From Bispira polyomma (Eukaryota): a stretch of DNA of 64,000 nt. The notes under the pieces are model-generated. The model had not been told where the DNA came from. It saw only the letters and a list, made by a program, of their open reading frames with translations, and ran no database searches. Both the position numbers and the translations under genes were made by a program. The stretch spans positions 5,146,001-5,210,000 of the forward strand of contig OZ287750.1 of NCBI GenBank assembly GCA_965649765.1, in the 5' to 3' direction. Below, piece after piece: positions 1 through 64,000 of this stretch (position 1 is its first letter; every line of letters begins with the position of its first letter).

Positions 1-94
1 CTATATTAATGCTTAACATTTACATTTATTCCCCACATTGAGATCTTTTTTTAGCAGCTGGGTAGATTTACTTCCACTAAAACAATGGGTCAAG

Positions 95-308
95 GGCTGT
101 GTGGTGTATTAGTATCACACTCGTCTCCCACCTCTGTCGATCATGGGTTCGAATGTCAGCCCTAAAGTGTATGTGTGAAGGTATCTGTTGGCAGTAGACT
201 TGCTGAACGTTGGATAGTTTACATAAACCTTGGACCAACCACCTTGTTTTCCACCAGTAAACTGAGCATCGTGTATAAAGCGACATAAAACTCAATATTC
301 AAACAAAT
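95..308 (+). mobile_element. Degenerate family A-like SINE
   Basis: B box GGTTCGAAT, ttttccaccagtaaactg, tail aaagcgacataaaactcaa. Confidence 0.65.
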
Positions 309-3119
309 TAAGGAATGATACCATGACCACTGGAGTATGCTACTTTGAATATGTTTGTATGTTGTGAATTCAGTTGCAAATTTAAATGAGTAGTTCTGAC
401 CAGCCTTGAGCATTGAGCCAGGCTAGAGATTAATAAGAGTCAAGAGCCAGAGGAAGAAGCAGTATGGCTAAGAGAGGACTACTTGAGTTGTACACCAGCA
501 ACAGTTCAATTACAGCTCTTATATGACTTGTCTAATCTCTCTTGTTAACCACCAGCCATTGAGGACCTACTCTCTCCCTCTCTCTTAATTGGATCCCTGA
601 TAAGGAAAGAATTATTATTTAAACTAACTTGTCTCTACCCTCTGCCTCTACCAGGGCTATTTATTGGGCATGTTTTGCTTTTTACTGCTTGTTCTCTTAC
701 TTTAGCTAGTTGTCCTCCCCATTACTGTCCAAGTTTTTATTTCTTATAAATAGGGTTATTAATTTAGTCCCGATAGGTTTTATATAACTTCCAAGTTGTT
801 TTTTATAGCTTTACATTATAATGCATGGTTTTGTTTGTAATATTTGCTCTATATTGATTATTTTCTTGTAGTAAACCGTACAATGCATATGCTAAATTAA
901 TTTAGAGCATACATTATCATTTCCATGAGACCTTATTAACTTACTTTTACTTAACCAAAGTTTGGGCATGGGTTAGAAATCGAAAGAATTCTGTGAGGTA
1001 AAAAAAACAACAAGTAAGAGTACATAAACGATAGAAAACAACATATAATTAGTCACAGCATATCGTTTCATCTGTTACTATGACCTAGTAGATAACACAG
1101 CCGCATAGGAACACAGATTGTCTAGGTTTAATTACAGTCTCAGACGACCAGGTACAGACAAATACACATAGTGGATGACATCTTAAAATTGTGCTTCTCT
1201 GTCATTGGGTCCTATCCCTTGTGGCTGACTAAAGATACTTCGGGACATTTATAAAATGGTTATCCTCAAGCCTCTCTCTCCAGTTAAAGGAATGATAGTA
1301 AAACTGACGCTGGTTGGCAAAAGCTTCATTAACGCTTTGAATGCCAGATAAAGATAGATAAATTTGAATGCAAATACAATATAGTAGGAAAAATTTTAAA
1401 TCATCATCTGCAACTATGTCTGGTAGTAAAGTGATGGCATGTATTTTTTTCTAAATATGTTCACTTTTGACACATATTTAACTTTGGCAGCTCCTAGACA
1501 GTGTAGGCTGGTTAGGGCCATTCCCACATTGGCCAATTGGCTTGGCAACAAGCAGCGACGATTGTTGTGTAGTTGCAAAGGGCTCTACTCATTGTCCTAT
1601 TGGTGTATCCTGAACTAAAAAGTTTGTGAAAGTAGGACAACATTAACTGATAACAGGAGACAATGAGGTGCCAATATTGTACAAAACTTGTATTAACAGT
1701 AGTCTTATTACTATCATGCGACAACCGAAAATCACCCATCTCATCGCAATTTGTCGTACTGTTATCCTATCCTTGTCTCAATACTCTCTAACAGTGGTCT
1801 CATGGCTGTCCAATCTGTTTCTCCTGGGTGTGGCCTTATTGTCTCAATGATGGCAATGGAAGGTCCCATTTGTTGATTTTCCACAGCCAATTGAACACTA
1901 TCAATAGAGACAATTGCCAAAATGTTATAGCAACACTGTCATGCATTTATGCTGCCTATATGGGACTTCAGCTTTTAAGATATATAGACTGCCAAATTAC
2001 AAATTTAAAGAAGGTTGTTAGATGTTGTAGTTTGACTTTTTCCCCTTAATTCTATCACATGGCTCCCCCTCTCTACTCTCACCTATAGACAATTTCTGTC
2101 TCAAATGAGCTCTTCTTGATTGGATTTCCTGTGTCATTATGATTACATTGACTGCTGAATACCAAATACTACCCCGCCCTTCTCCCCCTCCTCCCCCCCC
2201 CACACACACCCTTACCCCAGCCCCTTCCTGTCTTCCACTGACCTCCCACCCCACACTTCACTACCTCCTTCAGTCCACTTCTTGAATACAGCTAACATAT
2301 TGGCCATACTTGTCATAATTAATTGCTACTCTTGCTGCAAGAAGCCATTTGTTTGCATCTGGTCCCCCTCTTTCACATAGAATATATTTGTACAGACTTT
2401 TTTTCTATAACACTACTCTGTTATGCAGTGTTTACACCTTCATCTCTAAATGTCTGTGCATCAATATATCATGTGAATTTGCATTGATAGATTTTTCAGC
2501 AATTCATGGATAAGACCATTCAATAAAACAAAAAAGACATCAAAATTGTTAATTCATTTTGGATCAATGTCCATTACCACATTAGCCTGTTCTTGTTTTC
2601 TTAAATGAATCTATATTTTTCTGGAATACTTACATTCAAGAAGTGTTGGTCATATTGTAACCCTTCAATATCTGGCTAGAATTTGGTGGTATTTTATACA
2701 AACATTCACAACATCATGGCAAATATCCTTGTAAGCATCATCTAAAATAATAACATCTTGTATTATTTATCTTCGACATTATTCAATGAGTTATAATTAC
2801 AGACTTGGAATTCTTCTATGTAAGAATAGCACAATATTAATTACCATAAATATTTGATTAATCTGTATTGTACCAAAAGCTACAATGGCCATCTAATTGA
2901 TCTTTATGAATGGGCTAGGTTCAACCTAAAATTATAAGTGAGATTGAATTCACTGATAATAATGGTATTGGTATGATTCAGTGGCGCCACATAAACTGGT
3001 CTCAGCACAAGGGTCGTTATAATTCAATACAAACTCATCCTATGGTATATAAATATATGCATCAAAGTAATTTTTATTTTACATTTTCATTTTAGCTGGA
3101 CCCTCTTTAAGTATAATAG

Positions 3120-3281
3120 AATCCTACCCACCCAAGGTTCCTCCTGTACAACCCACATCTTTCGTTATGACTTTGCTATGTCCATGGACTACACGATTGG
3201 ATCCCTGATTCTGTTGTTGCACTTTAGAAGATGCCAAACACCCATAAAGCATGTTAAAAATCCGTAATGATAATAATAATA
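3120..3281 (+). mobile_element. 3'-end fragment of the same L2 family
   Basis: Aligns with 33295-33453 (gactttgc.atgtccatggact...gattgga...tgattctg.tgttgcactttagaagatg...ataaagc.tgttaaaaatc) and ends in (TAA)n. Confidence 0.85.
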
Positions 3282-4932
3282 GGTTTGATTATATTTTTTT
3301 AAAACTGTTCATATCTATTGTAGAATAATCGCATTGAAAGCATTACACTGCACACCCCCTCCGAGGGACTTCCCATTATGGATCTCAATATACACATTCC
3401 AAAACAGTACAAATGCACTTTGAAACAGTACAAACGTGTATGTTCGCAATAAAGGTGCCACCAACACACTTGAATCGTGTTGCGGACTTTTTTCTTAAGG
3501 GACAATGACCCTATTTGAGAGAGAGGTAGCGTCTGCCAATAGGAAATCATAAGCAATGGATGTAGATTACAAATGTGCAGGTGTCGGGGCATGTAAGCAT
3601 AGAAAATGGAAAGGCGGAACGTGGAAGTGAGAGAAGCCCTTAAATCTATGACTTACCAAACATTGATGTGTCTCTATTAATGTTAAGTATATTAATAAAT
3701 CCAGCCATAAGTCTACACTTTAGAGCTTTAGGGTCTTTAACGTTTCTTAACCATGCTATATCCTACTTAAAAGTTCTCTATATTATAGATATATCCCCCT
3801 TTCATCTGACGTAAAGGCCACCCTCTGTTTTAATCCTGAAACATCTATATTTTTCTCCTTTTGCACTTTTTCCCCCTTGAAATATATTCTGCTCACACAG
3901 AGATGCATATATAAAAAATTACAGAACAAGATCTGTTCAATTACCCACTATGGGTTCTTTTGATCTGATTTAACAGTAGTTCTCATTTCCCAAGCTATTT
4001 ACCCTGGACGTATTTCAGCAAACACAAATGGATTAAAGGAGCCAGCCAGAGATTTCTGACGGAAGTTCAGTGCAAATAGAGCAGATTATAAGCCTGTAGA
4101 ATAAGCCACCTTCCTCCCTCCACCCCATCGTCTCAACCCCCAAAACCTTATTGGGATGCTACTCTAAGAAAAAGCACAAAATGACAGCCACCCCTAAATT
4201 GACTATGGAGGAAATTAAGAAACTAAAACAGATCAATTACACCTAATAATGGCTATTTTGTGGGTTCTGTATATCATAACATTTTAGTGGTGTTGTAAAG
4301 AATTGGATGTGACACCCCTCCCCTATCTCTTCTCTCTCTGTGTCTGGCTGGGATATGTATAAAGGGACACAGCATGCCCAACTTGTCCCAACAGGGGGAG
4401 ATGGGGGAGAGGGGGTACTTTGGACACCCCTAAACAGATTTATTAGGAGCAGTATGCTTGGTAATAAACTGTAATGGCCTCTTGCATTAGTAATGGATCA
4501 TTTTCTCAATACATTGGGTCATTTCCACTTTGAGTATTTACCCTTGATTCATTGCTGTAGGAGACAATTTGAAGTAGCTAATCGTAGGAGATTGCAGGAG
4601 CAAAAGGAAAGTGGAGGAGGGTGATACAGCAATTTCCTTGGGCACATTGTCTATTATTTGGAGAGAGATTTTTAACAGAATAAGCCTATGTGCTTAATAA
4701 ATCACTTAGTAAATAGCAATGTGTTTTTGTAGTTGTGTCTTGGATATCGTTAAGTAGGAGAGCAAGGTGCTATAGAAGTATGAGTATTGTATTAATACAT
4801 ATAGTTGAGTTTGACCACGGACTCACATGATTAGTATTTTACAATAAGTAGATAGTATGCCAATTAGATCAACCAGATATTAATACACTATACATCAATA
4901 TTTGAATGATTCTGAGAGATATGAAAAGGCTA

Positions 4933-5137
4933 GTGTTCGGTGGTGTAGTGGTAACAAACCCGCCTCCCAAGCTCTGCATTTATCGTTTCGAATTTCGGGG
5001 CTGACATTTATATGGGAAAGTTTGCAGTGCACCTGGTGACAGTCAGTGGTTTGCAGAGCCGAAAAACATCATGAAACACTGTGTTCTGATTTCCTCCAGT
5101 CGTGATAGGACACAAGACATGTTATAAACCCAACTAA
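4933..5137 (+). mobile_element. Degenerate family A-like SINE
   Basis: GGTGGTGTAGTGG A box, TTCGAAT, atgggaaagtttg, tttcctcca, taaacccaactaa tail. Confidence 0.7.
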
Positions 5138-5169
5138 TTCTAGCCTGAGATGTTGAGTTTAAGGTACAG

Positions 5170-5276
5170 GGGCCGTATTCACAAAAGGTCTTAGCCAGGG
5201 CTTAGGCTTAAATTTAGCACAAAAGTATACTGATTTAAGCCTAAGACTGGGCTAAGTCCCTTCATGAATACGGCCC
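5170..5276. mobile_element. 107-bp PIF/Harbinger-type MITE
   Basis: TIRs GGGCCGTATTCA / TGAATACGGCCC; nearly the whole element is a fold-back; 3-bp TSD CAG (5167-5169, 5277-5279). Confidence 0.88.
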
Positions 5277-5370
5277 CAGAACACATATCCAGATCTCTTA
5301 TATATGCAAACAACCTCTACTTTTGACCATTCAGCTTTATAGGGCTTTCTGCATTGAATTGAGTGACCAT

Positions 5371-5847
5371 GGGGGCCCAGTGGTTAGAAGTTCCTGGTTC
5401 CCAATCACTGGCCTCGCACCAATGTGGGTTGGAATTTGAATTGGCATATTTAACGTCCACTCTAGTACCTGTTTAGGTTATATTGGGACGGGTAGTTGGA
5501 AACGCTGGAGGAAACATTGCATACAGTTGATCAAGGATCTGCACTGAAACCAGCGGCCCACAGTAAAGAACTACCACCTTTCCCACATCCAAGGAAGTCA
5601 AACCCACGCAAGCCCATCCCAGAGGTGAGAGACCAGTGATTGTGAAGCGCAATGCTTGCTAACCACTAGGCCACCACGGCCCCCCCAAATTGGGTTAGAA
5701 TCCTTGTCGTCACTTCACGTGGGGAAGTTTGTCAGGTAATTGCAGTAGGTCGGTGTTTTACTGTGCTGGTTTGTTCCACCATTGAATCTGGCAGTCATAA
5801 TATAACCTAAGCTGTTGAACGTGATGTAAAACTCAATTTAATTCAAA
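5371..5847 (+). mobile_element. Older family A SINE interrupted by the 5436-5690 insertion
   Basis: Head 5371-5435 continues at 5691 with the B-box remnant, ggggaagtttgtcaggtaattgc core and gctgttgaacgtgatgtaaaactcaa tail. Confidence 0.8.
5436..5690 (-). mobile_element. Young family A SINE nested in an older SINE
   Basis: Reverse complement closely matches 28564-28815; flanked by TGGGTTGGAAT (5425-5435) and TGGGTTAGAAT (5691-5701). Confidence 0.9.
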
Positions 5848-8800
5848 GTCAGCACTGAATTCAAACATTGAGACAGTTTTTACTGAAATTCACCCCAGCC
5901 AGAGATAATGGGACTTCAGATTTGAGTCTAAGTTGAGGTTCTACTGTAGAGTTACCGATTATTCTATTATAGCTTTGTTGCATTAAGGAGAAAGTTTAAT
6001 CCAAGATCAATATTGTAAGCATTAATAAGAAACTAAGCAGAACAAGGTCAGCTAGATATGAATCCACCCTGTTTCCTTTATTGAATAATTTTAAGAGATA
6101 GAAGTGTAGGCTAGTGTCCTTATTCTTTAAAGACACTTAAACCCACAACTCTGGTAAAGGCATGGTGTAACTCCTATTTATATGGAAGCAACTTTGAGCT
6201 ATGACACCATTCAGTTTAGACCTGTCTTTCTGCACCTAAATTCAAATATGCAGTCAGATTTTACTCTCAGGGTCTGTCAGAGTATCAATAGTCTAAAAAT
6301 ATATAACCACTTCACACTCACTAAAACATAACACAATTCAGAAAATAGATCAGATCAACTATTTTTACCATCACATGACCTTTACAATTGAAATGATGAA
6401 GAATGGAAGCTGATAAGTGTTGTAATAACAGTGAAATCGGACATGAAACTCAGCCTGTGGTAGCATCCATCAATGTTGTGTTTTTTTCTGTTTCAACACG
6501 CCCTCCCTGTCAATGGTTTGCCTGATGTGCTCCTGTTAGTCACTGTCACCTGTGGAGATGTGATAGCACTTATTACAGAAATCAAGAGGGGCTGTTTTTT
6601 CTCTCTCACAGATTTCTCACTTCATTGTGTCACTCACACTTCCAGAGAATTTGCTGATGGAAATTCAACATGTTGCAAACTCATATGTCAAGGAATGGTT
6701 ATTTTTAACTCTCTTTTTATGTATCTTTAACCTACAGAAAACCTAGACATATATCAAAAATACCATTTGCAGAATAAGAAATACATGAGTTTTTTTGTTG
6801 TTGGAATGTTCAAGTTGTGCTCAAACGTGGCCTAGAGGTAATCACTTGATTCTAGAGATAAGGAGGTTCTTTGGTTTAACTTCATGTTTCGGAGTTGGTC
6901 TGGTGATCAGAAGGTCTCAGGTTTGACTCCTGATAACACTGTAGTGGTCATTTGGGGATAGAATCCCTGGCTAAGGTGTGAACATGCCTTTGGAGTAACA
7001 CATAAGAACTAATTAAATTAGCTAGTCAGTCTGAAAAAAAAAATATTTAAGTACCAGCAGAAGTTTAGATTTTAAGTGACAATGTCCATGAAAATAAATG
7101 TAAATCTGTTTGGTGCTGAGGTTGGGTTGATAGAGGTTCTTAGTGTTGTCAGGTTCCTGAGCTTTGATGCTGCCAAGAGTAAATGGCCAAGAGTTTTACA
7201 TATTGTCCTCGAAGAATAGAATCTTGATTAATTGAAAATAATGGTATCTGTTTACCTGTGAATGGACTCGTATTTCAGTTTACACAATACAAAAAGGAAT
7301 TCTGTGCTCCTTAAGTTACTACTTCTCAGTGTTCAGATGATATGACCAGGTAATTATGAGTCATCAGAAAGGTCTTCTCCATCTTATGAAACCTAAATAT
7401 TTAGATTTTTTAAATCATGTGAGTTGCAGCCAGTTACATCTACCCTCATATTGTCGCAATACATTGCTCACAGCGGGGAAGGTGATGTTAAAATTGCCAA
7501 GGCCGTGTTGACTATACATTGCCATCGCAAGGATCGCACAGTAGTTGAGCAAAGATTTCTTCTGTCGTGTATTGGTCGCACCATGCTCGCCTAATCAGAC
7601 CCCCAATTGTTTCAATGGAGAATATGATGTGTTCCCAACTTGACCCACAATCGACTCTACTGTCCATTGCATATTGCATGCGGACCAGTCACTATAGTAG
7701 CTTCTAAATCGAGTACAACCCGTTTATGACTAGTGCGAATTGTAGGCTTCGTTAGTTCACCTAGAATACCCCTGAAGTCGTTAGTCGTGAAAGTACCAAA
7801 TTATGTTATTTGTTTCAAATAACAAACTATGTTATTTGTTTCATTGCTTAGCTTTGAAAATTAATAAAAAACCAATAAAACATCTTTTCTGCTTTTCTAC
7901 TCAGTTAACTTATCTTACCGAAAAATTTTAGGAAAGTTTCGCCTTAATGTTTTAAAAATAGCCTTTTTACAATGGCAAATCAAGCAAAGGCGATGTTGGT
8001 GATTTCATTTTTTTCTCTAGTTTCACTACACATACATTTACTGCTGCTCCTCAAATGGCTTTTAAGTTGATGCATATAAGATAGAAGATATTCGAAACCA
8101 TTAAAAAAAAACACAAAATCTACTCCCATCAAGTACCAAAGAGAAGGCGACCATAAATTAGCAGAATGGGACACACAAGGGTTGGGCCATAGCTTCTTGA
8201 ATGGATGGCCTTATTCCGTGAGTGTGTCATAGATATTGCACTCTAATTTGCTCTTCTGAGACAAATAGTTCTCAGCAAAAATGGGCTAAACATCACTTAA
8301 CTGCTTCAGATTGTGTGTATGTGACAGTAAGTCTTGTCCCTTTTTTGGTGTTGATCTCAACAAAGAGAGATTGTCTTAATTAGAGAGGCAATTTATATTT
8401 AGCAAATTGGTTTTCCTTCTTCTGTCTCCAAAGTGTCATGGCATATTAGGTAGAATAATAAAGTTACTTATGCTTACATAATCCAAAGCTTTCAAATCTC
8501 ATTTTTATTTGTAATTTTAAACAGACATTACACACCACTTTTAAGTTTCTTGATTATGTTTATTACAAATCTTAACATATTGTAATGACTTTGACAATAT
8601 CCTCAGCCATAACTATTACATACATTTTTTTCCGTAATCTTAAACACACATTCCACCACAGATTTTAAGCTTCTGCATTATGCTTATTACAAAACATTAT
8701 CCAACTCTAACAATATTCTCAACCATCCACAGTATCAGAATTTATTTTAAACAAATTTTATTGCATATATAATATCTCATTAATATTAAAATGACGGCAG

Positions 8801-9827
8801 TCATTCTTAAATTTACCAAGCTTTATGCACCTCATTTTTTATTATGTCGTTTTGGCCATAGCTTTAACGATATGCATATTATTACATCCAAATGTGTTAC
8901 TATTTTGTGTGACATGTATATTCTATATTGACACTTCGATAATCCAAAGAGTGAGTACAACTTGTTTAACAGCTTAAAACACACTTGCCCTAGCAGCATC
9001 CTTGTGGATGTCAACCCAAGGTTTTTCCGGTGACAGCAGTGCTGAAACTACTAGTGATGACCTAATTTAGTGCTGAGTAGCACCAAGGTACCAATCCATT
9101 CCCAAGTTCCATGCCAATTGATGGTTAATGTGTGAAAGCTTCTAATTTCCTGGCTTTAACCCTTCCTGTAACTGATACCTTGTTTTCGTGAGTCTGCCAA
9201 TGCATCCCACATCACAAGGTAATAATTAGTCTTATTTTAGATGGGATGCTGTGGCTTCATTTGTGTAAAAACAAGTATGTATACTTTTGAGGCACTAAAG
9301 CTATATTAGTCCTTTGATGGTGTTCATTGAAAAAATACTTTCACCAGGTAATTTAAATTACCTGTTCATTATTATTGGTAAATTGGCAGAAAAAAATCCT
9401 GGAGCATACCTAAATTATATGAAAATGGGCGTGACTGATGGTTTATGTAAATATGTTGAGAATACTATACAACTAATCTAAGAATAACGACATTCAAGGC
9501 AGTATATGAAAATGGAATAACTATAAAAAAAAAAAAACATCAGTGACACTAAATGTGATTGTAATAGATCTTAAAAACATGTCATTATATGTCATTAATA
9601 TACATCCTGTTTTTACCTAATTATGGTTGTTGGTGTTTGAATATTTTACAAATTTTATTTGGGTTACATTGTGTCACATTTGATTGCCATTCGAGTATAC
9701 ATTGACATCTAAAATACTAGCAATACATATCCATTAAATGTTTATCATATCATTGTAGTTTAACAATTTGCATTTAATTTTGGGTAGTTGTAAATAGGAG
9801 CCACACTGCGGTGGATGCAAATTGTAT

Positions 9828-9900
9828 AATTTGATATCACCAATATGTATCACCACTTGTGACCAATTTGATATCACCAATATGTATCACCACTTATGAC
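9828..9900. repeat. 37-bp tandem duplication
   Basis: aatttgatatcaccaatatgtatcaccactt at 9828 and 9865. Confidence 0.85.
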
Positions 9901-10580
9901 GTAGACTTTGAGCATCTGTGACATATATAATGTGACATGTGGGGTTACCCATGTAAATAACCTGTACATAGTTGGCATAATGTAGCAAATATGTCACTAG
10001 GCAAGATATGCTCTACCTCTTTCTACAAACTCTGTATTGTTCGGTAAAGATATCTCACTCAAAGACAATCATTTATGGTAGTCAACCTACAAGCTTCGTC
10101 TTACAACTATGTCACAGCATTGTTGTAATAAGGACAACACATATATGTTGTTATACCCGATTTTTCTTATTACATAAATTGATCATTCTGTAAAATACTT
10201 GTGCTTTAATATGCTCTGGACACTAAAACCTGCTTTTTTTCACACTTAAAGTTTTTTTTCTTCTGTAACCTTGTTTATCTACACATGTAAACAAAAAATT
10301 CCAGTCAGCCTTCAGAGCAGCTTTATTTTATGAACCCCCTGTAATGTGATTTCCTTTTCATTGCCTCAGTAAAGGTCCCTCATTTTTAAGTCTCATTGAG
10401 TCCTGTGTTGTATGAGATTCAAACACTCAGATCTCAGCAGATATAAAAAATGTCTAATGGATGGCTAATGCAATATGGCAGAACCAAGGGTTAGGATTAG
10501 GGAGTTGTTAAAGATACCATAGCTTCAACGATTGCTGCTCCTGTAAAAACAATACCGCACCTTTGTTGACCTTTCGCTAA

Positions 10581-11255
10581 GCCTACGCTTCTTTCAGCAC
10601 ATTCCGACGTCGGCTGATGTTGTGCTTCCTGTTAGCAGATATATACTAAAAATTTGTCGCATATTAATGTTGAAAATGGCCTAAGAAAGCTTATTTTATT
10701 GTAATTGCAGTGCTTTTTTTCCACCAAAATTCGTTGAGAAACGGCTGAGATATATACAGTTCAGTAAGGGTACCCATTTTTACTTTCTGGTGTGTATTCT
10801 GTAAAGTAGCTACAAAACTGACGTCATTATGACGTTATGTGACATTTTATTACACTATAAGGACAAAGTTTAGTGGGATACCCACCTATAAACTTAAATA
10901 TCTGAGCCGTTCTTAATAGATTTTGGTGGGGGGAAAAACCACAGTAATCACAATAAAATAACCTTTCTCATGTCATTTTCAAAGTCAATATCTGACGAGT
11001 ATTGAGTATGTATGGGATGAAAACTATACCTATGATAGCATTTTTGCAACCATTTTTGTTTCAAAATCGGTCAGTCCTCCCGATGTTTTTTCCTCCCTGA
11101 CAGATAAATTCTGTTAACCCAGCAGACGTCGGCTGACGTCTGATCTGATCTGTTGCAAAATATGCTGAAAGGAACCACTTGGTAGTATTGTCTAATGAGC
11201 GAAAAAAAATCGGCCTATGTCGGCCAAGAAAAACATGCTGAAAGGAAGCGTAGGC
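10581..11255. mobile_element. 675-bp PIF/Harbinger-type MITE
   Basis: ~20-bp TIRs GCCTACGCTTC(C)TTTCAGCA, TSD TAA (10578-10580, 11256-11258), internal inverted arms ~10665-10755 and ~10898-10985. Confidence 0.85.
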
Positions 11256-13189
11256 TAACACTATTGTTCTTACAAAAAATAGAACTTACAATAATTTTTT
11301 AACATAAATTGTGACTGGCCTGTCTTACAGTTTTAATTTTTTTATCACTGTTTGTAAAATGTCATCTAAGAATTATAAGCCACAGTTGTGACAGGGTGGC
11401 AGGCCAAACAGGTTAAGATACTATAAGTTTGATGATTGTGGCTTCTGCAACATAAAGCACCTATGGTAACCTTTTGTGAACAGAATTGTTCTTACAAAAA
11501 AAAAATCAAATTACAACATGTATTTTTTCACATTTAACACAAAGACATAAATAATGACTGAGCTGACCTTCAGTTATAATTTGAATAGAGAATGTCATCC
11601 ATGAATGATATAGTAAATAGTAGAATTACTATAGTAAATAGTATTTTACAGCAGTCATGAAGCATTTATCAAGGACAATTAAGTTTAAAAGAATTTCTAA
11701 TTTATTCAATGTTTTACAATAAGTTAAACTTCTGCGCCATATAATCAATGTCCAGGAATAAAACTCCAAAAAGAGTAATTTGGTAGGAGAAAGTGTGCAT
11801 GATCTATCAATTGTGCTTACAGCTGGGCGACATGTCAAGGTATTGATGCCATATTTGACAATGTGCCAAGATGCTGATAATTTTTATATCCCAAACCTTA
11901 TTGTCAAAACATAGAGGCTTCCCTGTCTTACATTATACCAAGCAATGTCATTATAAAGCATGTCAGAGCCGGTTTATGGTCAAGTAATTATATGAATTAT
12001 TTCATAGTACAGAGTATGTTAAGACATGAAATACGTCATTTCTTACAGTATCTCCAAGCATTCTTTTAGAGTATGTCATCCTTGTACACCATATTAATAA
12101 TTTTATACCTCAAAGCATGTTGATATGATATGATGAAATGATGGATTTCTAACGCGTCTAACTGATGGCAGGCATCTTCTAAAGTGCAACACCATTGGCA
12201 AAGTTGTTTAATGGTAGTCTGTGTGTTAAAATGTGAAGGATCACAACACTTCACCTGGAGTATGACATGGCAATAACTGCATCCTGTCTTAGAGTAAGTT
12301 TGGATATTTAAAATTACAGTCCACCATACATTTGGTTTGGGAATTAATTGAGTCCTCAGTTTATGCAATGGTCTGGGGATACATGTGACGTCATACCTTA
12401 CACGGTTGGAGAGCAATAATGATTGTATACACTGATCTTTGTCTTTAAGAATGTTAGGACATTGATACCTTATAGAAGATTGTTCTGTAAAGAAGAAACG
12501 TTGCTACATTGCTATATCTTCTTCAATCATGAAACAATGATCCATTATGTAAACTAATGGGTGATATACGGGAATTAATTGACATCCCTGGTTATATAAA
12601 GAAACAAGTACTCATGAATTTATTCCCTACCTTTTTTCACTCTGCATTTATTGGTGTGATTTAATTTTGTAACACTTGACACGATTGTAATGCTTTTTTT
12701 GTTCCTATGATGTAACATGAGATAAATATTATCAAAGCCAAATGGTAGATTTACACTTTAACATGATGAACACTAATCAAAAGATGAAAAGACGTCTTAT
12801 TAAATTAACTTGGCTACGTGTGGGTGTAATCTATAGGCATCCTTTTGATAAAGCCATTAAAGTGAATGTCATGATCTTTATATCTGAGTATATTACAGTT
12901 TACAGTTCCACTCACATCAGTGTTACTGAAGTACTGTGACAAAAGATGGCTAAACTGATTCTACGAGGGTGTTCACAGAACAGAAAGTAAAGACAAATAT
13001 ATATTGATGCATTAGGGGTTTTTATTGTAATATTGTATTGTTACCCATATAAGTTATACCATATATACAATGACATTGTGTCAGGAAAAACACAATTTAA
13101 CAAGAACTTAGTTACTCACATTTATTCTAAGACACACAGTTAACATTTATTGTTGGGGTTTTTTATAAGTGGAATTTATATTTTGTTTC

Positions 13190-13375
13190 ATATTGAGTTT
13201 TTATTAGTCCTGCTATGTAAATATTCAAATTTCATCAGCCAAATTTCACATATGTTTCAGTTTATCCAACTTATTACAAATTATAATTCTCTCTTACCCA
13301 TATTTAGCATTAAGACTTCCTATTCAAGCTCTTACCTACTATCATCAGCAAACTTAAAAATCTGCACTACTTTCT
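13190..13375 (-). mobile_element. Highly decayed CR1-like RT fragment
   Basis: Minus strand gives KFADDS, then LDKL and CEIWLMKF in shifted frames, matching the order FADD...DLDKL..W...WLM.F; many stops. Confidence 0.5.
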
Positions 13376-14723
13376 TCCCCAACCCCGCAGCTGTTGGTGA
13401 TAAGGATCCAGCCATTCTTTAAGTTTCACCCTGTAGGACATTTTTACCACTTCTTTCCATCTGAGCTGAGGCAAAGCTTTAGGCGTGTAATGCTGGCTTT
13501 CTCTTTTTCATGTATACAATGCTCTACCATATCCTGACATATTCCTCTCGTTCATGGTTCTGATAAGGCTAATTTGGCTGCAGAACTGTGTCAGGTTAAG
13601 CTTGATTTAGGGTCAAAGCAACCTTTAGAGTTTTGTAGTTTTTTTGCCTTGGTTGATTTTCATTTCTTTCTTTTTCCAAAACCTCTGATCTGTAAATTTT
13701 TGTCAATACCATAAATCTGTTTCTCTTTCAAAACTATGCTTTAATATGCCACAAATGTGTTCCTTTCAGAGCTATTCTCTTTTGTGTCTGCATCAAAGTG
13801 CAGATGTGTTTATGAGGCAATTTCTACAGTTAAGGAGCTATAAAGGAAACAAATCCTTTTGTAAAAGTGTCTACATCATAAATTCCTTTCATATTGGTCT
13901 TTAATAACTTTCCTACTAACATTTTATGTTTTCCTCTGCTGCTATAAATGCAGGCATTCGTAGGATTTACACAGAGCCACATTCAAGTTGTTTATGTCTT
14001 GTTATATTACTTTTACAGAAATTTACTCCTTTCATGTGATTCTGAAACAGCTGTTAACTTAATAAAATTGGTTAACTAATTTGGCACTGATTGTTGAGAA
14101 ATCAACCTAATTATTGGCAATATTCTTGAACTATCTTATGCTAGATAAACGACCAGAAATATTTCAGAACAACAAAGAAAAATACAGGGACATGCTGGAT
14201 CACATAAAATACTTCTAGGTAGTGGTGCTTCTAGAAAGACAACATATTAATTTAACCACTTCCTTAGTACAGATTCCCATGAATGCATACTTTGTACTAC
14301 ATGTGAAATTCAAAGTAATCTACTTCCATTAGCAGAGTTTCAACTAAAAATGTTATAAAGCCATTCCTCGGACAATTTGTATTTACAATAGAGTAGCAAA
14401 AAGAAATACAATGATACATATTTGTCCAACAAAGAGAAATTGTGTGTATTTAATAACCAAATTGTAAAAGCCCATTATGTAGCAACTAAATTGGGTTTAC
14501 TGGCCAGGGGGTTACATATCCATTACCCGGGTAGCACTGACAGTGTTTGATAAACATGGCTTCTAACAAATGAACCCTATGTTGACTTTTCTGTCGTGGT
14601 TTTGTCATATAGTATGTAACATAAAATAATGTTAGCGACCTTATGATGAATATAGCTGTTAGAATCATTTTCTATATAACCTGGCCTCTTACTTGACTTC
14701 TAACCTGACCTACTGATAAAAAT

Positions 14724-14985
14724 GGCAGCCATAGTGGCCTAGGTATTAAAAACATTTGCCATATAACCTCACCTGGCATGGCAGCCATAGTGGCCTGGCT
14801 GTGAGAAGCATTAGCTATATCACCTGCCCTCTCACCTCTCTGGTACAAATCTAACTTGTTCTTGTGTGTGGAGAAGAATGTCAGACACTATACACAGCTC
14901 TATGATTTATCTAGCTAGATTGGCAAAATGTCAACAACCATTAAAATTATGTGTATGAAAAAAAATGTTAAATATATGATCACAT
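14724..14985 (+). mobile_element. Degenerate SINE with duplicated head
   Basis: ggcagccatagtggcct occurs twice (~14724 and ~14780), followed by a decayed core. Confidence 0.5.
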
Positions 14986-15124
14986 ATACAGGAATCTTGC
15001 TCAAAAAAACTTTTATGTTGGAACTCAGTATTTATCCTGAGTATTTAGATAAGAGTGCCGATTGGAACATATTGCCCTTGCAAAAAAAGCAACAACCAGG
15101 GACATTTACTTAGATAAATGCTGT

Positions 15125-15405
15125 GTCAAACAGTTTAGGCTTTGCTTTTGATGCTCCCACTGTTTGGAATGTTCTTCCTGTGATTCGTGGGTCCCCTCTC
15201 TAGCCTCTTTTAGAAAGCAACTTAAAACCCACCCGTACACCAAGGCATACCCACCTTAGTCCTTATCATCCCCTGGGGTTCTCTGTGGTGGTTGACCTTT
15301 TTCTGACCCTGGATATTGCAATTGGTTCACTGTCTTGTTGTTGTGCCTTAGAGCCCCCCCCCCCACACACCCCCCCCCCCCCTTCGAGAAAGAGGAGATT
15401 CAGTT
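15125..15405 (+). mobile_element. 3'-end fragment of a related L2 subfamily
   Basis: Degenerate FAFDAPTVWNVLP...SFRKQLKTHPYTKAYPP* followed by a 3'UTR containing an expanded C-tract at ~15354-15383. Confidence 0.8.
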
Positions 15406-17384
15406 CAATTACAATTACATTTATTTCTATGTTTTAAATGATTATGTTTTAATTGTTAAATTTTGGATGTGTATTGAGAGATTAAATACTGTAAATACTG
15501 AGCTGAAGGTGTTGATAAGTAGTTTGTATCCAACACAAAAGTGTGACAGACCAAACAAAGACAGTCAGAACCATCTCTTGGTTTATACTTTTTTGGTCCT
15601 GGCCGATTTTGAACCAATATAGTACACATAAAAGTATAAACTGAAGCACATTTTTTATGGTAATATTTTTATCAGAATATTGCATTTTTGTGAGGGGTTG
15701 GTGATTTATCAAACCCTGTATTCATTAATCAAAGTGCTGAGTATAAATTCCCTAAGCTGTCTTTATATCACACAGTTTTAAATAAAAACTACCTTCAAGC
15801 ATTGTGGTGTTGTCACATCAGAACGATTCCTCGGGGAATGCAATATTGACTTGCTGAAAGAAGGTGTGACCAAGTGGCCACTACTCAAACCTCACAAATA
15901 TATGGCTCTTTCACAATTCAAAATATAAAACATTCAGTAGATATATCAGTTACCAAAATACTGCAATGTTTACTTTATGTAGTATAAGGAATCACATGAT
16001 TTGTCATGTGACTCTATTGTTAAAATCACACGTGACTTAAACAAGAGCAGAGGGTGGTTGCAATGTTGTAACATAATACACTGCATTATGACATATTTAT
16101 CTTCGTGTTGACAATGTTGATTTAATCATTTTTTTTAATGTCAGCATATTTGCCTAGCACATTGTATAAGTAACTGTATTTCTATACTGAGTATATTTTT
16201 TTAGATTTCCTTCAGGACAAAAATAAAAATATATTTAGCACAATCCTTCGTTTAGTAAAATGTAGATTTTTATCAACACAGTCAATTGTTTAACAATAAG
16301 ATTCCTTAATTTTCTCAACATATATCATAAAAATTGATCACAAATTACAAATCATATACTACAAACCAAATCTGTATTTCATAATCATACAGTGTTCATA
16401 ATGATTTTTCCCGTATCTATTGTATCTTATTATTCTATTCTATGAGATCTAATTTCCTAACCTTAGCAGGAAATCCCCTCTAGTGACACTCACTCTTATG
16501 TAAATTCTTCCCTTTGTCGGCTGGCCAGTGTTTTCTGTCCACACAAGTTCTGTTTACACTCTTGTCAGTGATGTCAGCCATATCTATATAGTTCTAAGCA
16601 ATAATTCTATGTCTGCTGACAACAAATGCCTTAGCTTTTGGAGGTTAGTGTACACAGGGAACTTTGTCAAAAAGTGTTAAATTTCTCTAATAACCTGAAA
16701 ACATAGTATCATACACACGGTGGGGATGTTGTTTTTAAATGTATAAAAGTGATTGGGGGTTTTAGGGTTAGGGTAATTAGTGTTGCTACATAAGAGACAA
16801 TTTGGTATTTTGGTTTTCACTTTGCTGAGTCTAAGCACCCTGAATTTGGTAGCAATACCACATCTGTGCTAAAGCAGCTTGTTCTGTATTGTGTTGTCTT
16901 AATTAGATCCAGTATTCCTGACATGGCAAAGTGCTGGTAGCAGCAATTGTTGTCATTGATAAAAGTGGTGAGACCTCCAAGAATTAGTTCATCTTGATCA
17001 ATAGCGTTTCTCATTATTTGTTGAGATGGATTCTGTGTTTACAATAAGCATTACTGAATTTGCAATACCAAAGACTGTGATGTATACGTTTTCACAAGAT
17101 GCTTCATCACCTTAATGTTGGAAATCTGTCTACCCTGATTATCTTCCTATTGAAGAGATCTGGGTTCCTTATTAGTCAACTTTGTCAACTCTGTGCTATA
17201 GAGTATACATACCTTCTTGACTTAGTGGACAGTATTATACATGGTATGACAAGTAAAACATATATGTAGAGTCTTATATGGCAAGTTCATATGTAGTACA
17301 TAAAGCAAAATAATAACACAGGAAAGGGTGTCATGTTTATGCTCCACTTACAATTTAAAATATATAAAGTAACTTTATAATTTC

Positions 17385-17560
17385 CTTGAGGATATCAGCT
17401 TAAAAATATTAAATACAAGTTAAACCAACAGTTCATTGATGTAAAGGTTGTTCACAACTTAAAATATAAAACATAACTTGAGGATATTAGCTTGGAAAAT
17501 ATTAAACTCAAGTCGAACCAATAGTTCCTTGAAGTACAAGTTATTAACAAACCTAAACTC
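17385..17560. repeat. ~92-bp diverged tandem duplication
   Basis: cttgaggatat.agctt...aaaatattaaa...caagt..aaccaa.agttc.ttga occurs twice. Confidence 0.7.
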
Positions 17561-20500
17561 AAATATACAACAGTGACTAGATTTGTCTAACTAACTTGAA
17601 AGTGTAAAACGTGTTAATAAATATATCTATACATATATACTATTTACCAGATATTACAAGTTACCTTAGACACCTTTCATAGCCAATGTTTATCTATAAC
17701 AGTTAATCCATCTCAGAAGTCAAACCTGGTGAATACTTAGTAGTCCTGGAAATGAGTGGCTAATTACTGTCTTTAGGGATACCAATTTATTACGGAACTT
17801 GTCACATCCAATCAAAATCTTCTTTGTTTTGGGGGGGCTGTGTATAGCTATGTATTTAAACCTGCATTTTGTTTGGTTCGTAAAGTACAAATAGTTTTAA
17901 CAAATTGAGGGATAAATTTATAGGACTGACATCAAGTGATTTCAAAGGATGCTGGGCTTCAGAGCTGCAACCTCATATTTTATGCTGGTTACCACGGCGA
18001 CCAAACAAAAATAACCTAGTAATATCACAAAAAACAGGTAGAACAAAACAGAGGAAGCAATCATAATAACACCAGCATGACAACTGATATATGGTTACAT
18101 GACTTTCTATCACAACCTCTGCAACAAATATCATGATGGGTTGAAACTGACCAATAAATCCTGGTTTACCTGGCTACACAATTGACGTGGAATGGTGCTA
18201 TTATTTTATTGATCTGTCAAAGGGCGGGGGGGCTTTTGTCCAAAAGGAATTGATCTTTATGCCACATAAAGGCTGGATGTGCTTGACCAAGCCAATACTT
18301 CACCCTCATAAAACTCCAGCCCTTAGGACCAACTGACTTTATTTATACCTTACTACAAACCCCCTCCCCTCCCTTAAGGACACAAAGGCAAAATTCAAGC
18401 TAACTTGCCTTAATGGACGACAGAGCTGTCTGCCTCTTTCATACCACACATCTATATAGAGAGCTATTTGTCTTATTGCTGGATTTTAATGGGTATAACC
18501 CTCTGAATGAGAACACAGGTCACGGCCAAGAGCAGGTTACTCTAATTAGGTGCCGCACTACATGCTAAATAAGAGTTTGGTGTCGAAGAAAGGGCACTCA
18601 ATTGTATGACGTCACTCTAATGTACAAGGTTATTCTACTTTGAGATGTTGTATTTCTGTTTGCCATTTTGATGTTTCTTTGATTGATTATATATATTGAT
18701 GTTTAGCAAAAATTAACCAAATTGAGGCCTATTGTTAAAACACTACCAATTCTACCACTGCAAGTAATTATAGATAGTTAAATATATGAACACTAAAATA
18801 AGCAGAAAATAACTCAAATTTAAATACTGGATCTCTACATTCAGTGTGTTTCATTTGGAAATGCATTTTGCTTTTTACAGTTCTGCTTTTGTCTACTTTC
18901 ATATTTAAAAATACTTCTCATCCGACGTGTTTCAATATTGGTGATGGCAGTTAAAAAAGCATTACAAGCACATGCAACTTTGCAAAACCCCATTCTGTTG
19001 TTGGTTGTAACTATGCAATTAACCAGCAATCCTACTCCAAAAGTAGAAATCAGAGGAAATGATACTATGGTTAATCTATTCCTCTGAGTAAAATGTATCC
19101 CCGATAAAGAAATCAGCACAGATCTTATCTGGGTATTGACCCAATTAATTACCCTACTGCTGATTAGCAGAGAATGGCATTAGTAGATAACATATATAAA
19201 AATCTAGAAGTCAATACAAGAAAGTCATACATTTTAACATACAATCTTTCCGCTTTCCTGCTTCAGTAAATTGTCTAGGAGACTCCCCCCCCCTCCTCCT
19301 CCTCACTAGTCAAGCTGGGGGGTAATTATCCTTTAAGCTGACTATTTAGATGTCTGGCCAAAGGCAAATACTTGAGGGAGTTCACCAGAGAATCAGAATC
19401 AGCTGGGAGGTGATTGGGCTTTTGTTTGTCTGCAGACATTATCTCGCTTGGTGGTCTTTGTGGTGGCGGGAAAACGTCACTATGACGTCATTTCACTGGT
19501 ACAGTGGCAGCCATATTAGATTACAGAATTAAAACAAGAAAAAAATACAGACATCAATATATAGTAATTGTGTTGAGTTTAGATTTTGAATAGGTAGCTT
19601 AGCTTACATTATGTATTAATATTCTGTTAGAATTAAGTATTAGTATTCTGTTAGAATAATATTCTATTCTCTGTACTGCTTATAGATAAACAAAAAATTC
19701 AGACTGAAACTTTAGACTTTAAACAATCCAGTTGTATCTGTGGCTAACTTTGCTTAAGGCTTTGCGTTTGCCTGTATATTTGCAAACAAATTTAAATGTA
19801 CACCAGGGAAACCTAAGCTAAAACCCAGACCTAACTCCTTTATATGAAAGTAACCACTTCTTTTAATAGACCTTATAGTTGTATATTCAAATATACAGTT
19901 AGATTTTATGTATCTTCTATCTCAACAGACATAGAAAGGTCTTTGGGTTGATATTGTCTCTGAGTTAAACTTGAGATTTTTTGGAGAATGTGGCCACTGA
20001 TGTCTTAATAGAAATACTCTATGCATGGTGCTCTTCAGTTATGTATACATAGAACTTGAATAATTAAAGAATCCCAAACTAGAGCATGGGCTAGGACTAG
20101 GACTAGGTCCAAACATATGACTCAGACACAAGCAGTATGCTGACATATTCTAGTCTCGCCACCACTAAGATAGAACCAATACACTCTGCCCATTTCTCTT
20201 TTAATTTGACTGCCACTTCGAATGACATGCCTTATCAGTGATTTGATTCCAGTCGAGCGAGTGTTTGTGATTAACTTTAAATATATAAGCTTATATTTTT
20301 AGTTACAGGACCAAATTTTCTAACTCATTTTTTTAAAAAATAATTGTCTTGGTTACTTGATGCAAGGTCCTATAAATACAAATAAACACAAAACTGAAAG
20401 AGATGGAGCAACTTATAATGTTTGAATTACTTATACCATATTTGTTTTGTGCACTTTGAAGCACTCAAAACGTTCCAAATTGTTTTAATTGTATATTTGT

Positions 20501-21244
20501 AACATGACTTGTAGTAGTCTTAAACTACATGTGTATGATACTTTATATAACATTTTACAATTACTTTAAATCATTTGATAACTTGTAACACAAATGCATT
20601 TTTACTGGTAATACAGATATACCACTATCATCCCACACCCAACACACCATTACATGTGGTCACGTGTTGTAGTTCCGTTCAGCCTCCAAACGTTCACTAA
20701 TAAACTACAAGCACAAGTGTGTCTACTGAATATCTAATTTAGCATTAAAAATGAAGAATTGTATTTTGGGCCTACATTTTGTCCCCATTCCAATTGCTAG
20801 AAACCTTGAGAAAAAGTTACACCAGCAAATTGAATCAAGGTCAAAAGTCAACATAATAGTGTTAGATTGCTGAAGGAAAACAACACAAAACAATAACAGC
20901 TATTTGTAGAGACTGCTACTGGAAGGTGAGAACATTTGGGTTAATGGGGGGATTTTAGGGGTCATTAGTCTTAATGGTCATAAATACAGCCAAGCTGGTA
21001 TGTGACAAGGCCTAAATAATGCTGGTAAAATACAGGCGATAGGAAATACATAGCTGTATGCTACAGTTTGCTAAAACAGGATTGGATAGAGAAGCTTTAA
21101 ATTGCACAAGCTTATTCTAACAAAATTAAGTAAATTATTAAAGAGGAAAGTAATCAATCAGTGTTTTAAGTGTTTAGGTCTATAAGTCAGACCTTGGGTA
21201 TGAGCATATTATGGTCTCCTTGTGTGTAACAAACCTGTTGCTCT

Positions 21245-21895
21245 AGAATTCAGAGGACCCAGGTTCGATCACCCAGTCTGGGATTCCCAAGTTTTAGGCT
21301 ATCTTACATAGTGGCTTAGATCACAACTTAGGTATAGCGATCAGTGACAGTAGGTTTCAACTTTGTTTTAGATTTGTCTTCATTAGGAGCACTTTGGAAG
21401 TCTTGATATCCGTGAGCATTGATTGCACTGTCACAAAAGTTTTGAAATGTTCAGGGACGAATGCGTGTTTGTGAAGGGTTTTGTGGGGGAAGAGGGGTAT
21501 ACGTCTTGATTATTTTTTGAATGTTTGTTGTCAGTTGCACGTTGTGTTGGCTTATTTGGGCCTGTTTCGCATTAGTTGCGATTCGCAGCAGTTAATAAAC
21601 TTTTACCACACTTGTTTTAGTGGGTATTCATTATTGTCCGTCATGTCATTGTTTCTTGCTACTGGGTGTTAGTAAAACTATATCTCATTTGTGTGTCACG
21701 GCCATCACCATATTTTTTAAATTTGCCTCAGCTTCATTTGCAGAGAGAATATTTGGGAAATGAGCGCGGCGATGGGGTGATGCATTTGTCGTGTAACACT
21801 AGATCTGTGGCGTAACCGTCTACTACGAAGAGTCACGGACACACTTCTGAATAAGACTGTCGCTGTTAACAGCAACATAAAACCTAACTAAATTC
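21245..21895 (+). mobile_element. Family C SINE, apparently interrupted by an LTR-like insert
   Basis: B box GGTTCGATC at ~21262; SINE-type tail gctgttaacagcaacataaaacctaactaaa at ~21862-21892. Confidence 0.45.
21429..21798 (+). mobile_element. Possible solo LTR (Gypsy-like)
   Basis: TGTCAC...GTAACA termini, internal AATAAA at ~21594, GT-rich and CpG-richer than flanks; no matching TSD seen. Confidence 0.35.
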
Positions 21896-22849
21896 TGCCA
21901 AAATAATCGATCCGTTCCTTAAAATATGGTGATATTTTGGTTATATTTATGATATATCTGTTGACAGGTCTTCTCTTTCTTCATTTTTATTGTGGCTTTT
22001 ACGATAGTTTACTGACAATACTATCACATTTGGAGGATATACATGACGTTATCTGTCATAGGGATATTACACTTCTCTGATCACTTTTTCCTTTCAGTTG
22101 TTTATTGACTTAGATGTGTCACTATTCTTTTTTTTATAAAAGTACACCCTGGATATATCCCAAGTAATCCTGGTTATTTAAGCAGAATTTTAAAATTGTT
22201 TCACCCAGGTTTTACTGTCAAGACGACATCTGAAAAAGAACCGTGACTCAATCTAAACTGAGTTATATATCAAATTGACTAATACAATAAGGAAATCATG
22301 ATAAAACCAGAGAAATGTTTGTTCTTTGCAGAAAGAAAATCTTAAAAAAACTAAAATATTTTTGTGTGTTTAAAGCCCTAAAAAATGAAAACCTTACAGG
22401 ATGCTGGTGGACTTTGTTAGTTATATGCAATAAGTCCCACTTCTACCAATATGTTTATCTTCTTTAAAACCCAGTGGGGGCTCATTAACCCTTGAGATGT
22501 ATGGGCTCCCCTTATTAAACCTAGCAACTACCCCCTCACAGTTAAGTGTCACACCCCCAACACCAGCCCTTAAAATAGACTAGAAATTGGAGGGGGCCTT
22601 GTTTTAAACCCAAATCAAATCTTCTTGAAGGCAGAGAAAAAAAGGTAAAAGAAGGATCACCAATAATAGGTTTATTGATTAGACCAGATTGGGTTCTTCC
22701 TAGGTTTACAACTAATTTCATTTAACTGATCCATCGTTTTTTACGGGTTTTGGGGGTTTCTATTTCTGTGAATAATAAATTAAATCCCACTCACACGACC
22801 AGCTTAGTTCTTTCAAGCCAACGTAAGAAAAAGGACTAACAAAGAGACA

Positions 22850-23095
22850 TTTCCAAGCCAGAGTTGCTTTTTTTTAAGACGACAGTTGACAAAAGAGGAC
22901 CATGTTTCTGTCAAGACCAATTCACTTGAAACACATTTTAAAATTTAAACTCGTTTAACCCAAGTTTCACTTTTTGCTAAAATAGAAACAAAAATCCAAG
23001 CTTTTTCAAGACGACATCTGAAAAAGAACCGTGACTTTATCAAGACCAATTTACTTGAAACATACTTCAAACTCATTTAGCTCAGGTTTCACATA
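22850..23095. repeat. ~130-bp tandem duplication with a third partial copy at 22188-22248
   Basis: aagacgaca...tcaagaccaatt.acttgaaaca repeated; 31-nt identity between 22218-22248 and 23006-23036. Confidence 0.7.
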
Positions 23096-24463
23096 TTGTC
23101 CTAATTTTTAGCGCATCCCGTCATAAAAACCAACACTCAGCTTCCATGCATTTAGTATGCTTTAAATGTTAACTGCATACCACTCCTATTTTACTTTTGG
23201 GGTCTTTCCCCATGCCAAAACTTTCTACCAAGTTCACACAGTGGACCTCATATACCTCTCCCCTTTCACATGTAAGATATTTTGTTCATGTCCTAGTATT
23301 TCACCAAATTCACAGAGTGGACCTCATATACCTCCACCATTTCACCTTTGGGATTTTGTTGCCCATATTCTAGCATTCCACTAAGTTCGATCAAAATCAC
23401 TTCAGCAATTTTTCCCTAATCCTGCAGGAATAATTTTATTTTTCCGATTTTTGACTAGATTTTTTGTTTTTGATGAATGTATTATGCATTGAAATGGGTT
23501 CTTTATTTTTCAATGGATTTTGCCGCCAGACTGGCCTATTGGTTATGGAGTTGGGCTGGTTTTTATCCATCCATTTGATGCACTAAAACTGTCTATTATC
23601 ATTACCATTTTATTTTATTATGTTCTGTCGTACAACCATTGTGTACCCTTTCCACTTACCTAACCAGCTTTAATCAAAGAAACAAATAGAATATGACCCT
23701 TTATGACTGGCATTTTTTTCTATTCTAATACTTTAATCCACAATAAATTGGCTATGGCCTTCTACTCTTTACAACTTTAATAATATACAAACAAATAGTG
23801 GTGTGACGTCATTTTTGACATCATTCAAGTAATAAGTGGGTGGGGTGATATTTTCAGTGTATCCTACATTTATTATTCAACTTCAGCAAAGGGTATGGAC
23901 TAAAACAATGTATAATAATATACACAAAATTTGGTGATGTCATAGCTATAAAACGTGAGCTATTTTGTGTTTAGTATAGTGATGGTACTTTAACAAGGCG
24001 GGGATTTGGGACTTATTAGCTGTGCCATAGACGGACCCCGGACCTTTGTAAGGGGTCCATCCCAGAATATATTGTGTGAACATTAATATTAAAAGTTAGT
24101 TGTCATAGATCAGCCTGTATGTACCCTAAATTAGCACATGTGAGTCATGTGATACACTTTAAGGCTGGGCTGATGTCACCATGACACCTGCAATCATCTC
24201 TGTGGACAGAAGGGCCATTTATTGTGTAATAACCCTGCTGATTAGAAAGACCTCCCACAACACACTTTATGTGTTTTCCTATACCTACAGTATTACAGAC
24301 AGCCCCTCGTATATAAGACACTGATTAACTGATACTGAAAATACTTTGGTCTTCTTAGGAGAGTTGTTGGTCTGTCCATGGCAGTTTTCTTCAATATTGG
24401 CTTCTATTCACAAATGAATCTGGTATTTTTCCCAGGGGTTGTTTACAAGTTCCAAGTTGTTAA

Positions 24464-24897
24464 AGGCTGGGTCACACATACAAGGTTCGGCCCGAGTTAC
24501 AGCTACTTTTCTAAAAATACAGGACTATCTGGGAATATCCTTAAAACGACCTGGATCACCAGGAGAGAAACAAGGACATATGTCAGTGCTTGCACCTTGG
24601 CCGTCAGTGTTTTGTTTGCTTAAATACCATAGATTTGCACATTTTCGGTTCAATCCTGGTGACCCGTAAAAAATGAAGCCAATGTAAACATAACATTGGT
24701 GATACCATATACATTCGTAACTTGCCATGATGAAGCTTGTCAAGACCCTGTAATTCAGTGACAAAACTGTAACCACACCTTGACAAGCCGAAAACAAAAT
24801 GTTGCCATTTCAACGAATGGCCGCAGGAGATACGGATGGTTTGTCCGCATGTATGTAAGTGTATATCTGCCCACACCTTAAATGTGTGAACAGGCCT
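24464..24897. mobile_element. 434-bp PIF/Harbinger-type MITE
   Basis: Imperfect TIRs AGGCTGGGTCACACATACAAGG versus reverse complement AGGCCTGTTCACACATTTAAGG; TAA on both sides (24461-24463, 24898-24900). Confidence 0.75.
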
Positions 24898-26190
24898 TAA
24901 GAGCAACTTTCTACATATAACATACAATTATAACAAGTTGTTTGATAGCAGAATTTCTTTGGTGTTTGATATTAATGCTCTGTGCAACTTCCATAATCAA
25001 GTTTTTAAAATCTATTCTGTTCTATTCAAGCAAAGATGCTTTTACTGTATTATAGCCACAGGCCATTAAACAAACCCTGTACCAATTGCTTTTAAAAGCT
25101 CATCTGGAGGACACTGGTATTAAATGGGAATAGTCATCGTCTATGACAATATACCCTGATGGAAAAACCTACTGTGGACAAATGCACCATACTGTGTGAT
25201 ATAGAAGTAACTATATATCTAATGGATACTATATCGGGAATAAAATCAGCTAATGGTCTACTTGACTTTATTGAAATTAATTTCACTAAATACCTTATTA
25301 ACGTTCCATTAGACATTAGAGAAAAGAAATTACTGTTAAGTAGTTTGCAGACTTAGCATGCGGAGGCGAAGGCAAGCAGACTTATGGCAAGGCAGAGATG
25401 AACAGTAGCAGAGTTGTATACATGTTAAGTTATTGGTTTCATTGCTTTTCACAACACAAGCTGGAACCCAGATTTGCATTATACTGTATTTTTTTAATGT
25501 ATTATAACTTGAATGCTGTACCATATTCAGAAAAACCTACTTGCTAAGTAAAAGAAATAAAAAAATATTCTAATTTGAACAAGTTAACTCTCCTCAGTAG
25601 AAATCATGTGTAAAGGGCTGGGCACAGATATTGGGTTTTTGAAGCATTTACCCGTCATGCTGGTACTCGCGTGGTTTTTGGCTGCAAAGACCTTAAGACA
25701 AATGCATTTTATGGTTATTTATGGTTGGTACTATATCATGTGCAAGGAATTAACATTTAGAAAAAAATAAAATCTACACGTCTGTATTAAAACTACAGCC
25801 AATGTTGGTATGTTTGGCCGACATTTTGCCGACACAGTGGGTTTTTACCTCAGCACTTATTGATACGAAACAGCATGAATTATTCAAGAGTTATAGTGGG
25901 TTAGTTAGAGACTGCAATATTCTGGGGAGTTCCACTTATTTAGTCATCTCTGAGCAAACAAAAGTAGATCTAAATTTGATCATCAAAAAGCAGTTGAACG
26001 AGTCACAGAGAAATAGATCAAGATATACGGTACGGTTTCATAATTACACCCAAAATGGCAAGGTTCTTATAATCAAAAATCTTGACTCCTAGTAGTAAAT
26101 TTGTTGGTTTAGGCAAGATGTGTATATGTATCGTAGCCAACCAATAACGACCAATGTTCTGTTGTTGAACTGTCTTTTCTTAGAGAACTA

Positions 26191-26450
26191 AGGGGGGCTG
26201 CAGTGGCCTAGTTGTTACAAGTGTTAGCTTTACAATCACTGGCTTCTCACCAATTTTGGGTTGAATCCCATTTGTTTCTTTATGTAGAAACATTTGTCAG
26301 GTAATTGCCACAGGTCATTGGTTTACAATGCTTCAGCACTGGTTTCCTCCACCATCAAATCTAGCCGGGTATGAACTAAACTGTTGAAAGCGACATAAAA
26401 CTCAACTAAATTCAAACTCTAGCGACATCAAACCGAACTAAATTCAAACT
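26191..26450 (+). mobile_element. Family A SINE with duplicated 3' tail
   Basis: gtggcctagttgtt head, tttgtcaggtaattgcc, ggtttcctccacc; ~32-bp tail duplication (26389-26420 / 26421-26450); imperfect TSD ctt(a)gagaac. Confidence 0.8.
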
Positions 26451-27099
26451 TGAGAACGAGCACAGCAGTAGGATGGTTTTGGAGCCATATAAATGCTTCT
26501 AAATAAATAAATAGACCCTGTCAAATGTAACGTTTGGTATGTTGTGCCTTGAAAGTTGATACCACAGTGATTAAACACTTATGCCATTGACTAGATTATG
26601 TCACAACTGTAAAGTTTACAATGCACAAGATTAATAAAATGGACCATTATTTGTCCTCGGGATTTTTTTATTATTTCTTTGGTAAATAGTTTTTTTTAAA
26701 GACTGACAATTGTATGTGCAGTGATTAGACATGTTCTATTTGGTGTAGGATACTGTGCTTTTAAAAAACCATTGATCACATTGTATAGAATTAAAATAGG
26801 CTTTATGAGACTACAAAAAAGTTGTTTGTTCAATTGAATATATTACAGTCTTCATGTTGACATTGTATAATGGACTCAGATCCATAGTATGTGATTTTAT
26901 AAAAAAAATATGAACTTATAGCAGATATCTAGGCCCTAATACCTCAACCAATTTGGTTTAAATTAGGCCCAGGAATAAATGCACAGTTTGCGTGGCATGG
27001 TACTTTACAAAAACAGCTTTCCACCACAATTATGCTACAACTAAACAAGCATATGTTGTGGGCAAATAGTAAAACAAATCAAGACCTAAATTGCATTAT

Positions 27100-27299
27100 T
27101 CAGTTATTTCATTTACTAATTAGACTTGATGTAAACTGAAGGGTAGGTTAACATGTATGTTCATATTTGAATTGTAGTAGTCAGTTATTTCATTTACTAA
27201 TTAGACTTGATATAAACTGAAGGGTAGGTTAACATTTAGGTTAATATTTGAATCGTAGTAGTCAGTTATTTCATTTACTAATTAAACATGATATAAACT
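27100..27299. repeat. 81-bp tandem repeat, about 2.5 copies
   Basis: TCAGTTATTTCATTTACTAATTA at 27100, 27181 and 27262. Confidence 0.9.
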
Positions 27300-28029
27300 C
27301 AAGCTTCTCAGCATTTCTGACTTATTTGTAAAAGCTAATTTATTTCTCATTCTTTGGACATATCTATTTTTCCATAATAATTCATAAACCATAAGATCAT
27401 ACAAAGCATAAAATTTATTCCAATATAAATAGAACCTAACTTAATGGAGTAAACACAGTTCAAAGTAGTATATAATACATACTTAATCTAATTTATGCTT
27501 TGTGAGATTGATAGCAGGATCTGTCTTTTAGAGTGCACATGTCAGAACCCCTAATCACATTTATAGGAAGACTTCCGTGAAGACTTTTGATGATCAGATA
27601 TCCTAAACACAGTAAGGTATATGTCACTTGTGGTAAATTAGTCTCTTGATAAATGGAAGTCACAACTTCCCCACACTTGACATTTGGTATATAAATATAT
27701 ACTTCAGCAAATGGCTTTGTTTGGAACAAAAAGAGCCTTTAATAAATTACAAAAACACTCTTCCTAAATATTAAATAACTAGTTAACAATGGTGAAGATC
27801 ATTTCTATTTCAGTTTATAATTACAAATCTTGACACAAATTATTCTTGGGGGATATAGTACAGACTATTATTGAAACTATTAATGTAGATTGACATTTAT
27901 TGCTTATTTCAATTTAACATTATATTTATCAAATACAGTGCCAAGATATACACATTTTGTGCCATTTAGTTTATGTTTTTAGAACCCTAACATGACACAG
28001 AGCATGGGAGGAATTATTTTAGTTATCTC

Positions 28030-28340
28030 CTTCTGACAAGATACTACTATCTCATTTCAACATTTAGTATGCCATTCCCACAAGACACTATCCCATTACC
28101 ACAAATTAGTATGCCATTTCCAGAAGACACTATGTCATTCCCACAAAATAGTACATCATTCCCTCAAGATGGTATCTCATTCCAACAAGATAATATGCCA
28201 TTCCCAAAATGTACTATTTTATTCTTATAACATAGCATTTCATTGCCTTAAGATAATGTCTTCTTCCCAAAAGATACTGTATCATTCCAACGAGATAGTA
28301 CCTCGTTCTCCAAAGTAGTACGCTATTCCCAAAGGATATT
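28030..28340. repeat. Diverged ~22-23-bp minisatellite
   Basis: Recurring units like tatctcattcccacaagatag. Confidence 0.75.
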
Positions 28341-28563
28341 TTTTTTGTTTTTGTAGTATCTTCTTGGGACAAGAAAATGTTTGAAAATATAGGAACAACA
28401 TACTACCTCTTAAAGGAATAACATCTTGGCCGAGCAATAAAAATTCACGGTTAGCCTAACGCACCATCTGTCAGATATATATCGGCTGAAGCCAGTCGAT
28501 ATTGGCCGATTCACTATACGTACAGTGTGACCACTTGCATGTGTTACATGTACAGCAGATAAG

Positions 28564-28815
28564 GGGCCGCGGTGGCCTAGTGGTTAGCAAGCATTGCGCT
28601 TCACAATCACTGGTCTCTCACCTCTGGGCGGCGTGAGTTCGAATCCTGTCGATGCCCATGTGGGAAAGGTGGTAGTTCCTTACTGTGGGCCGCTGGTTTC
28701 AGTGCAGAACCTTGATCAACTGTATGCAGTGTTTCCTCCAGCGTTTCCAACTACCCGTCCCAATATAACCTAAACAGGTACTAGTGGACGTTAAATATCC
28801 AAATTAAAAAACAAA
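28564..28815 (+). mobile_element. Young full-length tRNA-derived SINE (family A, RUDI/V-SINE-like)
   Basis: A box GGTGGCCTAGTGG, B box GAGTTCGAATCC, core atgtgggaaagg...gtttcctcca, A-rich tail; perfect 16-bp TSD ATGTACAGCAGATAAG at 28548-28563 and 28816-28831. Confidence 0.92.
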
Positions 28816-30863
28816 ATGTACAGCAGATAAGATTAGATGTTCGCAGAAGCTTCAGTTTTTATCGGTCAGGGAGTGACAATAATCGACAAATCTTAATATT
28901 ATAGGGTGTTTTTGTGGAGTATGTTTTTCTAAAATGTGATTCCAATGAAATCAGCTGCATAGAAGCATAAATCAGGTGACATCTGCCAAAAAAAATATCG
29001 GCACATATTCAATCTGCTGACGTTACGATCAGGGACATTGAATCCTAGGATGCTTACTTTATGTATTTTTTTTTTCGAATCTGTGTCTGCAGTTTATAAA
29101 AAATCTATTAGTTTAAAAGCTTCAAACCCTTCAGATGTAGTGGCTGTTATTTGAAAGCAACTAACTGGTATATATGTCCATATGCAGGGAGGACAACAGA
29201 GACCTCACTAAAAACTGTCACCAATTCTTGTCAAAAATGATTACATCACTTCTAAAGATAAAAAGGGGGTGGGATGGCAGAAATTAATTTAGTGGCTCCA
29301 AATACAAAGTTGTTGCTGTGCTGTAACCCTACCCCCGCCCCCCCCACCCCCTTACCCCTATGAGCGGGGGCCCCCTCCCTCTATTAAAAGTCTACTAGCA
29401 GGGAAATTACATTTCTACCCAGATGGTTACTTTTATATGTGCCTGTTATTTGATTTAGAGGAGGACTAATCAAAAGAGATTTGTCTGTTTATTTTTACGG
29501 AAGGCCTGGGACTTCTAAGGGCAAGGATGGGTAGGTTGACAACATTGAGTTGGTCTGAAAGGGATTGCAGTTTGGGACAGGACCTATTTTAGGTAGGAGA
29601 CCTTCTAAGGTGATCGTTAAGGGTATAGATTTACTGTTAATATTCATAAAAGCATATATTTTTCTTATAGGGGGAACTGATTAAAGTTTATTCAGTTTAT
29701 TTTTGTTAAAATACAATGTTTTGTAAGAAAAATTAATTAATAAATTGCTGCAGAAATACAATGTTTTATGTGTGTTTCCTGTCTGGTAACGTGCCATAGC
29801 TGACCAAATTAGAAAATAGGTCAAATCACTGATCGAATAAGATACTACTGCAGCCCGGAATGTCACTCAGAACCGAAATAGACCTCCAAAAGTGTATATT
29901 AGATTTACACAAAGTGGCTTTCACCTCGACCTGCCTTTTGAAAGGCTATTCTTGTTTATAATTCCCTGAGCATATCTAGTGGGACTGTATCATCTTTTTT
30001 ATACCTCTGTTTTTAACACCATGCACTCTTAAGGGGAAAAGGAGGGCCAGGGGAGCATACTAATGTAGGATATTTTTCTTACCTTAGTGACTCTGAGACA
30101 TAAACTGTGACTTTGATTAGAATCAGTCGAATTTTGATAATGCATACCGTCATTCCAGCTGAAGATTTTTTTTGCGGGTTATCTACAGCTGAGCATTAAT
30201 TTTTAATTAATTTCTAGCCTACTCAAATCAAGACAGCTCCAACTCTGTCATCCTACAAAGGAGTATGCTTATAACTTATATGTTCCAGTTAGCTTTCCCT
30301 GCTTAGTGGGTTCATGTCCTAGTGCTTATTAGATGTATGGACTGGATAATATATTGCACTTTTCGGGGGTATGCCTTGGAGATGGTTTTAGTGTACTATA
30401 AAAAAAGTGCAACATTACATTACTATTTGACCCAAGTGATTTTTATATACAAGGTCTGCTAAATTATTTCTATAGTGGGTATATATAAATATTTGTTTTA
30501 TTCGTTATTTTTCTGGATCTGTATCTCCACTACAGCATGGCACGCAAAATTTTGATGATTGTCCCCATGTTTCAAAATTGTAGTTCTGAGACAAAACCAT
30601 GTCATAGAGTTAATAGCATAGTAGCCATATGGTTAATTGAAAGCATGTTCAGTCACCAAAGCAATAATCCATGACATTAAGGTATATGTAACTGGTGTGA
30701 TAAAATGTCAGGTATATCTATATATCTATATATTATACGTGTGTTTACCGCAGTTATCTGCCAGTTAGACACAAGACTACTAACCTGCTTTGTTCAATTA
30801 TTAGCAATATCTGGCACCTGGTATAGCAATGCCTTAGTATAATCTTAGGCTGTGTTTCTATCT

Positions 30864-31005
30864 AGGAGTCATAGTGGCCTAGTGATTAGAAGTGCTCGCT
30901 TCACAATCGCTGGCATCTCACCAATGTCGGTTTGAATGGAATTTGTTCATTTGTGTGGCAAACTTTGTCAGGTACTCATATTAACCCTCAGAAAACTGAC
31001 ATCTT
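30864..31005 (+). mobile_element. Partial family A SINE
   Basis: gtggcctagtgattag...cgcttcacaatcgctgg...aactttgtcaggtac. Confidence 0.7.
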
Positions 31006-31640
31006 AAAGGCAAATATGTGGCATGTGGATACCTTTTTAGGTTTCCCTCGCCCTTGCGAGCTATTAAATCAGTATCCCTGTACAGATCAAATCTTAACTA
31101 AGATTTCATTCTGGTTGTATCTTCATACTTCTCAGCACATGGTCTTACACAGTCTGTTAATATTGGACCGTTTACCTGTATTATTACACCAGGCTTAGCT
31201 TCATTGGAACTTGTCCATACACAATTAAGTACCAGTAACTGAAGTAGATTTCATCTGTGCAATGTTTCTTTACTTTTAACACCTGCTAAATTATAGATGC
31301 TCAAACGTCTGATGTAGTATATTATAATAGTTCATTATAATTCATAGGTACCAAAGATATACGATAAGGCACTATTTTCTATGTAATCAACAAGGTATGT
31401 GTTAAACTGTAACAACAATAACCAATCTTATTAATATTGTATGGTAAAAGTGACTTATATAAGCCCACTGAGACTGGGAAATTTCTTATTTACATGTGTT
31501 GCAAATTGTATGCCACTATAATAAATAAATTAAATTAAAATACCACTGAAGTTCTACGGAAACATACAGAAGATGTCAATTAATATATATTATTTAGTTT
31601 AAGACCAAAAATTACCAAAGTTTTACTTCTTTACAAATTG

Positions 31641-31917
31641 TCTCCTCCACTAAGGAGGTTACTTTTTCACCCTATATATATATCGGTTTGTTTGTTGGTT
31701 GGCTGGTCGATTTGTTGGTAGGATTACGTTAAAACAACTATAAAGCAATTTTGACCAAACTTTGTGCAGGACATAAGACAAGAACTGATTTTGTTGCAGA
31801 TCCGGATTAAAGTGAGTACTGGGTACTTACCGTATACTTTAATGAGTACCTAAAGTCACAGACCATTTTTAATTTTGTACCCGATGAAGGCTGTTTACTA
31901 CTGAGTGCTGTTGTTTC
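31641..31917 (+). mobile_element. Helentron-associated non-autonomous element (HINE/DINE-like)
   Basis: 5' hairpin CCTCCACTAAGGAGG, GTTT/GTTG microsatellite, accaaacttt, gcagatccggat, 3' ctactgagtgc. Confidence 0.6.
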
Positions 31918-32494
31918 ACTTGTTTACTGACTGACATAGACTCGGCTACTGTATCTTTTTGAAAAATAATAACTAAAAAAAAAGATGAGGTTTTCTCCCC
32001 ATTACTTTAACATCAAACATACCCTAACTCACCCCAGCCACCACCAAAACAATGGGAGATCAATTAACACACACTAGAAGATAGCCACTATGGGGTATCA
32101 GGGGAATGCACTGACTTCAATCATCATTTCACACACAACCCAGGGCCTGTATCTTCCAAAGAAACTCAAAACTGAGACTCAGATTTAAGAGAAGACTATG
32201 TGGAAGTCTCTGTATGTGGAAATAACCTACACTTGTGACCATTCCTTTTAATAGAGCTTTCAGCGCTGAATTCAAATATGCAGTCAGATTTTTCCTTTTT
32301 TCCCCTATTTCTAGATGCATTAGGGAGATGATAGATTTGAGTTTAACTCGGTTTTATTTTGAGATTTGTGGAGAATGTTGCTACAGACAGCTTGAGGGAA
32401 ACCTCTGCCCAGTCTTATAATACTTGGCATAATATAAAAGTCTGTGTAACATTCAACTCACCAACTCTTATTTCATAGAAACATGTGAGGTATT

Positions 32495-33453
32495 TGCCTC
32501 TCTCCCTCAATCCACAAAACGCAGATACTAACATAGACCTACTTGCAGACTGTCTGATGTCCAGGCGTGGATGAACTACTCCAAACTAAAGCTTAACCCT
32601 GACAAAACAGAATTCATCCTCATAGGAAACAAGAAAAACAGTGAACTCCTAAAATCATTGTTTCCCATCTCCCTGCTGGGAAAAGACATACTACCTTCCG
32701 AAAATGCTAAAAACCTGGGTGTCACTTTTGATTCAGCTTTTTCGTTCGATACTCATGTTGCCAACATCTGTCGCTCCTGCTATTACCACATACGCGACAT
32801 CACAAGAATCAGAAACCACTTGTCCATGGACACAGCGATAACTGTGGCAAATGCCCTTGTGAGTAGCCGCCTCGACTACTGCAATTCTCTCTTGTACGAA
32901 GCAAACAAGTCAAACATTAAAAAGCTGCAGTCCATCCAAAACTACCTATGTAGAGTCATTTTTCGCCTGGGTTGTCGCACAGACGTCAATCCTTACCTCA
33001 AAAAATTACACTGGTTGCCCATGAAATCTCGAATTTTGTTTAAGATTCACGTTCCCACTTTTAAGGCTGTAGTCACTCAACAGCCCCCCTACCTTGCCTC
33101 CCTTCTTTCCTTCAGTAACCGCAAGAGAGGCAACAGACTCTCTGTCACTTTGGTCAGACTAATCAGAAAGGCGGGTTTAAGAGCGTTCTCCACTGCAGCT
33201 CCACGGTTATGGAACAGTCTCCCAGTTGACCTCAGATCAGTTGACACACTTATCGGTTTTAGGAAAAGCTTAAAACCTATCTTTTTAATTTTGCATACCC
33301 ACCTTAGCTTTCCTCGTGCACGCTCCCACTTCCTTCCTTACGACTTTGCAATGTCCATGGACTTAATGATTGGACTAATGATTCTGCTGTTGCACTTTAG
33401 AAGATGACTAGCATCAATAAAGCGTGTTAAAAATCTATAATAATAATAATAAT
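32495..33453 (+). mobile_element. 5'-truncated L2-clade (CR1-group) LINE: RT C-terminal part, 3'UTR and (TAA)n tail
   Basis: WMNYSKLKLNPDKTEF, KNLGVTFDS, SRLDYCNSLL, LHWLP, AAPRLWNSLP. A frameshift hides the natural end LKTYLFNFAYPP* (TAG 33305-33307); another frameshift lies near 32555; tail (TAA)n ~33438-33453. Confidence 0.92.
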
Positions 33454-33698
33454 ACTATGACGTCACTGCCGTATATTTTACATCAATGTTATATGTATAT
33501 AATTGACAATTTATAAAATGATGAGTGAACAGCTCCTTTAAATTATATATTAGCTAATTATTAATACCACTGCTACTTCTGTTGCAACAGTATTTTTTTT
33601 TTTTGCTCATATCTAGTTATTTATTCATGTTTACTGAGTTATCAATGATATTACAGTAAAAAATAGTACATAATTTGTTTAGCCACGGTTGTAAGTAT

Positions 33699-33755
33699 GG
33701 GCGGGGGGGGAGGGAGGGGGGCAGGGGAGGGAGGGGGGCAGGGGGGGAGGGGGGG
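33699..33755 (+). repeat. G-rich tract, potential G-quadruplex
   Basis: Many consecutive runs of 3 or more G with 1-4 nt loops. Confidence 0.7.
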
Positions 33756-34297
33756 TAACTCGATGAAAAATCTATGAAAGCTTTTTTTTTTCAAGAATTA
33801 AAGTGTAATCTACTCCATTTTGAGTAAAAAATGTTTTGTGCTATTACTCTTAAAACTGGGTTTCATTTATTATATGACCAGATGATAGTCTAACGTCCAA
33901 TCAATCTACTTGCACTATCCAACAGAAAAAACTATTTTACTTGGGCTAACATTCTTTTGTATATATACCAAATAGTCTATATGATTAAGTTAATTTGGAG
34001 ACTGATATTTAAAAGGAGGAACCATAAAATTTGCACTTTCGTGTAATTAGCTTCCCACAAAGACGTATTCTGTGGGTAATTTCATCCAATGTTATGAGTA
34101 ACTTGAGCAGATTCATGTAATTTCCACGTCTGCGGGTTTTTTTTACAGTTCCTTTTATTGAAACTGCTGTATTTTCTGTCTGCAAAAAATATAGATTCAA
34201 AGAGTTTGTCTTTAACAGTTCACACAAATGTATTTTCCAGCTGTCGTGGATTAGTGATATTTTTTCTTTAGCCAACACTACTTTTAAATCTTACTAA

Positions 34298-34518
34298 AGG
34301 CTTGGTCTCATTTAGATGAACGTTCATCAGTATTCGTTGCATCAGGTTTATGGTTCTTTATCCACGTATAGGTCACCTCGTCACCCCCTACAACCTTCCC
34401 TAAAGCGCTTCTAATGGAGGCAACCCTGAAACGAAGTTAAAACGTATAGTCACTGATCGAGACGAAGACATTTGTGGAGCATTCGTAACAGCCATCCGTG
34501 TAAATGAGACCTGGGCAT
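34298..34518. mobile_element. Degenerate MITE
   Basis: Inverted termini GGTCTCATTTA / TAAATGAGACC; CpG-rich interior. Confidence 0.55.
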
Positions 34519-35265
34519 ATAAGACTTAGAGGATGTGTCATTGATGTACACAAGACAATTATATAGAGCTGTCTGTCAGCTACTTGTCCCAGAGGTGTTA
34601 GCAGTTTAGAAAACAATATCTAGCTGCAAAAATTTGAATTTATTCACCCATTAATTATTCCTACCATTTTAATTCTCCTTATTTTGGTCGATTTATTTTA
34701 TTAACCTTCTTCATATCTATATAGCTAATAAACCGTATAATGCTTTTGATATTGTAAATATTTTATAAAATACCTTTAGAAAAAAGCTGCTAATAAATAA
34801 TTAAATAACCTCATTCTATATGGCTTGGATTTGGATCCCTTTTGTCAGATATTAATCAATAGTGAAGCGTCACTCGGGGGTGTTTTTATGACAATCTATG
34901 CATATAAGCGTGAAGAATCAATTTGTGTCCCAAAAAATTGATTGTAACAAATCAGTATGAACAACAGTTATCCCTGAAAATTGGGCTAAATTCTGGAATT
35001 CACTTGACAGGAATAAGGGTCGAGTTCCCGTATCTACTCTCACAACATTTTGGAGGTTTTTAGTATGTTATCCTAAAGTTTAGTATTAATAAGTTATCAT
35101 AAAACAATTTATTCATACACCAAAATCCAAAAGGTCGTGTCTGGTGTAGTGATTTCTATCATCACTTTTTTTTAAAAAAACTCTCTTAAAATTTTGACAT
35201 TATCTTTAAGTTAAACAAGAATTTTTTTTGTTTTTTTTAAAAAAAGACATCGGCGCACAGTGTGA

Positions 35266-35519
35266 CTGACACCCCTCAGTTTGGACAGGTCGATTACATC
35301 CAACCAATCCATGAAGGCCTTACATATTATTTCCAACATGACGGCTGTGACTGATAATCGCCTGATAATATAAATCTGACACCCCTCACTTTGGATGGGT
35401 CGATCGCGTCTAACCAATTCATGAAGGCTTTACATATTTTTCTAAGATGGCGGTACATTTTTCAATGGTAGCAACCTTGTCAGAGTAAAAATAACATCAG
35501 GCTTCGCCTGATCAAAAAT
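35266..35519. mobile_element. Hairpin-terminated interspersed repeat with an internal ~110-bp tandem unit (probably Helentron-related)
   Basis: Two units beginning ctgacacccctca.tttgga; terminal hairpin ATCAGGC-TTC-GCCTGAT (35496-35512) followed by an A-run. Confidence 0.65.
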
Positions 35520-38224
35520 CTACATGCGAAACACCATTGTGCCTATATTTGAAAGGCAATACACCTTAGCTGGGCACCAAAAAAATGTCAACATTCCGGT
35601 CATTATGGAGGCATGACGTATTACCGAATGGGCAAGTCCTGTGACGGAAGGGAAGCCATTAATCACCGGATTGGAGCCTTTTAACTGCTCGCTGGTTAAT
35701 TTGTGTTGTCGTGTCTGCATAAAAGTCAACAACAAACACCCTACCCCCTCCACCCTCCCCACCTCAACATTCTTTTTCAAAAGAGACAGAAATCTCTTTC
35801 TACATACCTCCGTGTATAGGGGGATTTAGGGGATTATGGGAAGTAAAGTTCTGGAGTTAGACCACTATTACTTTTGTCATGTTATGTTACAGCATTTGCA
35901 CTATACTGAAGTCCGCTGAAAAACTGGCCCTACAAATCATATATCAAATTAAACATCAATCATAACCGGAATTTTTAGTATAAATGAAAACATGTCTGAA
36001 TTATTATTGGTTTTTTTGTTTGTTTTTTTTTTTTTTGTTTTTTTTTTTAATTTCCTGTCAAATCCAAGAAAGGCCCTTAAACAAATAGCTTCTGAATATT
36101 TATCTTAGTGAATTATCTTTTGCAATACATTTGAAATTATTCAGTAGTCATTTCCTTTCAATATCTGTGTATATATTCGCCAAAGTTATAATTGTTTACT
36201 ACTTTTATAAATTTTAGTTGCAACCTTATCCATTCCCTTTCGTTTCTACCTCAATACTGTGTAACCAACAAGCCTTTAATACTAAAGTCATTCCTTTTTT
36301 TCATAATACAAGGGACTCCATTTTAAATAGAGACAGGGTTTTTTCACACACTCTCTTCAAAGTAATCAAGATTATATGACATAAATAATCAACCAAATAT
36401 ACATGACATGGCAAGAATTAATATTGTGGTTTTAATTAGGAGAGTATATAAATTGATAATCTCTTCATAACCTAGGAGTGTGTAATTTTTTGTGATAATT
36501 AATAAAGCAGCATAAATAGCAAGTTATGTATTTAGGGTTTGGAAATAAAAGAAGAAAGGAAGCGAATGCAAAGCACCTGATTTAGACTGACATCTAAATG
36601 GCAAGCTTTGTTAATCTCCATTCATCCTGCAGATATTCCCAGCACTCATAATAAGGACTAAACTAGTCTTTATCCACAGAGAAGAACTACATTTCTAATA
36701 TAAACAGCCCCCACCCCCCCCACCCCCACCCACCCTCTTCTCCACCCCCCACCTCAATACAGAGCTATTTAATGGAACTTCACATTGCATGGATATCAAA
36801 ACAGAGTCTACTATACATCAGTTCTTTTCACATGTATGTATATTTTGTGAGACATCTCATTTGTCAAAAAAAGAAGGCTTTTCCTTTGATTTTCTTCAGG
36901 TGTACCATTTGTCGATTTAATATAAATAATGTATAATGCAAAACCTGAAAATAGATTGAAAATATGTCAATACAATTATGTAAATATCCCGGGATATCTT
37001 AAAATCATCTTTCTGGTAGAGAAATTTATATAATCAATTGGAATTTTAGCTGCAAGAAAATGTCACTGAATTACCATGTTTGAAAAATTCTCTGAAATAA
37101 ATTTTGACGAATTTCAATTTTCACTAGAAATGACTTTTCACTATCCAAGCTCATTGGTTAAAATGGCAAAAATTGATTGCTAGTGAAGGCTTCCACTAGT
37201 TCAGTAGCTTACAATAATTTCTTATAATAATTAACGCCCAGAAGCCGCATAGAAATGGCTTTACGGTCAAAGCTCCTTCAAAACCTAAAGAAAATAAACT
37301 CATTTAGGATACTAAAAACATACTGAAAACATATATATAGATATGCACACATTGCATACACCCTCAGTAATGTCTGATACATATACTACTTTGTAAATGA
37401 CATCAAAAGATAAAGCAATAAATAAGTTTATTATCATCCATAAGATTTGATACAGCTGAGGAGAATTAGGAAGTGGATTTTCAATCATATATGTGTCAAC
37501 ATATAAACACCTGCATATAATGCTGCTTTAATGTGCAAGAACTGCTATTATATTGGTATATCAGTGATTCTCTGGCCTTAAAGTCACGCTTTAAAGTCAT
37601 TTTGGCTTCAAATTACATGGCCATGTATATTACCTTTTTGATCATGCAGAACACGGAAGTCAGGTGACCATATAATTTTAGCCGTCAGGAAGTTAACATG
37701 AAAAACCAACAGTTTAAGTCTTCTAAAGCCTGAGTCTACGATAGTCTTAGTATCTGTTATTAGAAATCATACAAATAAGATTTAATCTGGAATATGTTCT
37801 GTCAATAAATGAAAGATCATTTTCTGTGTCACGTGTGAGGATCAAATACTAGTGCCCTTCTATGCATGTGCTCACATCAAGACTACTTATCCCTCAAGTG
37901 TAAACAGATATCACATTGTTCATATATTAATATATCTATGTAAATAACTCACTACAATAACAGTTACACATAATGCCACAAATTGGTAATTTATATATAC
38001 TTTTATGTTGTCAATTCTTTGATGTCTTCTGGGCTTTTTAAACGGAAATTCTACTTACACATACAAACTGTATGATAAAAACTGGAAGAAATGCAGGTAT
38101 TTTAAAGTGACTCCCTGCAAGACTGGGTGCTGGAGGAGGAAGGGGGGGGGGGGGGTCAATAAAACATACACACACACACACACACAGGCACTCTCGTTCC
38201 TAATGCAATTGCATGTTGTATATG

Positions 38225-40451
38225 TAGCAGTCAGAGGTTTAAGCCGTTGTATTACAATTGTAGAAATCACAAAACCAAGTCAATGAAGAATACCTTCAGT
38301 ATGCAAGCAAAAGTAGGATTTCATTTTTTTTTTCTGTGTTTAAAAAGAGAATTTTATATATTAATGGGAAAAAAACACTCCAGTAAGTTTTAAAGATACT
38401 GGAGCAAAGAGGAAAGGGGAATGGATTAGTATGCTTTGCATGGACTAAGAGTAATTAGTAATGGAAATCAAAATAAGACACAGTTCAAAAGTAACAAGTA
38501 TAAAATGCTTGATTCTTGCTGACAATGACTTGTGGGTACCGGTTTTAATGAGAAATAAATTGTGATTTTTTTATGTTGTAAAAGAAAATGGACGTAAAGT
38601 GTGCCGTTCATGTGCCTACTATTAAAGACTAGAGCTAAGGATGAGTTCCTTATAAACTGTATATACTATCTACAGTGTTAATACTAGGATTTGGGTTAGA
38701 AGGTTGTAGAGTTGGTGGGTTTCAGTAGGACGCCTGTAACTAGAAATGTATTCAAAACAGTTAAAGATGTTGTATTGTGGGGAATTTGTTGCAAAAACAA
38801 ATATCAGCTATTAAAGGAATCATTCTAGATCATCATTGGATATCTAGCTGGGTTTTTTTTTTTTTTTATTTAACATATTTATATATGTTACAAAAACTCA
38901 AGAGAAGAATGGATTTTTTTAACAAATCTCTGGGATAGTCTAAAAAGTGGGAGATTTTTCTTTTTCTTGTGTGGACCACAAGAACAGTGGGGTGAATGTA
39001 ATACATATAAAAGGAATAAGAAGACTATGTGCCTTTTTTACATTAGATCCCTACTGGATCTTTAAATACAACCAAAAATCATTGAGAGAGTCCACCGTTG
39101 ATGGGTTTTAGGTGTACGCCCAAGTGGATGAGAAGTATTCTGTACAAAGAGCCAGCAGGATAACATTAAGGGTCAGATATTGGTGGTGGTAGTGTGGTGT
39201 GTTCGGTGAGGGGCACTAAAACTCCTGGTCAGTACTGGCTATATAGAAGCTTCTACTTAGGTATTTATATCCCTATGTCACCATGGTTACAGGGGGATTA
39301 AGATAGATAAACAAACAACTGGATTCATCTATGCGGAATTTAGTGTTAAAATAAGGATAGTCACGTGATTATTTTTTATTTTCTTTGAAAAAAAATAAAG
39401 AAAGTTCAAACTAAGTTCACTTAAATTAAGACTTTAAGAAGGAATTTTAGAGTTAGATGGCAAAACTTTATGTTTTGAGTTTTTATATATACAAGGATAG
39501 CATCAATAATGGAGGAAATATTTTATTAAAGTAGACACAAGATAACATTAGTGAACAAGCAGGAATACACCACACTACTAAGAATGCTTATTAATGTTTC
39601 ATTAATAATATTTTGCCTGGATCTTTTACTATGGTTGTGTGTTGTTCTGGATATCTCTAAAGAGAGAATAAAAAAGGTGTAATGTAGACAATATAACTAT
39701 TCATATTTATCTGGATTTCAGCATATATACAGGTAGTTCACCATATACTTCTTGTGGCAGGTCATTTAGCTGTTGTTACTTTACCCTAACTGGATATAGA
39801 TATATTTATATGTACTGGGAGGGCTTGTCTTAATGATTTAGTATTTGGATAAATAAATACTCCATGCTTTATCAGTAGTAACTCCGGACTAGCCAGGTAG
39901 TAGAAAGACCTTAGGTGAGCTTATCTGAGCTGGAAACTAAAGCTGACTTCATGGGTATATATATATGGCAGTTCGTCATCACAAGTGAATACTTAATATG
40001 ACTAATTAATGAAAAAGTGAGTTTGTACAATATCATGGATAACTAACTGCCTATAAAGGTATATAGGACGTGTCAGGATAACAATGGTTTATCATTTTAG
40101 TGGTGCTTATTTCCTATGCTATTTTTCCAATGTGTGTAATGCACCATCTAGTGTAATTTGTTGTTTACTTTTGTTGCTGAAGACCAATTGTATATATGAT
40201 ATTTTTGATGGATTAGGAGGCCTTAGAAATGTAAGTTAGATGAAGCTTTTTTAAATCGTAATTTGCATTGAAACCAAAAAAATCATATGAACAAACAGAG
40301 ATGAAGATTAAAAGGAAAACGTTTTGATTACTTTCTATGCTGTATAATTTTCTCTTGATGCTTTATTTCATGACTGAAAGGGACAATATTTTGTACTATT
40401 GGATTTTAAACAATTGAAATACTTAACATATGAGAATATCTAAAAGCTACT
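38225..40451 (+). promoter_or_regulatory. Putative long 5' leader / 5'UTR of the NPR-like gene
   Basis: No recognisable TE; no polypyrimidine+AG acceptor directly before the ATG; plus-strand GGAT enrichment; preceded by a G-tract and (CA)n at ~38135-38186. The start coordinate is approximate. Confidence 0.4.
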
Positions 40452-41124
40452 ATGTCTATATTGCATGTTGCATTGATACTGCTTCATCTGATAGCATGCA
40501 CTAAAAACGAGGTACAGATAGCTACCATTGTACCTATCGACAGCTCGCGTATGTTCAACAAGATCCGCATTGCCCCCGCTATTGAGTATGCTTTTAGCAA
40601 GGTGAGGGACCTAGGAATTCTCTCCAAGGAGGTGACAGTGCGCTATGCAGATTCTGGATGCAACAGCGTGGCTGCACCTTTGGCCGCCTTCAACTTCTTC
40701 CGCCACAATCAGGCCCACGTCTTTCTCGGCCCGGTCTGTGACTATAGCTTGGCCCCAGTGGCCCGATATTCCCCATTCTGGGACATTCCTGTGATATCGC
40801 CCGGTGGTATGGCCCATGACTTTGGGGCAGACAAATTCACGGAGTTCCCCATGTTAACGAGGGTCGGATGGACCTTTGATTCCTTGGCACTCCAGATTGA
40901 CTCTGTCTTGGAGTCAAACAGTTGGGACCGCCTTAAGGTACTCTACACAGCCTTTGGCCACAATAAGGTGGCCGACAGGTTCTGTTACTTAGCGATGAGT
41001 GCACTGATACGCCACCTACGGGTGGATAACAGGAGAGAGTACCATGTGTATAACTTTGATGTGAGTAAAGGAGCAGAGGAATATGAGAAGATGTTGAATG
41101 AAGAAGTCGGCACTAAGTATGCAG
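40452..41124 (+). CDS. First coding exon of a natriuretic peptide receptor-like / receptor guanylate cyclase gene (signal peptide + ANF_receptor periplasmic-binding-protein-type extracellular domain)
   Basis: Translation has a hydrophobic signal peptide (MSILHVALILLHLIAC) and NPR-family motifs: IAPAIEYA, YADSGC, HVFLGPVCDYSLAPVARYSPFWDIPVISPGG, EFPMLTRVG, FCYLAM. GC and CpG content rise sharply over the exon. In-frame upstream TGA at 40431; canonical donor GCAG|GTAAGT after 41124 (phase 1). NPR-A/B-like versus NPR-C-like cannot be resolved from this exon. Confidence 0.92.
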
Positions 41125-41980
41125 GTAAGTGTTGCTGGCTTAGGCTTAGGTAATATTATATGTCTAAGCTAAGGTATTTGCAGACTAGTAGAGCAAGGGG
41201 ATATCACTAGAGATTTGAGTAAATATTAGTATCTGTGTCAAAACTTTTAAATATAATAAAAAGAGCATTGAAGTCAATATACATTCACACAATGCACAAT
41301 GCAAATCTAAGTTGTCGCTTGTTATGTGAAAGCAATGGTACATCAACTCTGGTATACCACTCACTAGTGTTTGCATCGTCATCAGTAAGAACCTTTTTTT
41401 TAATTTGTCCCCAAATAGTTTAGTGGTTAGAATTTGATTGTAGATATAGATTTGATCAATCTAGTCTGACTGCAGACTGATTGAAACAATACCTTAATTG
41501 CATCACGCATCACACATAGACACTTCATTTTATCTATTCCGGAGGCATATTCCCATCAAGTATAATTTTTTACACTTTTTAATCTTTATGATTTTTTGTA
41601 TTAAAAACCAGTGCAAAATACAATAGCTTAATTCAGTGCCCGAAACAATAGATCTGCTCAAATAGATCAATGGCATTTGAATGTACAAGGCCCCCTATTA
41701 TTTACCTTTTTAGTGTATTCCAATAATGTCAGTTTTTTTTTTTTTTTAAAAAGACCTTCTTTGTCATGGACATTTGACAGTCAGCCTCACACTTTGCAAT
41801 TATGTTGTGGTTTTTAATAGCAATTTAAGTACCATGCCACTGTGTAAGCAATTGCTTTCCTTTTCTTGCTTTGTACAAGTGACATACCCCTATACAACAG
41901 GTGTAGGCAGATCAATGTGTTAAATCTATCCTTCTTATATCTCCCTCTGTCCCTCTGTCATCTATTGCCACAGTATACCC

Positions 41981-42232
41981 AGGGGCAGAAATGGCCTAAT
42001 GGTTAAAAGGGATTGGCATTATAATCACTTCCCTCCTCCCACCTCTGAGGAAAGTGGCCTAATCTTGCACTGCTTGCTTCAGGTTGGGAAAATATGTCAG
42101 GTACGTGCAGCAGATTAGTAGGATTATACCACAAAATGTGTGTACTAGAAAAGTAGACTGCTATATGCTACTGGCTTGTCCTACATTTGGCGGTCACGAG
42201 ATGTAACAGGCATAAAAACCTACATAAACTCA
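41981..42232 (+). mobile_element. Degenerate family A SINE
   Basis: tggcctaatggtt head, gggaaaatatgtcaggtac core, ggcataaaaacc tail. Confidence 0.55.
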
Positions 42233-43184
42233 AAGTATATCAAAGCACCAAACTGAAACCGAGCAAAAGTTGTAGTATCCAAGTGATGTCAGTCCAATAA
42301 ACACATTTCTAATCTGATTTCATATTTGAATTCAGCATTGGAAGCTCCATCAAAATGAGAACAGGTAATCACAAGTATATGTTGTTTACATGAAAAAGGA
42401 ATGTTTCCAAATGACTTTCATCTCAGTTGAGTTTTGTGCCAAAGTTTATGTACCTGGGTCCCAGCGTTCTTACCCAAGGATTACTTGCATGACGTTAGTT
42501 AGATTCTTGAATTCTAAAGATGAATTTTTTTGTCTATTGCTCGGTGCTGACACCAATACATTACTGGGGATTTGGGCATTCTTTTAATAGAGAAAAACAA
42601 ACCCCATTTACAAAAATGAAATAGCTAGAATGCTAGAGGGAAACAAATTATGTATGGGCTACTCATAAAATGACAGTGTGGCATGTGATCTAGCAATATT
42701 AACCGTAAAAAGAGCAACAAATTATACCTATATGGGGTCACTTTGGCCAAATTATGCTTAAAAACATGGCTATATTTAGAACAACCGAGTGTTCTCTCTC
42801 TGTATATATAGTCATTTGCAGAGCAGGGCCTTTCCATTAAAATAATAACTAAAATAACCTTTTCAATAACAGACTGATGAATATTGTTTTATTGCTTAAT
42901 AAAAAGACGTCTAGACAGCCTTATCGTGTATTGCGACATAACAATGTTTCAGTATTACGATTAAGTGATAGATATTGCCAAATCTGCAAAGATAGGCGGT
43001 CAAAATAGTCGATTATAAAATATATATTATGTGAACAACTGCATTTGCTTGTTTAGTATTGCATTATACTACGGTACTATGTATACAGTGTGTACAGATA
43101 TTTATCTAGGACATTCAGTATAGCACTTTTTTGCAGAATAAAATGCAGTAACTATTACATGAAGATGAGTTGAGTATCCAAGCT

Positions 43185-43385
43185 ATTGTAACACATTCGC
43201 TTTTCACCTCTATGGTCCTGGGTTTGAATCTCGGCCCTGGGATAAACTTGGGAAAGTTGGCAGTGGACGTGTTGAAGGCTGGTGTTTTACAGTGCCGAAA
43301 TTCTTGACCAAGTAGTCTATACCGGTTTCTTCCACTAATAGACTGCTGGTAGTGTTGAAAGCGCCGTTAAACCTTTGCTAAAATC
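43185..43385 (+). mobile_element. Degenerate family A-like SINE
   Basis: gggtttgaatc B box, gggaaagttggcag, ccggtttcttccac, gtgttgaaagcgccgttaaac tail. Confidence 0.7.
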
Positions 43386-43939
43386 AAAGCATACTGTTAG
43401 TGCTCATATGCTATATTTGCTTATCACCATCAGTCGATGCTTAATAGGTGCAAGAGGATGTAATCTAGGATTAGGGATTATCTTCAAAGCACTGGCTGCA
43501 ATCAATATTGAAGCCTATTGTGGGAAATCTAGTCTTGAATCAAATAAGTGATTTCTCCCTTCCCAGCATGCAACCCCTAGTATACCCATCACTATGGCAG
43601 TCATGCAATTTGTTGGCTCTCAATTTACCAGTAATTAGTCTCGCAGGCATTCCATGGCAGAGAGTTCAAATGAGCTGGTCTCCGGTAATTCTAGCCTTTA
43701 ACAGCAACCAGTGCTGTTGAATTTCATGGTAAATGAGAGTTGATCAGACATTGGGCATTGATGGGGAGTGGTAGGGGGAGGGGGAGAAGTGGTGAGGGGG
43801 GGGGGGGGCAAATATAATCAAAACAACTGACCTTTCCTTGGTTCAGAGATAGAATGTGTGTGAGAGAAATACACAATACACATTGATAGAGGTGAATAAA
43901 GTGGATTTACAAGTGTCACTGTACAAGATGTACAGATTG

Positions 43940-44303
43940 AGTTTGCATGTACTCTGTATACTTCACAGTGTGGTACCAGATACACACTGATTATGCATGT
44001 TTTATAGTGTGATACAAGATATACACAGAGTGCACATGTACTCTGTATGTTTTGAAAGTGTGATACAAGATATACACTGAGTGCACATGTACTCTGTATG
44101 ATTTGAAACTGTGATACAAGATATACACAGAGTAAACATGTACTTCGTATGTTATACAGTGTGATACAAGATATACACTGAGTGTGCATGTACACTGTAT
44201 GATTTGAAAGTGTGATACAAGATATACATTGAGTGCACATGTACTCTGTATGTTTTGAAAGTGTGATACAAGATACACACAGAGTACACATTTACTCTGT
44301 ATG
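43940..44303. repeat. 51-bp minisatellite, about 7 copies
   Basis: GATACAAG recurs at 44011, 44062, 44113, 44163, 44214 and 44265. Confidence 0.92.
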
Positions 44304-45576
44304 CAAACCACCGGCTTTCAGCAAGTCTACTGCTATGCAGAACTAGTAGATATATAGAAGAAAAGCTATCGCATGTGTCATTTTACTATATGATATATAT
44401 ATGTGGACACAGTGGAGAGCATGTGCTACTGTACTGTACTGTATAATATGTCCAAAGTGTCTAATACATATGTCACTGTGATAAATGATACATGTGTGTA
44501 GACAGGTCTAAATCATGTGGTCATTGTACTATATGATACCTGAAAAGAGTTTAACACACATGATGTCTGAATCATAGGTAGAATCTATCCTTGTGTCACC
44601 AGTTTTTAAGATGGTAGCAATCATCTTTGTCAAATCTTGACAAACTGTGCACAACATGTAAAATTATGTTTAGCTCAGTTTTTCTGTGACACATGAAGAG
44701 TGGCCAGGGTTGAAATAAGTAACATTTAGAAAGTTAAACTTTGAGTACTGCAGGTTTATTCGTGTACTGCTTTTTGCCATTCTATATTTTCAGTGTCTCC
44801 TAATTTCAGGATTTTTAAAATAACTCTTCCATTTTAGTTTTAGATTAATTATCTGCAAGATTACAAATTCAAATTGCTAAGACAAATCTGTTGACAATTG
44901 ATACATTTACATGTTTAAAATAGGCATTAGGTTGGTAATCAACTACATTTTTACCATTTTGGTAAATTTCATTTTATCTTATCTTGGTGGATTGTTTTAA
45001 ACAAAATTGCTTCAAATTAATTTAATACTCTACTTTTGAAGCATCAAGTAGGAACCTTGTAGTATGTATAACATCTCAGTAAAAGGACAAATCATAAAAA
45101 TGGGTGTCTCCCCAAAATACCTAAATATGTGACTCGATTATAAATGACTTATTTATCACAATAAATCATAGTTTTGTGCATAGTGTGTGTCATATTTTTG
45201 TGTCACCTGATATATTTATATATTGTTTTTAAAGTAGGTCACGTGGATGTATGAATCTCACTTGTCACATTTAACAGTGAGATACATAAAATATTAAACA
45301 TTTGGAATGCAGTTGAAACTGTCATACTAAATTGACCATAAATTTGTCATCCTTTCCGAGGTTGTAAGGAGTGTTTCCTAAACAATACAGTTAAGTACCC
45401 CGTTAGTTATAATTAATAATAGTTTCTGCACTTGTTTATATAAATAAATCTTGAATACTATCCAACTGACATAAAATAAATATGGTACAACAATGCTACT
45501 AATAAGTCCTGTGTTATTTACTTTGTGAAGACAATGTTGTGAAGGAGTGTATGTGTGTGTGTGCATATAGTCTTAC

Positions 45577-45662
45577 ATTTTTTATCAAGCACAGCCTCAT
45601 ATGGTTTACATTCTGAAAGGGCACCGCCATCTTAGAAACATGTAAGGCCTTCATGGATTAGA
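45577..45662. mobile_element. Third, inverted and truncated copy of the 35266 family
   Basis: gcaccgccatcttagaaa...tgtaaggccttcatggatt is the reverse complement of the family core. Confidence 0.6.
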
Positions 45663-46214
45663 TCATCATATAACATTTTAAACATTTGGAAAGCAGGTGA
45701 ACTTTCATACTAAATTTGCTATAGCGATGTCGTTTCTTCTCAGTTTGTATTTAGGAATGTGTCCCACCATTATAGTTACATTTATAACCAATAACTACTT
45801 CAAACCTTAAAGGCTTCATGGGCCAGAGGAAAATAAACTTGTAGTGACCTAAAAATTCTTTCATCAAGGTCATCGTGTGACCTACCAGTTACCCCAAGAA
45901 ATTGTGTAACAGTCTTTGTTCACAGGAAGTCGAATATTTTACCACTATTATTTTGTTATATAAAGCCCCCAGAAAGGCTATCATCTTTATATATTATTGT
46001 ATGTTACAGAGATTACATTAAGGGAATCTAACTGGTTTAATGGTTTTGCCTGTACACACGATTTTAATTACCCATTACTGGGATGTTCCATTGCTTTTAG
46101 CTTTGAGTCATTCTTGGACATCCATACTATGATCCCTATATAGCATTTAGCCTAATTGGTCATCAATATATCCAGTTACTTAGAAATATTTTGTTTGTTG
46201 TACATACAAACTGG

Positions 46215-46345
46215 GAATGTCATTCAGTAGAGATCATACCAGAGTGCCCAAAAAGTGCCCCATACCTCTATCAAGTTTTATGTTCATCAGTGCAGTAGGT
46301 TTTTCATATAATCCTGGTGACAAACAAACCAACCAACGAACACAT
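46215..46345 (-). mobile_element. HINE-like internal fragment
   Basis: atcaagtttt...ataatcctggtgacaaacaaaccaaccaac mirrors the reverse complement of 31685-31765. Confidence 0.45.
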
Positions 46346-46352
46346 TGATATC

Positions 46353-46355
<3 letters not shown>

Positions 46356-46392
<37 letters not shown>
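46356..46392. repeat. (AT)n microsatellite
   Basis: Directly visible. Confidence 0.95.
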
Positions 46393-46395
<3 letters not shown>

Positions 46396-48794
46396 CTTTA
46401 AAACCACAAGTACAAATAGTTCAAGTTCCAAAACAAAACAAAATCTGAGGTGTAATAAAAGACGATTGATGTGCATGTTGACAAATCAGCATAACACACA
46501 GGGGTTTCTAAATTATAGCCTGAGACATTAAATTAATCATAAATGACACACTGTAATATTTTTAAGTACATCAACTACTGTCGCCCATGTAGTACATCTT
46601 CATTTGAGTTGGGAAGTTTAAACCAACTATGAGTAATTAAGTTAAATATCTAAACTCCTCAAGGAAGCCATTAGTAGCTTACTGCAATGAAAAATGAAAT
46701 TGCATTAGCCACATTAGTGTTAATGGCTTACGCCTAGATCACATATACCAGGTTTGGCCCATTGAGCGACTACGTTATTAAATCTGAGATTATCTGAAGT
46801 TATCCTAAAAACAACCTAGATCACCAGTAGAGAAACAATGACATATGCCACTACTCGTCTTTTGACCATAAAAGTTTCGAACTGACCTATACTTTCGTAG
46901 AAATGTTACGGATTTGCTCATTTTTTTCAAACAAAGTAAAGTGTGACTGTACCTGAAGAAAATAAAGTCAAACTAACACAATTCTGTTGGTAAACTTGGA
47001 CATAATGTGTACATATGTAGTTGTGTATACTTAGCCACAAGTTGTAAATTTGCAACAAATTTATAGCAGCAATGTGTAAAACCCAAACATGATGTCATTT
47101 CATCCACCATTTTTCAGCTGATAGCTATAGTTTATAATCATTATTTATCAGCGCATATCTGAAGATGGAAGGGGAAGGGGGGGGGGGGGGGGCTAAAATG
47201 CTGCAATACCTGGAATGTGTAAACCAGGCATTAGCAGCTGACAAAAATGAATCCACTGTAATTCCTATCTGTCTTTGCATTCAGCATGTGCATGTTTTCG
47301 TATCAGTATAGATTTGACCATATCATACACCTAGATACATATATTTATCTATATATATATATCTGTGTGTAAGCCTCCAGAAGACATAAAACAAGAGAAC
47401 ACTCTTGTACAGCTGAACTGGTTGGCTAAGCTTAGCTTAGCGAGTAGCCTTACTCCAGGCTAAAAGTTTTCTATATATAAAATAATAATAATAGCAAGGT
47501 ACTAAGAAATCCTGTTCTGATCTCCTCCACCAGGAAATTGCCTGACGTGATATGACACCAAGCGTGCTGAAAGCAGTGCTAAACCCACAAGTAAACTAAA
47601 TGGGTTTTACCAAAGAAAAGAAGTCAGTTGTTTTGATTTTTTGGTCCTCTCTCACTTGCCCTAGTCCATAGTCTGACCAACTGGTATTTATCATTATCAG
47701 TACTATATACTAGTGTTCAGTGTGTCTATCTAGTAAGTTTGTGTCAAATTGAAATGATACAAAAAATATTGACAAAGACAAATAATTAGAATAATGTGAA
47801 TAATGTGCAGAAAACAGTACTCAAATAATATAATATGAGCATCATATGCAACCACAGAAAATACCAAATCAAATGGTAACTTTGTGACACTGTTAGCCTT
47901 GAGCCAGGCTACTATGGGACTTAATTACTTCTACTCTCTCCCTCTCCAACAGGCTGTTACCTCACATCTGTGGAGTCTTCTACTTCCTACCCCTGCTAAT
48001 ATCAAACGACAGCATTTCTAGCTTTTATGCATAAATACATATATAATACACTGACTGAAGTGCACAGGAATTGTACTTGAAAGTAGTGTGAACAAAACAA
48101 AACAAAATTGACCAAACATATCAAAGCTGGGTAAAAAAAGTTCATTACATTCATATCAAGATTGACTTCTTTTTTTTTTTTTTGGAACAAATTTAAAGGG
48201 GTTGATTATGAAAATTTTCTGTCGTTTTTTCTTCTTCTAAAATTGAAATGGTATATATACACTGTCTGCTGGTACAGATTAGACACTGTTATCAGTTACA
48301 TCCATGTAACCCCTGTGTGTTGGTTTATTGATTTTATTTTAAGTCTCTGACTTTGAAAATATACCCTTCATCTAAAAAAAGATCTACTGGTCTTCGTGAC
48401 AACTATATCCTTCATTTATCACATAGTGATTAGATGCTGTTATTATCAACTTTATTACATTTTCAGGACATATATCTATGGACTGCATCTGACTTACACT
48501 GTTCAAACAAGCCCTTTTTCCCTACACAAATGACTTAGATCTGGAACATCAGCTTATCAAATGTTGCTTTCCAAATATGGTTGTTCAAAGACTACAGTTA
48601 TATTGAAAAGCAATTTTGGTCCATTTAAGATTTGTTCTTTTTTAGCTACTGTAGGTTAGGTTTCCATAATATTTAAAAGATTTTTTTTTTTTGATTATTG
48701 ATTAAGAACAACAATATTGTTAGTAGAATGCACTGATGCATTGATGATGGTAATATGTAAACATTTTGACAAGAATTACTCCATAAAGTTGTTG

Positions 48795-48985
48795 GAGACT
48801 GTGGTGGCCTTGTGGCTAGAAGCATCTGGTCAACTCCCAGTGCATCCTTCATGTGAGACAGTTTCCCAGGTATTTGATATAGGTCAGTGGTTTCCAGTGC
48901 AGAGGTTCATCCACCGATTAAATCTGGTGGTAACAATATGACCAAAGATGTTGAAAGTGATGCAAAACACAAATAAATTCAAATT
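48795..48985 (+). mobile_element. Family A SINE with internal deletion
   Basis: gtggtggccttgtggctag head, ggtcagtggtttccagtgcag, tgttgaaagtgatgcaaaacac tail. Confidence 0.7.
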
Positions 48986-49214
48986 CCATACAGTTGACAT
49001 CTATCTGCAGCACTTCATTGACCTAATGGCTTTTTGATGATGCAATTCCAGTAGTAAGCTAAACACTTGTGTCATTCGTACTTGTACAATTCTCCACTTG
49101 TTACACATTCAGTTAGTGGCAAGATAAAGGAAATTTAGTTATCAATTGACTTTACAAATAATGACAGCTATAACCAATACATTCCCCCAACTGAACACAG
49201 GTGCTTTCAGATGA

Positions 49215-49405
49215 CATGTCAAAGGTTCTTTAGCCTGTAGCTGGTATATGACACAGTGACAAAGACTCCATTTAAGTGGCCATTCACCACCTATCCACCT
49301 TAAGCCACCCTATCCCCTGACCCACCCATGTACCTGTGTGAACCGAAGATTGAACACTGGTCCTCTGGGTTTGGATGTATATGTGTTACCCATTAGGCCA
49401 CCGCT
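49215..49405 (-). mobile_element. tRNA-derived SINE, family B
   Basis: Reverse complement reads gcggtggcctaatgggtaa...cagaggaccagtgttcaatc...atggccacttaaat...gctaaagaacc; the core is shared with 59435-59610. Confidence 0.6.
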
Positions 49406-50124
49406 GTAGACTATGCTGGTGATTGGAAATATCATACTCTTTCTCTGGCACATTAGCTATTAAAACCCAATGTATACATCATTGGGTCCATTGAACTCTA
49501 TTTGAATTTAAAACTGTCACTATTATAGAATTTTTTGAAAGTGTGCAAACATTGCTGTATTTACTTATGTGATAGCTTTGTTGAGAACTACCCACTGAAA
49601 TGTTCAGTGACCTTATATATTCAGATGGAGTTATTTAGCAATGTATGCCATAAATATTCCTTTTAGCTTAATACTGGTCCTTTGTAAACAGACCTTTGAT
49701 CTTGACCATCTTTACAATGCGTTATCCTTGAAAAGTGCAACCTGCTAAATACTACAGACATATAGCTCTTATTTATCATTATTTCACTATTTGCCACAGT
49801 TTGTCCAACACAGTATAACTCAGCCTTAGATTAGAATTGTATGTCTTTTTCGTTGCCCTAAAAACAACTGTCTAAAAAACTTTAGGTTTTCAGAAAGTTT
49901 GACGTATATTAAACAAAACATTCTTATATTGGTAAACTCGACCAACAGAGTAGGTTCTTTGTTTGGTAAGATTTTAAAAACTACAGAAAGTTGAGTTTAA
50001 CAACAGGCTTCTTAAAGAATGCTAGATATGTGGATTACTTCTTTTGTATATTAAACCAACTTTAATGAAAACTACAACCCTCCATATACGTAACTTATAA
50101 GCATATTTGAACTGATAAAAATAT

Positions 50125-50144
50125 TGTGTGTGTGTGTGTGTGTG
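50125..50144. repeat. (TG)n microsatellite
   Basis: Directly visible. Confidence 0.9.
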
Positions 50145-51699
50145 GTGTTCAAACTTAAATTAATTAGTATATAATCTTATTTTACCATGTTGACTAACTT
50201 TTTCATTAGAGTAAACATCTGATAAGTACTTTGTCTTTAAATCTTAATTCTATATTTACTCTACAAATGATTATTCTATTTGATTATTTAACTGGTGATA
50301 ATAATCCTGACCTATCCTATATCGATGACATTTTTGTGGTAATAACCTCTCCAAAAACAATAATGTTTACTATTCCATAAGTTGGCCCTGACTATTTTGT
50401 TATCATCAAGAGGTACTTAATACTGTATTGTGCAAGTTTTTATTTACACGTGTAGGTGTTTGTTTTATGTGAAGTGCTGCAACACCTCTCTCAAGATAAG
50501 TATTGACATTATATTTACGTCTTTGGAAATTCTGTCAGAATTGCTTTTGGGCAACCAAGCGGACAAAGCACGTGATACCATAACCAAATTGACTATACAC
50601 GGAAGATCTTAAGGTTCCTAACAAAGAAAGCATTAGCCAATACAATGTTAAACCTAGGCAGCTGTGAATGACTATTGTGATATGTACAGTTAGTTAGTCC
50701 TACAGTAACTGCTAGTGATTTTTAGGCTGACTATCATAACCACCAAACCACCATTGCCCCAACCATTTCAAATATTGCATATGGCCAGTTCAAAGCTCAT
50801 CATTAAAAATTAGCCCAATTGCCTCACTCGACCGGTACCTGTACATACTCGAACTTTATAACTTTAAACCTGAACTTAAACTGTAGCCCACCTTAAGTAT
50901 GGCAAAATCCTAGGTTGGGCCTTAACCTAAATATATACCTTTATTCTTAATCACACTTTACTAATTATTATAACTTACAATACATAACAGCAAATCCTAC
51001 ATTTTGTCACTATCTTCTGGAGTTTTATCTCCTGTTTAAGTAAATGTGTTGATTTCCTGTCTAACAAATGTAATTTTAAGTCATTTCTAGTTCTGTATTT
51101 GTTATTATCTTCCACTTTAGATTATTCTAATGAGAGATAAATGAATGTAGAGAGGGTATGCTCAGAGTTTCACCACTTACAGATCTTTGTCAAAAACTAC
51201 ATTCTTCAGATGCTCAGAAGTGGACATATTTCAGTAGCTTACCATACAAAACCATAACCCTAACTCCTGTATAGCTGAAAAATTTGTACTATGCTATTGT
51301 ACCTATATAATACCCTCTTCCTGTTATTTAGTTAAGGCAATTTTTGTCACACAATATTTTTTGTTCATATGGAATATTTAATGTTTACATCATTTTGAGG
51401 ACCCTTAATTTTAAGTTACTTTTGTGTATTGCTAACTGTAAACTCTAAGCCATTATTGCCATCACCATAAACTACTCCAGACTGGATACAATAAGGTATG
51501 TCTCCAGGATGACCCATATCTCCTCTTCACCTTTGACAAAGCCATCCTTCACTTGGTGATAACAAGGTGATAAAATGGATGAGATTCTGACACAAATATA
51601 TGAAATACAGGCGACTTTTGAGAAGGGGTAGCTTTAATCTGGAATGATGGTGTGTACAACTTCCTTGACATAGAAAATATATATATGCCTGAAGACGAA

Positions 51700-51860
51700 G
51701 GGCCGTATTCACAAACATTTTTAGGATTTTTAGAGTATCAACCAATCAGATTTTTTTAAACAAATTTTCTCAGCAAATGTCTCAAGCACCAAATTGCTTG
51801 AGACAATAATTTGATTGAGACAATATTATAAGACTAAGGTTTAGACTTAAGACTAAAACT
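51700..51860. mobile_element. One-ended relative of the 5170 MITE
   Basis: Starts GGGCCGTATTCACAAA; internal perfect 11-bp hairpin TGTCTCAAGCA-ccaaat-TGCTTGAGACA; second TIR not found. Confidence 0.5.
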
Positions 51861-52384
51861 ACACATTCTTCTGTCGGGTGTTTACTATTTGTTCTCAGAT
51901 ATTGTCAGTCTGTCACATGGAAAGAAAGCTAATCTAGAATCCCAGGCTTAATCTATTAATTTATGTGTTAAGCTGACATAATAACCATGCATGTACTGTT
52001 TTTGTCACCAATTTTTTTTAAAATTAGATACCATGTGATTATACCAGAAATAATCAAGGGATCACACAGTTCAGACAAACAACAGAACATACAATGGAAC
52101 AGGTGTAATGTAACGAACTGGCTTGACCCAAAGAATCAGTATTTTTTATTATGGGTTTGCTCTCAGGTGGTTTTATAGCTCCTTATGCCGGGCAGAGTGG
52201 ATTGGTTTGCTTTTATATATAAACATCTGTAAACTTACAGTCTATTTTTGTATACAGGAAAATATAGCCATAGAATGTGTTTTTAAAGCTGAAGAATGGG
52301 ACAGTTTTTGCCAAGTACATAAAACATCAATTCTACTGTTTTATTGCTATTTAACAAAACAAAACTTCTCTATCGAATTTTACC

Positions 52385-52540
52385 ATAAAACCTACTCTGT
52401 ACACCCCCACATCCTTTCTTACTACCTTGGCATCTTGGCCATGTTTTTGGACTTCTCTATTGGTTAAAACTGATTCTATTGTTACACTTTAGAAGTTGCC
52501 TCGCATCAATAAAGCTCTGTAAAAATCCAATATAAAACAC
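52385..52540 (+). mobile_element. Diverged 3'UTR fragment of the same L2 family
   Basis: ctgattctattgttacacttttagaag...gcatcaataaagc...aaaaatcc matches 33380-33437. Confidence 0.65.
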
Positions 52541-52639
52541 AATAACGATCCAGTGGTGTTTTGACCTCATAAATATGTGCTGACAGATTTTAGTTACACA
52601 GTGTATTTTTCAACACTGTATATCTCCCTACATTGTGAC

Positions 52640-52742
52640 TCAGAGCACTAAGTGGGCCATCCCAGCCACTATGCCCTTTTCCTTGGAACTCCAGGCTGGG
52701 ATAGAACCCAGGTCTCCTGCATTGTTTCACCCACTAGGCCAC
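52640..52742 (-). mobile_element. tRNA-derived SINE head, family C
   Basis: Reverse complement gtggcctagtgggtg...ggagacctgggttctatcccagcctggagttccaag...catagtggct matches 21253-21320. Confidence 0.55.
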
Positions 52743-54394
52743 AATTACAGACATACACACCACGAATGCACATCAGTTGTTTTCTTTACCATGGGGTCAA
52801 GCTATCCATTTTTACTTAGATTTGTATTTAGTGATATAAACATTCTTATGTAATTTCTATTCTGTTTTAGAATATGTTTGTATTTTGCATTTAAATTCGT
52901 TGCTTTCCTGTTACACCCAGCATCACTGAGGTTTTGACCTTTTTCTGTGATATGGCTACACAAAAATTTAGATATTACTTGATTATCACACCTTACAATC
53001 CGCCAGTACAGAGATTAAGTACTCGAAGGTCCTGTTGGATTATATTAAATAAGATTACTTTCCATGGATGACTGATAAAAAAGTTGGACTATAAATTAAT
53101 ACAAGGATTTATAGTCATTCTCTTTCAGATCTTCTAAGGAGAGAAGTCATCAAAGATTTTACTGTTGTCATTCTAAATAGACTTAGAAACCAATAAGAGG
53201 GGGAGCTGTAATTCTAAGTCACAAACAAATCAGCCACTTCCAGATCCTAAATCCCTTTAGAATCACAGCTCAAGGAGCATGTCTCCCCTACTTATTTAGT
53301 AGAGGGTATTGATAAATTGTATCCAAACTAAAACTTAACTGGGCTATTTCTATTCAATGTGGACTGTCTTTGATGCAGTAAGTCATTAATGGGCGGCTTA
53401 GTGTGTCAGCTCACAGCCATGGGGACATACATAACATGTGGAGACAGCAGAAGAGATCTCAAACTAAAGTACTTTGCAGACTACTGCAAAGTGAGTATTA
53501 GCGAGTGGTGTAATAGCGAAGTGAGTGGTTTAATTGTGTTTATGTTAGAAAGCGATACCCTCAGATTCGCTAGACACAGTGTATATAAATACGTGTTGAC
53601 TTAAATGGTGTTTACTATACTTTTTAACAACCCATGCACGCGTGGTGAGTAGAAATTAGAAAATGTTCTAATTTGAACAACTGGACTTGCAATTACCCGC
53701 CCATATGTGAATCATTTGTGAAATTTGCACAAAGACTATTGGTTTCTAAACTATTTACTCATTTTCTGGTAGAACTCACCTTGCGCTAGTCTGCAAGGGC
53801 CCTTCACGGCGAGCGTAAAACATGAACACAGAAAGCATTGTTATTTTTAAACCCCTTGCACTAATAGTAAGAGAGAATATATCCGTGTCTTACATCAATA
53901 TAAATATATATGTTAGTACTTTGTGAAGATATATAAGCTGCACAATGTGATGAAACTTGTAAGCTGAACTATGATGATCTTTTTCACAAAGAGACGTTAA
54001 AGTAAATTGCTTAGAAAATAAAGAGAAAATTGGAAATCCCATCCCATAATAACATCAATATGCAATGCTAAATCTAAGGGTACATACTAACTGTCTCCAG
54101 TCCATGCCAATTTAACTATGACTCTGACCCTGAAGGTGAGACCTTGGAAAACAGTAATATAAATATTTTTGGGTATTAATAGCTGATTTTAGCCCATCAA
54201 GACGGGGTTGAGGAATAGTGTAAGCTGTTTGTGAGAGCCTTTCACCATATCTATCTAGATAATGTAGGGCATTCCCATGTGCTAGTATATCCTGGAATAA
54301 AACATGATTTTAGGTGGGGGGGCAAAATAGTCACTGACACTTTTAAATGGTACATGACCCTGGAACACTGACCCTGTTTTTGTAGAAAAATATC

Positions 54395-54561
54395 AACTCA
54401 GAACAGTGCAGACTTCCGCCAAGGCGCGCTATAGTGCAAAAAGGTAAAAAAATTCCTGTATCTGCGGTTGAATTGGCTCCACTCTAAAATTTTAATACGT
54501 TCTCCTTGGTCCATGCTTCTGGAATTGGGACGAAAGCACGACCTCCTTTGCGGAGGTTAAA
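54395..54561 (-). mobile_element. HINE/DINE-like element, same family, internally deleted
   Basis: Hairpin ACCTCCTTTGCGGAGGT (54541-54557) and sub-terminal inverted partner ACTTCCGCCAAGG (~54412-54424). Confidence 0.65.
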
Positions 54562-55456
54562 ATGAATCATATATAACTTAGGAACAATATCCTTAACATT
54601 GGGGGGTTAGTGTGTTGGTCAGCTTGTGTAAATGTGTATAGCATGCATTAACTAGGCACTATTCATTTTAACTGCTTGCTTAAAAAAACTTGGTCCATCT
54701 GAGCATATCGACTTAGCAAGATATCAGAACTTGTCCACAGATACGTGTCAGTGACCTTGTTCTGACTCAGAAGTTGCATTTTTGACGCTTTATATCATAA
54801 ATCACTCCTAGATGAATATTCTACTGGGCAACATATTGTACATCTACGGTATTTGTGATTTGGATTCCCCCTCATCCAATTTTGTTTCTGTAATAAAAAT
54901 CCATATTCATACATGCCTACACATAACTTCTTATCGCGGCAACTGCGTGTCTTTAGGCTTTTTGAAGGGAAAGCCTAAGAAGACATGATTTCTCTCTTTT
55001 CTGAGCAGAGATAAAACCTCTCCAGTTTAAAGGTGGGGGCCAGGGAGGACAGGCATGGGAGGGGGCTAGGACTAGCAGGGGATTAGAATAAAAACTCAAA
55101 TGTGTGTCATACGTCATACAGCTAAACCTAGGTCAGCTATGACAGTAAAGTATGGAAATTTGTACCTTAATTTTAGCTGTAATGACTTAATTACATCGAG
55201 AAGTGAAAGTTTATGATCTACAGTGATAAAGGAATGATATGTAACTTGTTTTAAAGTATACAAGTAGTCAATATGTAAAAACAAATTCCAATGACTTCCC
55301 TAGAGGTTTTGAAAATGTGGAAAATTAAAGTCTGGCTAAAATGTCCAAATATACAGTATTACAATATGTTGGACTGACAAAGAAATAACACTGTAACCTG
55401 CTTTATTGGTAATTTTAGAAGCCTTTTTGATCACTTCAGACAATATTTGGTAATCT

Positions 55457-55457
<1 letters not shown>

Positions 55458-55489
<32 letters not shown>
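55458..55489. repeat. (TA)n microsatellite
   Basis: Directly visible. Confidence 0.95.
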
Positions 55490-55492
<3 letters not shown>

Positions 55493-55999
55493 CTACATAA
55501 ATTAACTATAAATATAACTGTGTAGGTAAAAGCTTTTTAAAGGAGCTATTGTGGTTGGAATGACTGAACTATGATTTTGGGGAGCAATGAAAAAACTGTG
55601 TACTTAGGGTATAGGGTGAATTATTAATTTCCTGCAAATCCCTCGAGTGTTTCTCATATATTTAAATTTTAGCTTACACGAAGAAATTGATAGGCTAAAG
55701 ATTAACTTTTCCCATTATATCCACTCGTTTAAATCCTGAAAATTTAAATTATTCTACAGATTGCCCTAGAAAACATTACAAATTGAGCTTAAAAATTTAA
55801 CAAGTTACCTCTTATGTGATTTTCAGTTGATATTTTAAGTGATGGGTAATTTTTTTTATTTAAAAGATTTACTATGAAATTCTATGTTCACTTTTTTTTC
55901 TACAATTGCTAGTATATTTCTGGGGTAAAACTGAATTCCTTTAACTAATTTTTAACTAATTATAACATCAGTCTGTAGAGTCATATTTGCTGTTTAGGC

Positions 56000-56600
56000 A
56001 GAAGGTTATGTTTCCAATGTAAGAGACTGTCGATAAACTACAGCAGATAACAGTTGCCCGACCGCAGATTGAGACGTTTCCCTCTGTGTGATTTTTGAAT
56101 TACAAAATTTATGTGAAGGGAATCCGGACATCTTAGTCTACTTTTCCTACGTTCCATATCGGCAATCGGCGACAACAATTGGCATTTTTTACATACATTA
56201 TCTATACATCTTTGTGGTTAAAAGCTTTTTCCTAAAACTGAAATCCTTACTAACTACGGGGTGATTTTTAAACCTCTACAATTAAAACAGTACAAAGAAG
56301 CTTTCAACTACAAAGATATATTGATAGTTAATATATGTAGTTAGCAAAATTGCATTGCATTTCCCAACACCTGTGACCATTGTTCACATGGAAACATATA
56401 CCTATACATCAATAAAACATATAAATCTGTCGTGGGCTGATTACCTCAGAAAATTATCCAGCATAGACCCATCCACTTAAAGCTGGACAAAAGCAATTAT
56501 TAGGCACATAGGGTTGGTTAGTATCGGCTGTCAGCTGTCATCCTCGGACACATGGAAACGTTGGCTATTAGTCATCTGGTAGATGGAAACACAGGCTTCT
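56000..56600. mobile_element. Degenerate Harbinger-like MITE
   Basis: AGAAGGTTATGTTTCCA versus reverse complement AGAAGCCTGTGTTTCCA; internal repeated TTTCC / ATGGAAAC motifs. Confidence 0.45.
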
Positions 56601-58294
56601 AAGGTTTAAATGGAAATCTAACCCATATCATACAAAAGTACCAATAGTTGATAGTCTCGTGATATATACCAGCATGCTGTGTTTTCTTTCTTCTTTTGAT
56701 GTTTAATATTGGATAGGTTTCATGTGGCTTATTCTACCAATAATTAATAATTCACACCCTGCCTCAGTCCATGAACAAATCCACAGTTTCTATAATTATA
56801 TTACTTTCGTGCATTTTCTGATAGGCTATGGTGGCTTTTGTGTGTCAAATGATATGAAAAAGTATGACATTTACAAGATTATCTCAATTTATTCAGACTT
56901 AGACTCAGAATGTAATAAATAATTCGTCTTATTGGGTGGTGAAGCACGTTTTTATGGAAACCATAATGCATGTCACCAATATTTATACTAATATTTGGTG
57001 TACAATCCTTAAACATTTCTCTACACTTAAAAATGACCTGTGAAATAACATTTGGCATGACAAGTCTATGACGTCAGAACTTGTGGACAAACATGTTCTT
57101 CCTCACATATGGATGATATTTCAGCTTAAAATATAAGTTACTGTAAACAATAGAAATATAGCCTATAACATAATCTCGCCGGAGCTCTTTTCATATTCCC
57201 GAATACGATGTATAATACACATTAATTAGTAAATACCTTTACTTTTAATTAGCAAAGCAATATAAATTCGTCATGAGAACATGGAATATTACTGTTATAT
57301 ATATTGATCTCGTCCACTGCTAGGTGTGACGTGTGGAGGTTGGTTACTGATATAGAGAAATGTATGAAATACGGTTAAATACGGTTATGCTCACAATAAA
57401 TGAGAGAAGTATTTTGTGCTCCTTGCGTGATTTCACGAGAGTGACACTAAAAAGCAATGCTAACCTATTTGATAACTAACCTAGAATTTATTTGATAAAT
57501 TATGAGTGCATGAAAACTTATTTATTAAAGCAAATATATGCGTGCATGTAAGGTATTTATTAAAAAAAATATGTGTACATATCATTTACTATCTTCTTAA
57601 ATTTCTATTATTTTTAATAGGAAATACAACGTTGGCGGTTCTTGGGTAGGTCAAAGGTCAAAGACAAGTTAAATATCCTTATATGGAAGTTATAGAACTT
57701 CTTGGTGCTGTCTAAGATGACAGATTGCTTAATTTGCATAACATCACTTATTTACTCGCTGTGGACAAACCTATGTTTTTTTCTCAAAACAAACTTTCCT
57801 TGTTAGTATTTGGTCTATTTGTGGTGTCATACTTTATACAAGCATTGTTGTAACGGTTAACAAATGAAACCTTGTCAAATACCCAGCCGACAGGAAATTA
57901 CTGCCGTAAGAGGCCATCTTCTGATTCTCTGGATAATGAGAAAAAAATGTAAGAGTGTTATGAAAAAAATGTCTGTTTTTATGGAATCCTTTTGAAAGAT
58001 TAGATTATTTCTCTCATGTAGGAGTTTTCATTGTTATTTTGTCATCCTTTTTGCATAAAAAAAACAATCCCTTACATCATAAATCTGTAATATTTCAATA
58101 GCCTTGGACTACTGTTTATATGATATACCTATGTATCACATGTTTTATACTTTATGTAATAGTTGTGTATATTGATATGTATAGCTACTGTATATAGTAT
58201 ATATGTTATTTATATCTCGTGTAATATACGTAAAAAAGTACCTCATAAGCCCATGTGTGTTGTGCTGGCTGCCATAGTTATGACTTGTTAAAAA

Positions 58295-58297
<3 letters not shown>

Positions 58298-58365
<68 letters not shown>
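58298..58365. repeat. (TA)n microsatellite
   Basis: Directly visible. Confidence 0.95.
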
Positions 58366-58367
<2 letters not shown>

Positions 58368-59434
58368 TTAATATCTCTGAGAAGTATTGATATCTTGAAA
58401 CACGTCTTGTGGTATTGAAAACAAAATGAGGTCACACTAACTGGCTCAGTATGTTGATAATATATCCATAAATGTAATATTTTAAAAATGTATAATATTT
58501 GGTTGTAACTTGTATGGACGTGTACATTGTGACGTAGGCTATTATATTATTGCCTCCCGCCCTCCCCCCCCCAGCCCACCTCCCCCCCCCCACCCCTCCA
58601 CCCACCCCCACCCACCCCCAAAAAAGGGGAAGTTATCTTTTTACTTCGGTCAGTGGCTTGGTTCGTTTGTTTTTCACCAGCAGGACCTAATGACGACCAA
58701 AGCATTTCACCCAATAAAAAAACACCAAATATCCCAACATAACCAGGATGGGTCAGCTGGAACCCCCTCTCCATCTTCTCCCCCATGGCAACCCCTTTTG
58801 GCCCCCACCTCATCAAATATGATGAAAGCAAAATCGGAGAAAGATCAATTCATCTTTGCCGACAGGCGATCCGTCTTAGTTGTGCTAGTTGGACGTGTCT
58901 CCAGTTGTAAATTAAATCAATTAGGTCAATTAGGATCAAGTCTAAAATATCAGTCACCCCTCTGCTGTAGAATAGACCAGGGATAAAGTGACAGTCCTTT
59001 GGAAGTGTGTATTAGTGTCTTGATTTAGAAAGATTGATGGTTTTACTTAAGCCTCACTTTCATTAAATAATATTACCTTGTGGAGTCTAATTTGTATATA
59101 TGTATGTGTGTGATACTGAATAAGATATCATCTGCCAATGTGGACCCATTAGTAATCAATGTTCTCAGCGACATAATTTGCTGACGGCCAATTTTCGATC
59201 GTGACATCGGATGTTGTTAGTCTCATACAAACAACGTCAAGATGTTATATTTAGACAATGAAAAATATTTCTAAAACACTCAGCACTTAGGATTTACCCC
59301 TCTGAGAGCGAAAAATTCGGATTTGGTTTTTATCTATGGGAAAAAAATAAAGATAATTTATAAGAGTGTTGCATAACATCTGTCGCTTATCGCAAATTGC
59401 ACAGATTAGAACTAAGGTTTGCCCAATTGCTCAG

Positions 59435-59610
59435 CAACACAGAGGACTTGGGTTTGGGGTGCCCAGGTGCAATGAGATGTTTTGTAGTTTGCATGACCAC
59501 TTAAAATAGACACCCTCTGTCATCAGGCACTCTCACCATTGGCATGCTAAAGAACATTGACAACGAAAAGAATCATGATAAATGGTCATCCTCGTGCCCG
59601 TGTTCTACCA
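59435..59610 (+). mobile_element. SINE family B fragment
   Basis: cagaggacttgggtttg...atgaccacttaaaat...gcatgctaaagaac. Confidence 0.5.
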
Positions 59611-59994
59611 TCTTTGAAACTGATATAGAGATGATTTGCATTGCAAATTGATTCAGTTCATAGACGTACTCCTTCTGTAACTGCCAGAAGGTTATTAAAG
59701 TTTTGATCATTTCCAAGTAGATATAAATGTTATAGATAAATTTGAGGGCAAAATAAATAGGCTGACATCTTCGTTTGACAAGTTTAAAATGCAGTTAATT
59801 TGTTGTTAGCTTTAGGGCTAGTAAACTTACTCTTACGCTTAAATTTAAGGTTACACATGTGTCTAGTAAGATAGAAAACTGTATACAAACAAGAGTTGTC
59901 TTTTAAAAAAGACACTGCTGCATAGTAAGAAATACACTACCGTTGATATGGCCACTATTTTTATTCAGACCACAGGCTGCACCTCATATAACAA

Positions 59995-60131
59995 TAAATC
60001 TGACATCCCCTCAGTTTGGCCGGGTTGATTTGCTTCTCCAACAAATCCATGAAAGCTTTATATAATTTCTAAGATGACGGCACCTTTTTCAGAATTAAAA
60101 CAAAATCAGGCTATGCCTGATAAAAAAAAAA
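59995..60131. mobile_element. Second copy of the 35266 family (single unit)
   Basis: ataaatctgacatcccctcagtttgg...ctaagatgacggcacc...ATCAGGCTATGCCTGAT followed by an A-run. Confidence 0.7.
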
Positions 60132-61507
60132 ACAGACAATAATCATTGCAAAAACTAAAAACACACTTAATTTAACAGACTTCTCTTCTTCACATGTTTT
60201 CAATGTAAAAGCAAATTATCTGGGTTTTTTACAAAGTTTTTAAACACATAATAATAATAGGTCTAAAGGGACAAAGGAAATTACCAACAAAAAAAAATCT
60301 TGTGTGGGTTTTTTACATTATATTTACTGGTCACACCAGGAAGGGATCACAGTTTTATCACTGCACTGGGACTAATGCCTTTTAGATATAGGTACTGAAG
60401 TGGATGTATTTGTGAGGAGCAGGGAGAGGGGGTAACTTTTTTAGAGGGGTGGGGGGTGGGGTGCCCATTCCAGGAACAGATCCTTATTGAAATTACCCGT
60501 GACGTTCTATTAGATTACTTTATTACCAATAGGACCATTGCACTCTGTTTGCCTTGAAGAAAAAAAGAAGTAGAAAAGAAATATCTGATCTGTAGAGGGA
60601 GAAAAAACACAGTCTAGATAATACTTCAATACATAAGTGAGGAATATTAGACTCGCACTTTGTTTTTTTTTTAAATATTATTATTTCCCCTTTTTTATTT
60701 GACAGGGTTGAGTCTCTTTGAATATAATCTAGGCATGTATTTAATGCTGTAATAAATTAGTTTACTATCAGTTTTAGATTGGCATGGTGTCTCTTTTTCC
60801 CAGGAGAAGCTTAAAGCAAATCAGATTTAGTGATATAATTAAGTAAAGCAGTGACTTCAGTTCGTGGAATACTATCAACTGACAAAAAAAGATGAACTGA
60901 GAAATGAGATTAGCCTTCCATCTGGCTCACGGTTGTCAGCAAAACTCATTTATGTTTACAACAAATTACAGTCACTGCATATGGAATAAGCATGACCTAT
61001 CAGTCACTAAAATACAGAGCCTTGCGGTAATTGTTGCCAGTAAATTTGTTTCTCTGTGTTGTCCAATAAGAGACCAGGAAAATAACCAATTTTGCCACCA
61101 TTTTTGCCGTGCGTTTCGAGCTCCCGCCGGAGGGAACTTTAAATTCATAAAACAACCAATAGATTATAATCACATAAATTTCAATGTATAACGATTTTAT
61201 TAATATATATGTATACAAAGCTCAAAGATGTGAGACATTGTCTTATGACTAATACTGTCAACTGTTAAGAGGAAAAGTTTATCTCCTCATATATGTCATA
61301 AATGACTAGATACTATTTTGTTACATATTATACTTTGTTACGTGTAACTCTTTTTAGCCATAGTGGCATATTTTACAAAAATTTAAAAAAAAAACAAGAT
61401 ATTTTAAAATTCCTGTATATTTGTAAAATTAAAAATTGTAAATAGAAAACTATCCCAAACAGCATCACATATTAACAATAAAGATACAATAATATGACCT
61501 ACAGATC

Positions 61508-61580
61508 CTCAGTGGCCGAGTGGTTAGCAAGTTCAGCATCTAATCTGTCACCTCTGTGTGGCTTCGCCTCCCTAGAGTGA
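61508..61580 (+). mobile_element. SINE head fragment
   Basis: cagtggccgagtggttagcaag...tcacctctg matches the family A head. Confidence 0.5.
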
Positions 61581-64000
61581 CAAATACTGTGTCTAATGCC
61601 ATAGAGAGTTAAAATGAATTCCTACTGATACCTATAGAGTTAATATTTTAAGTAAATAATAGGCAATAGTAAAAAGTTTAGTCCCATAAACTTCTTAAAA
61701 ATTGTAAATAAGTGAAATTTTCTTCCAGTTCAAATTGACCGTTATACAGTAGAATCTATGTAGACATTTAATTTATCATATAAAGTATTCTTTTATAAGA
61801 GGAATTAGACCCTCTGCCTGCCGGTCAGAAATAGACTTTCTCAGCTGCCAAAGAACAGATAGCCATGTGTTTAGAGAAACCCATGAATATTTAAGAGCAC
61901 ATTATATAATTCAGGTGTGTGCATTCACATTGCTATAATTCTTGAGACTCCGTCATTAAATACGAAACTGAAGCCTTCGGCAAGACTATGCTGAAGCTTC
62001 TTCCAATTGTTGGGTGTTTTATTAATATAAAAGTCATAATAGACTTCATCAAACCCATGATGACCTATGTGTGAAAGAAGCTTTTAATCCTCAATAAACA
62101 CTAGAGAAATGTCTCTACATTTTGTAGACGGTACGAGAGCTAAAATGTCTTGAAAACAATTTAACAGTATTTTATGCTGACTTATTCAGGGAAATATTCT
62201 TGTTATTGTATTGCTTTTAACTGTATTTTTAACTGTATATTCTTTGCTAGTTTTTTTTAAATTTATTTGTAACATTCCACCTTCTTTCATTTTAACCTAA
62301 TGCAGTTCTCTGCAACATATGGTATGAAATGTTTGTCTGCAATGCAATTAATTGATAGCATAAAAAATGTTTGGATTAATTACCACAAGTTAATTAAAAG
62401 ACATGCTGAGACCACGTGTTGTGTGTTTTATTTCTATTTCAATGGCTTATCCCTCGATTTTAATTTGCGAGATAAAAAAAATGGCATTTTTTGTAATACA
62501 CTGCTAGCAGGTCTTATACAAAGCGTCCTGCTGTGAAGGTTGTTGCATTGTTTTACTAAGGCAGTTGACTTAACAAATGTTGTGTATTTAACATTATTTT
62601 TTTCATTGTTTATATAATTATTGGAGTGACTTGTACAAACATAATGTATGTATATAGTAAAAATTACAAACCAACGTTTACACGTATAAGTACCCAGTCA
62701 TGTGTGGTGACTAAATGGCACTTAAAACATGAGTTAGTTGTGACAAAAAGCTAAAGGCACAAACATGCTATCCTGGATTGTATATTGTTTCATTACAAAT
62801 TAAATAGAAGCTGGGTGTATCAGGTTGACTGTACACCAGAAATAGCTTATCAATCATAAACACATAGAAAATAAAAACATTTTCTAACTTTCACGTTGGA
62901 AATTTGAAAAAGAAATAAGTTTCAAATATAAAGAAATCTAAAATAAAATTCAAAATGACTGAAATATTTGATTTGTCTTTATTCAGCTAGATATATTTTA
63001 TGGTAGGTTTAGTGTGGTATAATTAAGCTCAGTATGTATTTACGATTTATTATGTATATTATTAGGTAAGCTACACGAGTACATTATGGTCTAATTTAAT
63101 TCGACATGGCAATCAGAACATTTTGAAGAAAACGCGACGTTCAAGAAACTTATCCATATAGTGGTGTTATTTAAGAGGACACTTTATATCCCTTTTTCCA
63201 TTTCATTTTGAGAAACCCTCACAGCAAACTTTATGAATATTGGGTATAAGTCATAAGGCAACCTGCAATCACATTGTCTTCTCCATGTCTTATATTAGAG
63301 CATTATAACACACCATCACGATTCAACACAGATTCATCAAATACGTTGTCACTTTAAATGGACACATATAAGTCACTCATATTCTATTACATTGAAGAAA
63401 AAAAATGTTTTGTGTTTTTTCGGGTTTTCTGGCAATATACATATTTATAAAATGTAAAAGGCCAACAAAAAAAATAAAAAGATTGATACTTTATATCAAA
63501 GTGCCTTTATATGTATATATGATGCTAATGATACCAGTCACATCAATTTAGAGTGTTTCTAAAAGGATATCCAGCAATGAAATTTGTTATATATTATAAC
63601 AGACAGTCAACACCAGTATAGAATTCTATTTGTTTTTTATATTCGATTTGTGAAAAAAAAATCATTTTAAACTTTACACAATCCTCAATATTTAGTTTTC
63701 TTTAATTTTTGCAATTTTTAATCCTTGCTTAGGTGTAACTTTCCATTTTCTATGTAAATAAGGTTAATACATAATTCTTAAATTGTGTCAGTCTGGAACT
63801 TTTCTGGCCTTGAGTAAACGTAATAAGATGGTATTTGTTTCTGGACCAAGATAACATGATTTATGACTGTTTGATATTTTCGTAATAATCAGTTATGATG
63901 TTTGTTATTTGTTTTCTTGAGTAAAACATAGCATCTTGGGGTCCCATTCATTAAACAATTTGACCTAATGTAGCCTATATCCTTTGTTAACAGAATCAAA

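Follow-up and report, generated by a model that had tools for sequence, protein, structure and literature searches.

A strand-biased GGAT array in the long leader of a receptor guanylyl cyclase exon and a genome-wide GGAT bias before start codons in Bispira polyomma

Why does one strand of a leader more than 2 kb long carry the word GGAT again and again? The question arises in a 64,000-nt stretch of the Bispira polyomma contig OZ287750.1 (positions 5,146,001 to 5,210,000; hereafter the window, whose numbering is used unless a contig or locus is named). An earlier note on this stretch had counted by eye about 23 GGAT, 14 TGGAT and about 2 ATCC upstream of a receptor gene, and had proposed that the asymmetry reflects an RNA-level code.

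A dispersed GGAT array in front of a cyclase exon

Direct counting on the + strand of 38300-40451 returned exactly these numbers and positions (GGAT 23, ATCC 2, TGGAT 14, ATCCA 0), together with the several GGAC (7) and the CTGGAT context (6) that had been described. The array and its surroundings comprise the following features:

38044..40451 (+): zone skewed to G over C and GGA over TCC, delimited by change points; predicted to be untranslated sequence of the long first exon V3
38050..38300 (+): possible start of transcription suggested by the sequence, with a G14 run (38142-38155) and an AC repeat (38164-38186)
38316..40404 (+): dispersed array of 23 GGAT by direct count, 19 of them GGATW, mean spacing 95 nt
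39228..40236 (+): donor-like sites from donor scoring (39228, 39915, 40017 and 40231 score 8.1-8.5)
40452..41124 (+): coding sequence of variable exon V3 (224 aa), with a signal peptide followed by the N-terminal stretch of an ANF_receptor domain (ORF, domain search, homologues)
41125..41130 (+): strong phase-1 donor CAG/GTAAGT, 13.0 bits by donor scoring

The note had expected 6-7 copies of each 4-mer, a figure that ignored the G skew and was too low for GGAT because the segment 38300-40451 holds 428 G and 260 C (skew +0.24). Sets of 1000 shuffles preserving mono-, di- or trinucleotide composition gave expectations of 9.6, 10.7 and 16.1 GGAT, and the observed 23 were reached by 0/1000, 0/1000 and 7/1000 shuffles, respectively. 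TGGAT showed the same pattern, its 14 copies standing against 3.9 expected under dinucleotide (0/1000) and 6.9 under trinucleotide shuffling (2/1000). ATCC is ordinary, with 2 copies against 3.2 expected and 371/1000 dinucleotide shuffles equally low. The dinucleotide-preserving shuffle, put forward earlier as the check that could dissolve the observation, therefore divides it: the ATCC deficit is a matter of local G-over-C skew, and the GGAT excess is not compositional.

GGAT sites in the array are spaced more evenly than by chance (CV 0.61 vs 0.93, p 0.012 in a single post hoc test). When 9,296 windows, each 2,152 nt long and drawn from the two strands of 1.36 Mb, were ranked by GGAT minus ATCC, only 7 stood above the leader's best windows, and all 7 belong to one 60-nt tandem array, so that the sliding-window count suggested earlier places the leader among the top windows. 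The description of the leader as dispersed and free of transposable elements also held. TRF found only (AC)n and a T run, the segment has one genome match and no multi-copy matches, an Rfam search of it gave no match, and contig depth is that of single-copy sequence apart from one bin (38713-39113, about 75 vs 12-15). A tandem repeat, a transposon remnant and a structured RNA family were rejected as explanations on these grounds (no periodicity, single copy, no Rfam match). Three DNA contig sets of one study contained no sequence variants in the leader. Upstream of it lie very high-copy short repeats (35266-35400 and 35960-36260; summed contig depth in the tens of thousands) and a 291-aa open frame at 32532-33407 (+) that by eye resembles the C-terminal part of a LINE reverse transcriptase and has no Pfam match.

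Measured from the ATG, the skewed zone begins at -2408 for GGA and at -2384 for G skew, and transcription would start near 38.05-38.3 kb; alternatively, this interval may hold a small upstream exon (donor 38097, 7.0 bits; acceptor 38348, 4.4 bits). The GGA bias ends at the donor at 41125, with GGA 11 vs TCC 17 in the next 1.5 kb. Within the leader, eight donor sites score at least 7, not significantly more than the 4.8 in shuffles (35/300). In line with the earlier statement that no good acceptor precedes the ATG, 38350-40451 contains none of at least 8 bits; its highest-scoring sites are 39047 (7.3), 40183 (6.9) and 40381 (5.2), and true acceptors have a leave-one-out median of 7.5 bits. A lack of good acceptors would be expected of downstream variable exons that each had a promoter of their own, but here it is not significant alone (47/300 shuffles). 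The internal donors and weak acceptors may allow small introns within 38300-40451, so that the very long 5'UTR of the note is at most putative over the full 2.1 kb. Upstream ATGs are not purged from the leader (53 vs 47.9 expected), and the uORF bypass suggested in the note finds no support.

The closest relatives of the 40452-41124 product are bryozoan and mollusc receptor guanylyl cyclases. Four divergent N-terminal exons (V1-V4) precede a single constant region within the surrounding 464 kb, in a gene at contig positions 5003658-5310083; they span about 240 kb, and each ends in a phase-1 donor compatible with the first constant exon. V1, V2 and V4 are found at loci L036, L047 and L052-L053. 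V2 is interrupted by an intron of about 670 nt (L047:1831-3192), and V1, V3 and V4 are unsplit. The constant exons share 66-68% identity with most gastropod and bivalve homologues tested, 59% with Lottia and 57% with insect ones, values that mark the animal as a lophotrochozoan. V4 groups with insect homologues, V1 and V2 group loosely with Mercenaria isoform X6, and one bryozoan record contains two such N-terminal segments. Two Mercenaria isoforms have an identical C-terminal 844 aa and different N-termini, a pair whose sequences support real use of such variable exons, which could diversify the ligand binding of the cyclase. Variable first exon arrays, in which several first coding exons are spliced to one constant region, are familiar from the clustered protocadherins and UGT1A. 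The cyclase resembles them in its alternative first coding exons and single constant region, and differs in having four old, divergent exons over about 240 kb, with per-exon promoters that are only putative. We found no report of a variable-first-exon guanylyl cyclase in the open-access literature searched. Elsewhere, several contigs (L002-L004, L006) carry guanylyl cyclase domains in long intronless frames of 449-725 aa.

Blastn among the four cyclase leaders detected no shared sequence; any bias common to them is therefore not inherited sequence. In a fixed 1.5 kb before the ATG, V1, V2 and V4 pooled gave GGAT 22 vs ATCC 7 and GGA 76 vs TCC 27; V2 on its own reaches significance (9 vs 0), which V1 (8 vs 5) and V4 (5 vs 2) do not. 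Taken together, the V2 internal intron and the introns that follow the four donors gave GGAT 29 vs ATCC 24 and GGA 67 vs TCC 81, and the 3' end of the cyclase showed no GGA excess. Where the GGA-biased zone of V4 begins, about 3.1 kb upstream of its ATG, the sequence switches in promoter-like fashion from C/CpG-rich to G/purine-rich (L052:6860-7200).

The word before start codons across the genome

Taken by itself, the segment 38300-40451 offers GGAT at a Poisson p of 8e-4 among 256 4-mers, a value that is weak after correction and leaves room for the reading that the array is simply the best of many words and windows. This reading is extremely improbable, as GGAT also comes first in an independent collection of 98 genes and holds up in 19 others. 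Genes were picked by family, weighted toward neural genes: the 98 comprise 60 GPCRs (of 153 matches), 20 protocadherins (of 23) and 18 BTB genes (20 taken of 35 matches, 2 without an in-frame ATG dropped). Within 750 nt upstream of the start codon in these unrelated genes, GGAT was the most strand-asymmetric 4-mer (347 vs 131 ATCC), GGATA the top-enriched 5-mer (2.5-fold) and TGGATA the top 6-mer (3.1-fold). Gene by gene, GGAT exceeded ATCC in 72, equalled it in 9 and fell below it in 17.

The flanks refine the word to D-GGAT-W, with GGATA (2.5) and GGATT (1.63) raised and GGATG (1.04) and GGATC (0.79) not. Also up were GGAATA (2.6-fold), GA-rich words (AGAG, GAGA) and, at about 1.5-fold each, TGGA and AGGA; the most depleted words were C-rich. 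Repeat masking left the bias in place (GGAT 373 vs ATCC 145 in 119 leaders). GATA-factor sites were rejected as its source (AGATA 0.97-fold), and AATAAA, considered under the idea of U1/polyA asymmetry, was not depleted on the sense strand of the leaders.

Three predictions, fixed in advance, were then put to a replication set of 40 TLR genes (of 104 matches) and 20 further GPCRs (1 dropped, no ATG). The 19 new GPCRs had 59 GGAT vs 26 ATCC in the leader, with GGAT higher in 14/19 and lower in 2/19. In the 40 TLR genes all three predictions failed: 84 vs 77 in the leader, a synonymous odds ratio of 1.10 (z 0.76) and 22 vs 18 after the stop codon. The bias is thus real and extends across the genome, with one of the two new gene sets reproducing it, and the leader 38300-40451 is an unusually long and dense case of it; what we infer is the mechanism. 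The proposed strand-specific RNA-level code gains support from this recurrence at most other genes tested and from its end at donors, and loses its supposed tie to the receptor gene in particular. Two further long sense-strand zones, GGAT-rich for reasons other than tandem repeats, are candidates for additional long leaders: one at L079, about 3.6-2.4 kb before a GPCR ATG (24 vs 5), and one at L150, 2.4 kb before a protocadherin ATG (18 vs 1). A metagenome scan for relatives with such leaders returned 262 pattern matches and 0 confirmed cases.

Might GGAT merely ride along with a G skew left by transcription-linked, strand-biased mutation near 5' ends and by CpG decay? Pooled leaders, at about 34% GC, have C at 0.88 of background and a CpG o/e of 0.32 vs 0.44, the low ATCC is wholly accounted for by skew, and animals are known to have GC skews at start sites, which likewise make the two strands differ in composition where genes begin (PMC3315797, in the portion available). 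We regard this mutational origin as improbable. GGAT, TGGAT and GGATA exceed di- and trinucleotide shuffles, which preserve the skew (GGATA 2.13-fold and 1.46-fold in the 98 genes, 2.48 and 1.73 in the 19 new GPCRs); the following base decides whether GGATN is raised; T is not raised as C-to-T change would have it; adjoining transcribed introns lack the bias; and invertebrate start sites are, according to the available portion of PMC3315797, typically C-biased, which is the opposite sign.

Exon, promoter and mobile element boundaries

No bias appeared in the introns flanking 68 internal exons, 17 of them from the cyclase and the other 51 retained from 61 loci, with GGAT vs ATCC at 121 vs 125 upstream and 130 vs 136 downstream. 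The bias does extend beyond leaders. The first 250 nt after GPCR stop codons had 58 vs 28, and 15 vs 5 in the replication GPCRs. In protocadherins (20 exons of about 2.7 kb), Asp codons that follow G favour GAT (odds ratio 1.54, z 3.3), a synonymous preference that runs along the whole exon (1.3-1.9 in four bins) and is confined to one of three reading frames; it is absent from the first 60 GPCRs (0.94) and 18 BTB genes (0.85). Of the options named in the earlier note, large-exon definition or first-exon marking is the best supported. A code common to all very long exons is not seen: the 20 protocadherin exons show the preference, and the 40 TLR genes, whose coding exons are as long as those of the protocadherins, lack the GGAT bias.

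Predicted acceptors add little resolution. An acceptor-anchored boundary test did not rise above permutations at four thresholds (53-202/300), with acceptor predictions near chance. In genes with a predicted near-ATG acceptor the bias was kept upstream of that acceptor (78 vs 27, acceptor predictions again being near chance level), and the GGAT rate associated with such an acceptor was 3.5 vs 4.5 per kb (p 0.06). Out-of-frame upstream ATGs, pooled over leaders, fall to 3.2 per kb in the last 48 nt from 6.2-6.8 further up; there is no depletion across the GGAT zone, the pooled drop being limited to the last 50-100 nt before the ATG.

The kept bias and the unpurged upstream ATGs are what one would expect if the word acted on nascent RNA or oriented DNA in the first kilobases of a transcription unit, exon or intron alike, protecting AT-rich transcripts from early termination or decay. 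A mobile element fits this promoter-proximal licence as well. In one young LTR family, all 8 copies found (82-100% identical) carry 8-11 GGAT and 1 ATCC in the element's own orientation, with the cluster's first site about 95-140 nt past the leading TATATAA in 7/8 copies and 84 nt past it in the eighth, and the element interior is unbiased (15 vs 12; 13 vs 12). Even the missing TLR signal could be accommodated: in 12/40 TLRs an acceptor lies no more than 60 nt from the ATG, and the promoters of these genes may be far away. We nevertheless rate the promoter-proximal licence as unlikely. The bias stops at donors whatever their distance: the V2 internal intron, only 250 nt behind the ATG, has GGA 8 vs TCC 12, against 34 vs 5 in the V2 leader. 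Sequence following stop codons carries it too, and in protocadherin exons it is spread evenly. The LTR copies, being one family, count as one observation; GGAT is in excess in their 260-620 part (8 vs 3.4, 4/1000 shuffles), a range chosen post hoc, and the whole LTR stands at 55/1000. The LTR cluster fits an exon mark and a promoter-proximal signal alike.

The family encodes its integrase before its reverse transcriptase, an order that we take to be Gmr1-like; two LTR pairs are 98.6% and 99.8% identical, and the primer-site word has 712 exact genome matches. Copies lie at contig 5298132-5304924 (L059-L060) and 5136147-5142866 (L050) and at L108 and L233, with solo LTRs at contig 4875104 and 5076428-5077182. 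GGAT clusters at contig 4875 kb, 5298 kb and 5304 kb, considered as further leaders, proved to be LTRs. Conservation of the GGAT letters among diverged copies (31/32 vs about 91%) was not significant.

A candidate reader and its known relatives

The reading we prefer, which falls just short of probable, is that the array offers sense-strand D-GGAT-W sites to SR-family proteins with a GGA core preference and thereby marks an AT-rich first exon of about 3 kb. The effect of SR proteins depends on position, in that they promote the use of a donor lying downstream of their sites and repress one lying upstream. SR proteins with a pseudo-RRM, of the SRSF1-like and SRSF4/5/6-like types, would occupy the predicted exon at intervals of about 100 nt, which would favour the 13-bit donor at 41125 over the internal donors of 8.1-8.5 bits and would help the AT-rich RNA to be kept and exported. 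The genome has two genes with the SWQDLKD pseudo-RRM motif (2/3 pattern matches), one product being nearly identical to SRSF1 RRM2 over 51 aa (E 3e-26); such genes are expected in any animal, which makes their presence a weak test. The bipartite SRSF1 signature, C at -4 or +6 of GGA, was not enriched in our sites (0.15 vs 0.17 and 0.15 vs 0.16), and the SR proteins are therefore only candidate readers. The pseudo-RRM binds GGA through its SWQDLKD helix (PMC7813835; PMC13036500, available parts), and in the published test RNAs the U flanks came from a design with GGA held constant (PMC7813835, available part).

The GGATW bias is akin to purine-rich exon-identity enhancers, a known kind of element. 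It shares with the GGA-core exonic enhancers of SRSF1/4/5/6/9 the GGA core, the sense strand, the purine-rich setting and a probable exon-side location, and the genome has SRSF1-like and SRSF4/5/6-like genes (PMC7813835; PMC13036500, available parts). It differs in reading GGAUW rather than GGAGA, in lacking C at -4/+6 and in residing mainly in non-coding leaders. Human LESE, dispersed short words proposed to define over-long internal exons (>1 kb), are alike in principle; as far as the available text of PMC3467050 goes, they are C-rich with a central CA, whereas here C is depleted, the word is G/A-rich, the exons are predicted first exons and long TLR exons go without it. ALREX and CAR-E likewise sit at the 5' ends of mRNAs that are intronless or have long exons, and have been proposed to permit their export and make them stable, but the vertebrate feature is high GC (PMC10732640, available part), and the leaders here are about one-third GC, CpG-poor and marked by a specific word. 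No report of a GGATA/GGAUW leader code was found in the open-access literature searched.

The word could instead be read in the cytoplasm or through modification of the mature long 5'UTR, by a translational regulator of neural mRNAs or as m6A; FMRP- and G3BP-type motifs stand behind this idea. The families with the bias (GPCR, protocadherin, BTB/channel and cyclase genes, not the immune TLRs), the similar rise of TGGA and AGGA, and 56 vs 31 GGACT in leaders would suit it. Yet we give it little credence. GGAC, central to the DRACH/m6A option raised in the note, is about as frequent as composition predicts (1.05-fold relative to dinucleotide-shuffled leaders; 7 vs 4.8 expected in 38300-40451, not significant, 195/1000 shuffles), the 53 upstream ATGs make plain scanning of the leader unlikely, such a code has no need of a cluster in an LTR or at synonymous sites, and the open-access literature yielded no link between G3BP and GGAU.

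More speculatively, and rather unlikely in our view, GGAUW could serve as a mark of a real transcript on long first exons in an AT-rich lophotrochozoan genome, taking the role that GC-rich 5' ends have in vertebrates. A single SR-type protein would read the mark and link it to donor choice and export, the four cyclase first exons would depend on it, and an active LTR retrotransposon would have copied the cluster behind its TATA box to pass the check. The word bears on how AT-rich first exons of several kilobases could be recognised where CpG islands are lacking, a question hardly touched so far in molluscs and their relatives. A defined word with a positive set (86/117 genes) and a negative set (TLRs, introns) can be tested in lophotrochozoan transcriptomes and would aid the prediction of 5' exons where a genome lacks annotation; should it be no more than a general SR enhancer bias, it would be a modest lineage-specific variant.

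Apart from these leaders, three near-identical myosin-head segments (L176, L177, L178) lie on different contigs with the same scores and frame lengths, and are possibly recent or element-borne duplicates.
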